Below, piece after piece: positions 1-64,000 of a stretch of DNA of 64,000 nt. The DNA is from Candidatus Saccharimonadia bacterium (GTDB taxonomy: Bacteria; Patescibacteriota; Saccharimonadia; UBA4664), in contig JBGTMQ010000017.1 of NCBI GenBank assembly GCA_041743505.1, positions 15,680-79,679 on the forward strand. The letters run 5' to 3'. The notes under the pieces were generated by a model that was not told the DNA's origin, did not search any database, and saw only the letters and a list, made by a program, of their open reading frames with translations. Made by a program: the position numbers and the translations under genes. Within the stretch, counting starts at the first letter, position 1. The number at the start of each line of letters is the position of its first letter.

Positions 1-184
1 GATGCAGTAGCACCATTAGCTCGTATGTCTTTTGCATCGCTTCCTTTCTATGGAAACCCCGGGGCTCCCGGGATTGCGGCCCGGAAGTACCCGGGGCGCA
101 AAAAGGTTAATGATTGGTAAACCTGGCAATTATAATCTTTTTAGGCCGTTTGGTCAATCTGAGCGCCAAAGGTACAATACGTGC

Positions 185-715
185 ATGTACTCCCTAGCCA
201 GCAAACTTGCTTCTCTACCCATTGTTAGCCTCCAAACCGGCGAAGCAGTGGCGTCGGTAATACGGGCCGTAATTGATAGCTCTAATCTCGAAGTTATTGC
301 CTATCTCTGCGAAGTACCTAAGCAAGCTGAGCTGCTTACCCTTATAACCCAGGACATCCGTCAAATAACCCCTGATTGTTTTATTATCGACTCCGAAGAC
401 GAGTTAGCCGAAACCGGTGATATCGTGCGTATCCGGCATCTGTTGGAACAAAACTACACGCCACTCGGAAAACTGGTCGTGACCGACCTCAACCGGCACC
501 TCGGCCGCATCGACGACTACACCATCAACTTAGATAGCCACCGGATTCAAAAGCTATATGTCCGGCCATCACTGCTACGGTTCTGGCTAGGGGCCACTGT
601 CATCGTCGACCGCACTCAAATTATCGATGTCACGCCCCGTCAAATCGTTGTACGCGACACAGCCGTAACAGCCTCGCTAATGCCCACTGAACCAACCCCC
701 GAAACAAACCCTTGA
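185..715 (+). CDS. PRC-barrel-like domain protein (hypothetical); six-frame ORF begins at 32 but the likely start is Met at 185
   Basis: ORF 32..715; N-terminal 50 aa are Arg/Gly-rich and atypical; the body has two PRC-barrel-like repeats (weak recall of the family). Confidence 0.4.
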   Translation: MYSLASKLASLPIVSLQTGEAVASVIRAVIDSSNLEVIAYLCEVPKQAELLTLITQDIRQITPDCFIIDSEDELAETGDIVRIRHLLEQNYTPLGKLVVTDLNRHLGRIDDYTINLDSHRIQKLYVRPSLLRFWLGATVIVDRTQIIDVTPRQIVVRDTAVTASLMPTEPTPETNP

Positions 716-824
716 ACCTTCTTACTACTTACGCTAAGCTGTAGCTAATAAGAGGGCGAAAAGTGGTAGTAATACTCCTGTTCGCGGTAGCATTCGTTGT
801 AGCATATCGTCTCGTTACCGCTAA

Positions 825-1436
825 CTAATTATCAAGGCGCCCCAGCGCCTTTTTAATTTGGTCATAAGTAAAACCCTGTCGCGACAAATATTGCATAAGC
901 CTAGTATTGTCTTGGTACTGCGATAACTTACGCCGACGGTTAATGATATCCTCTAGCATCTGCTCTTGAGCTTCCTCACCTAGTTCATCCAGTGCATCAG
1001 TCACCGTTTGCCGGTCTAGTCCTTTTTGGAACAACTCCTGCTCCAGCACGTAACGGCTACGAGGACGTGTGGCCTGACGGCTAGCTATCCAGCTGGCCGC
1101 AAACGCCGCATCATCCACCAAACCATGCTCGGTCAAACGGGCTATGACCGGCTCAATGATCTCCGCCCGATAACCCTTGTTAGTCAAATGGTTCACCACC
1201 TCCCGCCGGCTCCGCGGGCGGTGCCCCAAAAACCTCAAAGCCAGATTGTAAGCACTGCTCGCAGACGACTGTCCCTGCCAACCATTCACTTCATCGGGCG
1301 TTAGCTCCCGGCCAATCCGCAACTCGCTGCCCGATAATTCCAGATCGGACAGCGAGAATGCGTATACGTTATCGAGATAGACCGAGTAGCTACCAGGAGT
1401 CCGTTTCTGCTGCCGGATGTCGGTAATAACCGCCAC
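825..1436 (-). CDS. recX: recombination regulator RecX
   Basis: 203-aa protein with RecX-like three-helical-repeat composition; immediately downstream of recA on the same strand (conserved recA-recX synteny). Confidence 0.75.
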   Translation of the reverse strand: MAVITDIRQQKRTPGSYSVYLDNVYAFSLSDLELSGSELRIGRELTPDEVNGWQGQSSASSAYNLALRFLGHRPRSRREVVNHLTNKGYRAEIIEPVIARLTEHGLVDDAAFAASWIASRQATRPRSRYVLEQELFQKGLDRQTVTDALDELGEEAQEQMLEDIINRRRKLSQYQDNTRLMQYLSRQGFTYDQIKKALGRLDN

Positions 1437-1445
1437 GGCCCAGGC

Positions 1446-2531
<1,086 letters not shown>

Positions 2532-2574
2532 CCCGTTACGCTATTACTACAAGATAGTAACCGAACAGAAACCG

Positions 2575-2594
2575 TACTGTCAACTCCCCGGTAA
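2575..2594 (-). promoter_or_regulatory. recA promoter -35 region (cggggagTTGACAgtacgg on the minus strand), 17-nt spacer to a TTACTA -10 that overlaps a TTACTA-N5-TAGTAA palindrome
   Basis: TTGACA hexamer about 45 nt upstream of the recA start; the same 37-nt segment recurs at 4846-4882. Confidence 0.45.
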
Positions 2595-2648
2595 TTATCC
2601 CCTAGATACATAACACTTACCCTTACTCCCAACTGCTATAATTGGGCC

Positions 2649-2807
2649 ATGAGTGACATAGCCAAAAAGCCGGTTAAACCGGCTCAAGAAAAGCGCCCGC
2701 TAGGCTGGTCTGACCGCCCAGAGCGGGACAAGCTACCCCAAGACCGGGAGGATGCGAGGGAGTCTTTTGACGCGCTGTTGGATAAGGTGAGCAAACCCAA
2801 GAAATAA
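2649..2807 (+). CDS. candidate small ORF (52 aa, MSDIAKKPVKPAQEKRPLGWSDRPERDKLPQDREDARESFDALLDKVSKPKK), divergent from recA
   Basis: Clean ATG-to-TAA frame in the recA upstream gap; below the 60-aa cutoff of the ORF track; no RBS or homology support. Confidence 0.2.
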   Translation: MSDIAKKPVKPAQEKRPLGWSDRPERDKLPQDREDARESFDALLDKVSKPKK

Positions 2808-3016
2808 GCATTGGCAGTCTCTTGACCCGATTGCTAAAAGCGGCTATGCTCCAGGTAAGTCGTCGTGCCGGTTTGTCCCAGCACACGGCCCACGGTCAAC
2901 TAGCCGTGAGTAAAATCAAAGCCTTTAGGTAAGTTTGGGCGGGCTGGCGCTGCCAGTCGTTAAAAACTAGACCCGCACGGCGGTACGCGCCACCTTCCGA
3001 CAGTCACACTGGCGGG

Positions 3017-3205
3017 GTGGAGGGTAAAGGTTTGGGATACATTATTTTCCGACCCAACAGCAACCCCCAGCCGCGACGTAAAACTCCGGCCGAGAAAGAG
3101 CTGGAGGAGCAGCAACAAGCTGCTACGCTCGCCTATGTCCGGGAGCATTTTCAAAAGCTCCAACTACAAAAGGCTGACAACCATAAAGGTCGCAGCCCAG
3201 AGTAG
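3017..3205 (+). CDS. hypothetical small basic protein (62 aa)
   Basis: ORF followed 10 nt later by a clean intrinsic terminator hairpin. Confidence 0.3.
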   Translation: MEGKGLGYIIFRPNSNPQPRRKTPAEKELEEQQQAATLAYVREHFQKLQLQKADNHKGRSPE

Positions 3206-3215
3206 TGTCCCAGCA

Positions 3216-3244
3216 AACAGCACCTTCGGGTGCTGTTCCTTGTT
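3216..3244 (+). terminator. rho-independent terminator (AACAGCACC-TTCG-GGTGCTGTT then CCTTGTT)
   Basis: Perfect 9-bp stem with tetraloop followed by a T-rich run. Confidence 0.5.
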
Positions 3245-3296
3245 AAAAGACTATACCGCGTGCGCTTATTCGTCAATAGCACAAGCGTTATGCCTC

Positions 3297-3608
3297 TTAT
3301 GCTACTCTTTTTAGCAACAGTTCGAACATCGGCTCGTGACTCTTACGGTTCGAGTACCGCCAAGCGTATTCAGCCGCGTACAGGGGTAAATATCGCTTAT
3401 CGACATGCCGGTACACGGTAGTAATTCCATTCTTCAAAATAGACCAAAAGCCCTCTATGGTGTTGGTGTGGATCTCGCCCATAGTATAACGCTCAGAGTG
3501 GTTAATAGCGCTGTGTGGATAGCCGAGACGCGGCAAGACCTTATAAGCCAGCAATTGATCACTCATAACCCTAGAACCGCGTGAGACGTTAGCCTGGACG
3601 TGCGGCAT
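3297..3608 (-). pseudogene. IS1595-family (ISXO2-like DDE) transposase, C-terminal fragment only
   Basis: HTNTIEGFWSILKNGI...VYRHV...YLPLYAAEYAWRYSNR matches the conserved C-terminal block of IS1595 transposases; no N-terminal zinc-ribbon or DDE-N half is present upstream. Confidence 0.6.
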
Positions 3609-3749
3609 CAGCTCTGGCGCCGTAACGTGATCGACAACCGCTGTTCGAACTCGCCCAACCAGCGCTACGGCAGCATAGAAAATAAGCTGACCCTTACCGA
3701 AAACTAGAGCTGCAATCAGCCAATATGGTGACTTGAGCGGTGAGTGCGA

Positions 3750-4133
3750 TTAAGAATGTTTTTTTGAATGAAACCATTTCTTGCCAAGCACAACCCCGTA
3801 GGCGGTGAGTAAACTTATTAGAACAATGTCAAAAAATCGAATGTGGTTCCAATAATCAGTTGGCATAAAGCTTGCAAGAGTCCAGTTGGTAAATCGGATA
3901 TGCGCCATAATCAGGTAGTAAGAAGCGAGGCTGAATGCGATCCAAGCTAGCGGCGTGAACCACACTCTAATGTAGCCACGTTTGTAGACCTGTCGAGTGA
4001 TGTATAGCCCGGCCACTATCGCAGTGGCGTCGTGAAGTATGTACTGTCCGTGAACAAATACTAAGGCAGCTATCAGCCAATACGCTGTCTGGGCTATAAG
4101 CGCGATCAAGAATGTTTTTTTAAATGTGGTCAT
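3750..4133 (-). CDS. small polytopic membrane protein (about 4 TM), candidate immunity or partner of the upstream secreted protein
   Basis: 127-aa hydrophobic ORF directly downstream of and co-directional with the secreted Cys-rich protein; its N-terminal 20 codons are duplicated as a truncated copy at 3720-3777. Confidence 0.5.
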   Translation of the reverse strand: MTTFKKTFLIALIAQTAYWLIAALVFVHGQYILHDATAIVAGLYITRQVYKRGYIRVWFTPLAWIAFSLASYYLIMAHIRFTNWTLASFMPTDYWNHIRFFDIVLISLLTAYGVVLGKKWFHSKKHS

Positions 4134-4202
4134 AATAATTGCTTTATTTGGCGACGGAGGTTGGTAAGCCCTCCGCCGCCATATGTTACTACCGCGTTGC
4201 CG

Positions 4203-4658
4203 CTACCAGCCGCCACCACCGTTGCCGGGTGCCCCGCACTTCCAGTTATAGGCATTCCACATGGGTGCGTAGTAGTTACTTACGTATGCTTTGGTGCCCG
4301 GATGATAGGTAGAGCAATAGAGTTGCGTGTCAACGCCGCCGATGATCTGCCATTCACTACCCCATTCGGCAGAGGCCGTGAGAGACTTATCGGTGCTGGC
4401 AGAAAAGCTGCCACCTGTACTGTCGCTTATTTTACGCTTGCAGTACCAAGTATAAGGGTTGGCCGGATCTTGATACCAAGCATCCATTGTTTGGTGGAGG
4501 CCGCCGTACTTGAGATGACAGGCACTTGCCATGTTAATCCCGTAGCCGCCATCAGCGGCGCTGGCCGCTGTCGCATTCACAGCCATGGTGCCGAAACTCA
4601 CCCCAACGAGGGTGGCGAGAACGGCGAGAAACCTTACAAACCGCTTGGTGACAGACAT
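4203..4658 (-). CDS. secreted cysteine-rich small protein (signal peptide, 4 Cys, C-terminal GGGGW), bacteriocin-like or toxin-like candidate
   Basis: N-terminal signal peptide ending in ASA-A; mature part about 115 aa, Trp/Tyr/Cys-rich; no recognisable family. Confidence 0.5.
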   Translation of the reverse strand: MSVTKRFVRFLAVLATLVGVSFGTMAVNATAASAADGGYGINMASACHLKYGGLHQTMDAWYQDPANPYTWYCKRKISDSTGGSFSASTDKSLTASAEWGSEWQIIGGVDTQLYCSTYHPGTKAYVSNYYAPMWNAYNWKCGAPGNGGGGW

Positions 4659-4848
4659 GCCACAACCTTTCGGGTCTGGGATTGGATGTAAAGAAGGACG
4701 CTCAATTGTCTTGGGGGACGGTCGAATTGAGTTAGCCAGAAGTTACCATATGACTGACAAGGATGCAAATTTGCGGCTCTGGTTTGGCATTTATGGCCAG
4801 GCGGTTTGCGTGCCCATCGAAAACCTACCCGTTAAGAACCGATCAAAA

Positions 4849-4867
4849 GCCGTACTGTCAACTCCCC
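4849..4867 (-). promoter_or_regulatory. copy of the recA -35/spacer promoter segment (cggggagTTGACAgtacgg), driving the 4658..3750 operon
   Basis: 37-nt near-identity to the recA upstream segment at 2558-2594; about 190 nt upstream of the secreted-protein start. Confidence 0.45.
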
Positions 4868-6705
4868 GTAACTGCCTGCCTCAATGCCGCCCGAATATCC
4901 CCCTGACCCAACACATGAAGCGACGTCATAGCCCGCGTCAACGCCACATACAACTGATCCTGATTAAGCCGCCGCCGCTCCGCCGCCACAGTCACAGATT
5001 CCTCTGGCACCGCAAACGTGTCAGCCTCAATGCCTACCAAGCAAACCGTATCAAACTCCACTCCCTGAGCCTCACGGATTGTCAGGCAATGAACTCCCGG
5101 CCGACCCGCCAACCCCGTCGCATAGGCCTCTATCGTATCCACGTCCTTGGCCAGCACCCCGATAGTACCCCCAGCCGGCACCTCCAATTGCTTAATGTAC
5201 GAAATCGCCGCCACCTCATCAGTCGCCAATTCCACCACCTCCGGGCCTTCGCTCAAACCCTCCGGCAACTCCACGTCATACCCCAACTCGCGAATATACG
5301 CCAAGATCTGCTTCGTATTGCGATAAACCTTATGTAACTTAATGTGCCGCTCAGCCGCAATCGTCTCACCAATCTCCCGCCAATCACGAATCGTCCCAAA
5401 TTGCGTCTGCTGAGCCAAATCACCAATATAGAGCATGGCTTCAGTCCGGCCGCTTACAGCACCTCGCATCAGCCGCAACTGCTCCGGCAGGTAATTCTGA
5501 AATTCATCCACCAGCACCAACGAATAGTTAAGCGGCTGCATGGTCACCTTGGTCCGAACTTTGCCGCCCGGCAAGAAAGTGTAGCTCTCCACACCGGCCA
5601 TCAACCGTCCCTCAGTCCGCTGCTTAGCCACCAGCAACATTGTCAAATCATGGCGGTCAAGCGCCCCTTCCCCCAGCTCGCTTGCCAGCATCTTCAACTG
5701 CCCATGCGCCAGATAGGCCGCATAAGCCGCCTTCAAAAACTGATCCGGCCGCTTGGCGTCAAACCGCGCCTCCAGTGGCTCATGAAGTGCCTTCAGTTTG
5801 GCCGCTTCATAGGCGTCCTGCTCAACTTCATTAGCCCCGGGTCGGACCCGAAAAAAGTAGGCCCTCAGCCCCAGCCGCTCCAACGCCCATTCCGCAAAGG
5901 TAGTTATCCGCACGTCATGAATACCCAGTTCCGGTAGCAAGGTAGAGAAATACTCCTGCGTCCGCCCGTCCTGAACAAATACCATAATCGCCTCAGCCGG
6001 ATAAAGGTCGGTTGTCTCTGGCGCTTGGCGAAGATAGGCAATGCGGTGCAGCGCCAACGTGGTCTTACCGGAGCCGGCCGGCCCGGAAATCACCAACGGC
6101 CCCCGGTGATCCGCCCGGATAACCTGGTCCTGGGCCTTTTCCATCTGGGCCACAATCTCCGGCAGCACAAAGCCTTCTTTGTGAGTCGAAAAGTGGTCTT
6201 GATAAATCAGTTCCCGGGCATCATCCTCCGACTCGCTAGTCATAAACCGGATCTCGCCGCTGGTAATCATAAACTGGTCCCGCCGCTGCAACCGCCCCGA
6301 CACCTGCCGCCCATCCGGCGCAGCGTAGCTAACCTCTCCCGGCTCCTCAAACCGCACCCGCGCCACCGGCGCCGCCCACGAATAAATACCGTGCTCACTA
6401 GCCGGAAATTTGGCAAAATAATAAGCCTGTGCCGGCCGGCCGGGCAGCTCCAAATCACACCGGGCAAAGTATGGCGATGGCGCTAAGGCCTGAAGCTGCT
6501 GCTTCATCATCGTCGTATTTGTGCCCACCGCCAAAGCCCGCAGCCGGTCCTCATACTCGGTATCCCCCTCAATTTCCTTGAAGGCCTCCCAATCCCGCTC
6601 CAAAGTCGTCATCACCTCACCCAGCCGCACGTCCAACTGCCGCCGGGTCTCCGTCAAGTGCTCTTTAGCTTCACCTAGAAGCTGCTCCTTGTGGGTTCGG
6701 TCCAT
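4858..6705 (-). CDS. UvrD/HelD-like superfamily-1 DNA helicase
   Basis: Walker A GPAGSGKTT, VDEFQN (motif II), UvrD_C-like GVEFDTVCLV; N-terminal accessory domain of about 190 aa as in HelD. Confidence 0.7.
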   Translation of the reverse strand: MDRTHKEQLLGEAKEHLTETRRQLDVRLGEVMTTLERDWEAFKEIEGDTEYEDRLRALAVGTNTTMMKQQLQALAPSPYFARCDLELPGRPAQAYYFAKFPASEHGIYSWAAPVARVRFEEPGEVSYAAPDGRQVSGRLQRRDQFMITSGEIRFMTSESEDDARELIYQDHFSTHKEGFVLPEIVAQMEKAQDQVIRADHRGPLVISGPAGSGKTTLALHRIAYLRQAPETTDLYPAEAIMVFVQDGRTQEYFSTLLPELGIHDVRITTFAEWALERLGLRAYFFRVRPGANEVEQDAYEAAKLKALHEPLEARFDAKRPDQFLKAAYAAYLAHGQLKMLASELGEGALDRHDLTMLLVAKQRTEGRLMAGVESYTFLPGGKVRTKVTMQPLNYSLVLVDEFQNYLPEQLRLMRGAVSGRTEAMLYIGDLAQQTQFGTIRDWREIGETIAAERHIKLHKVYRNTKQILAYIRELGYDVELPEGLSEGPEVVELATDEVAAISYIKQLEVPAGGTIGVLAKDVDTIEAYATGLAGRPGVHCLTIREAQGVEFDTVCLVGIEADTFAVPEESVTVAAERRRLNQDQLYVALTRAMTSLHVLGQGDIRAALRQAVTGS

Positions 6706-6716
6706 TGAGCTCCCTG

Positions 6717-7220
6717 CTACCGATAGTTCTGGAAATCCAACGGAAAATCCAAATCTTTACCCTTCAACAATGTCATAACTCCTTGCAAATCATCCTTGCT
6801 AGCCGAGGTCACCCGCACACTGTCACCCTGAATCTGCGTTTTTACCTTGGGATAACTATCCCGAATCGCCTTGGTCAGCTGCTTGGCCTTATCCTGATCC
6901 AATCCTTTCTTAAACGGCACCGTCCAGCGCATTTCCTTGCCACCCTCAACCGGACTCCCGCTCGTATCCAACGTCTTGAGCGACACCCCACGCTTCACCA
7001 GCTTGCTCTGCAACACGTCTAAAATAGCATCGAGCTGGTTTTGGCTCTCCCCCGCGATCAACACGCCGGTCTTGCCGTCCACAAACTCCAATTTGGCCGC
7101 CGTGCCCTTAAAATCGTACCGCGTACTAATCTCGCGCTGCGCCTGGTCAACCGCATTGGTCATCTCAGCCACATCGTAGTCACTAACGACATCAAATGAA
7201 AAATCTTTCGCCATTATCAT
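6717..7220 (-). CDS. yajQ: YajQ-family nucleotide-binding protein (UPF0234/DUF520)
   Basis: About 165 aa; FDVVSDYD...EMTNAVDQAQREISTRYDFKG signature typical of YajQ. Confidence 0.75.
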   Translation of the reverse strand: MIMAKDFSFDVVSDYDVAEMTNAVDQAQREISTRYDFKGTAAKLEFVDGKTGVLIAGESQNQLDAILDVLQSKLVKRGVSLKTLDTSGSPVEGGKEMRWTVPFKKGLDQDKAKQLTKAIRDSYPKVKTQIQGDSVRVTSASKDDLQGVMTLLKGKDLDFPLDFQNYR

Positions 7221-7362
7221 GCCTCCTTGTCGGTTCTTAGTTTATACGAGTTTCGTACTTTGATGTAGCCCAAGAAAGAACGAGCACCGCAGGGAGGTCG
7301 CGTAGCGACAAAGCGGAGCGCAAGTTATGACGCCGGGATATGCGAAGCACGAAACTCGTAGT

Positions 7363-8421
7363 TTACGGAATAACGGTGTCCTTGGCAAAAGCCTGATTGC
7401 GCCGGATCTCACCTTCTCCACCCAGCGCATCAATTTTCTTGCCCGCCACCACTGCATTAGTAATAGTCAAGCTTGTCGCACCTGCATTACCAGTCGTGAT
7501 ACTAACGTCCTTCGTAGCCATGAATAACCTGCTCCACCCGGCTACCGTTGTACCACGCCAAACTTCCTTACCATCAGCCACAACCACCACCGACGTAGTC
7601 TCCTTGACCTTAACAGCCATGGCAATGCCATCGAATGGCGCCGGAGGCACTGCCGCTGCAGCCGGGTCAACCTTGGGCAAATGCGCCAGAATGTTACGCG
7701 TCACCGCCGAAGTCTTGCCCAGCTTACTCCGCGACACCACATGCACCGCATTCACGCCGTCTTGCAATGCCACCTTCTCGCTAAAACCCCCGTTCGTATC
7801 CGTCAGCACCGGCGAATCATTGATAGTTACATCAGATCCCGGCGTGGTCTTACCGCTCAAATCAATAACACCACCCGTAATAGTCGTGTCACCCGAGGGG
7901 TTATTAACGCTCAACATTGGCGCCGCCGCCAGAGCCGAAAATTGCCATAACAAGTAGGCCAAAACCGCCACAATAACCGCCACAACAGTAATAGCCGCCA
8001 CAATCGGACCGGTAAATACCAGCCGTTTAGGCCGCTCCAGCTGTGGCTGCTTAGTTGGACCGGTCTCCAACCCGCCGCGCTCCGCCACATACATCGCCGC
8101 AACCAATGCCCCATCCAGGCCCAAATGGTTAGCGTAATGCTGCACAAACCCGCGCGTATAAATATCATGCGGCAAGCTCGAGTAATCACCCGATTCCAAA
8201 GCCGTCAAAAACTTGCCACGAATCTTCGTATCCAGCTCCACCTGGGCCAAACTCAGCCGCAAGGCCTGCCGCCGGCTCTTTAACTGCTGGCCAACGGGAC
8301 TATTAGGCTTAATCTTAGCGTCTTCGGACATAATCTCATTGTACAGGTTTGAGTACACAGATCGAACCCGTCGCCCATCTGGCGCTACCAAGACAAAAAA
8401 ATGCTTACCGTTTTTTGCCAA
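7363..8421 (-). CDS. RodZ-like membrane protein (XRE-type HTH, TM, C-terminal DUF4115-like)
   Basis: HTH segment QQLKSRRQALRLSLAQVELDTKIRGKFLTALE, single TM, Ser/Thr/Gly-rich C-terminal domain; the real start may be the internal MSEDAK. Confidence 0.55.
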   Translation of the reverse strand: MAKNGKHFFVLVAPDGRRVRSVYSNLYNEIMSEDAKIKPNSPVGQQLKSRRQALRLSLAQVELDTKIRGKFLTALESGDYSSLPHDIYTRGFVQHYANHLGLDGALVAAMYVAERGGLETGPTKQPQLERPKRLVFTGPIVAAITVVAVIVAVLAYLLWQFSALAAAPMLSVNNPSGDTTITGGVIDLSGKTTPGSDVTINDSPVLTDTNGGFSEKVALQDGVNAVHVVSRSKLGKTSAVTRNILAHLPKVDPAAAAVPPAPFDGIAMAVKVKETTSVVVVADGKEVWRGTTVAGWSRLFMATKDVSITTGNAGATSLTITNAVVAGKKIDALGGEGEIRRNQAFAKDTVIP

Positions 8422-8496
8422 AAAAAGCGTATAAAACCTTTGTAAGCAGCGAAGTCAACAGAAAAAGTGTTAGCCCCTTGGACTTAAGTTTATACG

Positions 8497-8922
8497 TTAT
8501 CGACGCCAATTGCGTTTTAGTTCGCGGATATATACAGCCGCGATAATAGCAGCGGCAAGGTAGATTGTAATTATCATAATAATGGGGATATCATTGCCAT
8601 GATAAACGTATGCTCTCAGCACCATTGGAATAATGAGAGCGACAATCAAGGGAAAAACGACTATCGAAGCCATAAGAGCAAGCAAGTTCTTCCTATAAAT
8701 TCCTATAATAATTATGGAGAGAAAAACACTAACGCTCATAGTCATTAGTAAAAGCAGAATAGGAAGACCAGTTTCAAAATTACCGGAAAGTCCATACGCT
8801 ACTATGGGCAAAAATATAAAAGCTACTACTATCAAAAACGCCCAGATAATGATCGGAGCTGATAGTAGACAAGTCAGAATAAAAACAGGGGTTAGCCCCT
8901 TAGCCGTAGGCTTCATATACAT
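8497..8922 (-). CDS. hypothetical polytopic membrane protein (AT-rich gene)
   Basis: 141-aa, Ile/Leu-rich with 4 predicted TM; GC content far below its neighbours. Confidence 0.4.
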   Translation of the reverse strand: MYMKPTAKGLTPVFILTCLLSAPIIIWAFLIVVAFIFLPIVAYGLSGNFETGLPILLLLMTMSVSVFLSIIIIGIYRKNLLALMASIVVFPLIVALIIPMVLRAYVYHGNDIPIIMIITIYLAAAIIAAVYIRELKRNWRR

Positions 8923-8971
8923 AGCATACCATCATAAACATGCCTGAGTAAGCTCAAAATCAGCACAGATA

Positions 8972-9000
8972 TTTACAAAGCAGCAACAATATGCTATAAT
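8972..9000 (+). promoter_or_regulatory. sigma70-type promoter TTTACA-17-TATAAT
   Basis: Consensus-like hexamers with 17-nt spacing about 85 nt upstream of the 9085 start. Confidence 0.5.
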
Positions 9001-9084
9001 TAAATATTAGTGCAGAAAGAGCTCCCTATGGACTCTTTGTTTTTCTGCCTGCTCATCGACATCCACAGGGAGGACTGGTCATCC

Positions 9085-9558
9085 ATGTCCAGACGAACAA
9101 AGATGTGGGGTTCGCTTTTGCTGGTAGCAGTAATCGCTTTAGCAGGCTTTTTTCTACTCCCTCGCAACAGCGAAACTGTCGCCCCAGCTCATGGCAGCGG
9201 TACCGTAGCAGGTGCATCACCTGCTGAACAGATGCCGCCAACCAACATCCAAGCTCTTCAGCAAGCTATCAATAGCAGCGACGTGGGGACTCAGGCCGGG
9301 ACTCTGGCAAGCACTACCCGCTCTGACTTCCTGCAGCAGAACCAGCTGATGCTACCACCAGGCATTACCGTTCGAATCCTAGCGGGTCAAGCAGAGAACT
9401 CCGTCGTCACCCAGAACACATTCTTGGCAGATGGCGATAACGGTCAAGTTACCGCTGAAGCGTTAGACCAGGACCGCCGCGTTGTACAACACTATGTCCT
9501 GCGCCTCGTCCGTGAAAACGGTGCCTGGCTCATTCTCTACACAGAGGAGACGAAATGA
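9085..9558 (+). CDS. hypothetical membrane-anchored protein (N-terminal TM)
   Basis: GGGAGG RBS 11 nt upstream of ATG 9085; stop overlaps the start of the next gene (ATGA). Confidence 0.45.
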   Translation: MSRRTKMWGSLLLVAVIALAGFFLLPRNSETVAPAHGSGTVAGASPAEQMPPTNIQALQQAINSSDVGTQAGTLASTTRSDFLQQNQLMLPPGITVRILAGQAENSVVTQNTFLADGDNGQVTAEALDQDRRVVQHYVLRLVRENGAWLILYTEETK

Positions 9559-10934
9559 ACGCCAAGTTGCTACGATGGATCGGTGCGATTCTTACCGCAA
9601 TGATGGCCGTTTTGTTCAGCTCGTTTTTTGCTCCTGCCCAGGCGAGCGCTAAAGCAGGCTGCTTACCGGATATCGGCAAGCGGTTGCCTGTTATCCTAAT
9701 CCATGGCTTTGGTGATCGGGCGGCTGTCTGGGGTAGCGCCGACGATCCCAATTCAACGCTACATGAAGTCGACAATCTGTTTAACGTATATGCCGAGACC
9801 TTCGACTACGAGACCACAAACAGGCATTGGGTCGATGACGCAAACATTGGAACTCGCTTGGCTCAAAGAATCGCCTGTATAGCAACGTCATCAAGGCAAG
9901 CCGGCGGACCTGGCAAGGTGACGTTAGTTGTCCATTCCATGGGTGGACTCGCAGCCAGATATGCAGCTACACAAACGATGGATGGCCGCAGTTTGTCGAG
10001 TGATATCGGTCTGGTAGCCACCATTGGTACACCAAATACGGGTAGTGGGCTAGCCGATGCTGGCTCAATTCTCTGCTCTCCGATTGCCGAAACACGTAAG
10101 CTAGAACAAAGTGCTGAACATGATAACAGTATTTGTACAGGTGGTGCCGTCGATGCTATGCACAACCATTCCCAGCAAATCGACGATCTGCCCCAACTAC
10201 CCAGCACCATTCCCGTTGTGACAATCGCCGGAGACGTTACAGTTACGTACTCGGTCTTTCGAGTCCCACTAAACGATACGGATAGCGATCTTGTCGTCAC
10301 CAAGCCATCTGCCCTCAAGGGGGCAGCTAAGATCCAATCGATTGGTGGCGAAAAGGTAGTAGCCTGCAGCACCAATATCCAGTCAATCGACCCAGTTGCT
10401 GTCGGTATGGGTATTGGCCAAACTGCCGGCAAGCTGGCATTCAAACAGCCCGTGCTACCCTCATGCTGGCACAACGGCCTGCCAAGTCACCAGGAGGTCA
10501 AGCAAAGCGTAACTGACGCGATCAAAGCCTATCAGAGCAAGTTGAAAGCCCAAGCCGACGCCGCCAACGCCAACCAGGCGCTTGCACCATACATCGGCGT
10601 CTGGACGGTCCATGGCGGTAAGCTGGAGATCCGGTCCGACCGCACTGGCACCCAAACTATCAGTCTCGGATGCGGCGCCGCTGCCATCTGCAACGAAGTT
10701 GTCCAGCTCTCATTCGCTGGCCCGTCCAATGGGAGCCTCACCGCAAAAATAAACCGCGTATCCGTACCGGACGGCTATCAGCCCAGCGTGAAAGTTGGTG
10801 ATTCCTTCACACTCACACTACAGCGTGACCGCCATGTATTACACACCATCTGGTCTGATGGCAAAGATCACGGCAACCCTTTCTGGTGCGACGCGTTCGC
10901 AACAACACAAAGTTTTACTGAATGTGGCCAGTAA
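9555..10934 (+). CDS. secreted alpha/beta-hydrolase (lipase/esterase; GxSxG = HSMGG) with a C-terminal Cys-containing domain of unknown function
   Basis: Signal peptide; ILIHGFGD...VVHSMGG lipase class-2/DUF676-like motifs; C-terminal half of about 200 aa unrecognised. Confidence 0.55.
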   Translation: MNAKLLRWIGAILTAMMAVLFSSFFAPAQASAKAGCLPDIGKRLPVILIHGFGDRAAVWGSADDPNSTLHEVDNLFNVYAETFDYETTNRHWVDDANIGTRLAQRIACIATSSRQAGGPGKVTLVVHSMGGLAARYAATQTMDGRSLSSDIGLVATIGTPNTGSGLADAGSILCSPIAETRKLEQSAEHDNSICTGGAVDAMHNHSQQIDDLPQLPSTIPVVTIAGDVTVTYSVFRVPLNDTDSDLVVTKPSALKGAAKIQSIGGEKVVACSTNIQSIDPVAVGMGIGQTAGKLAFKQPVLPSCWHNGLPSHQEVKQSVTDAIKAYQSKLKAQADAANANQALAPYIGVWTVHGGKLEIRSDRTGTQTISLGCGAAAICNEVVQLSFAGPSNGSLTAKINRVSVPDGYQPSVKVGDSFTLTLQRDRHVLHTIWSDGKDHGNPFWCDAFATTQSFTECGQ

Positions 10935-11257
10935 CAGCACGCCCACAAGGACGGAATCTACGGCAAACCAGCCGGCAGGTCTCCGTCCTTTTTATTTAGT
11001 GTATTTCTCAAACTAATAAGTTACAGAACCCGCCAGCCCGAAGGATGCTCTGCAAATAACCCCGATTGGCGCAGAGCTCCGGGACAAGAAAACCGTGATA
11101 GTAGATAGCCAAATAACTCTCAGCCTCATACCCGGCGACTACAAACATGTGCTACGCGAAGGAGGCACCATAGCCGGACTTAATCTTGCCAAACCCACTC
11201 ATGCTAAAGTGGAAAGCAGCCACCCCCGGCACCTGCCCCTCGACAAAGGAGTCCCCC

Positions 11258-11839
11258 TTGGACCTCACGGCACGTGCCTTTGCCAATGTCCTGATCGAGG
11301 CCAAAGTTTTTATGCAAGGTGATTTTGAACTCACCGATGGCAGCCACTCAAGTTTCTACATCAACTTTGGTGCAATCTGCCGGCCCAGCCACCTCAGTAT
11401 TCTTGGCCACTGTTTCGCCACCCAAATCATCCAGTCGGGGATCAAGCTTGACGTCGTCTATGGACCGGCCTACAAGGCCATCGCCATGGCCACCGAAACG
11501 GCCAAAGCCCTGTGGCAGGGCTACGGACTCGATATACCGTTCGCCAGCAGCCGCCGGGAAAAACGCAGCCACGGTATGAAGAATCCTCATCTCGGGGCAC
11601 CACTTCAAGACAAAAAAGTCGTCGTAGTCGACGATGTAGCCACCGGAGGCGATTCCAAACTGGACGCCTGTGAGTACGTCATGGACAAAGGCGGCACTGT
11701 CACGGGCTTTATCATTGGCGTTGACCGTACTCACAACCCGGCTGTCCTCGAGCAGCTCACAGCAAAGACGGGGGCACCCGTCTTTGTCATCATGCAACTA
11801 GAGGACCTTCAGCAGATCGCCGCCCAACATGTAGCATGA
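11258..11839 (+). CDS. pyrE: orotate phosphoribosyltransferase-like type-I PRTase
   Basis: Aligns with PyrE: GDFELTDGSHSSFYINF, VYGPAYKAIAMAT, PRPP-binding VVVVDDVATGG; TTG start 7 nt after the AAGGAG RBS. Confidence 0.55.
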   Translation: MDLTARAFANVLIEAKVFMQGDFELTDGSHSSFYINFGAICRPSHLSILGHCFATQIIQSGIKLDVVYGPAYKAIAMATETAKALWQGYGLDIPFASSRREKRSHGMKNPHLGAPLQDKKVVVVDDVATGGDSKLDACEYVMDKGGTVTGFIIGVDRTHNPAVLEQLTAKTGAPVFVIMQLEDLQQIAAQHVA

Positions 11840-11842
11840 CCA

Positions 11843-11872
11843 CTGTCCGGCCTTAGACCCCACCAAGGCCGG
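11843..11872 (+). terminator. intrinsic terminator (GTCCGGCCTT...AAGGCCGGAC then TTCAAACTTT)
   Basis: 10-bp GC-rich stem after the pyrE-like stop. Confidence 0.45.
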
Positions 11873-11948
11873 ACTTCAAACTTTCGAGCAATCCCTATGC
11901 TAAAGTAATAAAAGCCATCTGGCATCGCCCTTCGACAAAGGAGCCTTG

Positions 11949-12524
11949 ATGAATCTGGCAGATCATGCCTTTGCCAATGTGCTCATCCAATCCAATGCCT
12001 ACATGGAAGCTAGTCTCTCTGGTGGAGCTGGAACTTGTTTTATCCGTCGCCTCAATTTGGCCAAAATCCGCCGGCCTGAACACCTAGACACTCTGGCGAG
12101 CGGGTTCGCCCGGGCCATCATGCAGTCAAATGTGGCCTTCGATGTCATTTACGCCTTATCAGCCAAATCAATCCACTTGGCTGTCGCAACATCCCTTGCC
12201 ATCTGGCAGGGATATAATTTCAATAGACCCTTCGCCACCGCCAACATCACCACGTCTCTGGTCCCAAACAACCTCATCGGTGAGCCGCTCCGTCACAACA
12301 AGATCCTCATCTTGGACGACCCATCAGTTGACGACTATAGCGTCAGCGATGTCTGCCAACACATTCTGCAACATGACGGCACCGTCGCCGGTATCGTCAG
12401 CCCCGTGGAAGGCCTCCGGGATCCGGCAGTTCTACGCCAGATCGCTAACGACGCGGAACTGCCTGTCATTTCCGTAGTCCGCCTCGAAGAGCTTCGGAAA
12501 CTCGCCGGCTACCTCGCAGCCTAA
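11949..12524 (+). CDS. degenerate PyrE-like paralog (PRPP loop replaced by ILILDDPSVDD), probably a catalytically inactive pseudo-enzyme
   Basis: Collinear with the upstream PyrE-like gene, including a duplicated leader (atgctaaagt...cgacaaaggag); the Thr-Gly-Gly of the PRPP loop is lost. Confidence 0.5.
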   Translation: MNLADHAFANVLIQSNAYMEASLSGGAGTCFIRRLNLAKIRRPEHLDTLASGFARAIMQSNVAFDVIYALSAKSIHLAVATSLAIWQGYNFNRPFATANITTSLVPNNLIGEPLRHNKILILDDPSVDDYSVSDVCQHILQHDGTVAGIVSPVEGLRDPAVLRQIANDAELPVISVVRLEELRKLAGYLAA

Positions 12525-12526
12525 CA

Positions 12527-12566
12527 ACAATCCGGCCTTGGGTAACTCCAGGGCCGGATTTATTTG
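12527..12566 (+). terminator. intrinsic terminator (AATCCGGCCTTGG...CCAGGGCCGGATT then TATTTG)
   Basis: Stem-loop followed by a T-rich stretch. Confidence 0.45.
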
Positions 12567-12598
12567 ACTAATATAGTAAGCGCGCTTACTATATTACC

Positions 12599-13018
12599 AT
12601 GAAGATTATTGCCGCCGCCACTGCCATCACAACCGCCAAGCCTGGAACCGTTTTTCGTATCTGGTCCGACGTCGAACATTGGCCACTCTGGGATGTCGAA
12701 ATCACCTGGGCTAAATTAAACGGTCCTCACGCCGTCGGTACGACCGGCGCCTTAAAACCAGTTAACGGCCCCAGGACCAACTTCACCGTCATTGAAGTCA
12801 TCCAAAATCAATCCTTTACTGACGTCTCGCATCTGCCCGGCGCCAAGCTCCAATTCATACATCAGCTCGCCCAAACCGGCGATATGACCCAAGTCACTCA
12901 CACTGTATCAATCTCCGGGCCTTTAGCCTGGCTCTGGGAAAAGATCCTTGGCCACAATCTCCGCCGTGGCTTACAACCAGCCGTTCAAGGACTAATCAAG
13001 CTGGCAGAAAAAGCATGA
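12599..13018 (+). CDS. SRPBCC (START/Bet v1-like, polyketide-cyclase-type) family protein
   Basis: 139-aa; Trp-rich signature WSDVEHWPLWD typical of SRPBCC ligand-binding proteins. Confidence 0.5.
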   Translation: MKIIAAATAITTAKPGTVFRIWSDVEHWPLWDVEITWAKLNGPHAVGTTGALKPVNGPRTNFTVIEVIQNQSFTDVSHLPGAKLQFIHQLAQTGDMTQVTHTVSISGPLAWLWEKILGHNLRRGLQPAVQGLIKLAEKA

Positions 13019-13431
13019 AATATTGGATCGCCACCGTCTCCCACAACCACGTCAAACGTGGCCTGGAGCTTGGCGTCGCACAAATTGGCCATGGTAAACG
13101 CACCGGTCTGGCCCGCCTGCACGCCGGCGACTGGCTGGTCTACTACTCACCGCGCGAGAGTCCGGATGGCAACATCCCAGTCCAGGCCTTCACCGCCATC
13201 GGCCAAGTAGCCGGCGAAGCCATTTGGCAAGCCAATGAGGGCGATTTCAAGCCTTATCGCCGAAAGGTCAATTACGCTCGCGCCACCGACGCCACGATCC
13301 GTCCCTTATTAGAGCAGCTAAACTTCACCCAAGACAAAGCCAATTGGGGCTATGCCTTTCGCTATGGATTATTTGAAATCAATGAGCATGATTTCAGCCT
13401 CATTGCTCGTACCATGGACGTACAACCATGA
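13015..13431 (+). CDS. EVE (PUA-like) domain protein
   Basis: 138-aa; MKYWIATVSHNHV...GDWLVYY pattern resembles EVE/PUA-like proteins; ATGA overlap with both neighbours. Confidence 0.45.
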   Translation: MKYWIATVSHNHVKRGLELGVAQIGHGKRTGLARLHAGDWLVYYSPRESPDGNIPVQAFTAIGQVAGEAIWQANEGDFKPYRRKVNYARATDATIRPLLEQLNFTQDKANWGYAFRYGLFEINEHDFSLIARTMDVQP

Positions 13432-13895
13432 CAGCACACGATCCCGGCCTTAGCTCCGCTTACGACGCTCCTGAAGTCAGCCCGGGCTTCCTGCTCTGGC
13501 AGGTCACAAACCATTGGCAAGCCATGCAGCGGGCAGCCTTAAAGCCTTTCGGACTGACTCACGTACAGTTCGTCCTCCTGGCCTCACTGGTCTGGCTTGA
13601 AACTAATGACGAGCCCGTGACCCAAAAGTACCTGGCCGGGCATGCCGGCATCGATGTCATGATGACTTCACAAGTAGCCCGCACACTGGAGACAAAAGGC
13701 CTGATCAAGCGCTTACCGCATCCTAACGACCGGCGTGCCATCTTATTGACCGCTACCACGGAAGCAGTTGTCCTGGTCAATCAGGCCGTCCTTGCCGTAA
13801 AAAAAGTTGATCAACAGTTATTTGGTTATCTGGGCCACCGGCAAGATAATTTTATTGAAGCCTTGCAATTACTACGCGCAAATTTTAACTGCTAA
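13428..13895 (+). CDS. MarR-family transcriptional regulator
   Basis: Winged-helix segment VTQKYLAGHAGIDVMMTSQVARTLETKGLIKRLPHPNDRRA characteristic of MarR. Confidence 0.75.
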   Translation: MTAHDPGLSSAYDAPEVSPGFLLWQVTNHWQAMQRAALKPFGLTHVQFVLLASLVWLETNDEPVTQKYLAGHAGIDVMMTSQVARTLETKGLIKRLPHPNDRRAILLTATTEAVVLVNQAVLAVKKVDQQLFGYLGHRQDNFIEALQLLRANFNC

Positions 13896-13943
13896 ATACA
13901 AAACCGCCATGTCATGCAAAAGCGCACAACATGGCGGGGTGAA

Positions 13944-14477
13944 TCAGGCGCCGAAGACGCCTTCGTAGTAATTTTGGTCCCGCACTGAAGTACAGCCGGG
14001 GCCAAAAATCGGTGGTGGCAGCTCAGTCGGCCATTGCCCGGTCGCCCAAAACACATCGATGGACCAAGTGCAAAAACCATTACGGCCATTACCATCGCCG
14101 CGAGGGTGGGCGTACTCGTACTGCTCATACCGCACCAACGGCGAATTGCTCCGGTCGTCGGCGAACTCAGCTGCCCAGGCCTTTAGCCGCTCCTCAATCT
14201 CATAAGCTGGAACCGCCTCACTACCTGCCAAGAACACAGCCGGACCAACCCGGTAAGTAGCATAATCTGGCTCAATCAAGCCGGCCAGCTTAGCCTCCAA
14301 AGCCAAGAGATCGGCCGATGTAACCGTCTCGGGTCGACGGTTGTAAGCAAACTGCTTAGCCAAAGCATATGCCGCCTGAAGACCTGCGATCTGGCGAGGT
14401 GCCGTAGCGCCCTGCAGCTCACATTCGAGCCAACACAGCTCTATATCACGTTCAGTCAGACTCACGGGCTGAGTCAT
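13944..14477 (-). CDS. hypothetical protein
   Basis: 177-aa ORF with coding-like composition; no family recognised. Confidence 0.4.
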   Translation of the reverse strand: MTQPVSLTERDIELCWLECELQGATAPRQIAGLQAAYALAKQFAYNRRPETVTSADLLALEAKLAGLIEPDYATYRVGPAVFLAGSEAVPAYEIEERLKAWAAEFADDRSNSPLVRYEQYEYAHPRGDGNGRNGFCTWSIDVFWATGQWPTELPPPIFGPGCTSVRDQNYYEGVFGA

Positions 14478-14651
14478 ATCGGCCTCCCTTCCAAGGCGGA
14501 TACAAGATTACATCAGAATTTCTGAATAAGTATATTATACACCCAAATCCAATTTTGCGCAATACAAGGCTGCCTGTAAAATCGGCATTTTCACCGGAAC
14601 CATAAATGAACCAGCAAGACTGCGAACTCCGATCCATTGTATACTCCGGAC

Positions 14652-16091
14652 ATGAAAGTAGCATTTATCGTACCTTATGAAGGTAAAAAGGTTTACCAAC
14701 AAGCCTACGATCAAATCTTGTCCGCCATCGAGACCAATGGCGGTTTAGTTCTAAGTCCTGAAAAAACCGATGAGTATGGCCATGCCCTAGCCACCGGCCT
14801 TCCAACGCATGACCTATCACGCTCGCACTATGAATTTATTCGTAAAAGCATTATCGATAGCGACGTCGTCATTGTAGAAGCTAGCTATGAAGACTTTCGA
14901 GTAGGCCACGAAACCACACTGGCGCTAATTTATCGCAAGCCTGTATTAGTAATGGCCCAACATCTTGATTTCGGAAAATTTATATATCACCCCAACCTTA
15001 CCGGTATCCATTACTACCCAACACAAGTAGCACAAATAATTAAGGACTTCCTTGACGCTGCTATCAGTCAACCACAGCAGCACCCGCAAGCGCGCATCCC
15101 GAATACATACCATCAACCGTATAAACCGGTTCGAAAACCAAAAATCATTGCCGTATTTGGTGGCATTTACGCCGACATATTTAATAAAGTTAGTCGCATC
15201 CCCCGCGAAAATGAAGTCAGCTTGAGCAGTGATTTTAAAATCTCGCTTGGCGGTAAAGCAACAAATGCCGCCGTTGCCATGGCCCGCCTCGGGAATAAAG
15301 TCATCATGCTCGGCCAACTTGGCCACGACTCTACTGCCGTAGACTTAGAGGCTACATTAATTTATGAAAGTATTAATACGGATTTCATAAGCCGCAATTC
15401 TGCGCATCCAACCGGCACAGTAGTATTGGCAGTCGACAAAAATGCTCAGTACAGCACCGTAGTACACGAAGCAGCCAATATTCAGATTGAGCTGACACAT
15501 ATTGATAACTTTTTTAAAGAAATCGACCATAACACATTAAAGCTTGATTGCCTGTATCTGACTCTTGAGGCTCAACCCGCAGCTATCGATTATATTATTC
15601 GCGAAGCATGCAAGCGGAATATTTTTATCTTCTGCGACGCCGCTCCTCATGCCCGCCCACTTAACTCGCAACTCCTATCATTGATTAATATCATCGCACC
15701 CAACCAAATCGAGGCGGAAGCAATGACAGGTATAGTGGTCGATGATCAGGCGGCAGCTCATCAGGCAGCGATGGACTTGACCCGAAAAGGAGCTCGTCAA
15801 ACAATTATTACCCTGGGCGACCAGGGCGTCTATTGGAATTCTGCCGACAGCAACAGTTATTGTTTACCCGCATTACCGGTCAAAGCGATTGACGAAGCTG
15901 GAGCAGGAGATGCTTTCAGAGGAGCTTTCATCAGCGAACTGCTTTCCTCAAAAAATACTATCAATGCTCTCAGGTTCGGAATACGCGCCGGAGCATTTGC
16001 CGTAACTCGGTTTGGCAGCTACGATTCTATGCCAACTCATGACGAATTAGCCTTCTTTAAGCCAGCCAAGCATCAGCCAGAACAACCCTAA
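14652..16091 (+). CDS. fusion protein: N-terminal nucleoside 2-deoxyribosyltransferase-like domain plus C-terminal PfkB-family (ribokinase/adenosine-kinase-like) carbohydrate or nucleoside kinase
   Basis: N-domain DFRVGHETTLALIYRKPVLV (NDT-like D-x-G..E..KPV pattern); C-domain PfkB signatures GGKATNAAVAMARLG and DEAGAGDAFRGAF. Confidence 0.6.
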   Translation: MKVAFIVPYEGKKVYQQAYDQILSAIETNGGLVLSPEKTDEYGHALATGLPTHDLSRSHYEFIRKSIIDSDVVIVEASYEDFRVGHETTLALIYRKPVLVMAQHLDFGKFIYHPNLTGIHYYPTQVAQIIKDFLDAAISQPQQHPQARIPNTYHQPYKPVRKPKIIAVFGGIYADIFNKVSRIPRENEVSLSSDFKISLGGKATNAAVAMARLGNKVIMLGQLGHDSTAVDLEATLIYESINTDFISRNSAHPTGTVVLAVDKNAQYSTVVHEAANIQIELTHIDNFFKEIDHNTLKLDCLYLTLEAQPAAIDYIIREACKRNIFIFCDAAPHARPLNSQLLSLINIIAPNQIEAEAMTGIVVDDQAAAHQAAMDLTRKGARQTIITLGDQGVYWNSADSNSYCLPALPVKAIDEAGAGDAFRGAFISELLSSKNTINALRFGIRAGAFAVTRFGSYDSMPTHDELAFFKPAKHQPEQP

Positions 16092-16101
16092 TAAACTCAA
16101 C

Positions 16102-18315
16102 CTATTCGTCGTACGGTTCGGCCGGGCGCATCTTATCATCAGCCCCGCCCGCAGCACCTGATCCCCCACCTCGCACCTGGTCCACTGAGCTCACCAGCAC
16201 GTCGCGCGGCCGGGCGCCGTCAGCCGGCCCCACCACACCTTGCTCCTCCAAGAGGTCAATCAGCCGCGCAGCCCGGGCGTAGCCCACCCGCAGCCGGCGC
16301 TGCAGCATACTGGTACTCGCCTTGCCAGCCCGAATCACTGCCTCAGCCGCCTCGTCAAACAAGTCATCATCAATCTCGCCGTCACCACCGCCTCCACCAC
16401 CAATGGACTTCCCGCCAATCGTTACCTTCATGGCCAACACCTCGTCATTGTATTGCGGCCCACGCTGTGCCCGTAGAAAATCAGTTACCGCCTTAACCTC
16501 TTTCTCATCCAGGAAGGCGCCCTGGATCCGGCGCGGCTTCATAAACTCTGGGCTCATAAACAACATGTCGCCCTTACCCAAGAGCTTCTCGGCCCCCATC
16601 TGGTCCAAAATTGTCCGCGAGTCCACTTGGGATGCCACGCTAAACGCCAGCCGGGCCGGAATATTGGCCTTAATAATACCGGTAATCACGTCCACGCTCG
16701 GCCGCTGCGTTGCCAGCACCAAATGGATACCGATGGCCCGGGCCATCTGCGCCAGCCGCACAATCAGCGACTCCACGTCAGCTGCCGCCAGTACCATCAA
16801 GTCAGCCATCTCATCAATCACGATCACAATGTAGGGCATGGCCTCGTCCGGATGAGCCTTGTTGTACTCAATAATGTTTCGATTACCCACCTCAGCCAGC
16901 AGCTTGTACCGGCGCTCCATTTCCGCCACCGCCCACTTCAGGGCGCTAATGCACTTCTCCGGCTCCACAATTACCGGCGTCAGCAAATGAGGAATGTCAT
17001 TGTACAACCCCAGCTCCACGCGCTTAGGATCAACCAAAATCAGCTTCATGTCGTTGGGCGAATTCCGATATAGCAAGCTAGTCAAAAACGAGTTGATCAT
17101 GGCCGACTTACCCGAACCGGTGGCCCCGGCTATCAGCATATGCGGCATCTTCGCCAAATCGGTAAACATCGGTATACCCGACACATCCCGGCCCAGCGCA
17201 AACGTCAGCGGCGTCTTTTCCTGAGCCCACGCCGGCGCTTCCAGCACGCCACGCAAGCGCACCATGGCAATAGCCTTGTTTGGAATCTCCACACCTACCG
17301 CACTCTTACCCGGTATCGGCGCCTCTATACGAATAGGATGCGCCGCCAAGCTCAAGGCCAAGTTTGTATCAAGAGTAGTTATTTTGTTCAGCTTTACACC
17401 GTTCGGCGGGGTAAAGGTATATTGAGTTACGGTTGGCCCCACATTAACCTCACCCATCTGTACACCAATACCAAAACTCTCCAATGTCTGCTGAATAGTT
17501 GCCGCATTGGCCTTCACGTCACCCGCATCAGCCTTCGACCCCATCGCCGAAAGCAAGTCCATCGCCGGCGGCTGCCAAGCCTCATCCGTGCCGGCCGTCA
17601 GCGCCTCCTGCGGCTCCTCTTTAGCCGCCGGCTTCTTAACCGCACCGCCCAAATTCAGCTCACCCTTAACCGGCAGTGCATTGCCAGCACCAGAGTTATC
17701 ATTGACTCTCAATAACTCAGCTGTCGGATCATTAACCTTAATCTCCTGAGGCGCCGGCACCGACTCACGCTTAAACGCCGACAGCATCCGACGCACAACC
17801 TCTATCAGGTTCGTATTCGTCGCCACAATCACAAACACCACCACCAGAGCCGCCAAAACAATGCTAGCCGCAGCCACATTCAGCACATTCAGCATCATAC
17901 TGGCAATACTGTAGCCCACCAGGCCTCCGCCGGTACCTGCCTGTGCCTTGTCCAGAGCGTCAGCCGGATCAACACCCACATGCGCCAGCGCCGCCAAAGC
18001 TAACTCAAGCCCGATAAAACCCACGTAGTTATGGGCTCTGGGCGGATTATCGCGACGAAACAGCATGATCGACAAGCCTGCAAATATCCACGGCAACAAA
18101 TAAGCCGCGTAACCAAACGCCAGGCGCAAACCGTCAAACATACCGGTCACCAAAGAGCCGCCAAAATCAAACACTGCAAACAGCAACAGGATCGTCAGTG
18201 CCGCTAACAGCACCGCCGCAATTTCGCGCTTAGCTTCGATTGACAGGAGCGGCTCCTGATTCTTCTTGCGTTTCACGGATTTTCTCGTTGATCGGGCTTT
18301 CTTCTTGGCCATACA
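16102..18315 (-). CDS. ftsK: DNA translocase FtsK
   Basis: N-terminal TM segments, linker, motor domain with Walker A GATGSGKS and IVIDEMADL Walker B; the ORF extends to 18393 but MAKKKARS (18315) is the likely start. Confidence 0.9.
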   Translation of the reverse strand, partial: CMAKKKARSTRKSVKRKKNQEPLLSIEAKREIAAVLLAALTILLLFAVFDFGGSLVTGMFDGLRLAFGYAAYLLPWIFAGLSIMLFRRDNPPRAHNYVGFIGLELALAALAHVGVDPADALDKAQAGTGGGLVGYSIASMMLNVLNVAAASIVLAALVVVFVIVATNTNLIEVVRRMLSAFKRESVPAPQEIKVNDPTAELLRVNDNSGAGNALPVKGELNLGGAVKKPAAKEEPQEALTAGTDEAWQPPAMDLLSAMGSKADAGDVKANAATIQQTLESFGIGVQMGEVNVGPTVTQYTFTPPNGVKLNKITTLDTNLALSLAAHPIRIEAPIPGKSAVGVEIPNKAIAMVRLRGVLEAPAWAQEKTPLTFALGRDVSGIPMFTDLAKMPHMLIAGATGSGKSAMINSFLTSLLYRNSPNDMKLILVDPKRVELGLYNDIPHLLTPVIVEPEKCISALKWAVAEMERRYKLLAEVGNRNIIEYNKAHPDEAMPYIVIVIDEMADLMVLAAADVESLIVRLAQMARAIGIHLVLATQRPSVDVITGIIKANIPARLAFSVASQVDSRTILDQMGAEKLLGKGDMLFMSPEFMKPRRIQGAFLDEKEVKAVTDFLRAQRGPQYNDEVLAMKVTIGGKSIGGGGGGDGEIDDDLFDEAAEAVIRAGKASTSMLQRRLRVGYARAARLIDLLEEQGVVGPADGARPRDVLVSSVDQVRGGGSGAAGGADDKMRPAEPYDE

Positions 18316-18364
18316 TCGCCTATTATACTGCTTTTGTTCCAGATAAGAAAAGCCAGCCCGCTGG

Positions 18365-19243
18365 TCAAACCAATTGAAACTCCAACAGCTCAAATTCTGC
18401 CGTCACGTTAAGCATGACTATGCTACCCAATGACTGTTTTTGCTCAGCTGTCATAAACCAGGCGTTCGGCGTCATGCGAACAAGATCCGCAATCGCTACC
18501 CCATCCAATGTCAACGGCACCGCCAAAACATCAACACTAGTCAGTCTAAAAGCATCTGCCATTGCCCTCTGGATTGCCTGCCGCTTATCAGCTTGTATCG
18601 CTAGTAGCGGCTGGACAGCTCTCAATTCGGCCAGATGCCGTAATGTCGGAATCGCTACCAAAAGACGGCCGCCCGGCGCCAGCACACGGGCAAACTCCGT
18701 GGAATTCCGCGGCGCAAACACATCCAATAACACATCCGCGGATCTCTCAGGCAGTGGCACCAAGCGGTTAGTATCCGCCACAGCAAATTGAACCTTCGGG
18801 TAGCGCTTGGCCGCCAGCCGGATGCCGTCCTTAGCAATATCCGTTCCGAAGCACATTGAACTACTTATGTGTTCAGATATTCCACCTATGTAATATCCCT
18901 CCCCACAGCCGGTTTCTGCTACTCGATTATGCGGTATTAAGGCTACACGATCAATAATTTTTTGCCGCAGCAAAGTATACAATCCTCGTTCAAAATGACG
19001 GCGGCGGGCCGCCAACATGTCTGGAGTATCGCCTTTAAGTCCTGACTTTTGCCGTCCGGCCATCAAGTTCACATGCCCTTCCTTCGCTATATCAAAGCTA
19101 TGGCCATTAACACATCTCAACGAACCGCCAAGCGGCTCCAGCAAATTACGACATATCGGACAGATCCAAGCAGCCTTCATTGATTTCTTTCCATAGAATT
19201 GAAGAGTCCCGGCAACCATATAGGCTACCGGGACGACTGACAA
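18365..19243 (-). CDS. RlmA-like 23S rRNA (guanine-N1) methyltransferase (Zn-ribbon plus class I SAM MTase)
   Basis: N-terminal CPICRNLL...LRCVNGHSFDIAKEGHVNL zinc-binding module then MTase motif I VAETGCGEGYY; architecture of RrmA/RlmA. Confidence 0.6.
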   Translation of the reverse strand: MSVVPVAYMVAGTLQFYGKKSMKAAWICPICRNLLEPLGGSLRCVNGHSFDIAKEGHVNLMAGRQKSGLKGDTPDMLAARRRHFERGLYTLLRQKIIDRVALIPHNRVAETGCGEGYYIGGISEHISSSMCFGTDIAKDGIRLAAKRYPKVQFAVADTNRLVPLPERSADVLLDVFAPRNSTEFARVLAPGGRLLVAIPTLRHLAELRAVQPLLAIQADKRQAIQRAMADAFRLTSVDVLAVPLTLDGVAIADLVRMTPNAWFMTAEQKQSLGSIVMLNVTAEFELLEFQLV

Positions 19244-19284
19244 GTCCGCTTTTCATATTCCCCACCGTTACGCATCTAGTGCCA

Positions 19285-19506
19285 TTACGACACATAGCGC
19301 AACCCGGTGAGCAAGATGAAACCGGCAACGGTGCAAACCGTCAAGAGCACTCGGGCCGAATGGCTCGACTTGCGCTCGGGCGACCACACCTTGATCATGA
19401 TCCAGACACCGATCGCCAGGAAAATCATGACCCAGTATTCCAATGCGACACCGTACCATGTCCCGATCGCAGCCGCGAATGCCCAGTAAATCAGCAGGAT
19501 AATCAT
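19285..19506 (-). CDS. hypothetical small membrane protein (2 TM)
   Basis: Hydrophobic 73-aa ORF in the rlmA-rnj gap; weak support. Confidence 0.25.
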   Translation of the reverse strand: MIILLIYWAFAAAIGTWYGVALEYWVMIFLAIGVWIMIKVWSPERKSSHSARVLLTVCTVAGFILLTGLRYVS

Positions 19507-19601
19507 TTGATCACCTCTCGGAGAACGAAGGCAAATTGTGAAACAGAGGCAGGATGCCACTGTTTATCTATTGTACCACATTCCTAGAATTTTTGCAAGT
19601 A

Positions 19602-21704
19602 CTATACCTCGTTAATAACCGGCAAGATCATCGGATTACGCTTGGTCTTGGAATACAGCAAGTCACCTATTTCATCCCGTAGCTTAAGCTTAAACTTAGA
19701 CCAGTCAGTCGGCTCAGACGTATTACGCTTCTCAAAGGCTTTACGGACTTCAGTCCGGGCCTTATTAATCAGCTCCTCATTCTCCTTCATGTAGATAAAC
19801 CCGCGGCTAATAATATCCGGACTCGAAATCAACCGGCCGGTCTTGCGGCTAACCGTCGCAATGATCATAAATACACCGTCACCTGCCATCGCCAGCCGGT
19901 CGCGCAACACTACACCTTCTACGTCTCCCACGCCAGCTCCATCGACCATTACCATACCGGCCGGCACGCGCTGGCCTTTCTGGGCTCGATTCGGAGTTAA
20001 TTCAAGCACGTCACCATTATCCATCACAAAAACATTGGCCTGAGGTACACCATTTTCGATAGCAATCTCGGCATTATAAACCAAGTGGTGAAACTCGCCA
20101 TGAATTGGCATATAATACTTGGGCTTAATAAGACTAATGAGCTCGGCGGCATCATCACGCTTAGCATGGCCACCCACATGAACCGGCCCATGACCCCGCA
20201 GCCCCTCGGTCATCCGGGCAAAGACGCTGGCGCCCTCGCGCATGAGGTTGTCAATAAGACCCACCACAGACTTCTCATTGCCAGGTATCACGCTCGAACT
20301 AAAGATAACCGTATCACCTGGCTTAATCTTGACGCTCTGATGATCACCAGTCGACATACGCACGAGTGCTGCGTTCTCCTCGCCCTGGGAACCCGTACAC
20401 AGCACCACTATCTGGTTATCCGGCAAGGAAGCGATATCCTGAGCCTTTACCATAAGGCCCTGCGGCACCCGCAGGTAACCCATCTTAACGCAAAGCTCGA
20501 TCGTGGAGAGCATAGATCGGCCCACCACCGCTAACCGCCGGCCCGTTTTAGCCGTAGCATCTATAATCAGTTGAACACGCGTAATAGAACTTGAAAATGT
20601 AGAGATAATAATGCGCCCATTGGCCCGCCCATAGAGGTCGTGAATGGTCGGCTCAACCAATCGCTCGCTACCACCGCGGCCGGGCTGGTCACAGCTAGTA
20701 GAGTCGCTCATGAGCAGCAGTACGCCCTCGGCAGCAATCTCACCCAAGCGGGGCATATCCATCATCTTGCCATCAAGCGGGTCGGGGTCAAGACGCCAGT
20801 CGCCGGTATCTATGATAATTCCAGCCGGCGTCCGCAACACTACGGCAGTAGAATCCGCAATCGTATGAGTTACCCGCACCAGTTCAATATTAAAACTGCC
20901 AAGCTGCACCCGTTCATGCTTATCGGGATCAAGTACCACATACTGAGGCGTATGAATCTTAAATTCCTCGATCTGTTTTGCAACCATACCCAAACTGAGA
21001 CGCGAGCCGTATATCGGCACAGGAAACTTTGGGATCATGTAGCCGGCAGCCCCAATATGGTCCATATGCCCATGAGTAATCACGATTCCGCGAACCTTAT
21101 GACGGTTGCGTTCAAGATAGGTGACGTCCGGGATAATATAGTCGACACCCGGCTGCTTAGCCTCCGGAAAGCCGAAGCCCATATCGAGAATCACAATGTC
21201 GTTACCATACTCAACGGCCATCATATTCTTCCCAATCTCACCAAGACCGCCCAACGGGATAACCCGTATCATCGGCTCACGAGTAACCTGGTTGGCCGTC
21301 CCGCGGCCCTGGATGGCTGGCCGTACCTGGCTTTTCTTGCTCTGCTGAACGCCATCCGTGCCGTTAAAGACACTTTTGTTAACCGGCATCGTATCCAGCG
21401 CCGGGATCAAATCAGTGTGATTCGGTACCTGCTGCTGACCATTTCGCCGCCGGCCACCCCCACGGCCCCCGCCACCACCTCGGCCACCGCCGTTACCGCC
21501 ATTGTTATTGCCGCTACCCTTTTGTGGCCTCGGCTGGGCCAATTTTGGCCCAGGTACACCCTCAGACACCGGTCGGTTCGGGTCCTTAGTCACGGCCGGC
21601 TTTTGAAACCGCGGCGGGCGCGGTGGTCGCTGCGGCCGGTTATTAGGCCGGGCCGAACCTGGCTGAGGAGTATTTGAATTGTTATTGTTATTATTAGGCT
21701 CCAT
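19602..21704 (-). CDS. rnj: ribonuclease J (metallo-beta-lactamase/beta-CASP RNase) with an N-terminal low-complexity extension of about 130 aa (Asn/Pro/Gly/Arg-rich)
   Basis: HGHMDHIG zinc motif, beta-CASP region and C-terminal domain; N-terminus MEPNNNNNNSNTPQ...GGGRGGGGGRGGGRRR. Confidence 0.9.
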   Translation of the reverse strand: MEPNNNNNNSNTPQPGSARPNNRPQRPPRPPRFQKPAVTKDPNRPVSEGVPGPKLAQPRPQKGSGNNNGGNGGGRGGGGGRGGGRRRNGQQQVPNHTDLIPALDTMPVNKSVFNGTDGVQQSKKSQVRPAIQGRGTANQVTREPMIRVIPLGGLGEIGKNMMAVEYGNDIVILDMGFGFPEAKQPGVDYIIPDVTYLERNRHKVRGIVITHGHMDHIGAAGYMIPKFPVPIYGSRLSLGMVAKQIEEFKIHTPQYVVLDPDKHERVQLGSFNIELVRVTHTIADSTAVVLRTPAGIIIDTGDWRLDPDPLDGKMMDMPRLGEIAAEGVLLLMSDSTSCDQPGRGGSERLVEPTIHDLYGRANGRIIISTFSSSITRVQLIIDATAKTGRRLAVVGRSMLSTIELCVKMGYLRVPQGLMVKAQDIASLPDNQIVVLCTGSQGEENAALVRMSTGDHQSVKIKPGDTVIFSSSVIPGNEKSVVGLIDNLMREGASVFARMTEGLRGHGPVHVGGHAKRDDAAELISLIKPKYYMPIHGEFHHLVYNAEIAIENGVPQANVFVMDNGDVLELTPNRAQKGQRVPAGMVMVDGAGVGDVEGVVLRDRLAMAGDGVFMIIATVSRKTGRLISSPDIISRGFIYMKENEELINKARTEVRKAFEKRNTSEPTDWSKFKLKLRDEIGDLLYSKTKRNPMILPVINEV

Positions 21705-21814
21705 AGATCCTTTCTATGATTTTTTTATTAAGAGAAATGATATTGTCACTCCGAACACGAGCCGCAAAAGCTGGTTTTCGAACCGAGTCCGCAGGACAAA
21801 GTTTCTTCTATTAG

Positions 21815-22393
21815 TTACGTAATTTTCTTTAAAATAGCGGGAATTAAACCAAAATCATCTACCAAAGTTTGCCGCATCGCACCGTTATAAAGCGCGGCTG
21901 CGGGATGAAACAGCGGTAAATATACCTGGCCCATTTTGCGTACCGGCTTCCCATGGGCCTGACTGATCCTCAACTCGGGTAAAAACACACTCATAGCATG
22001 CCGGCCCAGAAACACCACCAGCTTGGGTTTAATAATCGCCAGTTGCCGTTCCAAATACGGGATAAACACCTCAATTTCCTCCGGCTCAGGATCACGGTTA
22101 CCGGGCGGCCGGTACTTGACGATATTGGTGATGTAAATGTCCCCCCGTTCAAGGCCAATGCCGGCCAGCATCTCGTTCAGAAATTTCCCGGCCGCGCCCA
22201 CAAACGGCTCACCCTGCAAATCTTCGTTCTTGCCCGGCGCCTCACCAATAAACACAATCTCCGAATTCGGATTGCCCACCCCAAACACCAATTGGGTCGC
22301 CGTCTCCTTCAAATGCGGCGTCACCCCATCTGCCTCAATGGCTCGGGCAATATCAGCTAACAATTTGGCTTTATCGGTTGCAGGTTCGTCCAT
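21815..22393 (-). CDS. uracil-DNA glycosylase, family 4
   Basis: GEAPGKNEDLQGEPFVGAAGKFL and the C-terminal HPAAALYN motif typical of family-4 UDG. Confidence 0.8.
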   Translation of the reverse strand: MDEPATDKAKLLADIARAIEADGVTPHLKETATQLVFGVGNPNSEIVFIGEAPGKNEDLQGEPFVGAAGKFLNEMLAGIGLERGDIYITNIVKYRPPGNRDPEPEEIEVFIPYLERQLAIIKPKLVVFLGRHAMSVFLPELRISQAHGKPVRKMGQVYLPLFHPAAALYNGAMRQTLVDDFGLIPAILKKIT

Positions 22394-22478
22394 ATACCCT
22401 CAAACAAACACTCGGGGCGGCAATTACCGCGTCCCTTCGGGCGTCCAAATCACTTCAGGCGCCCTCGTGACGTAGTAG

Positions 22479-24593
22479 CTAATCTTTTTTATTAACCGCT
22501 TTCATACTCAAGTTGAGTCGGCCCTGCCCATCGACCTCCATCAATTTTACACGAACCTCATCACCCACCTTCACCACGTCCTCCACCTTGGCCACTCGCT
22601 CATCGGCCAGCTGGCTGATATGCACTAGGCCGTCCTTGCCCGGCAAAATATTCACAAATGCCCCGAATTCCATCAGTTTCACCACTTTACCGGTATAAAT
22701 AGTGCCCACTTCAGGGTCTTCGGTCAGCCCGCGGATAATCTCGATCGCCCGCTCAGCTCCCTCAGAATCAGTCGAGGCAATCATCACCAGGCCCGAGTCC
22801 TCGATATCGATCTCCACGCCTGTCTCAGCGATAATTTTGTTAATAGTCTCGCCACCCTTACCAATGACCACCGCGATCTTCTCGGGGTTAATCATCAGCT
22901 TGGAGATCCGCGGCGCTAGCGGGCTCAAGTCCGGCCGTGGCTTATCCAGTACTTCTAACATCTTACTCAAGATGTGTGCCCGGCCAATCTTAGCCTGGGC
23001 CAGCGCATCCCGCATAATCGCAGGCGTAATACCCTTCACCTTAATGTCCATCTGCAGAGCCGTAATCCCATCCTCGGTCCCGGCTACCTTAAAGTCCATG
23101 TCGCCGGCAAAATCCTCGGCACCCTGGATATCGGTCAAGATAATGTAATTATCGCCCTCGCCCTTAATGAGTCCCATAGCAATACCCGACACCGGCTTCA
23201 ATATAGGCACACCGGCGTCCATCAAGCTCAACGTCGAGCCACACACGCTCGCCATCGAGCTCGAACCATTCTGGCTCAACACCTCGCTAACGGTCCTAAT
23301 CGTGTACGGAAAGTCCTCCACGGCCGGAATCACCGGCAATAGCGCCCGCTCGGCCAATGCCCCGTGACCAATCTCGCGGCGGCCCGGCGAGCGCATCGGC
23401 TTCACCTCACCGCTCGAGTAACCCGGCGCATTGTAGTGGTGCATGTACCGTTTGGTCGTATCCTCTTCCATCGTGTCTATCATCTGTGCATAGCTCGTAC
23501 TAGCAATCGTCGTCACGTTCAGCACCTGGGTTGTGCCACGAGTAAATAGCGCTGAGCCGTGTGCTCGCGGTAGCAATCCCGCCTGCCCCGAAATCGGCCG
23601 GACCTCAGTCGTCTTGCGCCCATCTGGACGCTCACCGTCCTCCACAATACCCCGCCGGATCTCATAATCAATCACCTTGCGAAAGGCCACTTCCATGTCG
23701 GCATGCTCGTAGTCATTCTCAAATTGCGCCAACACCTCTTTCTCGAGGTTCCGAATCGCATCATGACGTACATAATGGTCTTGATGCCGAATTGCCGGAC
23801 CCAACCGGTCCTTCAAAAATCCCCGGATAGCCTCAGCCAAGTCTTCGTCAGCCCGAAACAGCTCGTATTCCTTGGGCTTCGCACCCAGCTCTTTCACAAT
23901 CTTCTCTTGGAGATCAATCACCGGCTGAACCGCCTTATGCGCTAGCTCAATTGCGGCAATCATTGTCTCCTCGTCCACCTCCATAGCGCCGGCTTCCACC
24001 ATCATAATGGCGTCCCGCGTCGCGGCCACAGTCAAATCAAGCTTGGAGGTCTCCATTTGCTCAGCCGTCGGGAAAGCTACCAGCTCACCGTCTACCAAAC
24101 CAACCCGCACGCCCGCCACCGGCCCCTCAAATGGAGCTCCAGATAGCATCAACGCCGTCGACACCGCCGTCATGGCAATAATATTCGGCGCGTACACCTG
24201 GTCCGCACTCAAAACCATCGCCACCGACTGCACATCATGCCGGTAACCCTTAGGAAACAGTGGCCGCACCGGCCGGTCAATTAGCCGCGCACTCAGCGTG
24301 GCATGCTCACTCGCCCGGCCCTCGCGCTTAATAAACCGCGAGCCACTAATCTTACCAGCCGCATAAAACCGCTCTTCATAGTCAACCAACAATGGGAAAA
24401 AATCAATCCCGTCCCGCGGGTTATTGCTAACTACAGCCGTTCCCAGCACCATCGTGTCGCCATAGCGCACCGTCACGGCGCCATCGGCCAAAAAGGCCAT
24501 CTTGCCGGTTTCAATAGTCAACTCACGCCCACAGAACTCGGTCGTAAACTGCCGAATCGCACCCCCAAACGGGTGAATTATATCTTGCTTCAT
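22479..24593 (-). CDS. pnp: polyribonucleotide nucleotidyltransferase (PNPase)
   Basis: Two RNase PH domains, KH and C-terminal S1 domain (GKVVKLMEFGAFVNILPGKDGLVHISQL); 704 aa. Confidence 0.95.
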   Translation of the reverse strand: MKQDIIHPFGGAIRQFTTEFCGRELTIETGKMAFLADGAVTVRYGDTMVLGTAVVSNNPRDGIDFFPLLVDYEERFYAAGKISGSRFIKREGRASEHATLSARLIDRPVRPLFPKGYRHDVQSVAMVLSADQVYAPNIIAMTAVSTALMLSGAPFEGPVAGVRVGLVDGELVAFPTAEQMETSKLDLTVAATRDAIMMVEAGAMEVDEETMIAAIELAHKAVQPVIDLQEKIVKELGAKPKEYELFRADEDLAEAIRGFLKDRLGPAIRHQDHYVRHDAIRNLEKEVLAQFENDYEHADMEVAFRKVIDYEIRRGIVEDGERPDGRKTTEVRPISGQAGLLPRAHGSALFTRGTTQVLNVTTIASTSYAQMIDTMEEDTTKRYMHHYNAPGYSSGEVKPMRSPGRREIGHGALAERALLPVIPAVEDFPYTIRTVSEVLSQNGSSSMASVCGSTLSLMDAGVPILKPVSGIAMGLIKGEGDNYIILTDIQGAEDFAGDMDFKVAGTEDGITALQMDIKVKGITPAIMRDALAQAKIGRAHILSKMLEVLDKPRPDLSPLAPRISKLMINPEKIAVVIGKGGETINKIIAETGVEIDIEDSGLVMIASTDSEGAERAIEIIRGLTEDPEVGTIYTGKVVKLMEFGAFVNILPGKDGLVHISQLADERVAKVEDVVKVGDEVRVKLMEVDGQGRLNLSMKAVNKKD

Positions 24594-24872
24594 GCAAATC
24601 CTTCTTATGGAGTAATGGCGCTGTACGTACCAGGGACAAGAGATTAAAACAATTTAATCCCAAAGCTCCAACACATACTTACTTCAACGCCACACAAGGT
24701 TAATTAACCTGGATGTGTATTACGGGCATTATAGCATAAAAGCTACCTGAGCTCAAATATACCCCACTTTAAACCTGCAAATAACACTATAATCCAAACC
24801 AACATTATCTATCGAGACAGCAAATGAGCCGGCCAATCTGGCCGACCCTCTTGCTTGATTCATTACCGCCTA

Positions 24873-25139
24873 TTACCGGCGTAGGTCGAGCTTCTTAAGC
24901 ACTTCCTGGTAGCGGTTTACGTCTCTCTTGCTCAAATAGTCGAGCAATGAGCGTCGCTTGCCGACCATCTTTAGAAGACCGCGGCGTGAGTGCTCGTCCT
25001 TCTTGTGCTCTTGCAAATGACGGGTCAAGCTCTTGATCTGCTCAGTAAAGATGCCGATCTGAACCTCCGGCGAACCGGTGTCCTTCTTGTGAACCGCAAG
25101 TCCTGCGATAACCTTAGTTTTCGTGTCAGGCTTTAACAT
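24873..25139 (-). CDS. rpsO: 30S ribosomal protein S15
   Basis: 88-aa; [29 protein letters not shown] is the S15 signature; conserved position upstream of pnp. Confidence 0.95.
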
Positions 25140-25281
25140 AACGAAAGAATACTAGCATTTTTCCCCATATTAAGCAAGTCCCATAGGGGTACCCAGCCAA
25201 CCTCAGTGCTCAAATCGAGCTTATAGCGCTAGGGTTAGCCCTCCAGCCGGAAGTAGTAAATTCCAGCTGGAAGTAGGCAGT

Positions 25282-25431
25282 TTAACACAGAAGAGCTCCC
25301 AGGACGGCGAGAACAATCAGCATGCCAAAAACAAAGAGCATCACTCCTCCCAGTAGCAAGATCAAATACACAACGACGGAAACCACCACAACCATCACGA
25401 TGATGGCCAGAATCGCCTCAATCAAGCACAT
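25282..25431 (-). CDS. candidate 49-aa hydrophobic peptide (MCLIEAILAIIVMVVVVSVVVYLILLLGGVMLFVFGMLIVLAVLGALLC)
   Basis: GGAGAG RBS 7 nt upstream of the ATG; co-directional and immediately downstream of membrane paralog A; below the ORF-track size cutoff. Confidence 0.3.
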   Translation of the reverse strand: MCLIEAILAIIVMVVVVSVVVYLILLLGGVMLFVFGMLIVLAVLGALLC

Positions 25432-25449
25432 CTCTCTCCAGACAACTAC

Positions 25450-25815
25450 TCAGGCCGGATTATGCAGCGGCCCACGTGCCGGCGTTATGCTCTCCGCCAG
25501 TTTGGCCAAAAGTGCCTTGACCTTGGCACCCGCCTCCTTGAGTCGCTTCTTGCGCTTACCAGGACGACGGCTCGCAAACCAACAAACCAGAATGGCAGAA
25601 ACAAGGTAAACGGCCCAATGTATTATCGAGGATGCAGGCTCACCAAGGATAATATTCGACGCCATTACAAACACCGCCATTACCGCTAAAAGTGCACCCA
25701 CCACTGCTAGCAGGGGGTCAGGAGTTGGCAGAATATTCCGCCAAAGACCTATGCTCAACCCCACATTGACCGTGATTCCAAAATAAACACTGATTACAGC
25801 AATCGTATCTAACAT
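25450..25815 (-). CDS. small membrane protein, paralog A (3 TM plus basic C-terminal tail KRKKRLKEAGAKVKALLAKL)
   Basis: GGAGGA RBS before ATG 25815 (the ORF track extends further upstream in frame); tail conserved with paralog B. Confidence 0.5.
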   Translation of the reverse strand: MLDTIAVISVYFGITVNVGLSIGLWRNILPTPDPLLAVVGALLAVMAVFVMASNIILGEPASSIIHWAVYLVSAILVCWFASRRPGKRKKRLKEAGAKVKALLAKLAESITPARGPLHNPA

Positions 25816-25828
25816 GGATCCTCCAAAC

Positions 25829-26206
25829 TCAGGAAGGATTGGGCAGTGGCGCTCGGACCGGCGGCATTGATTTGACCTGCTCAATGAGCTTAGCCAAAAT
25901 GGCCTTAGCCTTGGCACCCGCCTCCCTCAGCCACTTTTTACGCTTACGCGGACCTCGCGGCCATGTGACCCAGCTCCAGATAGTAAGAGCCACGATATAC
26001 AAGACTCTCGCAACAATCGGCTCAGTACCGTCACCAAGCCATATATCAGCGACCACAGTCATCGCCAACAACGCCGCCAGACTGGCCGACAAAATCGAGG
26101 GGACCCAGCTGCCATATAATCTCATCCCACTCCGGACAAGCAGTATTCCTATCAAGCCGAAAACAAGGCTGACACTGGCGATGACAAGATGAAATGCTTC
26201 AAGCAT
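25829..26206 (-). CDS. small membrane protein, paralog B (3 TM plus basic tail KRKKWLREAGAKAKAILAKL)
   Basis: GGAGG RBS before ATG 26206; tandem paralog of 25450..25815. Confidence 0.5.
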   Translation of the reverse strand: MLEAFHLVIASVSLVFGLIGILLVRSGMRLYGSWVPSILSASLAALLAMTVVADIWLGDGTEPIVARVLYIVALTIWSWVTWPRGPRKRKKWLREAGAKAKAILAKLIEQVKSMPPVRAPLPNPS

Positions 26207-26379
26207 ACAAGCCTCCAAGTATTTACGGTAAATCAAGCTGGATTCGGCAATGCCCGACGCACCGGCAACCTGAACTCAATTCATTAAGTCAGCCATTCGC
26301 CAAGGAATCGGTCAAAGAACTCGCCAAACGCGCCCGTATACTATGCACATTTTCAAGTAAAATATCAATATATAACCAT

Positions 26380-27306
26380 CTACTCAGAATGCCGTTTGAG
26401 CGGGATTGTCCACTCCGGCATCGTTGGCTCACCAGGAGCAATCAGCCGCTCTGCGGTAACAGGCTGCTGCCGCTCATCATACGCATCAAGGTGCTTTTGA
26501 GCATGCGGCACACAGAAAGTATCATCATCCAGCCGCCGGTCATGTGGCGTGGGCAATTGAAGCTGCCATACCGCTCGCGTAACGGACGGGCCCTTACAAT
26601 CCTTACAACATCGGAATTCACCGGGGCTACTCTTACTAATGGTTGTTAATGCCTGGTCGGCCAAGCCAATTATTTCCCCATAGGCGTCCCGAAGTTCCTC
26701 GGCCTGAGACCCAGGCGCTTCAAGCATAGTCGTCACCCGGTCTAGCCGCTCAGCCAGCGCTTTATTCAGGGCAGCAACGGTCCCCCAACGCCCTTGGGCG
26801 GCCACAGATTCGCCCAGCTCAGACAAAGGCGCCTCATCCTGGGGCTCCAAGCCACTAAACTGCTCGATCCAAGCCCTGGTATTCTTAGCGTTCTCCATGA
26901 GGTGGATATAGTGCCCAAAGATCATGTGTTCAGTAGCAACAGGGTCTTCATCAAGGTACCGCTCAATACCAGCCAGCATATATCCATCATTCTTAACATT
27001 CCGGACTACGCAATCCCAGTACGAATCAAACGCCTTCTCGCCCTTTAGCTCATTGCCATATCCCGGCTTAATCTCAGACTGCGCCTTCGCGGCCTCCAAA
27101 GACGCCGCCACGACAACCTCCTCCACATAATGCCACTCGCCAGAATATGGCGCCGTTTCACACCAGGCCCCCACTCTGTAAACCGGTCCTTCGGCAGGCT
27201 GCTCCAAAGCCTCCTGATGTTTCGGTACCTCAGGCACCCAGGCCGTAAATTCAGCCCCGTTACCATCAGCCGACTCAGGCCTTGGCCCGCCGCCCCGCTC
27301 GCTCAT
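26380..27306 (-). CDS. hypothetical protein (308 aa, acidic, C-terminal CC-x2-C cluster), translationally coupled to truB
   Basis: Start overlaps the truB stop (ATGA); sits where ribF normally lies between truB and rpsO. Confidence 0.45.
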   Translation of the reverse strand: MSERGGGPRPESADGNGAEFTAWVPEVPKHQEALEQPAEGPVYRVGAWCETAPYSGEWHYVEEVVVAASLEAAKAQSEIKPGYGNELKGEKAFDSYWDCVVRNVKNDGYMLAGIERYLDEDPVATEHMIFGHYIHLMENAKNTRAWIEQFSGLEPQDEAPLSELGESVAAQGRWGTVAALNKALAERLDRVTTMLEAPGSQAEELRDAYGEIIGLADQALTTISKSSPGEFRCCKDCKGPSVTRAVWQLQLPTPHDRRLDDDTFCVPHAQKHLDAYDERQQPVTAERLIAPGEPTMPEWTIPLKRHSE

Positions 27307-27971
27307 GACACATCTCGCAAATGCTGTTCAAGACTAGCCGCCTCAACCTCATCGAGCACCAGCGCTTCGCCCAACCTATATTTGCCCACCTCTGTCCGTA
27401 CCAAACCGCTCAAATAAGCCCCGGTGCCAAGTATCTCGCCCAAATCCTCAGCCAACGTACGAATGTAGGTGCCACTCGAAACTTTTGCCTCCAGTTCTAC
27501 GATCGGATACTCATAACTGACCAGTTTGTTCTCGTAAATCACTACCGGACGCGCTGGAATCTCCACTGTCCGCCCGGCTCTGGCATACTTATACGCCTCC
27601 TTGCCGTCAATCTTGATAGCCGAATAAACGGGCGGAACCTGTGTTATGTGGCCGCTCAACCGCTCTAGAGCCTCCAGGATGGCCTCCTTAGCCGCGGCCG
27701 TATCGGACACGGCTGTCTTTTCGCCTTCGCCATCCCCAGTCGTGCTGGTGGCGCCCAGCGTTACCTGTGCCACATAGCGCTTATCAAGCTTGGTCAAAGC
27801 CTCCGCCTGCTTACAGGCTGTTCCAAACAGCATCAGCATCAAGCCGCTCGCCAACGGGTCCAATGTCCCGGCATGACCAATCTTGCGCACACCGGTAACC
27901 TTGCGCAAACGACGAATCACGTCAAAAGACGTGATTCCAATAGGTTTATCTATCAGTAACAAGCCGTTCAT
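27303..27971 (-). CDS. truB: tRNA pseudouridine(55) synthase TruB (short form, no PUA domain)
   Basis: GHAGTLDPLASGLMLMLFG catalytic-Asp motif; 222 aa. Confidence 0.85.
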   Translation of the reverse strand: MNGLLLIDKPIGITSFDVIRRLRKVTGVRKIGHAGTLDPLASGLMLMLFGTACKQAEALTKLDKRYVAQVTLGATSTTGDGEGEKTAVSDTAAAKEAILEALERLSGHITQVPPVYSAIKIDGKEAYKYARAGRTVEIPARPVVIYENKLVSYEYPIVELEAKVSSGTYIRTLAEDLGEILGTGAYLSGLVRTEVGKYRLGEALVLDEVEAASLEQHLRDVS

Positions 27972-27989
27972 ACGACTAGTATACCTGCT

Positions 27990-29210
27990 TTAGCGGTCTT
28001 CGTCCGCCCGCTTGCCCTCGGGTGAAGCCTTGCGCAATAACTCAGCAGCCGCTGCAAAATCAGCCATCGGAATGGCGGCGGGCTCAGCCGGTTGCGTTTC
28101 CGCATTGATTAATTCAGCCTGCGTAGGCTGCTCTGGCGCCGGCTCAAGCGGAACACTCGGCTCAATGTGATGAGGCTCAATAATCGACTCTTCAGTCGTA
28201 CCTGGAGCCGTCGTGCGCTCTGCATCCGGATTAGCTACCCGCTCAACTGCGGCGGCCTCAGGCTGCGAGCGGCGAGCCAACTCCTGACGCGGCGCCTCCT
28301 GTTGACGTGGAGCCTCTTGCGAACGCACAGCTTCTTGCTGGCGCTCAGGCTGGCTCGGCCGGTCGCCACGCGAGCGGTCATCGCGTGAACGGTCGTCACG
28401 GCGGTCACTACGCTCTGAACGATGATCACGCTCGCCACCATCACGACCACCCTCACGGCTATCGCGGAACAAACCTTTCACCACCACCTGCTGCTTAGCT
28501 CCAGCAGCCATCATCTGCGCAGCCACTGTTAGGCTCTTAGAGGTCGTGTGACTGGCCGTAAACCGGTCCGTTGAGGCCATGAGACCGGTCAGCATCACCG
28601 TAGCGATATCAGCATCAATCAACCCGCTCTGCAGGCTCTCGCTGGTAGCTACCAAAATCTCGCACAAGCTAGAAGCCGTTGGCTCAATCAAGTTAATGGC
28701 GCCATAGCTCTCATTCGTGCGATGAAAGTCCAAATTAATAACCGGGATCGAGTTAAACAATCCCTGGTTCTCAGCATAAACCCGGTCAATACGAGCCCGC
28801 GTTGGCACACCCAAAACAATGGCGATGTCATAGTGGAAATCACCGTACCCGAACGTCACGTCGCTCGGCGCAAACCCGCCTTTAAACGGCGTAATATACA
28901 CGTTGAGCTTGCCGTCTTCTACCTCGTAGCGCAACTTATCAACCTCAGCCTTATTTACATCCACCTTCAGAATAAAATCACGCATCCCGCTCAAGCGCTT
29001 ATCAACGCCTGTCTGGTCCAAAAACTGAACCGATTGAGGCAGCTGATCGCTAATTATGGCGCTAACCTTCTTGCCAAACTTGCGCAGTATCGCCGCTAAG
29101 GCAATAACCGCCGCTACCTGGTCTGCACTAGGATGCTGGCCACTCGTAATTAGAATAGTTTCCGCCTGGCGGATCGCTTCGGATGTTTGCTGTTTGGGTG
29201 TCAGGTCCAT
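27990..29210 (-). CDS. DHH-DHHA1 phosphoesterase (NrnA-like nanoRNase/pAp phosphatase) with a C-terminal Arg/Asp/Glu/Ser-rich disordered tail of about 160 aa
   Basis: DHH motif region and GGGH-like DHHA1 region in the first 250 aa; tail RDSREGGRDGGERDHRSERSDRRDDRSRDDRSRGDR... Confidence 0.7.
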   Translation of the reverse strand: MDLTPKQQTSEAIRQAETILITSGQHPSADQVAAVIALAAILRKFGKKVSAIISDQLPQSVQFLDQTGVDKRLSGMRDFILKVDVNKAEVDKLRYEVEDGKLNVYITPFKGGFAPSDVTFGYGDFHYDIAIVLGVPTRARIDRVYAENQGLFNSIPVINLDFHRTNESYGAINLIEPTASSLCEILVATSESLQSGLIDADIATVMLTGLMASTDRFTASHTTSKSLTVAAQMMAAGAKQQVVVKGLFRDSREGGRDGGERDHRSERSDRRDDRSRDDRSRGDRPSQPERQQEAVRSQEAPRQQEAPRQELARRSQPEAAAVERVANPDAERTTAPGTTEESIIEPHHIEPSVPLEPAPEQPTQAELINAETQPAEPAAIPMADFAAAAELLRKASPEGKRADEDR

Positions 29211-29407
29211 GGAGGTAGCTATGCTCGCTTAAAGAATCTACCAGCCTACCACATAATTGCTAATCTTGTCAAGAGTAATGGTTATGGTTAATTAAATGGG
29301 TTGGAAAGCTATTCGCTCTCCAACCCATTAACCATCCCGCTTACCGCGAAAAAGTACCACATATGAAACTAGCGCAGACGAACTAATCTCTAGACAACTG
29401 TTCAGAC

Positions 29408-29602
29408 TTATTCGCCGGCTCGCTCTGCTCTCGTCGCAGCATTACCCATATCTGTAGCTCTGGCCCCTTGTTCATGAACAGCGACAGTGCCCGGTGCAAT
29501 CTCTAACCTGTCAGCGATCTCTTTGGTCGTCATGCCCTCTGCCCGACCAAACCTTACCTCTTCCTCCATTTCAGTATGATCTCTGAACGAGCGTATTCCC
29601 AT
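29408..29602 (-). CDS. small HTH protein (sigma-70 region-4/LuxR-like helix-turn-helix)
   Basis: GMTTKEIADRLEIAPGTVAVH resembles a region-4-type HTH; flanked by 21-bp direct repeats. Confidence 0.35.
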   Translation of the reverse strand: MGIRSFRDHTEMEEEVRFGRAEGMTTKEIADRLEIAPGTVAVHEQGARATDMGNAATRAERAGE

Positions 29603-29825
29603 AGCAAATCCCCTTTCAGGTCGTCTGAGCCCTCATACTCATAATGAGCTACTAATTCAATATTTCAAGCAAACAACCCCAGGCATTGACATGCTTTTAC
29701 CCGCATAGCCAAGAGTAATAGTTATGGTTACAGAGATAAGTAAAAATCCACTGGTGCTGAGTCGCAAAGAAACGCGCCCCAGCCAAACGGCGCAGGAGCG
29801 CGTTTCACTGGGGCGTAATGTTGGG

Positions 29826-30389
29826 TCAGGACTGGACCGAGGTTACCGCTGCCCGATCACGTGCAACAGTAACGAGGAAACGCGCCCCAGCCAAACCAAG
29901 GCCACGCTGGCGGCGCAGCTCCTTGATGGCAGTGATGACGCTGCCGCTTTTGGCGTAAAGCCAGGCGGCCAGCTTGGCATCGGACAGCTCAGCGAGCTCC
30001 GGATCAGTACCTTGTACCGCGGCTTTCTCGCGCCGGACACGAACCTGTGCCGCCGCAACGATATCCCTGGCCTCCAGAAGACCCAGGCCTAGGTGAAGAT
30101 CCTGGCGGAGCTTCTTGATTACCCAGATCATCTGGCCGCCAGCAGAAACAAGCTGATAGGCCAGGTCGTCGGCAGTCGGCACAATGGGGACGGTTTCATT
30201 GTCAACTACATACTCTGTGGCATCGAGTGTCACAGGAACAACACTGCCGGTCAGATAATACTTGGCTATGTAGTTTCGAGCATCACCCTCACTCTCGAAG
30301 AAAGCGATGAGTTGCAAGGCAGGCCCAACGTTTGGCACACGGTAATCATGCAGAATTCCATACTGAGGTGCGATCATGTCATACTCCAT
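29826..30389 (-). CDS. hypothetical protein with two C-terminal ribosomal L7/L12-CTD-like repeats
   Basis: VIKKLRQDLHLGLGLLEARDIV and ITAIKELRRQRGLGLAGARFLV resemble the L7/L12 C-terminal GLGLKEAKDLV motif; likely start MEYDMIAPQ. Confidence 0.4.
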   Translation of the reverse strand: MEYDMIAPQYGILHDYRVPNVGPALQLIAFFESEGDARNYIAKYYLTGSVVPVTLDATEYVVDNETVPIVPTADDLAYQLVSAGGQMIWVIKKLRQDLHLGLGLLEARDIVAAAQVRVRREKAAVQGTDPELAELSDAKLAAWLYAKSGSVITAIKELRRQRGLGLAGARFLVTVARDRAAVTSVQS

Positions 30390-30580
30390 CTCGGTGGGTA
30401 AGGGTGACGTGACTATAGTTATAATAGCATACTTTGCTAAATTTTGCAAGTTTATCTTCTATCTTCAGCTCTATTTCACCTCCTCGATCAAGTAGGGCGA
30501 ACAAAGCGGAATATATCACAACATATACATTGAACAATGTAAAACAAAAAGCCTGTTCCACAACAATCCAGCACCGGTTA

Positions 30581-30609
30581 TTTACATTCCTGCCCAAATA
30601 AGCTATAGT
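30581..30609 (+). promoter_or_regulatory. sigma70-type promoter TTTACA-17-TATAGT for rpsT
   Basis: Hexamers with 17-nt spacing about 65 nt upstream of the rpsT ATG. Confidence 0.45.
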
Positions 30610-30675
30610 CTCCTGGTATTTGCCGGCCGGATGCGCGCCGCAATTTTGTATCAACCCCACACTAAGGAATCCTTT

Positions 30676-31092
30676 ATGCCCATCATCAAATCAGCTATGA
30701 AGCGCGCCAAGCAGGCCATTGTACGCCGCAGCCGCAATCTCCAGGTCAAACGTGCCGTCAAGCAGGACATTACCGCCCTGCACACGGCCATCACCGAAAA
30801 CAAGGTCGCCGAACTCCCGGAAAAGCTAGCCGCCGCTTACTCCGAGATCGACCGGGCCGTCAAGAAAGGCACGCTGCACAAAAACACCGCTGCCCGCCGC
30901 AAAAGCCAGCTGGCCAGCCACGTAGCCAAGGCCTCCGGCGACATCAAGACTGAAGAGCCCAAGACCACCAAGGGTGCCGGCAAGAAAGCCGCTACCACCA
31001 AAACAGCAGCCAAGAAAACCACTGCTACAAAGACTGCAGCCAAAAAGCCGGCCGCCAAAAAAACTCCAGCCAAGAAAACTGAGAGTAAATAA
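30676..31092 (+). CDS. rpsT: 30S ribosomal protein S20 with a Lys/Ala/Thr-rich histone-H1-like C-terminal tail
   Basis: MPIIKSAMKRAKQAIVRRSRN...GTLHKNTAARRKSQL matches S20; followed by about 50 aa of KK/AA/TT repeats. Confidence 0.85.
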   Translation: MPIIKSAMKRAKQAIVRRSRNLQVKRAVKQDITALHTAITENKVAELPEKLAAAYSEIDRAVKKGTLHKNTAARRKSQLASHVAKASGDIKTEEPKTTKGAGKKAATTKTAAKKTTATKTAAKKPAAKKTPAKKTESK

Positions 31093-31098
31093 CTCTCG

Positions 31099-31131
31099 CA
31101 CAATACCAGGGGCCCGCAAGGGCCCCTGGTA
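31099..31131 (+). terminator. intrinsic terminator (AATACCAGGGGCC-CGCAA-GGGCCCCTGGTATT)
   Basis: Perfect 13-bp stem just after the rpsT stop. Confidence 0.55.
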
Positions 31132-31147
31132 TTGTTAGGATAAACAT

Positions 31148-31729
31148 ATGGCAACCACTGATCAGCTCAAACAAGACATCATCTTCCAGACGCCACTACG
31201 CGGACACTTATTCACCTTTCATTCCACCTGGGGCCTATTCAGCCCCAAAGCCATCGACGAGGGCACCCAATTACTCGTTGACCACCTCGACATTCGCCCC
31301 ACGGACGACTGCCTCGATCTAGGCTGTGGTTATGGACCGCTTGGCCTGGCTATGGCTCATCTGGCCCCCAAAGGCACCACCCACCTCGTCGACAAAGACT
31401 TCGTTGCCGTAGATTATTCCGCTCGCAACGCCAAAATCAACCAGCTACCCAATGCCCAAGCCTACCTGTCCAACGGACTCGCCCAAGTCCCGCCCAATCA
31501 AAAATTCGACATTATTGCCTCCAACATTCCCGCCAAAATTGGCGGCGAGCTGCTCAGCATCTTCCTCCACGACTCGTACGCCCGTCTCAATCCTGGTGGC
31601 AAGCTCTACATCGTCACCGTCTCCGGGCTCAAGGACTACATGAAACGCCACCTCACCGAAGTATTCGGCAATTATGATAAGCTCAAGCAGAGCCGAACCT
31701 ACACCGCCGCTGTAGCCATCAAGCGCTAG
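31148..31729 (+). CDS. class I SAM-dependent methyltransferase, MTS small domain (RsmC/RlmG-like rRNA m2G MTase)
   Basis: LDLGCGYGPLGLAMA (motif I) and NIPAKIGG (N-P-P-like motif IV variant). Confidence 0.6.
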   Translation: MATTDQLKQDIIFQTPLRGHLFTFHSTWGLFSPKAIDEGTQLLVDHLDIRPTDDCLDLGCGYGPLGLAMAHLAPKGTTHLVDKDFVAVDYSARNAKINQLPNAQAYLSNGLAQVPPNQKFDIIASNIPAKIGGELLSIFLHDSYARLNPGGKLYIVTVSGLKDYMKRHLTEVFGNYDKLKQSRTYTAAVAIKR

Positions 31730-31744
31730 ACTAAGGAGACCGGC

Positions 31745-32137
31745 ATGCTCCCGCTGACACTTGTCGAAGACCCTGCGGGGTTCCACCCGGTATTTCTTCA
31801 AGCCATTCACTCTGAATCCCGCATTATTGGCTGGTTAACCTATGGCCACGACGAACCACCGATGACCGCCCAAGAAGAAAAAGAGCTTAATAGCTCGGAC
31901 CTACTACCTGGATTCCGTACCCACCGGCGCCTCCAACGCCCCTATTTCCTCATCTGCACAGCCTATTGGGCTAGCGCCGAAGAGCATGGCGTCTGCTATC
32001 GGGCCCTCGATAAATCCAAATCTAACTCATCGCCAGAGTGGTTTCGCCCCCTCCACACACTCGACGGCAAAGGCTGGCTAGACCCTGAACCAGATGGAGG
32101 CCCCAGGTTCACACAAGACCTCCCCCAACCCCGCTAG
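31745..32137 (+). CDS. hypothetical protein
   Basis: 130-aa ORF; no family recognised. Confidence 0.35.
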   Translation: MLPLTLVEDPAGFHPVFLQAIHSESRIIGWLTYGHDEPPMTAQEEKELNSSDLLPGFRTHRRLQRPYFLICTAYWASAEEHGVCYRALDKSKSNSSPEWFRPLHTLDGKGWLDPEPDGGPRFTQDLPQPR

Positions 32138-32225
32138 ACGCGTCAAGCAATGCTCCGTCGTCAGCGGGGCATTGTTTTACTAGAACAACGTAGACCCAGA
32201 ACTCCATACACGTTAGGCTAGAACC

Positions 32226-32438
32226 ATGCCAAAACCACCTGTCGATCCACTACGAGCCAGGATGCTCGAGTACGTCCAAGAACTCATGGAGCGCAGCGCC
32301 CAACTGCGCGACTACGCCGCTACACCCGGCAACGCCTGGCTCGCCAAAAGTGAGCTGCAAACCATTAGCCAGCTCACCAGCGAACTAGATTCCCTCCTCG
32401 AAGACATCAAACAAGCCGACACCGAAAACGGCTACTAA
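32226..32438 (+). CDS. hypothetical small helical protein (70 aa)
   Basis: ORF with acidic helical composition. Confidence 0.35.
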   Translation: MPKPPVDPLRARMLEYVQELMERSAQLRDYAATPGNAWLAKSELQTISQLTSELDSLLEDIKQADTENGY

Positions 32439-32658
32439 CCTACCCCACCCTCAAGCAAATCCCAGCTTTCCGCTTTGAAAAAGGGAAATTGTTTCTGTAC
32501 AAGCGGAAGTGTTGGCGACCAGCTAAATAACGCAATAAATTCTCTCGTAATACTATCGTTGACCTCGGCAAAGTCACAGCTTGCCGCTGTACAGAACAAT
32601 TTCCCTTTTTCTGTCCCAGGCAAAGACGCAGCTTGCCGCGATGCGAAAAACATTCCCT

Positions 32659-33597
32659 TTATCTGTCTTTACTAGCCGTCGCCACCCGGTAAACCAACTG
32701 CTCCACTGCCGCTTCAGGCTTCAACCGGCCTGATTTTATGTCAAACTCACACTCAGCCGCCGCCCGGTAGGCGTTCACGAGCGTAGCCTGGCTATGACGG
32801 CGATGGCTGCTCAGCATCTTGCCCGCCACAAACGGAGACATGCCGGCCGCTTTAGCCAGCTCTGATTGTGACAACCCAGGAGCAGTTTTGGCCAATAACA
32901 AGTTACGCAATTGCCACTGAACCATGGTCAAAATGTATAGCTCGTTCTCCCGGTTAGCCAGCAGGTTACGGTAACCAACCAGGGCCGCGTCAGTACGGCC
33001 TGCCGTCATTGCCTCCACCATATCAAACACCGACTGGTCGATACTCGGCGCCACCAACTTGCGCACCGTTTCCACCGTAACCACCGGATCATAATTGACC
33101 AGCTTGCCGATCTCGCCGGACAGCCGCCATTGGTCGCCCCCGGTAAGGTCCAGCAACTCTTGCAGCATCCGGCGGTCAGCCTGGCCACCAATACGCTCGG
33201 TCTCAGCCTTAGCCCAAGCCAATAGCTGTGGTACCGGCAGCGGATCAAATTTAACCACTTTATCGGCCCGGCTCAACGCCTTAAACAAAGCCGTCCGCTG
33301 GTCAATGCTCTGTTCCACGAACACCGCCACAGTGCTACTCGGAACCGCCGAAAGCATGGCCGCCAATTTCTCACTTATGGCTTTATTGAGAGATAAATCC
33401 TCCACAATTACCAAACGGCTAGTCGCCATAAACGGCGCTGCCTGCAACGTCGCCACTAGCTCACGCGGTTTCACATTAGAGCCATTAACCCGCTCCAGCC
33501 CGATATCCGAACCCGTCTTAGCCTTATAGGCCTCCATCATTTGGCTCAGCTGATGGCGCAAAGCATAGGTATTTGGCCCGTAAAAGAAAAACGTCAT
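32659..33597 (-). CDS. holA: DNA polymerase III subunit delta
   Basis: 312-aa; N-terminal FFYGPNTYALRH...VIVEDLS pattern and overall length typical of HolA. Confidence 0.7.
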   Translation of the reverse strand: MTFFFYGPNTYALRHQLSQMMEAYKAKTGSDIGLERVNGSNVKPRELVATLQAAPFMATSRLVIVEDLSLNKAISEKLAAMLSAVPSSTVAVFVEQSIDQRTALFKALSRADKVVKFDPLPVPQLLAWAKAETERIGGQADRRMLQELLDLTGGDQWRLSGEIGKLVNYDPVVTVETVRKLVAPSIDQSVFDMVEAMTAGRTDAALVGYRNLLANRENELYILTMVQWQLRNLLLAKTAPGLSQSELAKAAGMSPFVAGKMLSSHRRHSQATLVNAYRAAAECEFDIKSGRLKPEAAVEQLVYRVATASKDR

Positions 33598-34475
33598 ACC
33601 AAATCAAGCTTCTGACACATAGGGCAAACGTGCGTACCCCGGCCGGCCACGCGAATCTTTTCAATCAACGTTCCGCAAACTGGACATGGCTGCCCCTCCC
33701 GGCGAAATACCCGGGCATTCTCTAAATAATCACCCTTACCACCCAGCGAGTTAACATAATGGGCAAAACTCGTGCCGCCATGCTCAATGCCCAGCCCCAT
33801 AATCTCCCGGACAGCCGCATGCAGCCGCTTATTCTCAGCAGCCGTCAGCGAACCAGCCAACCGCCGCGGATGCAGTTTGGCCAGGTGCAATGATTCATCA
33901 GCATAAATATTGCCAATCCCCGCCACCACCGCCTGGTCCAAAATCACCGGCTTAACCGGTGCTCGCTTATGCCGCTCCAATTGAGACTGTAAATACGTCA
34001 CGCTAAACGCATCCGACAATACTTCCGGCCCCAACCGCGACACCAACGTATCAAGTTCAACCTCAGCCGTCGGCACCAGTTTAATCCAACCGAACTTACG
34101 CTGGTCATTAAAATACAGCACGTCACCCGAAGTCAGCCGGAAAATCACCCGTGTCGACACGTCCGGCAGCTCGCTGGCCATGCTCTCGGTCGGATGTCCC
34201 CCGGCCATACGCACGCCATCGGCTTTCACCAGCACCATCTGGCCGGTCATCTTGAGGTGAAACAGCAGCGAGTAGCCATTATCCAGATCAATTATCAAGA
34301 CCTTAGCCCGCCGGCTTACCCGGATAATCCGCGCCCCAGGCATAATCTGCTCCCGCAAGACCTGCGGCATCTGAAAGCTCCTCTCCCACAATACCTCAAT
34401 ATCCGACACTCTCTGGTCCACCACCTCCCGCTCCAAACCGCGCCTGATTGTCTCAACCTCCGGCCCTTCCGGCAT
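33594..34475 (-). CDS. mutM: formamidopyrimidine-DNA glycosylase (Fpg/MutM)
   Basis: N-terminal MPEGPEVE (catalytic Pro2/Glu3), H2TH region, C-terminal zinc finger CPVCG...CPMCQ; the ORF track begins two codons earlier at MGM. Confidence 0.85.
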   Translation of the reverse strand: MPEGPEVETIRRGLEREVVDQRVSDIEVLWERSFQMPQVLREQIMPGARIIRVSRRAKVLIIDLDNGYSLLFHLKMTGQMVLVKADGVRMAGGHPTESMASELPDVSTRVIFRLTSGDVLYFNDQRKFGWIKLVPTAEVELDTLVSRLGPEVLSDAFSVTYLQSQLERHKRAPVKPVILDQAVVAGIGNIYADESLHLAKLHPRRLAGSLTAAENKRLHAAVREIMGLGIEHGGTSFAHYVNSLGGKGDYLENARVFRREGQPCPVCGTLIEKIRVAGRGTHVCPMCQKLDLV

Positions 34476-34533
34476 CCCCAAAACCTCGTTACGCTAATTA
34501 GTATAGGGCATCAACAAATTATCAACCCCAACA

Positions 34534-34562
34534 TTGACAAATCAATCAGGATATGCCAATAT
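34534..34562 (+). promoter_or_regulatory. cassette-1 promoter TTGACA-17-CAATAT (alternative TATAAT with a 20-nt spacer)
   Basis: Conserved with the cassette-2 promoter TTGACA-17-TAAAAT; followed by the conserved leader GATATCCG...TCGGACATCGCA..CCGACAAATCACCCGAT-ATG. Confidence 0.5.
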
Positions 34563-34610
34563 AATAATGATATCCGGTTTTCGGACATCGCACCCGACAA
34601 ATCACCCGAT

Positions 34611-34928
34611 ATGATCCTGGAGGTCATGGTGAACGCTCAAACCGATGTATCGGGCAGCTCTACAACCAAGAGCCAGCCCAAACCAGTGTACAAAGCCAGT
34701 ATCTGCTCCTGGGCCGTCGTATTCTGGATGGTGCTGTTATTGGTCAGCTCCCTCACAATCGACCAATATCTCGCCCTCTACGTGTGGCTGGCAACCGGTA
34801 TTGTATTCCTCTACACAACCGGCCTGTGTGTGATAATCATCAGACACATCGACTTCCGCTCGCAGTACCCAGTCACCAGCTCACCTGCGACAGAGCCGCC
34901 GGCCTCAACAACCACCACGGAAAGCTAA
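34611..34928 (+). CDS. small membrane protein, cassette 1 (MILEVMVNAQT..., 3 TM)
   Basis: In frame with ORF-track entry 34194..34928, whose N-terminal part is antisense to fpg; the N-terminus MILE(V/S)(M/I)V(N/T)A is shared with the cassette-2 ORF. Confidence 0.45.
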   Translation: MILEVMVNAQTDVSGSSTTKSQPKPVYKASICSWAVVFWMVLLLVSSLTIDQYLALYVWLATGIVFLYTTGLCVIIIRHIDFRSQYPVTSSPATEPPASTTTTES

Positions 34929-35008
34929 TCTCAGCCTCACAGGCAAGCGGCCCAAGAAACCTGACCGGGACATCCCGCATCAGTCCGCTTGCCTCCGGGT
35001 GATTTGTC

Positions 35009-35066
35009 GGTACCTTAGTCAAATGTATATTTTGGCCTGACGAGTCCTAAAGGACGAAAAGGTACC
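35009..35066 (+). ncRNA. type-III hammerhead self-cleaving ribozyme, copy 1 (predicted cleavage after A35017)
   Basis: GGUACCUUA|GUCAAA-UGUAUAU-UUUGGC-CUGACGA-GUCC-UAAA-GGAC-GAAA-AGGUACC. Conserved core C3U4G5A6N7G8A9 and G12A13A14 present; stems I (6 bp), II (4 bp, UAAA loop) and III (8 bp) all form; U16.1-A15.1 pair and H17=A. Confidence 0.8.
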
Positions 35067-35083
35067 ATTCACAGCCACAGAAG

Positions 35084-35112
35084 TTGACAAATCAAACAGC
35101 TTGTGCTAAAAT
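35084..35112 (+). promoter_or_regulatory. cassette-2 promoter TTGACA-17-TAAAAT
   Basis: Consensus -35, 17-nt spacer, good -10; lies 18 nt downstream of hammerhead copy 1. Confidence 0.55.
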
Positions 35113-35161
35113 AATAAAGATATCCGATCCTCGGACATCGCAACCCGACAAATCACCCGAT

Positions 35162-35482
35162 ATGATCCTGGAGAGCATCGTGACTGCCAAGACATCAAAA
35201 TCAGGCAACGATCAGCCGGCAAACAACCATGAAGGTAGGTTCTTCGTTGCAATGGGAATCGGCTTGTGGATTATGAGCGTCTTTCTGTACATAAGAACCG
35301 GCATGGACGAACTCAGCCTTGAGGCGCTCGTGAAAACCACCACCGGCTGCGTAGTTCTCGCATCAGGAGGGATTATCCTGGTCGTAATCGGCGCCGCTCT
35401 TGGGATACTGAGCCGCATCGACTCTGCGGTGGCAAAGTTGACCACAACAGACACCGCTCCCGCGCCCGACAGCAAAAGCTGA
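35162..35482 (+). CDS. small membrane protein, cassette 2 (MILESIVTAKT..., 3 TM)
   Basis: ORF-track entry 35084..35482 trimmed to the ATG homologous to cassette 1; the upstream in-frame part covers the promoter. Confidence 0.45.
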   Translation: MILESIVTAKTSKSGNDQPANNHEGRFFVAMGIGLWIMSVFLYIRTGMDELSLEALVKTTTGCVVLASGGIILVVIGAALGILSRIDSAVAKLTTTDTAPAPDSKS

Positions 35483-35514
35483 CACCGGACACACCCCGAC
35501 CAGGAGGTCATAGG

Positions 35515-35805
35515 ATGACTGCCCCAGCCACCACTCCCGGCAACAAGCAGCTCAATCAATGCGTATGGACGCTAAGCGTCGGAATAGGCCTGTTGGTCTT
35601 TAACACCATTCTCAGCGCAGCTGTCGCATTCCAGGTCGAAGATTGGCAGATGGCCATAAAGTTCCTGGGCATCCAGTTTAGCCTGCTTTCCCTCGGAGTT
35701 CTTCTGGTCACAATCGCCGCGGTTCTCTACTTCGCCGGTAAACAAGCCCCACTGGCGGCAGACACCGGGACGGTTCCTACACCAGCAGAGACCACCGGCG
35801 CCTAA
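35515..35805 (+). CDS. small membrane protein, second gene of cassette 2 (96 aa, 2-3 TM)
   Basis: AGGAGG RBS 7 nt before the ATG; hydrophobic. Confidence 0.45.
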   Translation: MTAPATTPGNKQLNQCVWTLSVGIGLLVFNTILSAAVAFQVEDWQMAIKFLGIQFSLLSLGVLLVTIAAVLYFAGKQAPLAADTGTVPTPAETTGA

Positions 35806-35886
35806 CCCTCCAACCACACAGGCAAGCGGCCCAAGAAACCTGACCGGGACATCCCGCATCAGTCCGCTTGCCTCCGGGTGATTTGT

Positions 35887-35944
35887 CGGTACCTTAGTCA
35901 AATGTATATTTTGGCCTGATGAGTCCTAAAGGACGAAAAGGTAC
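35887..35944 (+). ncRNA. type-III hammerhead self-cleaving ribozyme, copy 2 (predicted cleavage after A35895)
   Basis: Identical to copy 1 except U7 (canonical CUGAUGA); lies within a 130-nt block matching 34937-35066. Confidence 0.8.
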
Positions 35945-36059
35945 CCCTTCTAGCATATGACCAATATTAGTCCGCTCAGCAAGCAGTTTGCTCGCCATAC
36001 TGCCCAATGTTCTCGTCATGCCAAGACGACTACTGTATAGAAGTTAAGGAGAGGATCTT

Positions 36060-36278
36060 ATGGCAAGTGACAGTGAGAGTATTAGCCCGGCCGAAGCCCA
36101 AAAAGCGCTTGCAGGCATTAGTTTTCCTGCCGAAAAGCAGGACTTAGTGGAGCGCGCCAAGGAAAATGACGCTGATGAGCGCGTCATGGACTTCCTGGAG
36201 CGCATTCCAGATCGGGAATATGAAGGTGTAACCGATGTATCAAAAGAGATCGGTCGTCAAGACCGGGAATCGTCTTAA
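36060..36278 (+). CDS. DUF2795-family small protein
   Basis: ISPAEAQKALAGISFPAEKQDLVERAKENDADERVMDFLERIPDREYEGVTDV fits the DUF2795 pattern (Y/F-P-A-x-K-x-D-L...LP-D-R-x-Y); AAGGAGAGG RBS. Confidence 0.55.
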   Translation: MASDSESISPAEAQKALAGISFPAEKQDLVERAKENDADERVMDFLERIPDREYEGVTDVSKEIGRQDRESS

Positions 36279-36295
36279 ACAAAAAGTGCAGGTAC

Positions 36296-36336
36296 AAACA
36301 GGGCGGCCCTCCTAGGTCGCCCTGTTTTTTTGATAC
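36296..36336 (+). terminator. intrinsic terminator (AAACAGGGCGGCCCTCCTAGGTCGCCCTGTTT then TTTTTGAT)
   Basis: Long GC stem plus T-run right after the DUF2795 gene. Confidence 0.6.
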
Positions 36337-36382
36337 AATAAAAACAAATAAGCATTAGGACTTAGGAGCTAGAAGCACCACC

Positions 36383-36730
36383 ATGGCCAAATCCTCCATC
36401 CGCAAAATTCCGTTTAGCCGTTTCGTGGTTGTGGCAAGTGCCGGCCTCGTGGGCTTTTTAGCTTTCTGGCAAGCTTTTTTCTCATTTACAGGCTACCGGC
36501 CGTGCGCCCTTCAAAATCCCGACTACGTCATACCGCCTAACCCCAACGCCGCCATAACCGAACTGGGTATATGCATCATAGCCATGGTTGTCCTGTTTTG
36601 GGGTGCCAAACGGTTACGCACCAACTTCCCCGAAGGTTTCTTCGGCTACAGCATGGTCGTCGTAAACCTTCTCATCGGTGAAGGCTTACTGGCCTTTGTC
36701 TTCTTGCGGTTATCAACCTGCGCCGGCTAG
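36383..36730 (+). CDS. hypothetical membrane protein (115 aa, 3 TM)
   Basis: Hydrophobic ORF; convergent with polA. Confidence 0.4.
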   Translation: MAKSSIRKIPFSRFVVVASAGLVGFLAFWQAFFSFTGYRPCALQNPDYVIPPNPNAAITELGICIIAMVVLFWGAKRLRTNFPEGFFGYSMVVVNLLIGEGLLAFVFLRLSTCAG

Positions 36731-36732
36731 CT

Positions 36733-39567
36733 CTACAACTCGCCCCAATGCCGGCCAATCGCCGTATCCACCGCCAACGGCACACCCAAATCAATTATCC
36801 CACTCATCGTCTCTTGCATCAGCCGGGCCACTTCCTCGCCTTTTTCGACCGGTGACTCCACGATCAGCTCATCATGAATCTGTAACAATAATTTCGAATC
36901 CGCATCGAGCTTAGCAGCCAGCTCTATCATGGCCAGTTTATAAATATCCGCCGCCGTACCCTGAATTGGCACGTTTACAGCCATCCGCTCAGCCCCGGAC
37001 CTTATCTGAAAATTATTCGACCGGATTTCCGGACAAGCCCGCCGCCGCCCAAATAACGTCGCTATATATTGGTTGTCATAAGCAAACTTCTTGGTCACCT
37101 CAATATAATCTTTAAGCTTGGGACGCATCTCAAAATAACGCCCGATAAACTCAGCTGCCGCCTTGCCATCCATGCCCGTAGCCACGCTCAAACCATGTGC
37201 ACTCATGCCATACAACACACCAAAGTTAATGGTTTTAGCCGCATACCGCTGCTCCTTGGTCACTGCATCCAGCGGCACACTAAACAGCTCGGCCGCCGTC
37301 TGCTGATGCAGGTCAATACCGGTCCTAAACGTCTCCAGCATGGCCTCGTCCCCAGACAGCGCCGCCGCCACGCGCAGCTCAATCTGCGAATAGTCCGCAC
37401 TCACCAGCACCCGTGACCTAGGCGCCACGAACGCCGTCCGAATCTCCCGGCCCAGCTCAGTCCGCACCGGTATGTTCATCAAATTCGGGTTCGATGAACT
37501 CAGACGCCCCGTCTGCGCAATCACCTGCGAAAAACTCGTATGCACGCGCCCATCTACACCAACCTCTTCAGGCAAGGCCGTTACATATGTATTCATCAGT
37601 TTATCCAGCTCGCGGTATTCCATAATGAGCTCGATAATCGGATGCAAATCCCGCATCCGCTCCAACTCACCCACCGCCGTCGAGTAGCCGGTTTTGCCTT
37701 TCTTCACGCCCACGGTACTCAAACCAAGCCGCCCATACAAAATCTGACCCAATTGTGCCGGGGAAGCCAGGTTAAACTCCTCACCGGCCAGATCATACAC
37801 CTTGCCCTTCAGCTCGCCAATCCGCGCACTCAGCCGTCCACCCAGCCGCTCGAGATAACCTTTATCAAGCTCAATTCCAGCGATCTCCATCTCACCAAGA
37901 ACCGAAATAATCGGCCACTCAACTTCACTTGCCAGTCGCTCCATGTTCCAGCCGTACTCGTTTACCTGGCCTGCATGTTGCTTCAGCTCATCCCGCAGCT
38001 TCACATACAGCCGCCAGGCCATATCCGCATCCTCAGCCGCATACGTCGTAGCGTGCTCAATCAGCGTCTTGTCAAACGTCACCTGCGTCTTCTTATCCGC
38101 TCCGATCAGTTCCGAGATTGGAATCATCTCCACATCCAGCTCGTTATATGCCAGGTCCGCCAAAGACTGCGCCCGGCCGATCGAGTTCAACAAAAACGCC
38201 GCAATCATCGTGTCAAACACGATCCCCTGCATCCGCACCCCATGCCGCCGCATCACTTCATAATCAAACTTTATATTATGCCCCGTCTTACCAATCTTCG
38301 AGTTCTCGAACAGCGGCTTCAGTTTCCGGATCACCTCGTCCCGCTTCAGCTGCGTACCCTCGGTGTGACCCACCGGAATGTAATAAGCTTCTGCTTCTTT
38401 AAATGACACGCTCACACCCACCAGGTTCACGCTCAACGTATCCAGCGAATCCGTCTCCGTATCAAACGCAAACACCTCCTGCTGCTCCAGTTGTCCGATC
38501 AACACCTCCAGCTTACCCATATCCGTAATAGCGTCATATTTCACGCTAGCCAGATGCGTCCGCTCGCGCTTAACTGTCGGCGCACCCGAATCATCAAACA
38601 GTGTTGGTATCGCCGGCTCCACCCCAGCCGCAACCCCGCCGTTCACGCGCATATCCGGCGGCAATTTAGCTAGTAAACTCCGAAAATCCAGCCGGTGAAA
38701 CAGCTTCGTTACATGCTCGCGGTCAAAATGCCCCACCCGCGCCGGTTCCAGCTCCAGCTTAATCGGTGCGTCACACACAATCACGCTCAGCTTGCGGCTT
38801 AAATAAGCCATATCCTTATTCACACGCAACTTGTCACCGGTACTCCCGGCAATCTCATCAATGTGCTCATAAATCCCATCCAGCGTCTTATATACCGCCA
38901 ATAACTTCCGCGCCCCCACGTCCCCAATACCTGCTACACCCGGGATATTGTCGCTCTTATCGCCAATCAGCGCCTTATAATCAATAAATTGCTGCGGCGT
39001 CAGCCCGTATTTTTCCTGCATTTTGGCCAGATCATACCGCGTCGGCTCCAAGCCACGCGGATTAAACATATCTACCACCGTTTGCTTATCCACCAGTTGC
39101 AACTGGTCCTTGTCGCCGGTCGCGATCACAATATCCAGGTCACCTCGCTCCTCCGCCTGCCGCGCCAACGTCCCAATAATATCGTCCGCCTCGTAGTTCT
39201 CCAACTCAATCCACGGGAGGTTCAACGCCTCCACCAGCTCCCGCGTTGCCGGAATCTGCGCATACAAATCATCCGGCTGTTTTTTTCGCGTTGCCTTATA
39301 TTCCGGATACATTTCATTCCGAAACGTCTTCGACGACTTGTCCCACGTTACAATCACGTACTCCGGATTCAGGCCCTGAATCACCTTCAACATAATGTTT
39401 GTAAAACCCAGCACCGCATTCGTCGGCAAGCCTTCTCTATTCGATAAAGGCGGAATAGCATGATAACCGCGGTGAAATACCGCTGAACCGTCCACCAACA
39501 CCAACAATGGCTTTTTACTCATATACCCATTGTAAGCCCATCCGACGCGAGGGCCCAAATCAACCAT
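36733..39567 (-). CDS. polA: DNA polymerase I (5'-3' exonuclease, 3'-5' exonuclease-like and polymerase domains)
   Basis: 944-aa; polymerase motifs DYSQIELR (A) and RRAAKTINFGVLYG (B) and QIHDELIVE (C); N-terminal 5'-nuclease LVLVDGSAVFHRGYHA. Confidence 0.95.
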   Translation of the reverse strand: MVDLGPRVGWAYNGYMSKKPLLVLVDGSAVFHRGYHAIPPLSNREGLPTNAVLGFTNIMLKVIQGLNPEYVIVTWDKSSKTFRNEMYPEYKATRKKQPDDLYAQIPATRELVEALNLPWIELENYEADDIIGTLARQAEERGDLDIVIATGDKDQLQLVDKQTVVDMFNPRGLEPTRYDLAKMQEKYGLTPQQFIDYKALIGDKSDNIPGVAGIGDVGARKLLAVYKTLDGIYEHIDEIAGSTGDKLRVNKDMAYLSRKLSVIVCDAPIKLELEPARVGHFDREHVTKLFHRLDFRSLLAKLPPDMRVNGGVAAGVEPAIPTLFDDSGAPTVKRERTHLASVKYDAITDMGKLEVLIGQLEQQEVFAFDTETDSLDTLSVNLVGVSVSFKEAEAYYIPVGHTEGTQLKRDEVIRKLKPLFENSKIGKTGHNIKFDYEVMRRHGVRMQGIVFDTMIAAFLLNSIGRAQSLADLAYNELDVEMIPISELIGADKKTQVTFDKTLIEHATTYAAEDADMAWRLYVKLRDELKQHAGQVNEYGWNMERLASEVEWPIISVLGEMEIAGIELDKGYLERLGGRLSARIGELKGKVYDLAGEEFNLASPAQLGQILYGRLGLSTVGVKKGKTGYSTAVGELERMRDLHPIIELIMEYRELDKLMNTYVTALPEEVGVDGRVHTSFSQVIAQTGRLSSSNPNLMNIPVRTELGREIRTAFVAPRSRVLVSADYSQIELRVAAALSGDEAMLETFRTGIDLHQQTAAELFSVPLDAVTKEQRYAAKTINFGVLYGMSAHGLSVATGMDGKAAAEFIGRYFEMRPKLKDYIEVTKKFAYDNQYIATLFGRRRACPEIRSNNFQIRSGAERMAVNVPIQGTAADIYKLAMIELAAKLDADSKLLLQIHDELIVESPVEKGEEVARLMQETMSGIIDLGVPLAVDTAIGRHWGEL

Positions 39568-39659
39568 AACAAAAAACCCGTGGAGAAGCAGTTGCTAGCA
39601 ACCCCTCCACGGATTAGACACCGGCAAACTAGGTTGCTTGTGTCAGCCTATGCGTTGCG

Positions 39660-40061
39660 TCAGCGAACACCTATTCGCCTCGAACACGTTGGCCACGCTT
39701 TCCAGCCTTGGCCTTTCTTGCCATCGTGCCCGTTAAGTATCCGTTGAGCAACGACAATCTGATTAGAGCGGGAAGTCTGGTTAGGGTAGGCCGCAAACTG
39801 GCGTCCCCCATAGTAATTCCAGGTCGACTTACTGATCTGGAGGCCACCATAATAGCCATTACCGGAATTAATCTTCCAGTTCCCGCTTGACTCACATCTA
39901 GCCAGGCGATCCCAGACAGAACTATTCCCGCCCGCCTGCGCTGTGTCATGCTTCGGCGCCGCCACTGCGGCAGCCGGAGATAGTGCCATAAGCGCAACCA
40001 CCAAAAGCGCGCTCACAACCACACCGACACCTGCGCGTAGAATTCGAAGCACGAGGTTCAC
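39660..40061 (-). CDS. resuscitation-promoting-factor-like secreted transglycosylase (Rpf domain)
   Basis: Signal peptide then WDRLARCESSGNWKINSGNGYYGGLQISKSTWNYYGG...GWKAWPTC, the Rpf/Transglycosylase-like signature. Confidence 0.7.
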   Translation of the reverse strand: MNLVLRILRAGVGVVVSALLVVALMALSPAAAVAAPKHDTAQAGGNSSVWDRLARCESSGNWKINSGNGYYGGLQISKSTWNYYGGRQFAAYPNQTSRSNQIVVAQRILNGHDGKKGQGWKAWPTCSRRIGVR

Positions 40062-40475
40062 TCCCTCGCTCGCGACCGCTCACTTTAGAGCAGCCTGGAA
40101 ATCAAACCAAACCGGTTTGGTACCAGACGCATCTCCCTTCGACTCAAGGTACCCCGCAAGAATAACAATTATCATAAGCTTGTCAATAACGTACATAAGC
40201 AACTGACAATTCTATATCTGTTATTACAAATTTACAAAGATTAATATTCCGACTCGTTGGTATATTTACGGCCACTACCGCCGTAGCGCTGAGCCATTTC
40301 ACGGTATTGGTCGTAGTCCGCCATAACCTCGGGATTTAAAGCCCAGAGAAAATCACCCAATGAGACAGCCCAGCTTGCTCCATCAAAAGCGCGGCATTAC
40401 TCCGGTATTCAAAATCACGAGCAGCCCGGCCTGTTTCTGGTTTAGTACTCATATTCTCAAGCATACCAGAAGCGG

Positions 40476-41867
40476 CTACACTCTCGCCGGCTGCACCGTT
40501 TTCAATCGCGTACCTATATCAATCGGGTACACCCCGTCAAAGGATGAGGTATTAAGCTTAGACCGCGGCCAGCCGGTCGCCTTAATCATGCCGTCAAACG
40601 ACAAAAAACCCAGCGACTCAGCCCCAATATGCCGGCGTATGCCCTCAACATCCATCCGCGCCGCAATCAGGTCATTTTGGTTCGGCGTATTAATCCCATA
40701 AAAATCCGGATACCTGATCGGCGGCGAGCTTACTAGTACATGAACTTCGCGGGCCCCGGCCCCGTGCAACATGTGCACAATCTGGCCGGTAGTTGTGCCC
40801 CGGACTATTGAATCATCAATCACAATCACCCGCTTGCCCATAATAGCCTCGGGCACCGGGTTGAGCTTGGTCCGGACTTCACGGTCGCGCATCGATTGGG
40901 TCGGCCGGATAAATGTGCGGTGAATATAGCGGTTTTTAATGAATCCGTGGTCAAACCGCACCCCCGACTCCTCGGCATACCCCAGCGCCGCCGGAATCGC
41001 CGAATCCGGCACCGGCACCACCACATCTGCCGGGGTTGGATACTCCCGGGCCAAGGTCCGGCCTAGTTCACGGCGGACTTCATTAACCTTGCGCCCCATC
41101 ACCCGGCTATCCGGCCGTGCAAAATAGACGTACTCAAACACATCGAGCTTAGTCCGGCTCTTAGCCAACTGCCGCGAACTGACGCCCGCTGCACTCACAC
41201 TGAGCATCTCGCCCGGCTTAATGTCGCGCAAGAAGCCTGCGCCAATCGTGTCAAAGGCGCACGTTTCTGATGCCACGGCAAAGCCGTCGGCCAGGCTACC
41301 CAAAGACAGCGGCCGGATGCCACACTCATCGCGAAAAGCCACCAGCGTATCCTTAATCATCACCACGCATGAAAACGCCCCGGTAAACAGGGGCCAGGCC
41401 AGCTCCACTGCATTAGCCAATCCTCTACCTTCACGCACATACGAGCCAATAGCCGCCGCCATCATCTGAGAGTCGTTCAAACCGGTGCGAACAATACCGC
41501 GCTGACCCAGAAAAGCCTCTAGCGCCAAGGTGGAGGGCAAGTTGCCGTTATGAGCAAAAGCGATGCCCAACTCCTCGTCCACAATCGGTTGTAGGTTACC
41601 GATGTATCCTCCCGATGTCGCGTAACGGTTATGACCGATCGCCACCTGGCCTCGTAAGTGCTTCAAATCCTTCTCGCTATAAACATGCGCCACCAAACCT
41701 GTATCACTGTGGCTATATAATTTACGCCCGTCAGAACTCGCAATACCCGAACTCTCTTGCCCTCGGTGCTGCAACGCCCACAACCCGTAGTACACTAACC
41801 GCGACGCGTCCGCGCTGGCCGTAAAGACGCCCATGACGCCGCACTTTTCGCCTAATTCCTGATCCAC
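40476..41867 (-). CDS. purF: amidophosphoribosyltransferase (PurF, with propeptide before the catalytic Cys)
   Basis: CGVMGVF Ntn-hydrolase N-terminus after an 8-aa propeptide; PRTase domain with VIVIDDSIVRGTT. Confidence 0.9.
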   Translation of the reverse strand: MDQELGEKCGVMGVFTASADASRLVYYGLWALQHRGQESSGIASSDGRKLYSHSDTGLVAHVYSEKDLKHLRGQVAIGHNRYATSGGYIGNLQPIVDEELGIAFAHNGNLPSTLALEAFLGQRGIVRTGLNDSQMMAAAIGSYVREGRGLANAVELAWPLFTGAFSCVVMIKDTLVAFRDECGIRPLSLGSLADGFAVASETCAFDTIGAGFLRDIKPGEMLSVSAAGVSSRQLAKSRTKLDVFEYVYFARPDSRVMGRKVNEVRRELGRTLAREYPTPADVVVPVPDSAIPAALGYAEESGVRFDHGFIKNRYIHRTFIRPTQSMRDREVRTKLNPVPEAIMGKRVIVIDDSIVRGTTTGQIVHMLHGAGAREVHVLVSSPPIRYPDFYGINTPNQNDLIAARMDVEGIRRHIGAESLGFLSFDGMIKATGWPRSKLNTSSFDGVYPIDIGTRLKTVQPARV

Positions 41868-42332
41868 GCACCCACCCTTCTATTACTTTCATGGTATGGG
41901 CATCCGGCTAATGATTCAACACATGCCCACACAAATTAATATGCCCGCCTCTTCGTAAAGAGACGGGCGAAAACATGTTTTGGTGATCTGCAGCTCACCA
42001 AAACATCGGTGTAGTGCTAACCACAAGGAAAATAGTGCGTGCACACACTATCCTCTAGCCCGTGGCGTCACAAGCAGGTGCACCTACTCATGACAGGTAA
42101 TTCGGAAAAGTTAGAAATATGACAGTACTGCATACAAACCTACATATAACCACGTTACGGTCTCTAGCTTCTGCTAGGGATGACTCATGCTCTTGAGCCC
42201 GCCCTTTCTTCCGCAAAACATATGAGCGATGAAAGGACAGGCATGTGGCCGGAGGTTACCGGTTAATGTCTGACCCATCAAGGATCATAGGTACTCGCGC
42301 AGGGTACAATTGGAATAAACCAAACAACCTTG

Positions 42333-43145
42333 TCACCGGCGGGCCGCCCATGCGCACTCCCACGGCTGGAGGCCGCGCTTGTTGTACAGCATCTGAGCCC
42401 GCATGTCCTGCTCGGCCGGGCTGGCGTCAGCCGGATTGCCCTTGCCGCCCACACTACGCCACGTCGGCAGGTCAAACTGGTAAGCACCGTAGTGGCCATG
42501 CGGAGCGCGACTGCGGTAATTACCGCTCGACTCGCACTGGCGCAAGGCCGCCCAGTTAACGTTACCAGACATCCGGACATTACCCCGGGTCTTCGTCGAC
42601 GGCTTAGTCATGCTCTGGTGAGCCTGTAGCCTAACTTGACTACGCGGCTTAGTCTCCACCACCGGCTTCGGACCGGGGTCAGCGTCAGCCAGATGCTCTG
42701 ACCAAACAAACGCCCCATCCGGCAGCTTAAACCAATCCGGCTTACCCGTGCCGTAGGGATCCTGACCCTTCACCATGTCACCAACCGCAATCTTGTCCCG
42801 ATAGTTCAGTTGGCGCAGCGGCACATTGGCCGTGTTTGGCGCCAACCGGACATTGCGCGTGGATACTAGCACCCACTTTTCGCGTGGCACCACTACCGGC
42901 ACCGGAGGTTCCGCCGGAGTTACCGAAGCCAGAACCGGATTTGCGGGAGTCTGCGGCTGGTTAGCCGTTACGGTAGGGGTGGGGTTCGAGAATGCAGTGG
43001 CCTTACCGGCCACAACGCCGGCTACGTGCGGGTTCTGCTGGATGACAATGCCGGAGATAGCAAGTATGAGTATAATCACAGCGGCAATCCAATGCCGCGC
43101 CTTAAAGCGCCTCAACACTTGCCCGTATCGTTCGGCTCTCATCAT
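42333..43145 (-). CDS. Rpf-like transglycosylase with N-terminal TM and Pro-rich linker (RpfB-like)
   Basis: C-terminal NWAALRQCESSGNYRSRAPHGHYGAYQFDLPTWRSVGG...PWECA Rpf domain. Confidence 0.6.
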   Translation of the reverse strand: MMRAERYGQVLRRFKARHWIAAVIILILAISGIVIQQNPHVAGVVAGKATAFSNPTPTVTANQPQTPANPVLASVTPAEPPVPVVVPREKWVLVSTRNVRLAPNTANVPLRQLNYRDKIAVGDMVKGQDPYGTGKPDWFKLPDGAFVWSEHLADADPGPKPVVETKPRSQVRLQAHQSMTKPSTKTRGNVRMSGNVNWAALRQCESSGNYRSRAPHGHYGAYQFDLPTWRSVGGKGNPADASPAEQDMRAQMLYNKRGLQPWECAWAARR

Positions 43146-43264
43146 ATTCCTTTCCTAGAGGGAAGGTACCTGCGACTGGGCTGCAGGTGCAGCTCGCAGA
43201 AGCAATGTATGGGTATATCACAAGCTATTTTTCAGTGTCAATCTTGTCAAATCAAATAAAAAGA

Positions 43265-43295
43265 GGCCTCGTAGGGCCTCTTTTTATGGTTTGTA
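43265..43295 (-). terminator. bidirectional intrinsic terminator (AAAAAGAGGCCCTACGAGGCCTCTTTTTAT)
   Basis: Perfect stem flanked by A-run and T-run, between rpoD and the Rpf-like gene. Confidence 0.6.
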
Positions 43296-43306
43296 TAGCT
43301 TTTTAT

Positions 43307-44410
43307 CTAGCGCAAATAGTCTTTTAGTTTCTTGCTCTCACGGTGTTTTCTTAGCTTTGCCAAGGCCTTTGCCTCAATCTGGCGGATACGCTCGCGCGTC
43401 ACGCCAAACTCTTGACCAACTTCTTCCAATGTGTGACTGCGACCATCTTCCAAACCGAACCGCATCCGCAAAATCTTCTGTTCGCGGGGCGTTAACAGCG
43501 CCAGTACGCCATTCACATGCTCTTTGAGTAGCTGGTGAGTGGCAGCCTCTTCCGGCGTCAGCGAATCCTCATCAGCGATAAAGTCACCCAGCTGAGAATC
43601 CTCTTCCTCACCAACCGGCGCCTCCAGCGACACAATATCCTGCTTGATCTTCAGGATATGATTGACCTTGTCAACATCCATCTCCATCTCAGCAGCAATT
43701 TCCTCCGGAAGCGGCTCACGGCCTAGCTCCTGCACCAAGCGGCGCTGCGTTCGGATAAGCTTGTTGATGGTCTCCACCATATGCACCGGGATACGAATAG
43801 TACGGGCTTGATCAGCAATCGCCCGGGTAATGGCCTGGCGGATCCACCAGGTAGCATAGGTCGAGAACTTGTACCCCTTGGTGTAGTCAAACTTCTCCAC
43901 CGCTCGCAACAAGCCGGTGTTACCTTCCTGAATCAGGTCTAGTAGGTCCAAGCCTCGGCCAATGTACTTTTTGGCAATCGAAACCACCAGCCGCATGTTG
44001 GCCTCGGCCATCGCGTCCTTAGCCGCCTTATCACCCGACTCAATGCGCTTAGCCAGCATTACTTCCTGCTCACCAGTCAACAGCGGGATCTTACCAATCT
44101 CGCGCAGGTACAACCGGACGCTATCGTCAGCAATATCTTTAATGTAATCCTCACCACCAGCCGGGTCCTCATCATCTTTGTCCCAGATCAAGGCGTCCTT
44201 CTGGTCGGTAATCTCCACGCCTTGCTCTAACAACGCAGCGTAAAGTTCGTCGAGCTCTTCCAGATTCTCCTCGGCTTCGGGCAACACACCAGCAATCTCC
44301 TGCTGGGTCACATACCCTTGTTCCTTACCCTTGGCAATCAGACGCTCAACTTCAGGAGAGTAGCCCCCGGTCTGTTCCAGAGTCTCCTCATCTACGGATT
44401 TTTTGGCCAA
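43307..44410 (-). CDS. rpoD: RNA polymerase primary sigma factor (sigma-70 family, regions 1.2-4)
   Basis: Region 2 [27 protein letters not shown] and region 4 [24 protein letters not shown]. Confidence 0.95.
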
Positions 44411-44412
44411 AG

Positions 44413-46212
44413 TTAGACCTCCTCGTCATTTATAGCCTGAATTTGCAATGTCAGGCTATCAATAAGTTGCGCGTCACCTAGGCTTTCGGCTTCACGCAAT
44501 TGATTAATCAAAATTTGTTTGAGCTCTTTGTTCGATGCCGTTTGCAGCCTTCTGACCAGCTCGAATGCCTCGATACTGCGGTCTGCTGGAGTAAGTTCGG
44601 CAAATTGCCGCTCGCCCACTAACAATAAGATATTAATATCTTTTGACAGGTCTGTCAACGTTGCCGCTAGCGCTTCCCCCGGCTCATCACGACTCGTCCG
44701 CAAACCCCGAAAAATGGCTTGGTACTCAAAAGAACTAAAGTCCCGCTCATGCAAATCATCGAGGCTGAGGCGCGTCAGCGGATAACTCAGCGCTAGCGCC
44801 AACACTAGCCTCTCCAGCTGAATCCGGGCGCCCGGACGGGACGCAGCCTGGACCTTGGCACGAGGCGACTCAGCCTCAAACCTCCCCGAATCACTTTGAG
44901 CAGCTCTTGACCCTTCGTCAACCTGTTCCGATAACTTTGCCTTAACAGCCTCCTCCGCCACCCCCACCCGCTCAGCCAACAGTTTAACGTAATGATCTCT
45001 CTCCACCGGATCACCCAGCCGCCGCAAATTCGCCGCCAACCGGTCAGTATACTGCCGCTTCCCAATAGCCGATTTCAAGTCAAAATCCTTCTCAAACCGG
45101 TCAAACAAGTAATCGACAATATACTTGGCATCAATAATCGCCTTTGTCCAGGCTTCCACCCCCCGCTCTTGGATCAACTCATCCGCATCCTTAATCCCCT
45201 CAGGTACCTCAACCATCCGCAAGGTCAGACCCAGCTTCTGACCCAGCTCAATCGCCCGCTCGGTAGCAGCCAAACCCGCTCGGTCAGCGTCAAAAGCCAG
45301 CTTAATGTTCTTGGTCAGCTTGCTCAGCGTCCGCAGCTGCTCCATCGTCAGCGCCGTGCCGCTAGCCGCTACCACGTGGCATACTCCCGCCTGATGACTA
45401 GCAATCACGTCCATGTTCCCTTCCACCAGCACTACTTCGCCATTCGATCGAATCGCCTCTTTGGCTAGATGAAGCCCATAAATCGCCAGGCTCTTGTCAT
45501 ACAGAGGACTCTGCGGTGTATTGAGATACTTCGGCCCCGAATCATCCAGCACCCGGCCCGTAAACCCGATCGGCCGGCCATCCCGGTCGTGGATCGTAAA
45601 CATTATTCGACCCCGAAAAAGGTCATATATCGTACTCCGACCTTGTTTCTGACCCGCCAGTCCGCCTTGCAATAACTCCTGGTTTTTGTAACCATTTTTC
45701 GCCAAAAAATCCGTCAGCGCATCCCAAGAATCCGGCGCATACCCGATCTGAAAATCCTTAACGGTCTGCTTCGTCAAGTGACGCTTCTTAATGACATAAT
45801 CAAGCGCCTTCTTGTTCTGCACCAAACTCGCCTGAAAGTACTTTACTGCTAGCTCATGAGCCGCCAACAACCGTTCCCGGCGCTGCCTAGCCTCCACGTC
45901 TTCACCACGACGAGCCTTAAGCTCCACTCCTGCCTGACGGGCCAGTTTCTCCAGCGCCTCCCGAAAATCGATCCCCTCCATCTTCATCACAAAGCTAAAA
46001 ACGTCACCACCTTCCTGACAACCGAAACAGTGGTAAATGCCCTTTTCCGGACTCACCATAAAACTAGCTGATTTCTCAGCGTGAAATGGACACGGCGCCT
46101 TCAAATTACGCCCTGCCTGTTTCAGCGGCAAATACGCCCCCACTACCTCGACTATTTCCAGCCGGTTCTTGACTTCCGCCACTTCATCCATAGCTTCATT
46201 ATAACCTGGCAC
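44413..46212 (-). CDS. dnaG: DNA primase DnaG
   Basis: Zinc-binding [13 protein letters not shown]...[20 protein letters not shown]...AFDADRAG; dnaG-rpoD operon. Confidence 0.9.
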
Positions 46213-46235
46213 CAGGGGTCATGCGAACAAAAAGC

Positions 46236-46272
46236 GAATAAAAAACCGTCCCCAACCTTAAAAGTCAGGGAC
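46236..46272 (-). terminator. intrinsic terminator on the minus strand (CCGTCCCTGACTTTTAAGGTTGGGGACGG then TTTTTTATTCGCTTTTT)
   Basis: Stem-loop plus U-run immediately downstream of the small ORF 46293..46454. Confidence 0.5.
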
Positions 46273-46292
46273 GGAAGTACTGTTATCTGGGA

Positions 46293-46454
46293 CTACTCGT
46301 TCAGACTGTCATAAATCTGCTTAAATCGGTCCCGTGCCTGCTTGGCCTCCGGATCCTCCGGATACATCCTCAACTCTCTCTCAGCTCGCTCTAAATCACG
46401 TTTTGCCTGGGCGAGAGCCTTTTTATTCAGCTCCTCATCATCAGACGAACCCAT
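46293..46454 (-). CDS. candidate 53-aa helical protein (MGSSDDEELNKKALAQAKRDLERAERELRMYPEDPEAKQARDRFKQIYDSLNE)
   Basis: GAGGAG RBS 9 nt before the ATG; followed by its own terminator; below the ORF-track cutoff. Confidence 0.3.
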   Translation of the reverse strand: MGSSDDEELNKKALAQAKRDLERAERELRMYPEDPEAKQARDRFKQIYDSLNE

Positions 46455-46909
46455 TTCAACCAGCTCCTCAGATTAATCAGCCCCTGAACCTAAGGTCCAG
46501 GGGCACGAACGCTAACAAAAACGTAACTCATCACTCCAGCGGCGGACATTTGCAGTTGATGCAGTATTTGTTCGTACCTCTGCATTCACTGCATCCAGTG
46601 TGACTATTAGCCTTGACTGAGCATGTATACACATCACGCTCATTGCACCGTCTGCATAGCTCACCATGCAGGTGCCTTCGATTGCGAGGCAAGGTCGTCG
46701 CCACCTCCTCGGTCGTATGATGATTTATCTCGCCGAATTGTTATATCACTTATCGAGCTTTTTGTACAAGATGCACGCCCACAACTAAGGAAACCCAACC
46801 ACAGGCCCACTCTAAATGTAAGCAACTTACATATAAACTTACCGTAAATAAATGTAAGTTACTTACATTTAGTGAAAGGGTAAATACCTAAAGGCGCCGG
46901 ACCAACTGG

Positions 46910-47962
46910 CTAACCCAAGTTACTCCAGGTCGAATCCAGCTCACGCCCCTCCATCAGCCGCACAGTCTGCCCGATCGTCTTATTGGCCAATGGCCTCTCA
47001 CCCGCAAACCGGGCAAAATCCGTTACCCGGTGGCTATCAATCCCAATCGTCACTAGCACACCTGTCCGCTCAGCCATACCACGCAACCGGCGCTCATCCG
47101 CCTCCACCTGGTTATCCATGAAACCCGAGCGCACCTCTACCCCATCCAGCCGCCCGTCGCGCAAAAACCCTTCCAGCATATCAGCGTCAATCTTGCGCTT
47201 AATAGTCGGCCAATGCGCCATCACTGCCACCCCTCCAGCACCCCGGATCAGCTCCACACTCCGGTCCATATCAATCGAGTATAAGTAATCCACATAAACA
47301 TCCGGCACGTACGCGTCATCAGATAAAAACAACCAGTACGGATGGTCAGTCACATCCCGCTCCAGCATTCGCATATATTTCATCGCCACATCCGGACTGG
47401 TGACAGCCGAGCGCGCCATATCAGCTTTAATACCTTCCATCACAGCCTCATTCTCAGCATGAGATTTCAGTGCCCGCACAATATGAGGACGACCCACGCT
47501 CTCGCCACCTGAAGCCGCCAAACAGTCATCTTCGCTAATGGTAAAGCCAATCCCCCGCAAATTAGCCACGATCCGCTGCATCCGCTCAGCCCGGGCCACC
47601 AGCGCCTGACGGCAATGCTCCTGCAACGCCGGATCAGTTGGATCGGTAAACAAACCCAAAATATGGAACATGCTAGCCGCACCGCCCCCCAACTCCCGGG
47701 GCAAACCACTACTAATCTCACACCCGACCAGCCATTTGACCGGCCCGGTATACGCCCTAAGCACCTCTAAATCAGAGGTACTCGGCAGCGTATCGTGGTC
47801 ACAAAACGCCACCACACCAAAACCCGTCTGCTCAGCCGTAGCCAAAACCTCAGTGTAATTCTGGTCTCCATCCGAAGCCGTCGTATGATTATGCAGCGAC
47901 TCGTAAGCCAGCATTACTTGGGCCGGTCCGCTAACCGGTAGACAAACTTCAGTCCGGACCAA
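46910..47962 (-). CDS. PHP-domain metal-dependent phosphoesterase (histidinol-phosphatase/Pol-X PHP-like)
   Basis: HNHTTASDGD...AFCDHD N-terminal PHP motifs. Confidence 0.65.
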   Translation of the reverse strand: MVRTEVCLPVSGPAQVMLAYESLHNHTTASDGDQNYTEVLATAEQTGFGVVAFCDHDTLPSTSDLEVLRAYTGPVKWLVGCEISSGLPRELGGGAASMFHILGLFTDPTDPALQEHCRQALVARAERMQRIVANLRGIGFTISEDDCLAASGGESVGRPHIVRALKSHAENEAVMEGIKADMARSAVTSPDVAMKYMRMLERDVTDHPYWLFLSDDAYVPDVYVDYLYSIDMDRSVELIRGAGGVAVMAHWPTIKRKIDADMLEGFLRDGRLDGVEVRSGFMDNQVEADERRLRGMAERTGVLVTIGIDSHRVTDFARFAGERPLANKTIGQTVRLMEGRELDSTWSNLG

Positions 47963-48324
47963 TCATCGGTCAAAGCCGCAACCTTCACATCGACCAAGCC
48001 TACCGCCAGACCTAACTCCCGCACCGTAGTCTCACTCAAACCAGTATGCAACGGCGAAGTCCGCTTGGCCCAACTCACCCATAACATCCCATCGGACAGC
48101 AAATGACGCTTCAGATTAGGCAAAACAGCCTCAAGCTGCTCAGTACTGGTCGCAAAATATTGAATAAAATCAAACACCCCCGACAGCCGCGTCACCATAT
48201 CCACCCGCTCAGGCAACTCCGGCATCAACCCCACATAATCCTTGGGCGCCCGCAATAAAATCACCCGCGAACCCGCGCGCACTCCCAATTTCTCAATTAA
48301 AGGTCGTTGCGAATAACCTGCCAT
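47914..48324 (-). CDS. hypothetical protein (DUF3052-like)
   Basis: 136-aa ORF overlapping the PHP start by 49 nt. Confidence 0.4.
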   Translation of the reverse strand: MAGYSQRPLIEKLGVRAGSRVILLRAPKDYVGLMPELPERVDMVTRLSGVFDFIQYFATSTEQLEAVLPNLKRHLLSDGMLWVSWAKRTSPLHTGLSETTVRELGLAVGLVDVKVAALTDDWSGLKFVYRLADRPK

Positions 48325-48339
48325 AATGAGTATCCTACG

Positions 48340-49173
48340 CTATGCCAAACAGTATCGTCCATCCGCTTGGCGAATAATAAACCCTTCCTGCACCAACGCC
48401 GCTAGCACGATCTCCAGCCGCCCGTCCTCGATAACAAACTCACCCGCCAACCGCGGCCGCTCCAGCAGTTGCCGCAACACCTCACCCCGTAGCTGCCGCA
48501 AACTACCCTCAAACTTACTCTGCACCGCATAATGCTTGCTGCGCCGGTTCGGATTCGGCACCCGCTTCGCCAAGTCTGCCCCATAGTCCATCAGCGCGTG
48601 GTACCACTCACGCGGGTGCTCCCGGTCCAGCGCCACCTCAATCACCGGTCGCAGCTCCGCATCAGTCACATCGTCGCGGTCGGCAAAAAACTCATGGATA
48701 AACACCCGCCGGATATTAGTCTCAATAAAAATCACCGGCTCGTCATACGCAAACGCCGCTATGCTACCCGCCGTATTCGGACCGATTCCCGGCAGCCGCA
48801 CCAACACCGCCGGATCACGTGGCAGCACACCATCAAACTCATCCACCACCATCGCCGCCGCCCGCTCTAGCCACAAAGCCCGCCGGTTATAGCCCATGCC
48901 CTGCCAAGCCGCCAACAACTCAGTCACACCAGCCCCGGCCAGTGCCTCAAAATCCGAAAAAACTCGCAGCCATTCCGGATACTTAACCAGCACCCGGCTG
49001 ACCTGCGTCTGCTGCAGCATTACCTCACTCACAAACACCTGATACGGCGTAGGATCATGCCGCCAAGGCAAGTCACGGCCATAATCCCGGTAGAAATCCC
49101 AAACCTTTTCTTGAAATAGGCTATACTTGAAATTATCCATACAATATGGTATTTTAACCCGGTTCCTTGCCAA
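48340..49173 (-). CDS. HhH-GPD superfamily DNA glycosylase (endonuclease III/MutY-like, apparently without the 4Fe-4S Cys cluster)
   Basis: VMLQQTQV...LPGIGPNTAG helix-hairpin-helix and Gly/Pro-rich loop plus a catalytic Asp region; no C-x6-C-x2-C-x5-C. Confidence 0.6.
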   Translation of the reverse strand: MARNRVKIPYCMDNFKYSLFQEKVWDFYRDYGRDLPWRHDPTPYQVFVSEVMLQQTQVSRVLVKYPEWLRVFSDFEALAGAGVTELLAAWQGMGYNRRALWLERAAAMVVDEFDGVLPRDPAVLVRLPGIGPNTAGSIAAFAYDEPVIFIETNIRRVFIHEFFADRDDVTDAELRPVIEVALDREHPREWYHALMDYGADLAKRVPNPNRRSKHYAVQSKFEGSLRQLRGEVLRQLLERPRLAGEFVIEDGRLEIVLAALVQEGFIIRQADGRYCLA

Positions 49174-49190
49174 CTAGAAGAGGTGATCTC

Positions 49191-49616
49191 ATGCCATCCT
49201 GGAACAGGCGTTCTAAGGCCCAAACCGTGAGACCGGACCGGCCCGACCCGGATCCCGTCATCGAAGCCCGCCTCCAGCAGCTCGATGAACTTGCAACCCA
49301 AAACACCGTCAAGCGCGGGCAAATCAACGACTACCGCGCTGAAATCAACCTGCTTCATTCTCAACTGCGGAGCTTCGCCCATAAGGCAGCGAGTGCCACC
49401 TATACTTCCGATGAGACTAAGTACAAGACTCAAATCAAAACCGGTGAAGCTCGCATCGAACAACTCCAGGATGAAATCCGCCAGCTGGAAGCCGGCATCA
49501 ACGCCAACCACGAGCAGATCATCACATATCACGAGCAAATTGTGGCGCATCGCCAGTCGCTCGCGCAAGCCCGCGACGACATGATCCTCCGCTATAAACC
49601 CCCGACCGACACATAG
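49191..49616 (+). CDS. coiled-coil protein, paralog 1 of a tandem triplet (N-terminal RPDRPDPDPVIEARLQQLDEL)
   Basis: AAGAGG RBS; basic Pro-rich N-terminus then heptad-like helical region. Confidence 0.5.
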   Translation: MPSWNRRSKAQTVRPDRPDPDPVIEARLQQLDELATQNTVKRGQINDYRAEINLLHSQLRSFAHKAASATYTSDETKYKTQIKTGEARIEQLQDEIRQLEAGINANHEQIITYHEQIVAHRQSLAQARDDMILRYKPPTDT

Positions 49617-49647
49617 CCGGCCCAAACCTAGCGAAAAGAGGCCAGTC

Positions 49648-50043
49648 GTGGCTCTCCTACGACGCCGACGTTCCACGCCCGAACCCTCACCCCCAACTCG
49701 GCCGACTCATCCGGATCCGGCTATCGAAGCCAAGCTTCAGCAGCTCGATAGCCTACGCCAACGAGTCAAGGACAAAGAAGAGCAGGTTAAGCAGTACGGA
49801 TACGAAATAGCCCAACTCCACATTTTAAATCGGGAGTTAAGCGCCGATGCCGCCTCGGGATACTCAAGCTACGATAGCTGCCAGGGTCAGATCGAAAGTA
49901 ATGACGGCCGGATCGAAGCACTCGCTAGCGCCACCACTCAGCTCGAGCAGGAAATCGACACCGCTCACGAGCGCATCGTTGCATTAATTGCTGATCTGAG
50001 CAAAACAGTCGAAAAAGAGTTTCTCAGCTACTTCATCCAGTAG
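49648..50043 (+). CDS. coiled-coil protein, paralog 2 (N-terminal PTHPDPAIEAKLQQLDSL), GTG start
   Basis: AAAGAGG RBS; same architecture as paralog 1. Confidence 0.45.
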   Translation: MALLRRRRSTPEPSPPTRPTHPDPAIEAKLQQLDSLRQRVKDKEEQVKQYGYEIAQLHILNRELSADAASGYSSYDSCQGQIESNDGRIEALASATTQLEQEIDTAHERIVALIADLSKTVEKEFLSYFIQ

Positions 50044-50066
50044 CCCTAAACGAGAAAGGCTGTGCT

Positions 50067-50450
50067 ATGCGCTTCCTCCGCCCCAAAGTCGCCACACCAC
50101 CACCGCGCGCACCCGACCCGGACCCTGTAGTCGAAACCCGGTTGCAGCAACTCGACGAGCTGGCCTCGCAAAACTCCTTTAAGCGTACTCAGATGGGTCA
50201 GTACCAGACCGAGATTCAGAAGCTATATGACGATATGCGGGCTCTCGAACACAGAGCTCAGAGCTCATACTACAGAAAAGGGGAGGCTCAACGTCAGGGC
50301 CCTGTAACCGAGCGGCGTATCGCGCAGCTGCAAGCCGAAATTCGAACACTCGAGAGTGATATCCAGGCCAATCTGGCCCGAGCTACTGAAGTCAGGCGCC
50401 AGATCGAGCAGGAACGGTTCAGAGACATCAGAGACTTCAAAGCCAACTAG
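50067..50450 (+). CDS. coiled-coil protein, paralog 3 (N-terminal RAPDPDPVVETRLQQLDEL)
   Basis: GAGAAAGG RBS; same architecture; followed by a terminator. Confidence 0.5.
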   Translation: MRFLRPKVATPPPRAPDPDPVVETRLQQLDELASQNSFKRTQMGQYQTEIQKLYDDMRALEHRAQSSYYRKGEAQRQGPVTERRIAQLQAEIRTLESDIQANLARATEVRRQIEQERFRDIRDFKAN

Positions 50451-50454
50451 TCTG

Positions 50455-50490
50455 TAGCGCCCCGGAAGTTTCCGGGGCGCTAATCATTTT
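50455..50490 (+). terminator. bidirectional intrinsic terminator (AGCGCCCCGGAAGTTTCCGGGGCGCT then AATCATTTTTA)
   Basis: Perfect 11-bp stem between the coiled-coil triplet and the convergent yjbR-like gene. Confidence 0.55.
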
Positions 50491-50810
50491 TATCGTTTTT
50501 TCTTCGTCACCAACTCATACGAATGATCTATCAGCTCCCGCACCAGCTCATCCGGCAACTTCCCGGTCAAATCCAGCGTGTTCCAGTGCTGCTTGTTCAA
50601 ATGATAACCAGCCGTAACCTCCGGATAATCCTGCCGCAAAATCTGCGCCCGCACCGGGTCACATTTAAGGCTAATCGACCGCGGCGCCTCACTCGCCGGC
50701 GCCACAGCAAACATCTTGCCACCTACCTTAAACACCGTTGCCTCCGGTCCAAACGGATACGTCTCCTCTGCACCGGGCTTGCTCAAGCAATATTTCACCA
50801 CATCAATCAT
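50490..50810 (-). CDS. MmcQ/YjbR-family protein
   Basis: 106-aa; YCLSKPGAEETYPFGPEATVFKVGGKMFA pattern of YjbR. Confidence 0.55.
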   Translation of the reverse strand: MIDVVKYCLSKPGAEETYPFGPEATVFKVGGKMFAVAPASEAPRSISLKCDPVRAQILRQDYPEVTAGYHLNKQHWNTLDLTGKLPDELVRELIDHSYELVTKKKR

Positions 50811-51229
50811 GATTTTCCGCTCGGTTTAAAATCCAACGCACACGAACTCACGCAATAATGCTGCCCCGACTTAGCCGCCGGATCACCCTCAAACAAATGC
50901 CCCAAATGCGAGCCGCACCGGGCACAAGTCACCTCGGTCCGCCGCATGCCAAACGAGTTGTCTTCACGTAGCTCCACCCGGCCTTTCGCCGCCTCAGCAT
51001 AAAATGCCGGCCAGCCCTGCAAACCAGGCAAGGTACTCTCAAACTTCGTATCCGCTAAAAATAGCTCCTGACCGCAAGCCGCACAATGATAAGTCCCGTC
51101 CTCGTAATTGTCTACGTACCGAGCAGTCCCAGGCGCCTCAGTTCCTTTCTCACGAAGCACATGGTATTGCTCCGGCGTCAGCCTCTCACGCCAATACTCC
51201 TCGGGCTTATCCCGCATGTCCTCAGTCAT
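50807..51229 (-). CDS. msrB: peptide-methionine (R)-S-oxide reductase MsrB
   Basis: Two CxxC pairs (YHCAACG...CARCGSHLGHLF) and the RTEV(T)CARC catalytic region. Confidence 0.85.
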   Translation of the reverse strand: MTEDMRDKPEEYWRERLTPEQYHVLREKGTEAPGTARYVDNYEDGTYHCAACGQELFLADTKFESTLPGLQGWPAFYAEAAKGRVELREDNSFGMRRTEVTCARCGSHLGHLFEGDPAAKSGQHYCVSSCALDFKPSGKS

Positions 51230-51250
51230 AATCTTTATTCCTTTCCCGAG

Positions 51251-51757
51251 TTAACGAATACGAGAATACGTCGTCTCAGCCCCGCCGTCCTTGCTTCCGT
51301 CCGGTGCAAGATTATCCATCCTGATAATTACTTTATCCTTGCTCACAATCTCAATCATCGTGCGCCAACCATAACTGACTTCACCCTCACCGTTTCCCAG
51401 GTCAATCGAATAGTGGCCAACTACCGAAAAGCTTTCGCCTGCCTCGCCCTTAGAAAACATAATACCGTCCCCATTGTGAAAGCTATCAACCCAAGCCGAT
51501 TCGAACTGTTTTGTGGCAGTATTATAACCGTAAATAGCCGCCCCGGAGTGAGGCTTCCCGTCCACACTCCCCCGGTATTCATGCAAAATAAACCGGCCGT
51601 CAAGCATTAACCGCATTGTCCCGCTGGTTTTATCAGTCAAAATGGGACTCTCAGCACCAAACTGGACGGTAGTCACACCTTCCCACTCACCCACGAGTCC
51701 GCTAAGTAAAGGATGCAAATCTTCCTCTTTCATTTTCTCAGACGAATCATTACTCAT
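51251..51757 (-). CDS. DUF1579-like (lipocalin-fold) protein
   Basis: LVGEWEGVTTVQFG...GTMRLMLDGRFILHEY pattern resembles DUF1579; likely start MSNDSS (the ORF track extends to 51847). Confidence 0.45.
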   Translation of the reverse strand: MSNDSSEKMKEEDLHPLLSGLVGEWEGVTTVQFGAESPILTDKTSGTMRLMLDGRFILHEYRGSVDGKPHSGAAIYGYNTATKQFESAWVDSFHNGDGIMFSKGEAGESFSVVGHYSIDLGNGEGEVSYGWRTMIEIVSKDKVIIRMDNLAPDGSKDGGAETTYSRIR

Positions 51758-51843
51758 AAATCTATTATATCCCTCAATCACCAACTTCCGCACTACACAA
51801 ACCCAGCCGGTCGCACAAAAAACGGGGCCGGATCGTATCGGGC

Positions 51844-52371
51844 TCAATACTGATACACATAGGCCTTCGCGGCATATGAAGCCGAGCCTTTGAGCTCAAT
51901 CACAGCCTGTGCCCGCCGCGCCAGCGGAAACTGTACCGACACTACTCTGGCGCCACGAGGTAACATTTGGTCAAACCTAGGCTCCAAACGGCGCATCAAC
52001 TCCGGGCCCAAATACACTACCACCCGGTTGGCCCGGGACAAGTCCTGGTCCAAAACGTCACGGCGCACCAACCTTACGGCGCCCCTTGTCCGCCACCTGG
52101 CTAATCCCAGTAGCAAAAAATTATTTTCGATCCCAACACAACTCACACCCCCAACCGCCTTAACCGCCATCAAGACCCTCCCGTCCCCGCAACCCAAGTC
52201 ATAAACCACATCACCACGGGCCAGTTGCAGCGCCTTCAGTACCTGAGGAATAGCCGCATCAGGCAAGGACACATAGGGCACCCGGTTGCGCAACAAAAAA
52301 TAGCCATGCAGCAGGAATAATCCCACAAAAAGGGCCCAAAAAGCCCCAACGATCAGTGCAACCCACTGCAT
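51844..52371 (-). CDS. membrane-anchored class I SAM-dependent methyltransferase
   Basis: N-terminal TM then VVYDLGCGDGRVLM motif I. Confidence 0.5.
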   Translation of the reverse strand: MQWVALIVGAFWALFVGLFLLHGYFLLRNRVPYVSLPDAAIPQVLKALQLARGDVVYDLGCGDGRVLMAVKAVGGVSCVGIENNFLLLGLARWRTRGAVRLVRRDVLDQDLSRANRVVVYLGPELMRRLEPRFDQMLPRGARVVSVQFPLARRAQAVIELKGSASYAAKAYVYQY

Positions 52372-52440
52372 TAATCATCCTCCACTAGGCCTATTCTACG
52401 CCAAAAACCAAAGACAGTCCTAGCGAACCAGGACTGTCTT

Positions 52441-52528
52441 TGGCGGAGGGAGAGGGATTCGAACCCTCGAGGGCTTGCACCCAACGCGCTTTCCAAGCGC
52501 GCGCCATAGGCCACTAGGCGACCCCTCC
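52441..52528 (-). tRNA. tRNA-Ser (anticodon GGA), encoded CCA
   Basis: Reverse complement GGAGGGGUCGCCUAGUGG...CUUGGAAAG...GGUUCGAAUCCCUCUCCCUCCGCCA: 7-bp acceptor stem, D-loop, anticodon loop with GGA, long variable arm, T-loop GTTCGAATC. Confidence 0.85.
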
Positions 52529-52586
52529 GAACCGGACTATTATAACCATCTTTTTCAGTTTGAGCCATAATGTCGCCCGGACGAAA

Positions 52587-52615
52587 TTGACTTATACAAC
52601 AATACGTATTATAAT
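52587..52615 (+). promoter_or_regulatory. consensus sigma70 promoter TTGACT-17-TATAAT
   Basis: Perfect hexamers with 17-nt spacing, 60 nt upstream of the 52677 start. Confidence 0.55.
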
Positions 52616-52676
52616 ATATAACACGCACCTTATAGGGTAAACTCCTTACCCTACGATCGACCTTTAAGGGGGCCAA

Positions 52677-53045
52677 ATGCGTGCTGTCATTCCCTTGGTT
52701 GTCATCCTTTTTCTCATTCTGATGACCTGGCTTGTGTTTACCATTTACCGGGCCGGGCAGACGAGACGCATCAACGCAATTGCGGCAGCCGAGGAAGATC
52801 GTTGGGCCAAGGCCATTGCGGCTGCCCGGTGGGAGGATTCACATCGTACGCGCGGCGACATAACCGACGTCATCGTACAAAAAGTAGCCCGCCTCTCGTC
52901 TGGCGAGGAACATGAGCTTGCACCACCGGCAGTCATTGAGTCGATTGCAAATTCAGATCCTGATTGGCACAACAAGTTCAAGATCGCCAAGCAGGAAGCC
53001 TGGAGTCGGGCGATTGATCTCAACAATCCTCCTCTCACAATATAG
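52677..53045 (+). CDS. hypothetical membrane-anchored protein
   Basis: N-terminal TM; AAGGGGG RBS. Confidence 0.45.
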   Translation: MRAVIPLVVILFLILMTWLVFTIYRAGQTRRINAIAAAEEDRWAKAIAAARWEDSHRTRGDITDVIVQKVARLSSGEEHELAPPAVIESIANSDPDWHNKFKIAKQEAWSRAIDLNNPPLTI

Positions 53046-53071
53046 GCAGCTATCTCCAACACCGCCAGCGC

Positions 53072-53122
53072 GGCGGAGTTCAGGACATTAGTCCTGGGCT
53101 CCGCCCCTGGCGGATTCTCTTT
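53072..53122 (+). terminator. repeated terminator element, copy 1 (GGCGGAGTTCAGGAC-ATTA-GTCCTGGGCTCCGCC then CCTGGCGGATTCTCTTT)
   Basis: 15-bp stem; same element at 55180 and 57836. Confidence 0.5.
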
Positions 53123-53163
53123 GCCCTAGCCACAAAATAAGCCCGCACACAAATCAAATATGC

Positions 53164-53192
53164 TTGACTAATATATAAATATGTACTATAAT
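53164..53192 (+). promoter_or_regulatory. consensus sigma70 promoter TTGACT-17-TATAAT
   Basis: Perfect hexamers; predicted 5' UTR of about 130 nt to ATG 53329. Confidence 0.55.
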
Positions 53193-53210
53193 TAAAGAAT
53201 AGCCATTCCC

Positions 53211-53276
53211 GCAAATACTTTCATTCTCGAGACTCACGTGGGTAGAGTCCGGAAATGAGGGGTTTTGCTCCTCCGG
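53211..53276 (+). promoter_or_regulatory. conserved structured 5'-leader element, copy 1 (...GGTAGAGTCCGGAAATGAGGGGTTTTGCTCCTCCGG)
   Basis: About 65 nt alignable with 55317-55381, including a compensatory change in the GAGGGG/CUCCUC hairpin. Confidence 0.4.
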
Positions 53277-53328
53277 TTGGACGACCGCCTCGTCTAGCAC
53301 CCTCACATCTGGAAGGAGTTGAGCCCAA

Positions 53329-55131
53329 ATGGGCCCGTTCCTCAAAACGCTCGGCAAAATAGCCGCGGTCTGGCTCTTACTGCCGTTCCTGATCTTTCTC
53401 TATTGGGTATGCCTCAAGCTGATCGTACCCGGTTTTGGCGGCTGGCATACCGAACTCTGGCTATGGCTCGATAGATGGTTCTATTCGGGTGGTGGCTGGC
53501 TCTGGATATGGCTGGTAATTGTCTCAATCATCAGCCTGCTCATAGTCGCCGATGCCCTTGGTTACGAGTCCCGCAGCTCAAGACAGCTTCACGCCGGTCT
53601 CGGCCTTCTGCTGGTCATTAGCCTGCTCGTCTCGGGATTCCAGTTCATTAATGTAATCTGGAACAACGACAAGGACTGGGCCAAATACTACGCCAGCACC
53701 ACGACATTCGTCATACCGGATCTCAACAACCCACCGGCCTCCATCAGAAAACTGTTCGATCGGAATCCCCACGGGGACAACAAGCCGTGCGTCCTGCTCG
53801 GCCCGGTCAGCGTATCCGGAGAAGCCGACGATATCCCAGTTTGCATTACACCGGGCACACTGCCCATCGCAGGCTGGGAATCACGGGTGTCATCACTGGA
53901 TGCAGCAAAGTTCATGCTCAAAAACGCCTCTGGCGCCACCCCGGGCACGAACATCAACGAAGACACTGTCACCTATCTCAATGCCAGTAATGGCAACGCG
54001 GCCAGGTGGAGTGCCATCCGGGACGGCTCCGGTATTAGCCAACCCATGGACGCCATCATCGAGTGGACCGGCCAGGGTAGTCCCACGGCTTGCTTCTTCC
54101 GGGGCCCACACAGCATCAACCGGGCATTTGCGGGCGGCAAAATGAATAACCTCCCGAATCTGCTCAACGACCTCCATCCCCGGTTGCTCTTTGATACCAA
54201 AGACGCCTGGGGTTACTGCAATAACGGGGAGCCGGTTATTGTCCTACCTGTGCAGGAGCAGATTCACATCCCTACCCGGACAGCACAAACTGCCGCGGGT
54301 GTCGTGATTATGCGGGGATCGCCTTCGGGCGCTCCCAAGTTCGAGCACAAGCGCAACATCGCGCCTGGCGAGCTACCGGGGCCGGTTTACCCCATGACTC
54401 TGGTAGCCGCTCAACGCGAAGCCATCCCTTGGACGCCGGGCCGGGCCATCATGAACAACAACAACTTTGGCTACGATCCGACAACCCACGAGGCTCAAGA
54501 AGGGAATGTTTCGGAGTATCTGCTCCGCAGCGAAACCGACGACCGCCTCTACTGGGTTACCCCGCTCACCCCCAACGGAGACTCACAGGTCCTAGTTGGA
54601 TACTCAGTCACCCCGGCCGACACAGTCAACCAGGGTTCACTGAACGAGCAGAAGATCTACATGCTGGCTGATAACGATCCCAGGATTATCAACCTGGCCA
54701 TCTTGTTCAGCAAGGCTCAGAACTACATGGCCCACCTTAACCCCGGTTTCGCCTCGAATCATGGCAAGGTAACCGAATTCCTACCAACAGGCGGTGCCCA
54801 GGGTGATGAATGGCAAGCATATGGCGAGCTCAACGGACAGGTTATCTACAAGATCACCCTGTCAGCAAGCGAATCGGTTCACCCGATCGCCGTCTCGCTG
54901 CACCGGGACTTCCCACTGCCCAGTCCAGAGCAGCAGCTAGCCGGGACCACGCAGTCAGCTCCTTCAAGTCAACCAGCCCAACAGGGCCAAGCACCCACTA
55001 CCCAGACCCCCACCGGTCTGAACTGCGGGCGGCCACTTGATCAAATCCCTCCAACGGATCTGATCACGTGCATCAGGGGTTTCGCTGACGAGTTAGCTCG
55101 CCGGCCGGCCACAAACCAGCCTGGAGGCTGA
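53329..55131 (+). CDS. large membrane-anchored extracellular protein (600 aa; 3-4 N-terminal TM, Trp-rich; Gln/Pro/Thr-rich C-terminus)
   Basis: Hydrophobic N-terminus, long hydrophilic ectodomain; no family recognised. Confidence 0.5.
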   Translation: MGPFLKTLGKIAAVWLLLPFLIFLYWVCLKLIVPGFGGWHTELWLWLDRWFYSGGGWLWIWLVIVSIISLLIVADALGYESRSSRQLHAGLGLLLVISLLVSGFQFINVIWNNDKDWAKYYASTTTFVIPDLNNPPASIRKLFDRNPHGDNKPCVLLGPVSVSGEADDIPVCITPGTLPIAGWESRVSSLDAAKFMLKNASGATPGTNINEDTVTYLNASNGNAARWSAIRDGSGISQPMDAIIEWTGQGSPTACFFRGPHSINRAFAGGKMNNLPNLLNDLHPRLLFDTKDAWGYCNNGEPVIVLPVQEQIHIPTRTAQTAAGVVIMRGSPSGAPKFEHKRNIAPGELPGPVYPMTLVAAQREAIPWTPGRAIMNNNNFGYDPTTHEAQEGNVSEYLLRSETDDRLYWVTPLTPNGDSQVLVGYSVTPADTVNQGSLNEQKIYMLADNDPRIINLAILFSKAQNYMAHLNPGFASNHGKVTEFLPTGGAQGDEWQAYGELNGQVIYKITLSASESVHPIAVSLHRDFPLPSPEQQLAGTTQSAPSSQPAQQGQAPTTQTPTGLNCGRPLDQIPPTDLITCIRGFADELARRPATNQPGG

Positions 55132-55179
55132 CACAGCGCCCACCCCGCCGGCCTCAGAGCCGGCAACCCCCGCCAGTAC

Positions 55180-55234
55180 GGCGGAGTTCAGGACATCCAG
55201 TCCTGGGCTCCGCCCCTGGCGGTTTTTCTTTTAC
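55180..55234 (+). terminator. repeated terminator element, copy 2 (then GGTTTTTCTTTT)
   Basis: Same stem as copy 1 with a better T-run. Confidence 0.55.
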
Positions 55235-55316
55235 CCCCAACCAAATAGCCATTTCCCACCTCAGTTGACGAACCATATCAAACGTGTTATTAATAGTTAA
55301 GTTTTAAGTCTATTGG

Positions 55317-55381
55317 CAAATCTTTTCGTCCTAGCGGCTTTCGAGGGTAAAGTCCGGAAACGAGGAGGTTTGCTTCCTCGG
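55317..55381 (+). promoter_or_regulatory. conserved structured 5'-leader element, copy 2 (...GGTAAAGTCCGGAAACGAGGAGGTTTGCTTCCTCGG)
   Basis: See copy 1; lies about 70 nt upstream of the 55450 operon. Confidence 0.4.
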
Positions 55382-55449
55382 CTACAGCTCAGGCTGCTGC
55401 ACATTGACAGACAATTCCCACCCACGACCATACTCGGAGAGGAGGATCG

Positions 55450-56502
55450 ATGGGACGATTTATCAGCCTATGGCTAGCTATCCTCGGGCTCACGCTCCTG
55501 GCAACCCCATCAGCCAACGCCGCGACTTACCTCGAAGAGGCGGCCGCGGGGTTACAAGAGGCCAGAGTGTTTGTCTCTGCGCAAGCAGAAAACACCACCC
55601 CGGAAACCACCGGCCGGCTGGAACGGCTCCTCAATGATCGCGACGGCATTGTCATCGCGATACTGCCGGAAGCCGCTTCCACCGAAACCAACGGGGACGT
55701 CCAGGAATTCGCCCGCCGGCTCGACGCAAAGCTTGGCAATAAGTCCGTCGTAGCCGTCGCCATCGGCAAGAAAGTTGCGGCCTCCGCAGCAATTCTGCCT
55801 ACTGGTGTCGCTGTCGAGCAGGCCAAACGCGCCAGTACCGTCTCTTCCAACACGGAAGAAACCCTGGGCACGTTTATTGCCAATATCCACGACTACCAGC
55901 GAGCACACCCAGAGATCAAGATTCCTGCACCGCCAAGCGCTCCAGCGCCGGCCGAAACTGAATCCAGCAGCAATCTGGGCTGGATACTGATTGCGGCTTT
56001 GGCAGTCTCGTTCCTGATCGTCATCTTCATGCTCCTTGGCCCTGGATCGAAGCGGACGACACCAGTCGTGCCTCGTCCGGCCAACCCGGAGTTCGACCTC
56101 ACGTCGCCACCGGTCGTCCGCGAAGTTCTGTCAGGGGTTTTGGCCCTCCGGTCACAGATCCGCGACACCGAACTGCGGAGTACCATCACCCAGCTGGCTC
56201 AAGACATCGAATACTTGTTCGGTGAACTGAGTCAGAGCAAGGAAGTTGGCATCGTCGAGGTTAACGCTGACAGGTTCAACCAGAACCTAAATAGCATCCG
56301 GGAAGTCCTGGTCAAGTACATCAGGATCCAGGACAACCCGCGCTACTACCCACAGGAGTCGCTGGCCAAAGGCCGCCAATCAGTGGCCGATTTTGCCCAG
56401 CACGTACTGCAATGGACCCAGTCCGTCAGCAGTATGAGCCTCCTGGAGTACAACGTTAACACCGAGCTCCTGTCCACCCGTGAAAGGCGGCCAGGACAGT
56501 GA
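55450..56502 (+). CDS. TPM-domain-like membrane protein (signal peptide, extracytoplasmic TPM/YgcG-like domain, TM, cytoplasmic C-terminal domain)
   Basis: GGAGAGGAGG RBS; RLERLLNDRDGIVIAILPEAAS...AVAIGKKVAASAAIL resembles TPM-domain phosphatase-like proteins; one internal TM. Confidence 0.45.
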   Translation: MGRFISLWLAILGLTLLATPSANAATYLEEAAAGLQEARVFVSAQAENTTPETTGRLERLLNDRDGIVIAILPEAASTETNGDVQEFARRLDAKLGNKSVVAVAIGKKVAASAAILPTGVAVEQAKRASTVSSNTEETLGTFIANIHDYQRAHPEIKIPAPPSAPAPAETESSSNLGWILIAALAVSFLIVIFMLLGPGSKRTTPVVPRPANPEFDLTSPPVVREVLSGVLALRSQIRDTELRSTITQLAQDIEYLFGELSQSKEVGIVEVNADRFNQNLNSIREVLVKYIRIQDNPRYYPQESLAKGRQSVADFAQHVLQWTQSVSSMSLLEYNVNTELLSTRERRPGQ

Positions 56503-56858
56503 CCGGCAACCAAGACGGCCTCGTAGTCGTCGTTGACGGTCGCCTGACTCCTCGCTTCGCAGCTACCTTACTGCGAACATGCGAGGCAGCCATAGACCTG
56601 CTCGAGGACGTCCCCGTCCGCGAGTTATGGCTGCGGCACGATCTGCCGGATCGCACCGGCATCACCACGCTCGTTGAGTTTCTTGTCAGCGAGTCTCCCT
56701 GGGAGGGACGGTCACAGATCGAAACGATCGTTCTCTTCTCGCCGTCCGGTGATGGTGGTGAGCTCAAAGCCCTGCTTCAGCCTCACTACCAGATCCGGCT
56801 CGAAAAAGTTACCCCCGAATTGTTCGATGAGCTTCCCGAAGCTCTTGGAGAAAGGTAA
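56499..56858 (+). CDS. hypothetical protein (ATGA-coupled to the upstream gene)
   Basis: 119-aa ORF in an operon. Confidence 0.4.
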   Translation: MTGNQDGLVVVVDGRLTPRFAATLLRTCEAAIDLLEDVPVRELWLRHDLPDRTGITTLVEFLVSESPWEGRSQIETIVLFSPSGDGGELKALLQPHYQIRLEKVTPELFDELPEALGER

Positions 56859-56866
56859 GGCAGGTA

Positions 56867-57802
56867 ATGAAACGACGCACGAGAGTCTTGGCGCTGTTTC
56901 TCGGCATTATCGCCATGGTCGCCACCCTCGGAGCTTGCTCCTCGGCCACCAACACCGACCAGTGCGCCTGGGTGGTGGGCGATGGCCAAGACGGCGGCGA
57001 CCGCAACCTCCACCGGGTTGTCTACCCCGGTCAGGCTGCCAACGAGGGGGTGAACGAAGATGTTTGGTTTGTCCCCTGTAGTTACCGTAACTTCATCGTT
57101 ACCCCCCGTACTGACGTCGGTGACCGGCACGACGCCGTCCTCATCCGGACCAAGAGCCCGGACGGCCAAACACCGGGAACACCACTGAAGGTGTGGTTGT
57201 CGGCCTATTGGACTCCCAACCAGGACCGCGCCGCCATGGAAGATTTCTTGGCGCTGTGCCGAAAGTACACCTGCTACACGCAAAGTGCTGACGAGGCCGG
57301 TTCCGCCAATTACTCCACCCCGGGCTGGAACTCAATGCTACGGGAGAACTTCAGCTTCCCGATCGACCGCATTGGGCTGGTAGCAGGCACTGAGTTTGAC
57401 GACAGCCTTTGGCGTAACCCTTCCAAAGAGCAGACTGACAAACTCGCCAACCGGATGTCCGAGCTCTTCGCCGAGGAAGTCCGCCGCACTACCGGCTCCA
57501 ACAAGGACCTGTTCTGCGGATCAGGTAACTCTGCCTGGCCGGACCCCACCAAGCCTGGCGAGGGTGAGTTCAAGTGCACCCAGGTCCGGTTTGCCATTGA
57601 CCGGATCGAACCGGATGACCCGAAGCTCGTCGAGCAAACTAACCAGGCCAACGTCACCGACCAGCGCCGTCAGGATGCCGAGAAGCTTTACGGGCCTACT
57701 TGGGCGCCGTACTGGCTGGGCGTGCAGGACGCCTGCCGCGACAAGCCCAACTGCACCATCGTTGTCAGCCCCAACGGGAGCCTTCCGGTCCCCGTCCGCT
57801 GA
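56867..57802 (+). CDS. secreted lipoprotein (lipobox LGAC), Cys-containing
   Basis: Signal peptide with L-G-A-C lipobox; AGGTAAGGCAGG RBS region. Confidence 0.5.
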   Translation: MKRRTRVLALFLGIIAMVATLGACSSATNTDQCAWVVGDGQDGGDRNLHRVVYPGQAANEGVNEDVWFVPCSYRNFIVTPRTDVGDRHDAVLIRTKSPDGQTPGTPLKVWLSAYWTPNQDRAAMEDFLALCRKYTCYTQSADEAGSANYSTPGWNSMLRENFSFPIDRIGLVAGTEFDDSLWRNPSKEQTDKLANRMSELFAEEVRRTTGSNKDLFCGSGNSAWPDPTKPGEGEFKCTQVRFAIDRIEPDDPKLVEQTNQANVTDQRRQDAEKLYGPTWAPYWLGVQDACRDKPNCTIVVSPNGSLPVPVR

Positions 57803-57835
57803 TCCATCCGCCGCCTAGCCGGCACACCGCCTTGC

Positions 57836-57888
57836 GGCGGAGTTCAGGACATCTAGTCCTGGGCTCCGCCCCTGGCGGTTTTTTCTTT
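57836..57888 (+). terminator. repeated terminator element, copy 3 (then GGTTTTTTCTTT)
   Basis: Same stem as copies 1 and 2. Confidence 0.55.
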
Positions 57889-57919
57889 GCCTCTTCACCC
57901 CACCCTACACCGGCTCACT

Positions 57920-58978
57920 CTATACCAGCTCAGCCTTCAGTTTCTCAATCAAATCCACCGGCGTCGGGTCAATACCGTTCAAAAACGCCAGATACACCAT
58001 CACGAAATCACCCAAAATCATCGTCCATAGCATCTGCTCCAGCTTGGTTTTACCTTCGGCATAAACCTCAATCGGCGCAAACTGGCCTGAGCGCAGTTTA
58101 TTAGTCACATCAAAACGCTTCTGCACCTGAGGATGATCCAGGTTCGAGCGTAGCTCAATCACCCTCAGCCCGCTCCGTTCCGGGTGGTTCCAGCCCAAAA
58201 ATTCATTATGGTTAAATTCGGGAAAGTAATTATAAAAAGCCAAGTGCTTGGCATTCTCATTGGCATTAATCTTCCACTTCATCGCCGGCAGCGCCAAAGT
58301 CGGACCACCGTAAACCACCACCGGGTGACCCAACAGCTCGGCTGCAATCTGCTTGGCCGGATTATCAGCCGTCGGCACATCGGCCATCCAGGCAGGTAGC
58401 TCACCCGCTACCCAGTCTGCAGCCGCTTCTAGCTCCTTCTGAGCACCTTTAGCCAGTCCAAGCGTCTCCAACAGCACCGTCAGAGCCTTAACGCCGTACA
58501 GCACCGCCATACGCGGCTGCAGCCCACTTGGCAAATCCAAGTGTGGATGGCCGTGCGGCACAGTCCGGATGTGATGGTGATCTTTATCCTGAGCCAGCTC
58601 CAACAATTTGCCACCCGCCGTCATTACCACAATCTTGGCCCCGCGCTCCTCAGCCTGCTCCAGCATGCTCAGCGCCTCCTCGGTATTACCCGAGTAACTT
58701 GACGCCACCACCAGCGTGTCCGGTCCCACAAAGGCCGGCAGAGTATAATCACGGACAATCACAACCGGCAATGCCAAACGGTCTGCCAGCCAGCTTTTAG
58801 CAAATTCCGCCGGTAGCGCCGAACCCCCTAAGCCGGCTACCACGATCTGCCTTATGTTCACTAGCTTGCTAACATCGGCTAGTTCATATTGATGGTTCAA
58901 TTGGTCCGGTTGCCCGGCTATCACACCAAGGGCGTTGTGCTTATCGTAACGCGCGATAAAATCAGCTTGGTCCAGCAT
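57920..58978 (-). CDS. bifunctional phosphoglucose/phosphomannose isomerase (SIS-domain PGI/PMI)
   Basis: Two SIS-like halves; VVASSYSGNTEEALS...GAKIVVMTAGGKL typical of archaeal/bacterial bifunctional PGI/PMI. Confidence 0.65.
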   Translation of the reverse strand: MLDQADFIARYDKHNALGVIAGQPDQLNHQYELADVSKLVNIRQIVVAGLGGSALPAEFAKSWLADRLALPVVIVRDYTLPAFVGPDTLVVASSYSGNTEEALSMLEQAEERGAKIVVMTAGGKLLELAQDKDHHHIRTVPHGHPHLDLPSGLQPRMAVLYGVKALTVLLETLGLAKGAQKELEAAADWVAGELPAWMADVPTADNPAKQIAAELLGHPVVVYGGPTLALPAMKWKINANENAKHLAFYNYFPEFNHNEFLGWNHPERSGLRVIELRSNLDHPQVQKRFDVTNKLRSGQFAPIEVYAEGKTKLEQMLWTMILGDFVMVYLAFLNGIDPTPVDLIEKLKAELV

Positions 58979-59050
58979 ACCTCTAGTCTCCTTGCCAGGT
59001 ATTATGACATGAAGCGGCCCCCGAGTCTTGCAAGACTCGGGGGCCGGTAT

Positions 59051-59659
59051 TCATCCTCCGGCGGATACCGCTGGGAGCAGCCTGCTCACAATTCTCCGGG
59101 CCTTCATCAATACCTGTTCGAGGCTATTGAGATCCCGCCGGGACGAATAGCGTGAAACCGGGCGTCGCAACGACTCCCGGTCCGTTTGCCAAAGCCCACC
59201 ATGGCCATTAAGCCGGGACCCATGCTCGCCCATGAGTACAGTCCGTGCTACCTCAAGCCGGTCAGCCCGCTCAGCATGTCTCTGAACGTTACCTTCAGCT
59301 ACGCAAACCGCTCGCGCCAATTCATACCGCCGGGCTATGCCGGTCGAAACAGTGCGGTAAACCCGCCCATTACCCAAAACGCCCAGAAGTTTGTCTCCAT
59401 ATTCGCCGAGTAAGGCTTCGCGGCGGCTACGAACACTATCAGCCAACACCGCCCATCCTATCTGAAGACACCACAAAATACCTGAACGGTAGTTGGGACC
59501 GGCATCCACGGGGACAGGTGGGGCCAGCGTTTCCAGAACACGACCCGTTACCACAGCCAGACCGCCGGCCCGGACAAACGCTCCACGGTAATCTTCCAGC
59601 CTTTCAGCCGATGGAATGCCGCCGTTGCTACCGGTCTTGTCGCCTGCCATAACGACCAC
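59051..59659 (-). CDS. hypothetical protein (GC-rich gene)
   Basis: 202-aa ORF with GC content clearly above the window average. Confidence 0.4.
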   Translation of the reverse strand: MVVMAGDKTGSNGGIPSAERLEDYRGAFVRAGGLAVVTGRVLETLAPPVPVDAGPNYRSGILWCLQIGWAVLADSVRSRREALLGEYGDKLLGVLGNGRVYRTVSTGIARRYELARAVCVAEGNVQRHAERADRLEVARTVLMGEHGSRLNGHGGLWQTDRESLRRPVSRYSSRRDLNSLEQVLMKARRIVSRLLPAVSAGG

Positions 59660-59852
59660 TCCTTAGCGTAAAGCCGCACGGATTGTCGACGATCACCTTA
59701 CAAAATCCCGTAAGGACTAACTATATTATAGATTATTTCTACCGCTTGAAAGTTTAATGCTAATCTAAACACTCAAGTGGTATGACAACACGTGCAGTAA
59801 TATGGTTTGGAGGGTGGCCGGCGCAGCCGGCCACCCTCCAACGAAAAACTAG

Positions 59853-60740
59853 TCAGACCTTCTTGCCACGAGCATCAAGGATAGCCTTGTTACGCTCACG
59901 GCCTCGGGCCCGGGCTGCCTCATTGCCACGGCGGCCACCACCTCGGACACGAGGCGACTCGGTAAGCCCGCGGACAAATGCCACGAAATCCTCGATGGCG
60001 TCAGCCAGGACCTTGAGCTTCTTCTCGTCGGTGGTGAGCCGGGACTTGGTACTCACGATTCGCACCCACTTGTAGCGGTCATCTCGCCTGAGCAAGTGCT
60101 CGTGCGCATCCCACAGCTCGGAACGCCTGGTTTCGAGCTCGTGCCACCGGCTATCCAATCCTTCCGCAGCCAGCGCATCGGCCTCATCGGCCAATGCCTG
60201 CGCCCGGTAGGCAGCCACCCGCTCCTCAGCGATCCCAACTGCCCGGGTAAGGTCCCGGATGTCAGGATTCTGGGAAAGGAGGATTCGGTAAGGCCAGCCG
60301 CGGCCAATAGCCAGCGGCAGCTCATCCTGGAGCCCGACCAAGTCATTGCAACGCTTCCTCAGTTGAGAAAAGCGGAGCATGCCCTCGCCAATGGTAAGTG
60401 CCCAGCTAACGCTAGAGCGCTTGCTGCGGTCAAAGTCCACGTCGTCTTCGGGCAAATCACCCACAAGCACGTCATGCACCCGACCGTTCACCAACTCAAG
60501 ACCGCCGTCAGCCACGAAGGCTGCATGGCGCTGCCTAAGCTCCGCGGCGGCCGGAACAGGCGGCGGCTTGCGCTTGGACTTGCATCCGGTCCCGGGCTTG
60601 GTCACCGCGCCGTTCACGGCGGGAGCCTTGGGGCCAGGCTTCGCCACGGTGGCGGGATCAACGACAGTAGAAGTGGTCATCGGGACCAGTCCTTTCAGTA
60701 GTACTACACGTGTTGTCAGGGTAACACCCGGCGAAAACAA
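59853..60740 (-). CDS. hypothetical protein (GC-rich; likely start MTTSTVV at 60680)
   Basis: 295-aa ORF; Ala/Arg-rich; large palindrome in its upstream region. Confidence 0.4.
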   Translation of the reverse strand: MFSPGVTLTTRVVLLKGLVPMTTSTVVDPATVAKPGPKAPAVNGAVTKPGTGCKSKRKPPPVPAAAELRQRHAAFVADGGLELVNGRVHDVLVGDLPEDDVDFDRSKRSSVSWALTIGEGMLRFSQLRKRCNDLVGLQDELPLAIGRGWPYRILLSQNPDIRDLTRAVGIAEERVAAYRAQALADEADALAAEGLDSRWHELETRRSELWDAHEHLLRRDDRYKWVRIVSTKSRLTTDEKKLKVLADAIEDFVAFVRGLTESPRVRGGGRRGNEAARARGRERNKAILDARGKKV

Positions 60741-60944
60741 AGTTTCCGTAGGGAATTAAACATCATAGCATAAGTAATTTAACTTGTCAATAGCTAAAGA
60801 CCTGAGTCTCAAACCCCCTAGCAATATTGGGTTACACGTTATGAAAGGTGCTTATATAAGTTACTTTCATAACGTGTAAAGACATAATGGCACCCTTCTT
60901 GGCCGGTCAATGTTAAGCTTTTAGACTCAGGTTTAAAGATCAAG

Positions 60945-61865
60945 CTACTGATAATACCGGTGCGGCGCATGAACCCGCGATTCATAATCCGCATGAAGCG
61001 CCTGCCGCACCTCACGGCGCAGAATATCCAGCCCGCGCCGGGTTATCCGAAAGTCCTCAATCGCTTCCCGCGGCACCGACACCTCCAGATGCAGGTGACC
61101 GTGCTTGCGAATCGTCAAAGGCCGGTACAAGCCGCTCTTGGCATCAATAGTCACCAGATCCCCCTGCCAGTGAGCGACGAAATCATACCCGGTCAAATCC
61201 TCGTCCACCGTAGCATAACGCGAGCCTTCCAGCTCCGGCAGCCCCATTATCGCAGCGTGCAGCGCCACTTCCGACACCGCCCCCGTAATCTCGCCCACTA
61301 CCCAGCTATGCACACCCAAGCTCGCCCGGGTTAGCCAGTCCGTCAGCTCATGGCGGTTCAATTGGTCGCCGTACCGGGCAATCAGCCCCCGCAACAAATG
61401 ATTGTAAATACAGGCCTCACGCCGCAGCATCTCATAGTGATGACCTACCGCCACCCTGCCCTCGTGGTTCAAGTCCCCGTGATGCAGTTGCTCCCGGTCT
61501 TCATCCAGCTGCCGCTGCGTAGTAGCCTGCCGCCGCCCGTCCGCAATAATCTCGCTAAACCGGCGCAGATCCTCGCCCGGCTCATGCTCCACAAATCGCT
61601 CCCAGAGCTGCGTCTGCGCCTCACTCAGCCCCACCTGCGGCCGGAGTACCTCCAGCAGCCCGATAATTGCTTCGGCCCGCTGCTCAAAGTCCCAATGCTG
61701 CAAATGCCGTGTTGCTGTTCCGATAGCCATAACTACTACTAGCGTACCTCGGCGCGGGCCCAAAAGAAAGTGCGTACAATCAAACCAAAGATCGTACGCA
61801 CCAGCAGCATTTAATTTAAACCCGCGTACCCCGCCGCCCGCAACCGGCAAGCAGAGCAGGCCCAA
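60945..61865 (-). CDS. hypothetical protein
   Basis: 306-aa ORF; His-rich central region; true start may be internal. Confidence 0.35.
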   Translation of the reverse strand: MGLLCLPVAGGGVRGFKLNAAGAYDLWFDCTHFLLGPRRGTLVVVMAIGTATRHLQHWDFEQRAEAIIGLLEVLRPQVGLSEAQTQLWERFVEHEPGEDLRRFSEIIADGRRQATTQRQLDEDREQLHHGDLNHEGRVAVGHHYEMLRREACIYNHLLRGLIARYGDQLNRHELTDWLTRASLGVHSWVVGEITGAVSEVALHAAIMGLPELEGSRYATVDEDLTGYDFVAHWQGDLVTIDAKSGLYRPLTIRKHGHLHLEVSVPREAIEDFRITRRGLDILRREVRQALHADYESRVHAPHRYYQ

Positions 61866-62026
61866 GTGTGTCCCACTAATGCCTGCCAGGCCATAAAAGC
61901 CAACTCTGGATCCGCTTCCGGATCAGACACCGGCGGAGACACGTAAATACCCTCAAGCACCTCCGCACACAGCGGCTCAAGCGGATAATGCTGTTGTAAT
62001 GCGACATCAATCCGGTCAGTTATCAT
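61811..62026 (-). CDS. hypothetical small protein (71 aa, Cys-containing)
   Basis: ORF only; weak. Confidence 0.2.
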   Translation of the reverse strand: MITDRIDVALQQHYPLEPLCAEVLEGIYVSPPVSDPEADPELAFMAWQALVGHTWACSACRLRAAGYAGLN

Positions 62027-62146
62027 TCACTTCCTCTCACGGGCCCGGGATCACACAAAACCGCCCTCAGACCATTGCACAAAGCCAAAATCTGTGCAAT
62101 AGTTACTCGGCACTATTGCAGACACCACCAAAGGAGGCCAGTTGCA

Positions 62147-62314
62147 ATGGCAAACCAGCCTGGCCCCCACGACGGGGACCAAACTGACCCGCTCACCCGG
62201 GAAGCCACAGAATTGCAAGAATTGCTCGACACCGAATTGCCCCTAATGCTGGATGTAAACAACCTCGACCCAACCGGCATCTCTGCAACCGTTCAAGAAC
62301 CAATCAATCCCTAG
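62147..62314 (+). CDS. small acidic protein (55 aa, MANQPGPHDGDQTDPLTREATELQELLDTELPLMLDVNNLDPTGISATVQEPINP)
   Basis: Strong AAAGGAGG RBS 8 nt before the ATG; the ORF-track entry starts at 62075, but the RBS argues for 62147. Confidence 0.35.
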   Translation: MANQPGPHDGDQTDPLTREATELQELLDTELPLMLDVNNLDPTGISATVQEPINP

Positions 62315-62334
62315 CGGCTTCGTCAGAAGCCTCC

Positions 62335-63756
62335 CTACCCGCGGGCAGCCCTGGCTGCCCGTTTTTCATTCAATCGTGACACCAAAGCCCGCTCAATCCC
62401 GGCAGACAATTCAGCAACCCTCTGAGCCCCACCCGAAATCTTGCGGCGTCGGTACACTAATGCCTTCACAATATCATCAGTCTTGCGCTCACTATCTACC
62501 ATCATTACCACCCGGTGATCATAACCCTCACCCTTACCTGCCTCCGAACCTTTAACCTGAATAGGAATGATTCCAACCCCACGCTCACTCTTAACAACCA
62601 CTTCGGTATCATACGAGTGGCGCGGCTGGTGGTTGGGCAACATCCCATCCTTCGGCCAGTCCTGCCGGGGAAAGGCCTGGTGAGCGTAATGGGTGTCATA
62701 AAGCCCTTTTTGCTTACTTGGATTTTCCCGGTTTAAATACCGCTCACGCAGTAACCACAACACCGATAACTCAACTTCCCGCCCCCGCAACACTGCTTGC
62801 TTAGACTGATCCAGTTTGGTCCGGGCCGCGTTAGTGGCCTCCAGGAGGGCGCCTAGGCTATCCTGGGCGCCCTTCGCCAGCTCATGAGCCTGAACCGTCA
62901 ATTCTTCGTCGCCTTTACTCCTGGCTTCCGTTAGCATACGCCCGGCTTGACGCAATTGAAGATCAGACAAATATACCTTAGCCAGATACGCTTCCTGGCT
63001 ATCCGGTGAACCCTTAGCCAGAGCCTCAAACCGGCTCCACGCCTCCTGCTCGTATTGCTCCTGCCGGACAGTATCTGGAGTCTGTGACCGGTCATTGATT
63101 AGACTTGCCTCCATGAGCATACAGCCGGAGTATAATTGTTGCTCTTCGGGTGGATACTCGGCTCGTTTCTTTCGGTCAACCGGTAGGTCGGCCGCGTACA
63201 CCAGCATCTCCTCAGCTCCCTCAAGCCGCGATAAGGCACCGAGACGCAGGTACCACTCACTAGCCGTATCAAGGCTAGCTCCAGACCTGAACATCTCTGC
63301 CTGAGCTTGCTCAAGTCGCCTTTGATTATTCCGGCAAATTTCCGCTAAGACCGCGTCCTCTTCCTGGTTCTGCTCCTGCGTCGTGCGCCAATAATTACCA
63401 TAAGCGCGCGGATTATCCTTTTGTTCTCTTTCCTTCTGCAAGGCCATATCTCGACGCTCAGTTGCACCCTGGATCCGCTCGTCATGTCTGTAAACAGTCG
63501 AAAGCGCCGGGTAGAGTTCATCAAATAGCTTTTCGTGTTGTTCTGCGCTCAACCCGTGTGAAAATTCTGGATCAGTCAACACTTCTAGTTCTTCAACGTT
63601 CTTCGGGTTGAAGGTCAGCCTAATATCAGCCCGCTCATTCGGATCCGTCGTTGCCCGCAATAAATCTTCTTCATATTGCGGAAATTCATCGAGATTATAG
63701 GGACTAACCGCCGGACGCCGTCCTGGCTCTTGATCACTTGACGCTTTTTCACTCAT
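62335..63756 (-). CDS. hypothetical protein (473 aa, highly charged, coiled-coil-rich)
   Basis: Long ORF, Glu/Arg/Gln-rich; no family recognised. Confidence 0.45.
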   Translation of the reverse strand: MSEKASSDQEPGRRPAVSPYNLDEFPQYEEDLLRATTDPNERADIRLTFNPKNVEELEVLTDPEFSHGLSAEQHEKLFDELYPALSTVYRHDERIQGATERRDMALQKEREQKDNPRAYGNYWRTTQEQNQEEDAVLAEICRNNQRRLEQAQAEMFRSGASLDTASEWYLRLGALSRLEGAEEMLVYAADLPVDRKKRAEYPPEEQQLYSGCMLMEASLINDRSQTPDTVRQEQYEQEAWSRFEALAKGSPDSQEAYLAKVYLSDLQLRQAGRMLTEARSKGDEELTVQAHELAKGAQDSLGALLEATNAARTKLDQSKQAVLRGREVELSVLWLLRERYLNRENPSKQKGLYDTHYAHQAFPRQDWPKDGMLPNHQPRHSYDTEVVVKSERGVGIIPIQVKGSEAGKGEGYDHRVVMMVDSERKTDDIVKALVYRRRKISGGAQRVAELSAGIERALVSRLNEKRAARAARG

Positions 63757-63792
63757 GGCTTAAGCCTAGCATAATCTCAATCAGACACAAAA

Positions 63793-63822
63793 AAGCCGCT
63801 AAATGCGGCTTTTTTGTCAGTA
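63793..63822. terminator. bidirectional intrinsic terminator (AAAAAAGCCGCTAAATGCGGCTTTTTTG)
   Basis: Perfect stem flanked by an A-run and a T-run between convergent genes. Confidence 0.6.
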
Positions 63823-63840
63823 ACGAGTCTGGCTGCTACA

Positions 63841-64000
63841 TCAGGCCTGGACTTACTGCCAAGTCCAATAGTTACGGCCGTTAGCCTGCCAAACAATCTT
63901 GCCCGGCTGGACCAAGTCGTAATTCACCACCTTAAACGCCATGCCCAAGTCTTTAGCCAAATAATTGTCACGGTTCAGGGTCAGCGCAAACGCGTGCTGG
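63841..64000 (-). CDS. partial CDS (C-terminal end; continues beyond the window)
   Basis: Open frame running off the window edge, ending ...KIVWQANGRNYWTWQ*. Confidence 0.3.

Follow-up and report, generated by a model that had tools for sequence, protein, structure and literature searches.

The window, by which we mean the whole 64,000-nucleotide stretch of DNA analysed here, carries on its minus strand a compact cassette of two genes whose products belong to two undescribed families. Our best reading, to which we assign a probability of roughly 40%, is that the cassette encodes a Sec-exported antagonistic protein together with its membrane immunity partner, and that it is both polymorphic and mobile.

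Anatomy and accessory status of the cassette

All four elements that the first-pass annotation had described here, a secreted Cys-containing protein, a four-TM protein, a truncated duplicate of the latter's gene and an IS1595 remnant, are present. Together with the sequence elements around them, they are laid out as follows, with the basis of each assignment:

4740..4768, minus strand: promoter-like element; read from the sequence and conserved across loci
4659..4739, minus strand: conserved 5' leader of about 80 nt; cross-locus alignments
4203..4658, minus strand: gene of the secreted protein (P0001, 151 aa); ORF list, composition and family alignment
4550-4434, minus strand: repeat 1 of P0001, residues 37-75, with Cys47 and Cys73
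4349-4230, minus strand: repeat 2 of P0001, residues 104-143, with Cys115 and Cys141
4150..4180, minus strand: intercistronic stem-loop; read from the sequence, with covariation across loci
3750..4133, minus strand: gene of the four-TM membrane partner (P0003, 127 aa); ORF list, hydropathy, pI and family alignments
about 3656..3777, minus strand: relic of some 47 codons from a second copy of the membrane gene; tblastn, DNA alignment and junction analysis
3297..about 3656, minus strand: 5'-truncated IS1595-family transposase gene; Pfam and NCBIfam profile matches

The cassette sits in a variable island. Its GC content lies below that of the neighbouring genes, it lacks their coding-strand GC skew, and a presence/absence comparison of the kind that the first-pass annotation had proposed identifies it as accessory: the syntenic recA–yajQ interval of UBA6017, the nearest relative (RecA 84% identical), holds no trace of it. 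That interval in UBA6017 contains a 150-aa ORF alone, which reads by eye as Nudix-like. FtsK/SpoIIIE-like and IS genes are found near the cassette both in the window and in another locus, L097.

The secreted protein and its two-Cys module

What can be discerned about the first gene product? The N-terminus of P0001 combines basic residues (K5, R6 and R9), a hydrophobic core at residues 10-27 with a Kyte-Doolittle peak of 1.8, and the triplet A-S-A at 32-34, from which a signal peptide of about residues 1-34 (4658-4557) is predicted. The mature part of about 116 aa, with GAPGNGGGGW as its last residues, contains 4 Cys, 7 Trp, 11 Tyr and 17 Gly, in line with the roughly 115 mature residues, four Cys, many Trp and Tyr and GGGGW end noted before. 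Its two halves are homologous (hhalign probability 97%, E 8e-11) and are separated by a variable, Ser/Thr-rich linker; P0001 is thus an internal duplication of a two-Cys module of about 35 aa. All four Cys are invariant in the family alignment, and presumably one disulfide closes each repeat. A lipoprotein or a cell-wall anchor, which the first-pass annotation had named as an outcome speaking against its proposal, is not what the sequence reads as: P0001 has no lipobox Cys, its first Cys being residue 47, and no C-terminal LPXTG motif.

An AlphaFold2 model of the mature protein reached medium confidence (pLDDT 78, pTM 0.68), with the linker and the tail at low confidence, and predicts a strand-helix-strand-strand arrangement for each repeat; a first run from two sequences (pLDDT 44) was set aside. 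Compared with PDB and BFVD, this medium-confidence model returned no fold match, whether to a housekeeping fold or to a solved toxin, lectin or carbohydrate-binding module (CBM) structure. Sequence searches were equally empty: P0001 matched nothing in Pfam or NCBIfam at E<=0.1 and nothing in PADLOC or PHROGs, the family members were likewise run against these four collections to no avail, 21 of them giving no consistent match at E<=5, and the family profile had no match among PDB sequences at E<=10. As P0003 likewise found no match in Pfam, NCBIfam, PHROGs or PADLOC, the initial impression that neither protein belongs to a nameable family holds.

Actinomycetota (Streptomyces, Nocardia, Skermania) are the main group in which the module family is found, and most of its members are stand-alone small secreted proteins from there, with no partner gene. 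At E<=1e-10, relatives number only 8 among 1.84 billion representatives, and a scan of GTDB species representatives with the secreted-protein alignment yielded nothing; the HMMER matches P0011 and P0031 proved spurious, being low-complexity or giant proteins. Proteins from Streptomyces sviceus (WP_351988490.1), Skermania piniformis (WP_157079634.1) and Nocardia sp. NBC_01388 are true homologs, sharing with P0001 the signal peptide followed by a two-repeat, four-Cys architecture; they differ in having a shorter linker between the repeats and in residing in high-GC genomes (61-67%), and are annotated merely as hypothetical or secreted proteins. A four-TM partner next to the module gene is absent from all three actinobacterial loci inspected, which indicates that the module is not intrinsically dangerous to its producer. 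In P0030, six copies of the module follow a weak match to the GH5 cellulase family (E 7.8e-4, 19.5 bits, below the cutoff of 23.5 bits), and in P0047 and P0050 the module likewise stands behind another N-terminal domain.

These observations bear on the main rival to an antagonistic function, namely that the secreted protein is a non-toxic lectin or adhesin binding the envelope or glycans (a polysaccharide or a cell wall, perhaps a host bacterium's), and that the four-TM protein serves it as receptor, anchor or signal transducer. Placement behind an N-terminal domain is the usual position of carbohydrate-binding modules, placement after GH5 in particular being typical of binding modules, and the many Trp and Tyr of the Gly-rich mature protein also fit glycan binding. 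With the module following the weak GH5 match in P0030 and occurring partnerless in Actinomycetota, a binding role is an equal candidate. As an explanation of the cassette we hold it to be somewhat unlikely. The secreted protein resembles no known CBM or lectin fold and lacks an anchoring motif, and several features of the loci described below would be left unexplained.

The membrane partner

The ORF at 4133..3750 encodes, as noted at first pass, a 127-aa protein whose sequence reads as four hydrophobic segments, at about 8-27, 32-50, 57-79 and 98-117. P0003 has a pI of 10, and its Lys/Arg clusters, located at both termini and in the 51-56 loop, fit a predicted four-TM topology with both termini inside. 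Two conserved motifs, GQxxxH (29-34) and NWT (83-85), would then lie on the outer face, where they could contact an extracellular ligand, be it a toxin to be neutralized or, as in the glycan-binding alternative, a binding partner.

In Pfam and NCBIfam, P0003 matched no known family of membrane immunity proteins, whether CPBP/Abi, DUF95-type or colicin immunity. That it might catalyse disulfide formation in the Cys-containing protein next to it, in the manner of DsbB/VKOR, was ruled out because P0003 contains no Cys at all, let alone conserved ones. A JGI metagenome scan with the membrane-protein alignment found nothing, and a weak tblastn match at 57212-57313 of the window was rejected because there is no membrane-like ORF there. 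The partners in loci L097 and L095 are homologous to the membrane family (hhalign E 6e-26 and 4e-9, respectively); L095 also has a 271-aa ORF whose first half was considered as a fused second membrane domain, but this was rejected at an hhalign probability of 0.2%. The four-TM family is confined to lower-GC loci, among which only the window is taxonomically placed, in the Patescibacteria.

In its size, its several TM segments and its Lys-rich C-terminus, P0003 is also holin-like. One may therefore picture a lysis or export cassette, possibly the remnant of a phage or mobile element, in which the membrane protein controls the release or activity of a secreted wall-binding protein; the two-gene arrangement would suit such a cassette, as would the IS and FtsK/SpoIIIE-like genes nearby in the window and in L097. 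We regard this as improbable. Neither protein matches PHROGs, the secreted protein was not found by tblastn in 50,697 phage records, and neither protein, nor the actinobacterial homolog P0044, was found by tblastn in a collection of 72,556 plasmid records. Moreover, the secreted protein has a Sec signal of its own and no recognisable hydrolase domain, and there are no other phage genes near the cassette in any locus.

Promoter-like element, leader and intercistronic hairpin

Upstream of the secreted gene lies a promoter-like element composed of TTGCAT (4768-4763), a 17-nt spacer with TGg at its end, and TAACTT (4745-4740). The pattern TTGCA(A/T)-N17/18-TGnTAA(C/T)TT is kept at this position in L001, L092 and L094; as a generic promoter scan did not flag the element at 4740..4768, we infer a promoter from this conservation only. 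In the leader, a Shine-Dalgarno-like GAAAGG is situated 8 nt 5' of the ATG, and positions 1-89 of L003 are 90% identical to 4720-4632 of the window. The leader had no Rfam match at E<=1, nor did an Rfam search of the cassette give one. The structure predicted for the leader is weak (-5.95 kcal/mol), so that a structured 5' leader RNA is a poorly supported candidate.

Between the two genes, a stem-loop of the form GGCGGCGGAGG-(9 nt)-CCTCCGTCGCC is followed by an A-rich stretch and then by the start of the membrane gene. L001, L003, L092 and L094 preserve this stem-loop with compensatory changes: of its 11 predicted pairs, 5 have changed on both sides, and the consensus energy is -14.3 kcal/mol. 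On the 3' side of the stem-loop there is no U-run in the window; L097 has a T-run there.

Linkage and polymorphism across loci

A gene of the membrane family lies directly 3' of the secreted gene in all eight loci of the lower-GC subfamily with downstream sequence (the window, L001, L003, L092, L093/L096, L094, L095 and L097), which represent five or more separate samples and differ in their flanking genes. Conserved adjacency of this kind is expected of a toxin-immunity pair. The secreted and membrane genes co-diverge (r = 0.70, 15 pairs); both this and the linkage would also be expected of any two-component functional pair.

The loci represent paralogous cassettes in which the leader is conserved and the mature part divergent, a polymorphic pattern. 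L001 and L003, for instance, share 90-95% nucleotide identity over the signal-peptide region and about 45% over the mature region. In L097, the secreted gene is split in two ORFs, which could be an assembly or sequencing error, next to an intact membrane gene; taken at face value, this is the pattern expected if immunity outlasts a lost toxin. Decayed extra membrane-gene copies are found in the window and in L003, each resembling the functional partner of another locus. A receptor or anchor for a glycan-binding protein would explain neither these relic copies, nor the mosaic of conserved leader and divergent mature part, nor the survival of the membrane gene beside a broken secreted gene.

Could the two genes be neighbours that have no function in common, or a decaying remnant that has lost its function and was brought along by the IS element? 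The pseudogene and IS debris around the cassette and the rarity of both families point that way, but both ORFs are intact and retain, across loci, 40-58% amino-acid identity, the invariant Cys and conserved motifs, while gene order, promoter and the hairpin with its compensatory changes are conserved in independent samples. We consider this explanation very improbable.

The membrane-gene relic and the IS1595 remnant

The duplicate of the first 20 codons of the membrane gene previously noted at 3720-3777 is real, but its extent was underestimated: tblastn matches 3777..3730 to residues 1-16 and 3734..3636, which is read in a different frame, to residues 15-47 (E 4e-11 for the paralog P0004), and DNA alignment reveals a 1-bp insertion near 3726. 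The relic shares 87.5% nucleotide identity with positions 568-686 of L003, which carry the intact P0004 gene, and is closer to it than to the adjacent P0003 gene. Its 'ATG' at 3777 falls within the Lys-Trp codons of the intact gene and is no independent start; conversely, FHSKKHS*, with which the product of the intact gene ends, is an out-of-frame reading of SFKKTFLI in the next copy. The same junction occurs in L003, where the relic has decayed differently, so the two copies were already fused or overlapping when the IS-associated deletion took place. The proposal that an IS insertion and deletion truncated a second paralog consequently stands for the lost 3' part, which is all of this copy that the IS event removed, but not for the fusion or overlap, which came earlier.

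The IS1595 remnant directly abuts the relic. It matches Pfam PF12762 at profile positions 51-152 of 153 (E 9e-27, 94 bits, cutoff 27) and NCBIfam NF033547 at positions 109-215 of 215 (E 3e-23, 82.6 bits, cutoff 75), a partial coverage that corresponds to the C-terminal half of the transposase DDE domain only and bears out the earlier description of a remnant devoid of its N-terminal half. The element is thus incomplete, and where the N-terminal part of the transposase should lie upstream, the sequence is that of the membrane-gene relic. Neither the rest of the window nor the fetched loci contain a further copy of the remnant, save for the identical contigs L004 and L005.

A possible mechanism and its place among known systems

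The bacteriocin- or toxin-and-immunity arrangement that was proposed at first pass thus gains from the linkage in eight of eight loci, the relics, the divergent mature parts and L097, and loses because no bacteriocin, toxin or immunity protein on record in Pfam, NCBIfam, PADLOC, PHROGs, PDB and BFVD proved similar by sequence or by fold; a literature search on CPR bacteriocins found nothing. The accessory, mobile character of the cassette, its conserved promoter-like element and hairpin, and the rarity of relatives also speak for it. Anatomy, homology relations, gene linkage, RNA covariation and accessory status are observed, while export, disulfides, topology, toxicity and immunity are inferred. 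If this reading is correct, a Patescibacteria (CPR) bacterium would carry a horizontally mobile cassette whose first gene yields a small Sec-exported protein built of two modules of about 35 aa, each with a presumed disulfide. Outside the cell, this protein would act on the envelope of a neighbouring bacterium, either competitor or host, and at the producer's own membrane the four-TM protein would confer immunity by intercepting or blocking it through its conserved outward-facing residues. The conserved promoter and leader would drive the operon, and the intergenic stem-loop may tune how much of each product is made relative to the other, either through partial termination or by making the upstream transcript more stable. 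Diversification into paralogous versions, with a common leader and divergent mature parts, would have left relic copies of the immunity gene downstream, the one in the window being finally truncated by a deletion that also took the 5' half of the IS1595 element.

Sec-dependent bacteriocins with a dedicated downstream immunity gene are known from Gram-positive bacteria, enterocin P and the lactococcin 972 family among them. The cassette resembles these in encoding a small protein exported by a signal peptide, followed by a self-protection gene in the same operon, and in its accessory, mobile location, yet it shows no sequence or fold similarity to them. At about 116 aa and with its two disulfide repeats, the mature protein exceeds class II peptides in size; lactococcin 972 is devoid of Cys and has an ABC-type immunity system, and pediocin-like immunity proteins are cytosolic helical bundles rather than four-TM proteins. 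Closer in form are the immunity proteins to pore-forming colicins, inner-membrane proteins of four TM helices in the A-type (Cai, Cbi) and three in the E1-type, which intercept the toxin within or at the membrane. P0003 is, like these, a small, predictedly polytopic membrane protein encoded beside the putative toxin, and interception at the membrane is what we propose for it, but homology is absent; moreover, colicins are large multi-domain proteins of Proteobacteria whose release depends on lysis proteins, in contrast to a repeat protein exported by Sec. Finally, polymorphic toxin systems (CDI, Rhs, bacteriocin islands) possess orphan immunity arrays, in which tandem, partly decayed copies of protective genes lie downstream. 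Our loci share with them the relics downstream of the active pair, each resembling the partner of another locus, and the conservation of the 5' part over a divergent effector part. In contrast to such arrays, only membrane-gene relics are found here and no displaced toxin fragments, and the secreted protein is not the C-terminal tip of a large delivery protein.

Patescibacteria have reduced genomes and live by contact with other cells, and very few of their secreted effectors are understood. The present work delineates two undescribed families, a two-Cys repeat of about 35 aa that is widespread in Actinomycetota and a four-TM partner, in a compact two-gene cassette that is directly testable for antagonism or host binding. 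Should the binding explanation apply, a new small carbohydrate- or envelope-binding module would have been found; a toxin and its immunity protein, if that is what they are, would constitute a new bacteriocin-like class and point to module sharing between CPR and Actinomycetota. In a more far-reaching scenario, which we put forward as doubtful, episymbiotic Patescibacteria acquired an envelope-targeting effector from Actinomycetota, their likely hosts or neighbours, and re-armed it with a lineage-specific four-TM self-protection, so that the diversifying, mobile cassette could be turned against hosts or rival epibionts. If true, this would be the first such system in the CPR, and one founded on a previously unrecognised, disulfide-stapled repeat fold.

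Genomic setting of the cassette

What distinguishes this locus from that of its nearest relative? The closest match to the RecA encoded in the window (1446-2531), at 84% identity, comes from the MAG "Patescibacteria group bacterium UBA6017"; the other matches among the best 80 reach at most 71%. In UBA6017, a rodZ-like gene is followed by yajQ, a 150-aa ORF that we read from its sequence as Nudix-like, recA, recX and a PRC-barrel gene. In the window, the interval between recA and yajQ extends over ~4.1 kb and contains a secreted-protein gene and a membrane-protein gene (together the cassette), a decayed second copy of the membrane gene (the relic), an IS1595 remnant and a HelD-like helicase gene. 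This anatomy, as proposed in a first-pass annotation, was borne out for the two ORFs, the duplicate and the remnant by ORF scan, tblastn and the PF12762 and NF033547 profiles.

Features of the cassette and its surroundings (window coordinates)
4858-6705, minus strand: UvrD-type helicase gene, directly upstream of the cassette
4768-4740: promoter-like element upstream of the secreted gene (TTGCAT, 17-nt spacer with TGn, TAACTT)
4658..4203, minus strand: secreted-protein gene, 151 aa (ORF scan)
4180-4150: GC-rich intercistronic stem-loop, between secreted and membrane genes
4133..3750, minus strand: membrane-protein gene, 127 aa, pI 10 (ORF scan)
~3656 to 3297: C-terminal half of an IS1595 transposase (PF12762 positions 51-152 of 153, E 9e-27; NF033547 positions 109-215 of 215)

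The segment 3200-4800 has a GC content of 0.47-0.52 and a GC skew near zero, compared with 0.54-0.61 and -0.15 to -0.35, respectively, in the minus-strand genes that flank it. Thus, the comparison with UBA6017 and the contrast in GC and skew identify the cassette as accessory and compositionally distinct. The helicase is nearest to HelD/HelR, an RNA-polymerase recycling motor (NF041464 E 2e-39, below the family cutoff); it is likewise absent from the UBA6017 yajQ-recA interval but, unlike the cassette, matches the surrounding genome in composition and skew. A second stretch without UBA6017 counterpart spans ~8422-16101; in UBA6017, the rodZ-like gene directly adjoins ftsK instead. The stretch includes an ORF for a secreted alpha/beta-hydrolase-like protein (9555-10934) and a low-GC ORF (0.38; 8497-8922), whose 141-aa product is very hydrophobic and had no match in Pfam.

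The promoter-like element is kept in three other loci (L001, L092, L094), together with much of the ~80-nt leader. The stem-loop (consensus energy -14.3 kcal/mol) is common to five loci, with compensatory changes on both sides in 5 of 11 predicted pairs. As it is followed in the window by an A-rich tract rather than a U-run, its role is probably in processing, stability or partial termination, favouring the upstream product. The sequence of window 4720-2072 recurs at 100% identity in two Logan contigs (runs SRR28170470 and SRR28170471). Three independent Logan contigs share one start point in the conserved leader, window 4720 corresponding to position 1 of locus L003 and of the window-identical contigs L004/L005, which would fit an assembly that broke off at a repeat shared by paralogous cassettes of one genome or population.

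A putative disulfide-repeat module in the secreted protein

The secreted protein begins with a basic N-terminus (K5, R6, R9 in the sequence), a hydrophobic core whose Kyte-Doolittle values peak at 1.8 (residues 15-23) and an A-S-A motif at residues 32-34. Its mature part of ~116 aa (pI 6.3) contains 4 Cys, 7 Trp, 11 Tyr and 17 Gly and ends in GAPGNGGGGW; neither a lipobox nor an LPXTG motif occurs in the sequence. A word-indexed search of 5.8 billion proteins returned a sole relative, P0002, at 55% identity, and a HMMER scan of 1.84 billion representatives gave 36 matches at E<=1e-3, including 8 at E<=1e-10; two of the 36 were spurious. The genuine matches are signal-peptide proteins of 100-170 aa in which four Cys are invariant and a Trp is conserved at -2 from both the second and the fourth. 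As hhalign detects homology between the N- and C-terminal halves of the family (probability 97%, E 8e-11), the secreted protein represents a tandem duplication of a ~35-aa module, with the consensus G-[VI]-[DN]-[MV]-x-x-x-C-x(20-30)-[AP]-[YF]-x-W-x-C.

Further architectures show reversed repeat order, four repeats, or repeats with an unrelated N-terminal domain (P0047 and P0050). Named members, from Streptomyces sviceus, Skermania piniformis and one Nocardia species, are annotated as hypothetical or secreted protein throughout. The family has no match in Pfam, NCBIfam, PHROG or PADLOC, its profile matched no PDB sequence, and no solved structure resembling the module was found. In the homolog P0030, six repeats follow a weak match to the GH5 cellulase family (PF00150 E 7.8e-4, 19.5 bits, below the cutoff of 23.5 bits). 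This arrangement and the aromatic-rich composition of the secreted protein speak for the main rival to a toxin function, namely a protein that binds the envelope or a glycan without being toxic, paired with a membrane protein; we consider this rival possible but rather doubtful.

A linked membrane protein

The membrane protein has four hydrophobic segments, read from the sequence at residues ~8-27, 32-50, 57-79 and 98-117, and Lys/Arg clusters at the N-terminus, residues 51-56 and the C-terminus, which by the positive-inside rule predict an N-in/C-in topology with four TM segments. Conserved in the family are Y18, F26, G29, Q30 and W64, with H34 nearly invariant, and, among close members, N83-W84-T85; in the predicted topology the GQxxxH and NWT motifs would face outwards. 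The 5.8-billion-protein search yielded one relative, P0004 of L003 (53% identity), and curated families yielded no match. Both protein families are undescribed within the libraries searched.

Reading the DNA around every close relative, we found a membrane-family gene directly downstream of the secreted gene in all eight loci with sequence there (window, L001, L003, L092, L093/L096, L094, L095, L097), which have 49-58% GC and differing flanking genes. In L094 just the start of the gene is present, in L095 a longer ORF carries the domain as its C-terminal half (hhalign E 4e-9), and the L097 gene is homologous to the family (hhalign E 6e-26). A chance or decaying association of the two genes is a very improbable reading, and a holin-like or lysis cassette built around the polytopic protein as an improbable one; both are less likely than a toxin/immunity or a binding function. 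Pairwise identities of the two proteins correlate with r = 0.70 across six loci, as expected of any co-inherited pair, which does not tell the hypotheses apart. No membrane-family gene adjoins the homolog in three high-GC loci (61-67%), one of them from a named Nocardia strain, and actinobacterial homologs without partner again speak for a binding role. In L093, a DUF2268 predicted Zn-protease gene (1088-1624) on the same strand overlaps the membrane-gene end; no equivalent was seen in the other loci.

Origin of the membrane-gene duplicate

In the relic, tblastn matches membrane-protein residues 1-16 to 3777..3730 and residues 15-47, in another frame, to 3734..3636; DNA alignment places a 1-bp insertion near 3726 and the end of similarity at ~3656. 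The duplicate is therefore real, but longer than the 20 codons originally assigned. While stand-alone membrane genes end ...KW-LRRKSS* (L001) or ...KW-LRSK... (L097), in the window and L003 the sequence changes after AA(A/G)TGG to TTTCATTCAAAAAAACATTCTTAATC, membrane-gene 5' coding sequence from about codon 3. Owing to this switch, the end of the intact gene, FHSKKHS*, is SFKKTFLI read out of frame, and the Lys-Trp codons of the first copy enclose the apparent start of the second, ATG in the window and GTG in L003. The overlap (window 3750-3777, L003 913-940) thus joins the final 9 codons of the intact gene (KWFHSKKHS*) with the opening 9 of the relic (MVSFKKTFL), read in different frames; where the window has A, L003 has G, a change that is synonymous in one frame (AAA/AAG Lys) and preserves a start codon in the other (ATG/GTG).

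The window relic is 87.5% identical in nucleotides to the intact L003 gene, and the L003 relic, which carries an internal deletion of ~45 codons, resembles the intact L001 gene; the second copy is now dead in both. The overlap may be an old, shared fusion scar, later reshuffled via recombination in the highly conserved 5' region, or a deliberate, former translational coupling of two tandem partners. The first-pass annotation had an IS insertion and deletion truncate a second paralog; this account is to be amended, in that an IS1595-associated deletion accounts just for the final truncation at ~3656 and did not create the duplicate, whose junction recurs in L003.

Diversification and function

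Between L001 and L003, nucleotide identity is 90-95% in the signal-peptide region and ~45% in the mature region. In the metagenome contig L097, the secreted gene (395-842) is split into a signal-peptide ORF and a C-terminal ORF, next to an intact membrane gene (898-1311); this split may reflect either a genuine pseudogene or faulty sequencing. The gene adjoining there (1451-3529) is FtsK/SpoIIIE-like (phrog_1358 E 1e-20) and higher in GC (0.58-0.64). Beside the L003 cassette lies an Otr(A)-like tetracycline ribosomal-protection gene (1573-3555; NF000120 E 1e-208, 694 bits, below the cutoff of 900). Its family is familiar chiefly from Streptomyces that produce antibiotics; taken with the HelD/HelR-like gene of the window, the L003 gene gives a hint that such islands may carry resistance genes of actinobacterial type.

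The best explanation, to which we assign a probability of about 0.4, is a secreted toxin/immunity cassette of bacteriocin-like type. Arguing for it, as hallmarks of such cassettes, are the strict linkage to a small polytopic membrane protein, the accessory, mobile location, the paralogous cassettes with conserved leader and divergent mature part, the relic copies of the membrane gene, and the possible orphan membrane gene in L097. The membrane protein would then intercept the exported protein on the outside of the producer's membrane, a role functionally comparable to immunity to pore-forming colicins, to which the cassette is not homologous. Exported proteins paired with a membrane protector are a familiar kind of system, and their arrangement here is unsurprising. 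As a candidate effector system of a CPR bacterium, the cassette is clean and testable, and it directs attention to a new repeat module, putatively disulfide-bonded, that is shared with Actinomycetota.

Follow-up and report, generated by a model that had tools for sequence, protein, structure and literature searches.

Two genes of the orotate phosphoribosyltransferase (OPRTase; PyrE) family lie one behind the other in the window (the whole 64-kb stretch of DNA that was analysed), and the second of them has lost nearly all residues that define the enzyme. The locus raises the question of whether such a dead copy is simply on its way to loss or is kept by selection and, if it is kept, what it may do beside a copy that still looks active.

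Tandem duplication of the genes and of their expression signals

Both open reading frames (ORFs) of the original prediction are present on the + strand:

11258..11839, + strand: gene 1, PyrE, 193 aa, with a TTG start
11949..12524, + strand: gene 2, catalytically degenerate OPRTase paralog (pseudo-enzyme), 191 aa

The two proteins could be aligned end to end, over 190 aa, with 35% identity (BLASTP, E=1e-41). Four independent direct repeats returned by a repeat finder (D1, D2, D4 and D10) have a start-to-start spacing of 691-696 nt, which is the spacing of the genes, and the blocks repeated in register include CACCAnnGCCGGACTT (11166 and 11861), ATGCTAAAGT (11201 and 11897), GCCCnTCGACAAAGGAG (11235 and 11927) and the first 44 coding nucleotides. 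This common period, together with the conservation of the leader in three copies described below, confirms that not only the coding sequence but also the expression signals were copied in tandem. The same leader precedes both genes, as had been predicted: ATGCTAAAGT and TCGACAAAGGAG each occur exactly twice in the window, the latter at 11240 and 11932, with motif-to-motif gaps of 30 and 26 nt. These motif counts by themselves are not beyond what chance would give, but their shared register is. The locus is best explained as a series of promoter-gene-hairpin units in tandem, all derived from one pyrE gene: one unit has decayed to a fragment, one (gene 1) encodes an OPRTase that looks active, and one (gene 2) is a dead copy that preserves the fold.

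The absence of a neighbouring pyr operon, also part of the original prediction, held for the larger ORFs of the window: about 50 of them were compared with Pfam and NCBIfam, and none was a pyr gene. The window genes are of the housekeeping kind, and include recX, recA, genes for a HelD-like helicase, YajQ, a RodZ-like protein, FtsK, RNase J and PNPase, as well as those for TruB, S20 and PGI/PMI, and holA, fpg, polA, purF, rpoD and dnaG (FtsK, PNPase, an RlmA-type methyltransferase and UDG were taken from precomputed Pfam annotation). A gene for an EVE-domain protein lies downstream of gene 2. PADLOC revealed no link of the locus to a defence system.

Gene 1 looks like a normal PyrE, and gene 2 has a dismantled active site

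The gene 1 protein passes the curated cut-off of the PyrE family model TIGR00336 (115 bits against 106.8) and that of the Pfam Pribosyltran model PF00156 (38.4 against 26.3). OPRTases from the PDB (E. coli, Salmonella) match it with E=1e-27 over 155-180 aligned residues, and the predicted PRPP-binding loop, VVVVDDVATGGDS, is in place. With the canonical PyrE protein P0024, in which the numbering is the same as in E. coli, used as a residue ruler, Y72, K73, R99, H105, D124, D125, T128, G130 and R156 are retained in gene 1, and the changes are K26T, K100R, K103R, A129G, T131D and A132S. Gene 1 thus differs from the PyrE proteins of E. coli and Salmonella in K26T, K103R and a phosphate loop that reads TGGDS; both window proteins also end without the C-terminal helix (about 20 aa) of these enzymes. 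Judged by its family score, gene 1 would be a normal-looking orotate phosphoribosyltransferase, with an activity that is not certain given K26T, K103R and T131D. The GfcR/PurR-type family model gave it only 21.9 bits against a cut-off of 300 bits.

In gene 2, nearly every position that defines an OPRTase is lost, which bears out the prediction that this copy is catalytically degenerate. The Thr-Gly-Gly was indeed found to be missing, with ILILDDPSVDDYS in its place, and the PRPP motif (the DD pair followed by the T-A-G-T 5-phosphate loop) is absent, the protein reading LDDPSVDDYS. Further changes are K26G, Y72A, K100A, K103T, H105S, T128V and G130D; R99 is deleted, and nothing aligns at R156. 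Among the residues compared, only K73 and the DD pair (D124/D125) are retained. TIGR00336 scored gene 2 at 34.3 bits, well under its cut-off, and there was no Pfam match, PF00156 being absent at E<=1. A GfcR/PurR-type match was not found either, nor was an extra N-terminal domain or a helix-turn-helix (HTH), and the protein is as long as that of gene 1.

The AF2 model of the gene 2 protein (pLDDT 85, pTM 0.83) nevertheless resembles OPRTases. Its best PDB matches are OPRTases with a TM score of 0.76-0.79, among them the E. coli and Salmonella PyrE structures (1ORO and 1LH0), on which it superposes with a TM score of 0.76-0.78, and a Foldseek search of the PDB gave nothing but OPRTases and UMP synthase among its top 39 matches. 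Modelling therefore predicts that gene 2 keeps the OPRTase (type I phosphoribosyltransferase, PRT) fold around a dismantled active site.

An orthologous locus in a second organism

When 1.84 billion representative proteins were searched with gene 2 (HMMER), gene 1 was found with E=6e-28 and the protein P0003 with E=5e-22, and the next match had E=5e-7. Gene 1 and P0003 are the only close relatives of gene 2 in that set, and the whole family amounts to three of about 15 billion proteins. Neither gene yielded anything but the genes themselves in word-indexed protein searches, and two genome-contig scans, as well as a metagenome scan with gene 1, gave no matches. The next-nearest proteins, P0023 and P0024, are ordinary single-copy PyrE proteins with no dead partner.

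P0003 is encoded on a 1,337-bp contig of an ENA metagenome, L003, which has a coverage of 2x. The dead-copy arrangement is known from two organisms only. On the contig, the last 66 codons of a gene 1 ortholog (ATGGDSKLDACEYV...; 80% identity to gene 1 of the window) are followed by a hairpin, CATGCTAAAGT, GCCCCTCGACAAAGGAG, P0003, a second hairpin, a palindromic promoter and the EVE-domain gene. This architecture is that of the window, with the same hairpin after gene 1, one like that of gene 2 after P0003, and the same palindromic promoter ahead of the EVE-domain gene. P0003 probably starts at the TTG at position 312.

The ORFs of P0003 (188 aa) and gene 2 (191 aa) are both intact, and P0003 is the more degenerate of the two. 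Its PRPP motif reads LLNKLDSTG, and N and K stand at D124/D125. Neither dead copy has the basic catalytic loop (R99, K100, K103 and H105), Y72 or R156, and P0003 is still predicted to fold with a pLDDT of 88.7. A parsimony test of whether the two dead copies group together gave counts of 10, 14 and 11, a star-like result which does not unite them specifically, and because of it their orthology rests on position and flanking DNA. Nor does either dead copy stand closer to the gene 1 of its own genome. As the flanks are orthologous, these results indicate that the duplication preceded the split of the two organisms.

Gene 2 evolves fast and appears to be retained

We compared the window with L003 region by region. 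As dS between the two organisms is saturated (1.1-1.8), the following dN/dS values are rough:

C-terminus of gene 1: 80% amino acid identity, dN/dS 0.06
N-terminus of the EVE-domain protein: 77% amino acid identity, dN/dS 0.11
Gene 2 and P0003: 33% amino acid identity, dN/dS about 0.42, dN 0.65
Two intergenic regions: 77% and 80% nucleotide identity, dN/dS not applicable

The non-synonymous rate of gene 2 is about six times that of gene 1. The intergenic DNA is far more conserved than synonymous sites, which indicates that the 5'UTR, the promoter-like blocks and the hairpins are all under purifying selection. When neutral evolution was simulated with substitutions only, to the observed divergence of 49%, the reading frame of gene 2 stayed open in only 0.5% of trials. 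A simple pseudogene would be expected to carry stops or frameshifts in related organisms; in the one relative found, P0003 is intact, and neither it nor gene 2 shows stops, frameshifts or truncation. The proposal of a retained pseudo-enzyme rather than a decaying one is thus upheld by an ORF that is intact in two lineages, by a dN/dS of 0.42 and by a neutral open-frame probability of 0.005. Gene 2 appears, from these sequence comparisons, to be fast-evolving yet constrained and kept by selection.

A third copy has decayed

The array contains one more, truncated member:

11053..11184 (about), + strand: remnant of a third PRT copy, family positions 106-150, IGAELRDKKTVIVD...REGGTIAGL, truncated at both ends

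This fragment was detected with the family HMM on the six-frame translation of the window (E=0.0023, the next best match having E=1.7), and by tblastn with gene 1 (E=0.005). It adjoins gene 1 upstream and is out of register by about 167 nt, an offset that fits an internal deletion joining about codon 151 to the 3' arm of a former hairpin (repeat D4). The array must therefore once have had at least three units. Truncated as it is, the fragment can be called a simple pseudogene, and it shows that decay also happens at this locus.

Leaders and hairpins of the two genes

The elements that accompany the two genes are as follows:

11166..11181, + strand: upstream block CACCATAGCCGGACTT, copy 1 (repeat D4, 88% identity, spacing 695 nt)
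11201..11210, + strand: ATGCTAAAGT, copy 1, putative extended -10 (TGnTAAAGT) of gene 1 (exact repeat D10, 696 nt)
11235..11251, + strand: GCCCCTCGACAAAGGAG, copy 1, 5'UTR block ending in the Shine-Dalgarno sequence AAAGGAG (repeat D2, 94%, 692 nt)
11845..11874, + strand: hairpin after gene 1, 10-bp stem, no U-run (dG -19 kcal/mol, z -3.7; inverted repeat I8)
11897..11906, + strand: ATGCTAAAGT, copy 2, putative extended -10 of gene 2 (identical upstream of P0003 in L003)
11927..11943, + strand: GCCCTTCGACAAAGGAG, copy 2, 5'UTR block and Shine-Dalgarno sequence of gene 2 (repeat D2; conserved in L003)
12529..12560, + strand: hairpin after gene 2, followed by AUUUAUUUG (dG -24.8 kcal/mol, z -5.4; inverted repeat I4)

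Copy 1 of the upstream block is in register with the 3' arm of the gene 1 hairpin, which overlaps copy 2 of the same block (11861..11876), and it is invariant in a three-way alignment with L003. In the leader alignment of all three copies (genes 1 and 2 of the window and gene 2 of L003), 56 of about 100 columns are invariant. The Shine-Dalgarno sequence lies 6 nt ahead of the TTG start of gene 1. We infer from these motifs that TGCTAAAGT would be an extended -10 and AAAGGAG a Shine-Dalgarno sequence, with about 30 nt of conserved 5'UTR between them; a two-hexamer scan made no promoter call at copy 1 of ATGCTAAAGT. The conserved upstream block, GCCGGACTT(n)AAnCTT, could be an operator.

It had also been suggested to fold the leader and to compare it with PyrR-binding attenuators. 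The leader RNAs fold no better than shuffled sequences (z -0.03 and -0.79), which led us to drop their reading as riboswitches or attenuators. Rfam revealed no PyrR or other leader family, neither in the whole window at gathering thresholds nor at the locus at E<=10, where only chance eukaryotic matches were returned. The leader, which is shared by both genes as predicted, looks more like an extended -10 promoter followed by a short conserved 5'UTR and a Shine-Dalgarno sequence than like a folded or PyrR-type attenuator. A sigma-54 or ECF promoter, compared by eye, fails to fit all three leader copies. The ATG of the motif was rejected as a start codon or the start of an upstream ORF: no Shine-Dalgarno sequence precedes it, and a stop follows after 3 codons in gene 2 and after 5 in L003. 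Because this ATG is an unlikely start codon, P0002, a form of gene 1 with 212 aa in the database, is probably over-extended. Matches to the leader pattern in JGI metagenomes (five loci, three distinct sequences) lie within unrelated coding DNA, and were dismissed as chance.

Each gene had been predicted to be followed by its own terminator, which proved true in part. A strong hairpin, much more stable than shuffled sequences, does follow each gene; the two resemble each other (I1), and counterparts of both are conserved in L003. However, the U-run is missing after gene 1, where ACUUCAAACUUUC is found, and a consensus terminator scan called neither hairpin. The hairpin at 12529..12560 with its U-rich tail is likely, from its sequence, to be an intrinsic terminator.

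Gene 2 as a possible partner of gene 1

The OPRTase dimer has two shared active sites, in each of which a groove on one subunit is completed by the catalytic loop of its partner (bioRxiv 10.1101/2025.01.14.632917), and heterodimers of wild-type E. coli OPRT with a loop-and-groove mutant are inactive, according to Ozturk et al. (1995) as cited there. Residues 44 and 92 have been disulfide-linked across the dimer interface of the E. coli enzyme (bioRxiv 10.1101/2025.01.14.632917). The conservation between the dead copies is concentrated close to these two positions. In residues 40-98, which include helices alpha2 and alpha3, gene 2 and P0003 are 50% identical, compared with 25% in the rest of the protein (Fisher p=0.001); in the comparison of gene 1 with canonical PyrE, there is no such enrichment (36% vs 32%). 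In addition, 8 of the 13 clade-specific invariant residues are at positions 40-89 (I40, R42, P43, H45, F53, Q59, W86 and Y89). Conservation in the dead copies is focused on alpha2/alpha3, and we infer that these helices would form the dimer interface. These helices also pack on the core, and their conservation may come from folding and not from the interface.

By analogy with the E. coli enzyme, the reading that we favour, tentatively and with somewhat less than even confidence, is that gene 2 encodes a selectively retained non-catalytic partner whose pairing with gene 1 reduces or buffers the OPRTase activity. The shared extended -10 promoter and short conserved 5'UTR would make the two genes co-regulated. 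For this pairing, a correct fold and an intact alpha2/alpha3 dimer surface would be all that the gene 2 protein requires. As it has neither the groove nor the catalytic loop, the gene1:gene2 heterodimer would be left without a complete active site, and, if inactive, it would make gene 2 a built-in negative modulator of OPRTase activity, a 'poison' or buffering subunit. A stricter version, in which gene 2 would be a dominant-negative 'anti-enzyme', co-regulated via the duplicated leader and throttling OMP synthesis because the active subunit is trapped in heterodimers without a complete shared site, perhaps in a metabolite-tuned way, seems rather unlikely to us. To express an enzyme and its own poison from identical promoters would be an odd design unless the pairing is conditional. 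We are far more confident that gene 2 is dead and retained than that it acts as a partner of gene 1.

Other explanations of the dead copy

Gene 2 might also work on its own, perhaps as a homodimer, and serve as a ligand sensor or a regulator, possibly of the shared conserved leader itself. Regulators of PRT fold that arose from enzymes are documented (PyrR, PurR and GfcR; PMC10838023), gene 2 comes with a separate set of expression signals, and the conservation of the leader blocks far exceeds that of synonymous sites, which implies that these blocks are bound or read by something. What makes us regard such a role as rather unlikely is that gene 2 has neither an HTH nor an added domain, being equal in length to gene 1, that it matches neither the GfcR nor the PyrR family, that the leader contains no PyrR-type RNA motif or significant fold, and that the proteins of gene 2 and P0003 are acidic (pI 6.0 and 5.25). 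Moreover, K73 is the only pocket residue common to the two, so there is no conserved ligand site. An effect of the opposite sign, with gene 2 activating or stabilising gene 1 as a prozyme or a scaffold would, is unlikely. It has precedents in the trypanosomatid prozymes, which are dead paralogs that activate their partners (according to references cited in PMC8836349), and in HisZ, an inactive HisRS paralog that activates HisG (PMC10795190), and co-expression through identical signals suits an obligate partner better than a poison. However, the catalytic loop of OPRTase works in trans, gene 2 lacks a basic loop that it could contribute, and the analogous E. coli heterodimer is inactive (Ozturk et al. 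1995, as cited in bioRxiv 10.1101/2025.01.14.632917).

If gene 2 were a non-functional duplicate heading for loss, its open frame would be a mere leftover. The clearly decayed third copy at the locus, the roughly sixfold faster evolution of gene 2 relative to gene 1, the lack of a Pfam match and the disappearance of the DD motif even from P0003 would all fit. We nevertheless hold this to be highly improbable: intact ORFs of 191 and 188 aa persist in two lineages at a dS above 1.5, a neutral frame stays open so rarely even before indels are counted, and a dN of 0.65 is well below dS. Both proteins are also confidently predicted to fold, and the promoter, Shine-Dalgarno sequence and hairpin of the dead copy are conserved at 77-80%. 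There is just as little to be expected of gene 2 as an enzyme that has turned to another substrate or chemistry in a remodelled pocket. D124/D125 and K73 are present in gene 2 of the window, and PRT folds are versatile, but in P0003 N and K have replaced the DD motif, neither dead copy retains the 5-phosphate loop, the catalytic loop or R156, and conservation between the two points to no other group of polar pocket residues.

Comparison with known systems and implications

One of the nearest systems is the engineered inactive subunit of E. coli OPRT, iOPRT (R99G/K100S/K103S/H105G with D124N/D125N; bioRxiv 10.1101/2025.01.14.632917), and gene 2 is its natural counterpart. In contrast to iOPRT, the losses in gene 2 are natural, more extensive and evolutionarily maintained. 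Pairs of PRT paralogs in which only one copy is active are also known from Trypanosoma brucei (APRT1/APRT2, in tandem) and from yeast (APT1/APT2) (PMC8836349). Unlike the locus described here, these pairs are eukaryotic, concern adenine and not orotate, involve separate compartments and have no shared conserved leader. GfcR of Haloferax volcanii (formerly PyrE1), PurR and PyrR are likewise inactive or repurposed PRT-fold proteins derived from enzymes of nucleotide synthesis, and GfcR is an inactive OPRT-like regulator that coexists with an active PyrE2 (PMC10838023). However, GfcR and PurR have an HTH at the N-terminus, and the target of PyrR is a defined RNA motif; gene 2 shows no extra domain, no family match and no PyrR-type leader. 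In prozymes and in the HisZ-HisG system, a dead paralog modulates an active enzyme through a hetero-oligomer, whereas the pairing of gene 2 is only proposed; there the dead paralog activates, and for gene 2 the geometry of the shared OPRTase sites predicts inhibition.

Dead PRT paralogs are thus already known, be it as the eukaryotic APRT2 and APT2 or as the HTH-fused regulators GfcR and PurR. In the literature and databases searched, we found no description of a bacterial PyrE that is dead domain for domain and lies beside a live gene with duplicated control signals. The reach of the finding is limited by the extreme rarity of the family and by its uncultured host. Within the locus, three fates of duplicates are seen side by side: one copy is conserved, one repurposed or relaxed, and one decayed. 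The shared active sites predict that the mixed proteins, if they pair, would lose activity towards zero. If this is true, gene 2 would be a natural example of the control of an enzyme through a poison subunit.

Start of gene 1 and a third PRT copy

The start of gene 1, which encodes the PyrE-like OPRTase, is more likely TTG 11258 than the ATG from which P0002, the 212-aa database form of the protein, begins. That ATG lies within the duplicated ATGCTAAAGT motif, in the stretch ahead of the TTG (11201..11257). The TTG is preceded by a Shine-Dalgarno sequence 6 nt upstream and aligns with the start of gene 2, the degenerate paralog.

The immediate 5' neighbour of gene 1 is a further relic:
11053..11184, + strand, remnant of a third, decayed PRT copy (E=0.0023 with the family HMM)
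The offset of this remnant is consistent with an internal deletion of ~167 nt, which would have joined it to the 3' arm of what was once a hairpin.

Region downstream of gene 2

12569..12596, perfect 28-bp palindrome TAATATAGTAAGCG|CGCTTACTATATTA, between -35 TTGACT and -10 TACTAT
12599..13895, SRPBCC-EVE-MarR operon, with the palindrome within its promoter
14637..16091, + strand, ribokinase-like PfkB protein (TIGR02152)

The palindrome is probably the MarR operator; most of it is kept in L003, a metagenome contig from a related organism. Since the EVE gene directly follows the dead PRT copy there (L003 954..1259 versus window 13015..13431), the SRPBCC gene is missing from L003. The L003 EVE gene also looks frameshifted after ~75 codons, which may be an error in this contig of 2x coverage.

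The PfkB protein scored 227.7 bits, below the 299.65-bit cut-off, and its ~170-aa N-terminal domain is unassigned, with no Pfam match.

Other features of the window

39660..40061 and 42333..43145, - strand, two resuscitation-promoting-factor-like genes, one on each side of purF
40476..41867, purF
3297..3608, - strand, 103-aa ORF with HTNTIEGFWSILKNG near its end, which resembles the C-terminal part of a transposase of the IS1595 type

The GC skew of the + strand is strongly negative across the whole window. As only short ORFs are found in the 1.6 kb around the 103-aa ORF (2532..4160), this region may be a degraded mobile element.

Follow-up and report, generated by a model that had tools for sequence, protein, structure and literature searches.

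A probable composite islet of orphan genes between truB and rpsO in a Saccharimonadia genome

In Actinobacteria, Firmicutes and other bacteria, the genes truB, ribF, rpsO and pnp are found in this order, and the locus described here resembles that arrangement in that truB, rpsO and pnp succeed each other on one strand. It differs in that ribF is missing from the locus, both here and in the Saccharimonadia (TM7) relatives, and the genes inserted here are unrelated to RibF. In the window (the whole 64,000-nucleotide stretch that was analysed), the truB-rpsO interval is 2.16 kb long and holds four ORFs that are almost unique, called here X308, Mem1, Mem2 and pep49 (Table 1). With its conserved flanks and a content that differs even among the closest relatives, the site recalls flexible genomic islets; here too the cargo consists mostly of orphan genes, tandem duplications occur inside, and there is a second site, at S20/DHH. 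The truB-rpsO islet is, however, very small (0-2.9 kb), of native composition and without tRNA, integrase or repeat boundaries. Its individual products also recall described proteins. In DksA/TraR-type proteins, a coiled coil or helical bundle is joined to a Cys-rich zinc module at the C-terminus. Class I holins have three TM segments, an N-out/C-in topology and a basic C-terminal tail. Type I toxins are small hydrophobic membrane peptides, and KdpF and AcrZ are accessory microproteins.

Table 1. Features of the truB-rpsO interval and its borders, by position in the window, in the direction of transcription
Feature	Position	Strand	Description
truB	27303..27971	-	Pfam TruB_N (4e-48) and TruB_C_2; last conserved gene of the DHH-truB unit
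X308	26380..27306	-	308 aa; acidic, cytoplasmic; family of two known members
CxxC...CxxH motif of X308	26503..26607	-	C234-x2-C237 ... H255-D-R ... C265-x2-H268, invariant between X308 and its homologue P0003; putative zinc knuckle/ribbon
Weak promoter-like site	26340..26368	-	TTGATA-17-CATAGT, 9/12 (consensus scan), in the 173-nt X308-Mem1 spacer; putative
Mem1	25829..26206	-	125 aa; three TM segments; N-out/C-in predicted; basic amphipathic cytoplasmic tail ending PLPNPS
Mem1 tail-coding segment	25887..25953	-	67-nt direct repeat, 79% identity to 25499-25565 (repeat family D1)
Mem2	25450..25815	-	121 aa; tandem paralogue of Mem1; start 13 nt past Mem1 stop
Mem2 tail-coding segment	25499..25565	-	Partner of the 67-nt direct repeat
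pep49	25282..25431	-	49 aa; starts 18 nt past Mem2 stop; GGAG 4 nt upstream of ATG
Stem-loop over pep49 stop codon	25226..25288	-	Core 11-bp stem at 25242-25271; two 15-nt direct repeats CTACTTCC(A/G)GCTGGA (repeat family D5); no U-tract
rpsO promoter (predicted)	25149..25177	-	TTGCTT-17 nt-(TGc)TAGTAT, ends 9 nt before ATG; no Shine-Dalgarno; leaderless-type architecture
rpsO (ribosomal protein S15)	24873..25139	-	PF00312 in public gene call; first conserved gene past the islet

Comparison of loci shows that the core order DHH-truB / rpsO / pnp-UDG-RNaseJ is kept in 26 Saccharimonadia relatives, from each of which a flank of 6-8 kb was taken on either side, or less where the contig was short. 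TruB identity is 62-76% to the closer Saccharimonadia metagenome-assembled genomes and metagenome contigs and 47-55% to more distant ones (79-91% and 48-61%, respectively, for rpsO), and a TruB scan of metagenomes brought up no relative closer than 76%. Among these loci the gap separating truB from rpsO measures between 24 and 2,924 bp, tandem duplications recur inside it, and its small-gene content differs in nearly every lineage. The four closest relatives (74-76% TruB identity) display four different states: an empty gap, a 231-aa ORF, a 139-aa ORF, and DUF5999 together with other ORFs. In 10 of the 26, rpsO comes directly after truB with a gap of at most 115 bp (24-115 bp). Judging from this distribution, direct truB-rpsO adjacency is ancestral in the class; with the closest relative at 76% TruB identity, gain here versus loss elsewhere is not datable. 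The synteny comparison that the first-pass annotation had proposed thus shows no conservation of the cassette at the site, except for a Mem-like tandem pair in one locus (L007). The divergent S20/DHH boundary carries a second islet of the same kind. A literature search for a Saccharibacteria hot spot at the truB-rpsO site found nothing relevant.

All four ORFs look like real genes, as that annotation had described them at the sequence level, and only two of its points, a CCxxC cluster and a 'hidden' peptide, call for correction (see below). The GC content and codon usage of the islet are typical of the host genome, and when a codon model derived from 25 long ORFs of the window is applied to all six frames, the annotated one has the highest score for each of the four ORFs. 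None of the four proteins gave anything above threshold in Pfam, PHROGs, NCBIfam, PADLOC or PDB-sequence searches.

The same annotation had regarded these genes as occupying the position of ribF. That position does not exist in the class as sampled: ribF follows truB in none of the 26 relatives, nor does it lie within the fetched flanks, and a RibF query taken from locus L025 found nothing in the window or in any Saccharimonadia locus. As a positive control, this query recovered ribF after truB in four loci from outside the candidate phyla radiation (CPR), L025 itself, L028, L039 and L040, matching the ribF of the last three at E values of 1e-38 to 1e-46. Several Proteobacteria and Desulfobacterota loci also run from truB to rpsO, and the ribF query matched none of them. 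Loss of FAD synthase is known in related Parcubacteria, and cofactor dependence in Saccharibacteria (PMC4508563; bioRxiv 10.1101/211649). The possibility, raised at the outset, that X308 might be a divergent RibF is rejected, as X308 matches neither FAD_syn (PF06574) nor Flavokinase (PF01687), no Pfam family at E <= 0.1 and no NCBIfam model, and its best BLASTP alignment to L025 RibF (E = 0.085) spans 10 residues only. As far as sequence comparison can tell, the islet is no substitute for ribF, and nothing displaced ribF. A false lead is thereby removed: ribF is lacking at this locus class-wide, consistent with the known cofactor dependence of CPR bacteria.

Sequence signals suggest where transcription units begin and end. 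At the upstream border, truB closes with ...GTC ATG A, so that its TGA stop overlaps the ATG of X308, the coupling that had been noticed at first reading; truB and X308 very probably share a transcript, with translation of X308 coupled to that of truB. Between X308 and Mem1, the 173-nt spacer has ordinary RNA structure (z = 0.34) and no terminator-like site. At the other border, the hairpin over the pep49 stop codon has a minimum free energy of -28.5 kcal/mol (z = -4.15), and 0 of 200 shuffles fold as well; its repeat is unique in the window, and the shorter 11-nt core is absent from 52 other loci (L002-L053). This hairpin likely forms the 3' end of the Mem1-Mem2-pep49 transcript or stabilizes it. 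Beyond it, the rpsO promoter fits the pattern TTG-N17-TGnTAnnAT, 9-11 nt before the ATG, and all 18 Saccharimonadia loci compared keep its TTG, TG and TA..T positions unchanged, even where it lies within the 3' end of truB. Such conservation suggests promoter activity, and the architecture may mean that rpsO is translated leaderless throughout the class. A terminator-like hairpin (24826-24848) follows rpsO, and pnp has a promoter-like site of its own with a leader of about 135 nt. The operon structure that we infer for the islet agrees in part with the claim that all its genes are co-transcribed with both truB and rpsO: the link of X308 to truB stands as very probable, but rpsO need not be co-transcribed with the islet, and probably is so only to a limited extent, given its invariant promoter and the strong hairpin after pep49.

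Taken together, the truB-rpsO stretch is probably a lineage-specific accessory-gene islet, placed where two transcription units meet and insertions are tolerated. With rpsO driven by its own promoter abutting the start codon, an insertion between the truB stop and this promoter would disturb neither gene, and the small genes that came to occupy the site vary between lineages. The islet itself would be composite, with X308 as one module, carried as a 3' passenger of the DHH-truB transcript via the stop/start overlap, and Mem1-Mem2-pep49 as the other, a presumptive tight operon of small membrane proteins with strong GGAGG sites, 13- and 18-nt spacers and a closing hairpin. Since L007 has its Mem-like pair and lacks X308, X308 is found apart from the Mem genes; the independence of the two modules is drawn from very few cases, because the Mem family is shared with one relative and the X308 family with one sequence.

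X308 (52 D+E against 30 K+R, in line with its first description as acidic; codon score 0.31 in frame) has a single detectable homologue, P0003 (37% identity, E = 9e-48), besides itself in a full HMMER scan of 1.84 billion cluster representatives, a search that covers about 15 billion proteins. A profile built from both sequences found no further members, a word-indexed search returned X308 itself only, and a sensitive comparison with all gap ORFs of the relatives gave no match. The start of P0003 overlaps by 1 nt the stop of a phosphorylase gene (PF00343) on its contig. Because this sole relative likewise rides behind another gene, in its case one for a phosphorylase, the function of X308 is not tied to truB, rpsO or flavins. 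The C-terminal CCxxC cluster reported initially is present (C233-C234-x2-C237), but its first Cys is an Arg in P0003 and the conserved motif is a different one: C234, C237, C265 and H268 make up four conserved ligands in two CxxC/H knuckles, consistent with a putative zinc module. An AlphaFold2 model from the two-sequence alignment has an overall pLDDT of 68.7; 10-residue blocks are mostly at 75-92 over residues 41-220 (51-67 at 151-170), and the knuckles lie in a stretch at 52-76. The model predicts a disordered segment (residues 1-36), a small alpha/beta unit (42-93), a four-helix bundle (96-224) and a C-terminal putative zinc-binding module. Fold searches with it returned generic helical bundles only and matched no known fold. 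The joining of a long helical bundle to a conserved C-terminal CxxC...CxxH motif nevertheless recalls DksA/TraR-type proteins, and X308 might tentatively be a zinc-stabilized protein-binding adaptor rather than an enzyme.

Mem1 and Mem2 share 42% identity, in an alignment 22 SD above shuffles, and have three hydropathy peaks each, which bears out their description as paralogous three-TM proteins. The GGAGG sites noted at first reading lie 5 nt upstream of the Mem1 ATG (26206) and 4 nt upstream of the Mem2 ATG (25815), and a public gene caller picks identical starts. Equally, both proteins carry the conserved basic tail, KRKK(W/R)L(R/K)EAGAK(A/V)KA(I/L)LAKL. Codon analysis of the tail core gives dN = 0.17 and dS = 1.22 (dN/dS about 0.14); in the TM part synonymous sites are saturated. 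The two genes are, on codon-level evidence, old tandem duplicates whose TM parts have diverged and whose basic amphipathic tail and Pro-rich end are under purifying selection. Each protein has 13-15 K+R, mostly in the tail, and the topology is predicted from this charge distribution only. Beyond the pair in L007, no other relative has the family: a word-indexed search with Mem1 found Mem1 itself, and a metagenome scan with the three-sequence Mem alignment gave no match. DUF3995 (PF13160) stayed below the Pfam gathering threshold (21.5 bits against 34.3) for a longer, 155-aa reading of the Mem2 ORF and was not found for Mem1, and a weak PHROGs match to phrog_9343, of unknown function, had an E value of 0.057. 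Mem1 and Mem2 could conceivably form a hetero-oligomeric membrane complex, in which their shared tails would perhaps dock onto the same partner, be it an anionic surface or a protein of the cytoplasm.

The protein pep49 opens with MCLIEAILAIIV..., contains no Lys or Arg and one Glu, and is a singleton cluster among about 15 billion proteins. That it is a hydrophobic ORF with a GGAG site had been seen correctly, but it is not hidden, being a called gene on both public assemblies that hold this sequence. It is probably a two-helix, unconserved membrane microprotein, and possibly, as a tentative extension, a hydrophobic accessory subunit of a Mem1/Mem2 complex. An origin as a truncated third Mem copy is unsupported, since alignment scores exceed those of shuffles by no more than 0.3-3.3 SD and no repeat is seen at the DNA level.

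Whether pep49 is a functional gene at all, rather than the decayed remains of a membrane-protein gene or an ORF that arose by chance, deserves weighing. The non-functional alternative is a serious one, though we consider it the less probable. No homologue was found in any of the 26 relatives, L007 included, even when pep49 was compared sensitively with every ORF in their gaps, so the conservation that was proposed as a test did not appear; this is a weak test with the closest relative at 76% TruB identity. The singleton status, the total absence of basic residues, unusual in a membrane protein, and the short GGAG-ATG spacing point the same way. Against this, pep49 shows strict three-base periodicity, T being favoured at the second codon position (GC there is 0.22), its codon score of 0.254 exceeds 99.8% of off-frame 50-codon windows, and its GRAVY of 2.88, double the next highest among the 556 ORFs of the window, makes it an extreme outlier beyond any chance ORF there. 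Mem2 has the same 4-nt spacing, and pep49 is packed closely behind Mem2 and ahead of the unit-closing hairpin. A relic would fit the codon signal as well, because a decayed fragment would keep it. A further reading is that Mem1-Mem2-pep49 might be a membrane-permeabilizing module, made up of a pair akin to holin and antiholin or of a small, hydrophobic toxic peptide and its partners, which a cell of the Saccharibacteria type, living attached to a host bacterium, would turn against itself, competitors or that host. Mem1 and Mem2 share with class I holins their size, TM number, predicted topology, highly basic C-terminal tail and the adjacency of two related genes, as in holin/antiholin pairs, and have strong ribosome-binding sites; pep49 falls within the size and TM range of type I toxins (an ORF below 60 aa with a TM segment) and, like small hydrophobic peptides of the toxin and KdpF/AcrZ kinds, is shorter than 50 aa, almost entirely hydrophobic and last in a membrane-protein operon. 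This is nonetheless unlikely. No holin, toxin or defence family was matched in Pfam, PHROGs, NCBIfam or PADLOC, and viral contigs yielded no relatives (for phage and plasmid records, X308 was the only query). Around the islet lie only housekeeping genes (DHH, truB, rpsO, pnp, UDG, RNase J), and no endolysin, lysis cassette or other phage genes are among them. Where holins have a charged tail region, the Mem tail is a conserved amphipathic helix with a Pro-rich end under purifying selection, and pep49 has neither positive charges nor the charged tail that type I toxins usually carry, nor any detectable homologue. No antisense RNA or partner system was identified: Rfam gave no family around pep49 (one chance-level match at a relaxed threshold), and a promoter-like site on the plus strand (25872-25900) is directed away from it.

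Two further readings concern the islet as a whole. In the one that builds on the first-pass annotation, the cassette would be a functional part of a truB-rpsO-pnp operon for translation and RNA metabolism, in the ribF slot and perhaps replacing ribF, co-transcribed with both neighbours. All genes do lie on the same strand, the ATGA overlap ties X308 to truB, no canonical terminator separates X308 from Mem1, and ribF does lie between truB and rpsO in some bacteria, namely the four control loci. Synteny has nevertheless already largely refuted this reading, which we regard as very improbable: ribF is missing at the site in 26 of 26 relatives; in 10 of them there is no room for a gene, because truB and rpsO are adjacent; the four genes are not conserved at the site, bar the single Mem-like pair; the sole X308 homologue sits behind a phosphorylase gene; X308 has no similarity to RibF; and rpsO has a conserved promoter of its own with a strong hairpin ahead of it. 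Still less credible is the idea that a mobile element, prophage or defence island once integrated at this site and left the islet as its remnant. The hypervariability of the site with unrelated cargo, its recurrent tandem duplications and the two unrelated genomic contexts of X308 would fit such an origin, but the ORF lists contain nothing of integrase, transposase or recombinase length, no direct or inverted repeats flank the islet, and the only tRNA lies far off, at 52.4 kb. Moreover, X308 has no phage, plasmid or viral-contig match and the Mem family no viral-contig match, PADLOC found nothing, and the islet does not stand out from the host genome in GC content or codon usage. Between these readings, a lineage-specific accessory-gene islet at a unit boundary accounts best for the locus.

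The islet of orphan genes is real, composite and ordinary for CPR genomes; because orphan genes are abundant in these genomes, it will not surprise a specialist. A bolder view, which we consider rather doubtful, is that transcription-unit boundaries such as truB/rpsO and S20/DHH are cradles in which new small genes emerge or settle and are rapidly replaced; pep49 would then be a newly born ultra-hydrophobic microprotein and the Mem pair, with its conserved docking tail, a new membrane module serving these host-attached cells, for example as a pore or anchor where they touch the host bacterium. What the comparison provides is a map of two hypervariable sites within the otherwise rigidly syntenic translation-gene neighbourhood of Saccharimonadia, together with two orphan families that bear evidence of selection: X308, whose two members come with a fold model of partial confidence that matches no known structure, and Mem, with its tail under purifying selection. 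In the few TM7 strains that can be cultivated, the two sites could offer genetic tools a natural place where insertions are tolerated.

The site between truB and rpsO in Saccharimonadia (TM7) is a hypervariable islet. TruB scans of genome and metagenome contigs yielded 26 Saccharimonadia loci that hold both genes, and all 26 keep the order DHH-truB ... rpsO-pnp(-UDG-RNase J). The truB-to-rpsO distance is 24, 35, 55, 55, 56, 59, 69, 86, 103 and 115 bp in ten loci and 378 to 2924 bp in the other sixteen, that of the window genome (2164 bp) being the second longest. Identity of the window TruB to its counterparts in Saccharimonadia metagenome-assembled genomes reaches 76% at most, and gap contents are unlike even among the four closest relatives: the gap is empty in L002, holds a 231-aa ORF in L004 and a 139-aa ORF in L054, and carries a DUF5999 protein together with other ORFs in L006. 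Recurrent gap families are few and small. One is common to L003 and L005, another, on the minus strand, to L012 and L013, and the family of the membrane paralogues Mem1 and Mem2 is found at the gap only in the window and in L007 (70% TruB identity), where two tandem membrane ORFs lie at the same site. Tandem duplications recur in the gap of other lineages, including L007: in L018 a segment for a 103-aa membrane protein (MARSVQIGL...) is present twice, and L012 carries two paralogues of about 140 aa. A small DUF5999 (PF19462) protein, assigned by Pfam in three loci and by BLASTP in two, lies in the gap of five relatives. DUF5999 is typical of Actinobacteria. One paper mentions the family in Streptomyces. 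Transfer of the gene from actinobacterial hosts may explain its presence in the gap.

The first-pass annotation had placed the islet genes in the ribF position of a truB-ribF-rpsO-pnp cluster. A bona fide RibF from the actinobacterial locus L025, used as a query, finds ribF immediately 3′ of truB in three further non-CPR loci (L028, L039 and L040) and matches nothing in the 64-kb window and nothing in the Saccharimonadia loci. Loss of FAD synthase has been reported for the related Parcubacteria (PMC4508563), and a soil Saccharibacterium is described as dependent on external cofactors (bioRxiv 10.1101/211649). The synteny of the relatives and the negative RibF searches therefore leave no ribF slot to be occupied; in the ancestral arrangement of the class, rpsO comes directly after truB. 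Every sequence detail listed in that annotation is present, which confirms the observation; its interpretation is only partly supported.

Features of the truB-rpsO region, of the adjoining boundary and of gaps in relatives
Feature	Locus	Position	Strand
RNase J	window	19602-21704	minus
UDG	window	21815-22393	minus
pnp	window	22479-24593	minus
pnp promoter-like site	window	24728-24756	minus
Hairpin after rpsO	window	24826-24848	minus
rpsO	window	24873-25139	minus
rpsO promoter-like motif	window	25149-25177	minus
15-nt direct repeats	window	25242-25276	
pep49, 49-aa ORF	window	25282-25431	minus
Mem2	window	25450-25815	minus
Mem1	window	25829-26206	minus
X308, 308-aa ORF	window	26380-27306	minus
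truB	window	27303-27971	minus
DHH phosphoesterase	window	27990-29210	minus
S20-DHH boundary	window	29211-30675	
64-aa GerE/sigma region-4-like HTH	window	29408-29602	
183-207-aa protein with L7/L12 C-terminal-domain-like repeats	window	29826-30449	
93-aa ORF	window	30379-30660	
S20	window	30676-31092	
DUF5999	L006	8889-9200	
DUF5999	L009	9162-9395	
DUF5999	L010	8999-9223	
DUF5999	L055	6897-7229	
DUF5999	L057	1462-1677	
Duplicated membrane-protein segment	L018	8753-10554	
Two paralogues	L012	8763-9708	minus
Two membrane ORFs	L007	8690-9611	

The truB TGA shares bases with the X308 ATG, GGAGG sites lie 5 and 4 nt upstream of Mem1 and Mem2, respectively, and a GGAG lies 4 nt upstream of the pep49 start. 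A codon-usage log-odds model, built from 25 long window ORFs, favours the annotated frame for all four islet ORFs, and the cassette matches the genome in GC content and in codon usage. A recombinase-size ORF, a tRNA and bounding repeats are all lacking from the islet.

Alignment of the 60 nt upstream of rpsO in 18 loci (drawn from the window and L002-L021) reveals an invariant TTG-N17-TGnTAnnAT ending 9-11 nt before the ATG in 18/18, with no Shine-Dalgarno site; in tiny-gap loci this motif sits within the 3′ end of the truB coding sequence. rpsO thus seems to be driven by a promoter of its own, of leaderless type, which suggests that its mRNA is leaderless or nearly so throughout the class. 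Directly after the pep49 stop codon, a stem-loop with an 11-bp core (−28.5 kcal/mol, z = −4.15, equalled by 0/200 shuffles) comprises two 15-nt direct repeats, CTACTTCC(A/G)GCTGGA, that lie 20 bp apart. Each repeat includes a near-palindrome; the repeat has a single site in the window, and its 11-nt core is absent from the 52 other loci L002-L053. Besides an RNA hairpin, a pair of putative protein-binding sites would be compatible with the dyad symmetry of the repeats and with their spacing of two helical turns, just ahead of the rpsO promoter. In the 173-nt spacer that separates X308 from Mem1 there is no special structure, and the only promoter-like site is weak. In the most economical reading, X308 would be a 3′ passenger on the DHH-truB transcript, Mem1-Mem2-pep49 would form a single tight unit (13- and 18-nt spacers) ending at the hairpin, and rpsO transcription would begin anew from its own promoter. 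Of the co-transcription with truB and rpsO proposed earlier, the link to truB is very probable for X308, with its ATGA overlap, whereas the conserved rpsO promoter and the hairpin after pep49 suggest that any link to rpsO is limited and not required. Downstream of rpsO comes a 10-bp GC-rich hairpin that resembles a terminator. A strong promoter-like site of its own, TTGAGC-17-TATAAT plus an upstream TG, precedes pnp some 135 nt ahead of the start codon; the leader so implied recalls the autoregulated one of E. coli pnp.

X308 has no match in Pfam, PHROG, NCBIfam, PADLOC or PDB sequences, and shows no similarity to RibF, so that it is not a divergent RibF. One X308 homologue, P0003 (287 aa; 37% identical; E 9e-48), emerged when HMMER was run in full over 1.84 billion cluster representatives, and a profile search of 5.8 billion clusters added no further members. 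P0003 lies on a 4.2-kb contig, where its start overlaps the end of a PF00343 phosphorylase gene by 1 nt and minus-strand genes follow it. With this homologue, the X308 family is real. It has no tie to truB; each of its two known members is coupled to a housekeeping gene through that gene's 3′ end. The invariant residues include C234, C237, H255-D-R, C265 and H268, suggesting a putative zinc knuckle. An AlphaFold2 model from the two-sequence alignment (pLDDT 68.7, pTM 0.59) displays a β-β-α-β unit, a four-helix bundle and, at lower confidence, a β-rich module at the C-terminus, with pLDDT of 10-residue blocks mostly at 75-92 over residues 41-220 and at 51-67 over residues 151-170.

Mem1 and Mem2 are paralogues (42% identity, alignment score 22 SD over shuffles), each with three hydrophobic segments and a conserved basic tail. 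In the tail, 67 nt of the two genes are 79% identical at the DNA level. Codon analysis gives dN 0.17 and dS 1.22 for the tail core; in the TM region dN is 0.77 and dS is saturated. These values point to an old duplication and to a tail maintained by purifying selection, not by recent gene conversion. Charge distribution suggests an N-out/C-in topology that would place the basic amphipathic tail in the cytoplasm. This predicted anatomy agrees with that of class I holins, but Mem1 and Mem2 match no holin family and their neighbourhood lacks lysin or phage genes.

The 49-aa ORF, pep49, is not hidden as first described, being already called as a gene on both public contigs that carry the sequence (NCBI, Logan). 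We consider it rather probable that pep49 is a translated microprotein, the main alternative being a relic of a membrane-protein gene. Its codon periodicity and a codon score above 99.8% of off-frame 50-codon windows speak for a real gene, as do its extreme, non-random hydrophobicity (GRAVY 2.88, twice that of the next among 556 window ORFs) and its tight packing behind Mem2 with a closing hairpin on its 3′ side. Against a real gene stand the absence of a homologue in any relative, L007 included, its being a singleton among about 15 billion proteins and its lack of any basic residue.

The divergent S20-DHH boundary adjoining the truB locus is similarly variable, spanning 127-218 bp in many relatives, 0.6-2.3 kb in several and 1.47 kb in the window genome, whose three lineage-specific ORFs there have no homologue in the relatives' loci. 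Housekeeping proteins of the region are extended by long stretches of low-complexity sequence: about 130 aa at the N-terminus of RNase J (rich in N, P, G and R), about 160 aa at the C-terminus of the DHH protein (rich in R, D, E and P), and a C-terminal tail on S20 in which K, A and T abound. Plus-strand GC skew is negative in all 2-kb bins (1-64000) and the minus strand carries most genes; the window therefore lies entirely within one replichore, in which the minus strand is the leading one. The islet consists of two independent modules and is a real but ordinary accessory set of orphan genes in a candidate-phyla-radiation genome. The variability of the truB-rpsO gap and of the S20-DHH boundary thus indicates that in Saccharimonadia genomes a rigid order of core genes coexists with small islets that evolve fast at transcription-unit boundaries.

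Follow-up and report, generated by a model that had tools for sequence, protein, structure and literature searches.

[quoted passage not shown] (2011, PMC3088659) proposed that they cut long transcripts into mRNAs of gene length. [quoted passage not shown] 2019, PMC6765202). The locus described here lies in a 64,000-nucleotide stretch of a Saccharibacteria genome, a stretch that is called the window. As in the systems described in PMC3088659, tandem hammerheads bracket single genes of non-constant identity; unlike the prophage systems of that study, this locus has a chromosomal polA/mutM context, an own promoter for each unit and, at the cut, a helix formed with the 5' leader. In the searchable literature, of which coverage is incomplete, we found no description of a clamp next to a hammerhead with its partner in the 5' leader, and no paper on hammerheads in Saccharibacteria.

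Several other systems share part of this design. Long-range pairing of the leader with the 3' end, 3' processing and a small hydrophobic product are also features of hok/sok mRNAs; however, the processing here is predicted to be autocatalytic, the Shine-Dalgarno sequence (SD) is not occluded, there is no convincing antisense gene, the proteins are larger and the cargo in relatives is often soluble. As in the 3' hairpins of intrinsic terminators, a stable helix would guard the transcript 3' end, and as in engineered ribozyme insulators and 3' ribozymes (RiboJ, HDV 3' ends), cleavage would set the ends and insulate neighbouring units; unlike all of these, the arrangement is natural, would not terminate transcription and takes the far 5' end as helix partner. 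Retrozymes and viroid-like RNAs also have direct repeats that each carry a type III hammerhead and an excised RNA with ligatable ends, whereas the units here are DNA-encoded, with internal promoters and ORFs, and relatives have a single hammerhead.

Two tandem cassettes between polA and mutM

The gap between polA and mutM holds two tandem cassettes, followed by a DUF2795 gene and a canonical terminator. The order in each cassette is extended -10 promoter, 5'-terminal hairpin, 5' clamp, ORF(s), 3' hairpin, 3' clamp and hammerhead; the cargo, putative two-helix membrane proteins, is ORF1 in cassette 1 and ORF2 with ORF3 in cassette 2. The features are:

34534..34565, plus strand: promoter P1, with -35 TTGACA at 34534-39, extended -10 TGcCAATAT at 34554-62 and an overlapping TATAAT at 34560-65
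34569..34589, plus strand: 5'-terminal hairpin of cassette 1, GAUAUCCG..CGGACAUC, at the predicted transcription start (predicted folds)
34594..34608, plus strand: 5' clamp 1, 15 nt CCGACAAATCACCCG, perfect complement of 34996-35010
34611..34928, plus strand: ORF1, 105 aa from ATG 34611 or 99 aa from GTG 34629; SD GGAGG at 34619-23
34941..34994, plus strand: 3' hairpin 1, 10-bp stem AGGCAAGCGG/CCGCUUGCCU with a 34-nt loop (predicted folds)
34996..35010, plus strand: 3' clamp 1, CGGGTGATTTGTCGG, its last two G shared with hammerhead stem III
35009..35066, plus strand: hammerhead 1, type III, predicted to be cut at 35017/35018
35084..35112, plus strand: promoter P2, TTGACA-17-TAAAAT with TGc, 11/12 matches
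35119..35139, plus strand: 5'-terminal hairpin of cassette 2, same stem as in cassette 1, other loop (predicted folds)
35145..35159, plus strand: 5' clamp 2, 15 nt CCGACAAATCACCCG, perfect complement of 35875-35889
35162..35482, plus strand: ORF2, 106 aa from ATG 35162 or 100 aa from GTG 35180; SD GGAGA at 35170-74
35502..35805, plus strand: ORF3 with its RBS, AGGAGG at 35502-07, ATG 35515, 96 aa, two-TM helical hairpin
35820..35873, plus strand: 3' hairpin 2, copy of 34941-34994 inside a 98% identical repeat
35875..35889, plus strand: 3' clamp 2, complement of 5' clamp 2
35888..35945, plus strand: hammerhead 2, type III, predicted to be cut at 35896/35897
35946..36059, plus strand: DUF2795 5' region, with a weak -10-like CAATAT at 35962-67, a conserved hairpin at 35983-36003 and the RBS AAGGAGAGG at 36046-54
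36060..36278, plus strand: DUF2795 gene, 72 aa, PF11387
36296..36336, plus strand: intrinsic terminator, 13-bp stem and T-run (terminator 36296-36327), which ends the whole plus-strand unit

The 5' blocks of the two cassettes (34534-34632 and 35084-35183) are 82-93% identical and the 3' blocks (34932-35066 and 35811-35945), which form 135-nt direct repeats, are 98% identical. The global-alignment identity of the ORF bodies was no better than that of shuffled sequence, a measure which says only that no DNA similarity is detectable between them. The neighbouring genes are housekeeping genes (holA, mutM, polA, rpsT, purF) and an Rpf-like gene and, with no PHROG match either, the setting is not that of a prophage. 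A first-pass annotation had taken the composition as a sign of a novel locus; the GC content, 0.48-0.58 against 0.50-0.59 in the flanks, is not distinctive.

The sigma70-like promoters proposed in the same annotation, with TTGACA at 34534 and 35084, 17 nt before CAATAT and TAAAAT, were found as described. In both P1 and P2 a TGn precedes the -10 box, which makes it an extended -10. The P1 hexamer CAATAT has 3/6 matches only, and a TATAAT lies 3 nt further on; a TGnTAnAAT box aligns with the -10 boxes of related cassettes. P1 and P2 would drive transcription from starts at the 5'-terminal hairpins, and analogous hairpins are present in the related loci L206, L212, L214, L216 and L218.

The downstream gene had been read as a DUF2795 gene with its own terminator, and both parts hold: the product matches PF11387 with 77.2 bits (E 8.7e-22, profile positions 2-54 of 54), which meets the gathering score of 25 bits, and the terminator lies at 36296-36327. 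The related locus L202 has a 78% identical orthologue in the same synteny, with a conserved 5' region. Unlike the other promoters of the organism, the DUF2795 -10-like box lacks a TGn.

Hammerheads and clamps in the window and in related loci

In a 2-kb search, RF00008 matched at 35010-35065 (hammerhead 1; 33.7 bits, E 6.4e-05) and at 35889-35944 (hammerhead 2; 35.8 bits, E 1.6e-05). Both scores miss the Rfam gathering score of 48.5 bits, and a search of the window in gathering mode returned tRNA only, the hammerheads surfacing in E-value mode alone. Like RF00008 members, both copies have three stems with stem III open and a complete catalytic core (CUGACGA / CUGAUGA, GAAA, A15.1-U16.1 as a U-A pair, H17 = A); unlike them, they fall below the gathering threshold and belong to a distinct bacterial subfamily of about 20 metagenome loci, with whose own model they score 68.0 and 69.2 bits. 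The subfamily is characterised by a loop 1 of about AUGUGUGU, a stem II GUCC-NAAA-GGAC and a stem III ending CCUU/AAGG. In a 21-sequence alignment, compensatory changes were found at 6/6 stem I pairs and at distal stem III pairs, and 92% of cells are paired, compared with 37-50% when the partner columns are slid. The two hammerheads of the window are 879 nt apart and bracket ORF2-ORF3; self-cleavage is predicted at 35017/35018 and 35896/35897.

No match to the subfamily was found in 2.9 million viral contigs. A synteny scan around MutM in GTDB genomes, a collection without a close relative, gave 80 loci (best identity 53%), none with ORF1-3, DUF2795, ORF115 or the subfamily hammerhead.

It had also been proposed that a conserved leader pairs with the 3' end, and this is borne out by the 15-nt CCGACAAATCACCCG, present in both cassettes with a perfect complement at each 3' end. 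This clamp has 4 exact occurrences; when up to 3 mismatches are allowed the number rises to 10, where shuffled sequences give a mean of 2.05. For the mRNAs expected after processing, 34570-35018 and 35120-35897, the 15-bp helix is part of both the MFE and the centroid structures (z -5.1 and -3.3).

RNAduplex energies were too noisy for the distal clamp, so longest-perfect-complement counts with shuffles were used instead. Among the 19 loci with at least 350 nt of upstream sequence, a perfect complement of at least 11 nt lies 420-1000 nt upstream in seven (shuffle p <= 0.004 for each), namely the two window cassettes and five independent loci, although these five are not fully so since their leaders share a short GACAA-like start. 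In the five, out of about 20 loci, 11-14 nt beside stem III are perfectly complementary to a site that lies 500-1000 nt upstream, 28-46 nt after the -10 box and just past the 5' hairpin. The helix surrounds one ORF with an SD, unrelated between loci, and the clamp sequences themselves differ from locus to locus; the tail after the helix is 7-9 nt long (15 nt in L212). Where there is no distal partner, most loci instead have a local hairpin that directly adjoins stem III. The last 12 nt before stem III contain at least 8 paired bases in 70% of 43 hammerheads, compared with 27% of random sites (Mann-Whitney p 1e-9).

Upstream of the DUF2795 gene of L202, the hairpin, the clamp and the hammerhead are all kept, with compensatory changes. 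The 3' hairpin retains its stem, with an A-U to G-C compensatory change, and has a short loop; stem II of the hammerhead has a C.A mismatch, in an assembly of about 3x coverage. The predicted folds of both mRNAs and the recurrence in five unrelated metagenome loci support what the earlier annotation proposed at the RNA level, namely that the leader is paired with the 3' end and that hammerheads would set the transcript ends.

How the mRNA ends may be formed

We hypothesize, with modest confidence, that each cassette is an autonomous transcription unit with a self-processing mRNA, the 3' end of which is locked in a 5'-3' panhandle. The observed part of this model is the anatomy of the cassettes, the covariation of the ribozyme family, the recurrence of the clamp and the predicted folds. 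For transcription starts, translation, cleavage and end protection, we infer the following course. The extended -10 promoter would start the RNA at the 5'-terminal hairpin, which would be followed by the 15-nt 5' clamp, the SD and the coding region and, past the stop codon, by a stable hairpin, the complementary 3' clamp and the directly adjoining type III hammerhead. The hammerhead would cut 7 nt after the clamp, leaving a 2',3'-cyclic phosphate, and the clamp would join both ends of the mRNA into a panhandle; cut and clamp together would thus make a 3' end without a terminator and bury it in a helix with a short tail. The buried 3' end and the 5' hairpin would protect the mRNA from exonucleases, and the cut would separate it from read-through RNA. 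As the polymerase would read on past the hammerheads, P1 and P2 transcripts would also feed the DUF2795 gene. It is plausible that the DUF2795 mRNA arises by such read-through and hammerhead cleavage; freed by hammerhead 2, it would carry a 5'-OH, have the folded ribozyme body at its start and stop at the 36296-36327 terminator.

Some observations speak against this model: the organism also uses ordinary terminators (36296-36327), so that the need for a ribozyme is not obvious, the Rfam threshold is missed, the distal clamp is found in 5 independent loci only, with the shared leader start noted above, the L202 hammerhead has its stem II mismatch, and ORF1-3 have no homologues and intermediate codon-usage scores. 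A tail of 7-9 nt may also be long enough for some 3' exonucleases, which would weigh against protection.

An alternative is that the clamp mainly controls the ribozyme and not mRNA stability. The leader would then license cleavage only in correctly initiated, fully folded transcripts, the clamp stacking on a short stem III and keeping the 3' clamp off the catalytic core. Such a role would suit the stem III of just 5-6 bp in most relatives, the clamp that abuts or overlaps stem III, and the 3' regions of L216 and L212, which are predicted to misfold into the core when leaderless. However, the window hammerhead, with a stem III of 8 bp, adopts the canonical fold as its MFE without the leader and leaves the 3' clamp free, and the relatives with a local hairpin are more simply explained by a 3'-terminal protective helix. 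We consider licensing unlikely as the main function of the clamp; it could act together with the protection proposed in the panhandle model.

The cargo and the remaining alternatives

The small membrane ORFs noted earlier are all present (105, 106 and 96 aa), ORF3 with its AGGAGG RBS. It had been stated that the first ORFs lack an SD and that the leader pairing replaces it; neither statement is supported, as GGAGG and GGAGA are each followed after 5 nt by an in-frame GTG (34629 and 35180), and the clamp ends 10 nt upstream of GGAGG. ORF1 and ORF2 probably start at these GTG codons rather than at the ATGs, which is supported by L216, where the spacing of the window (clamp, 10 nt, GGAGG, 4-5 nt, start codon) is shared. 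The N-termini obtained from the GTG starts resemble the MTAP... of ORF3, and all three proteins follow a common plan of a polar N-terminus, two TM helices and an S/T/P-rich tail. The AlphaFold model of ORF3 (pLDDT 70.9) has two helices in a plain helical hairpin, for which Foldseek found nothing in the PDB at E <= 0.001.

Homologue searches over billions of proteins returned self-matches or low-complexity tail matches only: an exhaustive protein search gave no homologues of ORF1, ORF2 matched only itself, annotated as 76 aa, and ORF3 only itself. An exact look-up of ORF3 and of the annotated ORF2 in a contig index gave no match, and PHROG (E <= 0.01), PADLOC, NCBIfam and Pfam assigned no family to the membrane proteins of the cassettes. 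The codon-usage log-odds of ORF1-3 fall between the coding and non-coding distributions, which is not decisive because an equally low score is obtained for ORF115, a membrane gene with 87% conservation in L202. From sequence, we regard ORF1-3 as putative membrane proteins with two helices that are specific to the lineage and evolve fast. The cargo of related cassettes includes soluble proteins of 200-285 aa besides membrane proteins, and 9/10 of the cargo proteins examined with Pfam are without family. The suggestion that the proteins of ORF1-3 are toxin-like or phage-derived is not supported, given the lack of PHROG, PADLOC, NCBIfam or Pfam matches, the housekeeping neighbours and the soluble cargo of related cassettes.

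A further alternative is a type I toxin-antitoxin system of the hok/sok kind. Until its 3' end is processed, the mRNA of a small hydrophobic toxin would be kept stable and silent by the fold-back, and its leader would be the target of a short antisense RNA. The small hydrophobic proteins and an mRNA with 5'-3' pairing and 3' processing fit this idea, as do a weak 9/12 minus-strand promoter-like site at 35190-35162 and minus-strand terminator-like hairpins at 35139-35119 and 34589-34569. However, these 'terminators' are the reverse complement of the 5' hairpin beside an AT-rich -10 box; the proteins have 96-106 aa and two hydrophobic segments, not fewer than 60 aa with one TM segment; the SDs are free, beginning at 34619 and 35170 where the clamps end at 34608 and 35159, with no conserved alternative leader-SD pairing; and the cargo of related clamped cassettes includes soluble proteins of 190-285 aa; and there is no PADLOC or other family match. 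We regard this explanation as very unlikely.

Equally doubtful is a retrozyme- or viroid-like circle, in which an 879-nt read-through RNA (35018-35896) would be cut at both hammerheads and ligated by the reconstituted hammerhead or by RtcB into a translatable circle, the clamp and a re-formed stem III bringing the 5'-OH and cyclic-phosphate ends together. On each side of cassette 2 there is indeed one of the 135-nt direct repeats (98% identical) with its type III hammerhead, and the excised RNA would begin with a stem III strand to which its 3' tail GGUACCUUA can pair again. If true, the chromosome would encode a circular mRNA, translated into two membrane proteins, as the bacterial counterpart of retrozyme circles. 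However, each unit has its own promoter, and hammerhead-bearing direct repeats lie on both sides of cassette 2 only. In each of the five related clamped loci there is one hammerhead and no further copy upstream, so the clamp needs no circularisation. Circular or spliced products of tandem bacterial hammerheads were sought and none were found (Perreault et al. 2011, PMC3088659), and the subset of window ORFs that was scanned contained no RtcB.

Least probable of all is a repeated non-coding element, with the ORFs as chance frames and the flanks as duplicated regulatory or decaying mobile sequence: it would account for the lack of homologues among billions of proteins, the intermediate codon scores and an ORF upstream of the L202 hammerhead that is unrelated to ORF3, but the three ORFs fill exactly the space from leader or SD to 3' block and share one plan, the conserved ORF115 is as low on codon usage, and every related clamped cassette contains one long ORF with an SD.

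The locus and its relatives point to a rule open to testing by mutation, namely that a helix precedes the hammerhead cut site; in the subfamily where the leader makes this helix, the cleaved mRNA would be a panhandle protected at its two ends. The recurring layout around unrelated genes suggests a job for bacterial hammerheads, that of making and protecting mRNA 3' ends. If the panhandle model is true, a widespread ribozyme class would gain a function in terminator-independent 3'-end formation and stabilisation, and the cassettes would be a natural equivalent of the ribozyme insulators of synthetic biology, a portable expression module in uncultured bacteria, including Saccharibacteria, with mostly orphan, fast-evolving cargo.

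Architecture and genomic setting of the cassettes

The cassette region lies on the plus strand and is flanked by two housekeeping genes on the opposite strand:
33594-34481, minus strand, mutM, with Fapy-DNA glycosylase domains
36733-39567, minus strand, polA

On re-examination, nearly all sequence observations of the first-pass annotation were borne out. Each cassette opens with a predicted promoter (P1, P2) in which TTGACA, at 34534 and 35084, is separated by 17 nt from a -10 hexamer with TGn in front of it; the conserved 5' blocks (34534-34632 vs 35084-35183) are 82-93% identical and the 135-nt 3' blocks (34932-35066 vs 35811-35945) 98% identical. The 15-nt leader element (the 5' clamp) has perfect complements at 34996-35010 and 35875-35889 (the 3' clamps), and the three ORFs encode 105, 106 and 96 aa. 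The DUF2795 gene that follows (36060-36278; PF11387, E 8.7e-22) carries a strong RBS, and its 13-bp terminator lies at 36296-36327. The distinctive composition that had been suggested was not found, as cassette GC is 0.48-0.58 vs 0.50-0.59 in the surroundings.

The closest MutM relatives, with 49-53% identity, come from MAGs of Saccharimonadales/Saccharibacteria; the window is therefore part of a divergent Saccharibacteria genome to which no GTDB species representative is closely related. Many of those genomes keep the order polA-mutM-holA; ORF1-3, DUF2795 and ORF115, the membrane-protein gene beyond the DUF2795 terminator, are all absent from the gap there, and the window-type hammerhead is absent from 1.3 Mb of their flanking DNA. 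In four other Saccharibacteria a divergently oriented ORF of 78-83 aa directly upstream of mutM, with no convincing Pfam match, occupies the place of cassette 1:
L002, 9689-9925, minus strand of the locus
L003, 9707-9958, minus strand of the locus
L017, 9738-9974, minus strand of the locus
L022, 9708-9944, minus strand of the locus

In a separate assembly from this organism (Logan contig L001, 8015 nt) the sequence breaks off within hammerhead 2, 170 nt before DUF2795, which fits with short-read assembly having been confused by the 135-nt repeat. In a relative (ENA contig L202), DUF2795 is 78% and ORF115 87% identical. DUF2795 may also have a promoter of its own; its candidate CAATAT box (35962-67) lacks the TGn present at P1, P2 and the ORF115 promoter, and at the matching position in L202 stands a perfect TATAAT. 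The DUF2795 5' UTR holds a hairpin (35983-36003; GCAGU/ACUGC, 11-nt loop) and a block, CAGTTTGnTCGCCATnCTGCCCAATG, kept in L202 with one U.G change. ORF115 (36383-36730) is a three-TM protein; its extended -10 box TGATACAAT (36331-36339), also kept in L202, overlaps the T-run of the DUF2795 terminator.

Hammerheads and the distal clamp

At gathering score the sole Rfam match within the window is a tRNA gene with a long variable arm (52444-52528, minus strand, 85 nt, 50.3 bits), and no hammerheads were found. In E-value mode, type III hammerheads appear at 35010-35065 (33.7 bits, E 6.4e-05) and 35889-35944 (35.8 bits, E 1.6e-05), both below the Rfam threshold of 48.5 bits. All core nucleotides are in place in both, with predicted cut sites 3' of A35017 and of A35896. 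A core-pattern scan of metagenomes gave 29 loci of the same subfamily, about 20 of them unique, and L202 carries such a hammerhead in the same synteny. In the subfamily alignment (n=21), both-sided changes occur in 6/6 stem I pairs and in distal stem III pairs, and 92% of cells are paired vs 37-50% with the partners slid; under a covariance model built from it, the two window copies reach 68 and 69 bits. The subfamily pattern had no match among 2.9 million viral contigs, where type III hammerheads that differ in stem III sequence were abundant.

A complement of at least 11 nt was detected in 7 of the 19 loci whose upstream sequence spans 350 nt or more: both cassettes of the window and five independent loci (L206, L212, L214, L216 and L218), where the 11-14 nt immediately 5' of stem III are perfectly complementary to a site 500-1000 nt upstream. 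Each of the seven was equalled in at most 0.4% of shuffles, while the other loci have complements of just 6-9 nt, the chance level. In the positive loci the upstream partner lies 28-46 nt past a TGnTAnAAT-like -10 box, directly after a short hairpin; between the two strands of the helix lies a single long ORF with an SD, and cleavage is predicted to leave a tail of 7-9 nt (15 nt in L212). Since the helix sequences differ among these loci, except for a short GACAA-like start, the clamp appears to be conserved as a structure, through compensatory change at the whole-helix level. An IS30-like transposase (HTH_38 + rve; L218 2055-3035) adjoins one clamped cassette, a hint that some cassettes are located in mobile or variable regions.

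Where a subfamily locus has no distal partner, a local hairpin runs right up to stem III, as in nearly all viral type III hammerheads. At least 8 of the last 12 nt 5' of stem III are paired in 70% of 43 hammerheads, and at 27% of random positions in the same loci (Mann-Whitney p 1e-9). On phage contigs (viral loci L082-L201; e.g. L091, L102, L146, L158) this hairpin is almost always GC-rich, and many share the palindromic motif GTGTCTTyAAAGACAC. From these predicted structures, the common denominator would be an upstream cleavage product that terminates in a stable helix followed by a short tail; for the window family, this 3'-terminal helix would be built with the 5' leader. Both the MFE and the centroid structures of the predicted processed window transcripts contain the 15-bp clamp as well as the 5' and 3' hairpins (z -5.1 and -3.3).

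The clamp may instead mainly aid or license ribozyme folding, as the 3' regions of L216 and L212 are predicted to misfold when their leaders are missing; however, the window hammerhead is predicted to fold correctly without the leader.

Start sites and cargo

The SD described as missing from ORF1 and ORF2 is present: GGAGG (34619-23) and GGAGA (35170-74) are each followed, 5 nt further on, by a GTG in frame (34629 and 35180). We favour these GTGs as starts because the 12-mer CCTGGAGGTCAT reappears as CCAGGAGGTCAT within the ORF3 RBS, the elements of the L216 cassette are spaced in the same way (clamp, 10 nt, GGAGG, 4 nt, ATG), and the resulting N-termini, MNAQT... and MTAKT..SGN, resemble MTAPATTPGN of ORF3.

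All three predicted proteins combine a polar N-terminal segment of about 20 aa with two hydrophobic helices and a tail rich in S/T/P/A. AlphaFold predicts a helical hairpin for ORF3 (pLDDT 70.9), with no significant structural neighbour. By sequence, ORF1-3 appear to be without homologues: they have no Pfam family at gathering score and no PHROG, NCBIfam or PADLOC match, word-indexed searching of 5.8 billion proteins, done twice, brought up nothing beyond self-hits, and an exhaustive HMMER search against 1.84 billion representatives gave solely low-complexity tail matches. Between the cassettes, DNA similarity of the ORF bodies is undetectable, while the flanks are 87-98% identical; in L202 the hammerhead-adjacent ORF is another, unrelated membrane protein. 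Cargo of related cassettes is diverse, mostly without a Pfam family, and the neighbouring genes are cellular. Since one subfamily hammerhead (L223 4705-4760, minus strand) lies about 200 nt upstream of groES-groEL and another (L222 1990-2045, minus strand) comes after a polytopic membrane protein of 947 aa, the module is not confined to orphan genes.

A weak minus-strand promoter-like site (TTGGCA-17-GATCAT) falls within the first codons of ORF2 (35190-35162), and minus-strand terminator-like hairpins (35139-35119; 34589-34569) mirror the 5' hairpins. These could give rise to a short antisense RNA that targets the leader, but more likely they are a side effect of having a hairpin beside an AT-rich -10 box. 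A hok/sok-like toxin system is unlikely, given this mirroring, an SD that is free and not occluded, proteins of about 100 aa and soluble cargo in relatives. That the cassettes are non-coding repeats is also unlikely: codon-usage scores of ORF1-3 fall between those of coding and of non-coding sequence, but the plan common to all three proteins, their SDs and how exactly the ORFs fit between the conserved flanks argue for translation.

A proposed self-processing mRNA

On the basis of sequence, covariation and predicted folds, we propose that each cassette produces a self-processing mRNA. The transcript would begin at the 5' hairpin, from the cassette promoter, and its 3' end would be set by the hammerhead, without termination, the clamp tying both ends together. 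The product would carry a structured 5' end and a short single-stranded 3' tail with a cyclic phosphate. Such ends would shield the mRNA and decouple it from read-through RNA. Transcripts reading through from P1 and P2 would extend into DUF2795, whose mRNA would be released by the hammerhead 2 cut and ended by the terminator. Circularisation of the 879-nt inter-hammerhead RNA of cassette 2 is unlikely, and single-hammerhead relatives do not require it.

Hammerheads flanking single genes have been described in prophages, with transcript processing proposed (Perreault et al. 2011, PMC3088659), and a 2019 review calls bacterial ribozyme roles still "largely elusive" (Weinberg et al., PMC6765202). 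In the searchable literature, whose coverage is incomplete, we found no description of a leader-to-3'-end clamp beside a hammerhead, nor of hammerheads in Saccharibacteria. The ribozyme type and the general idea of processing in the self-processing mRNA proposed here are thus already known; the end-clamping architecture is the new, testable part, and the locus carries orphan genes as cargo.
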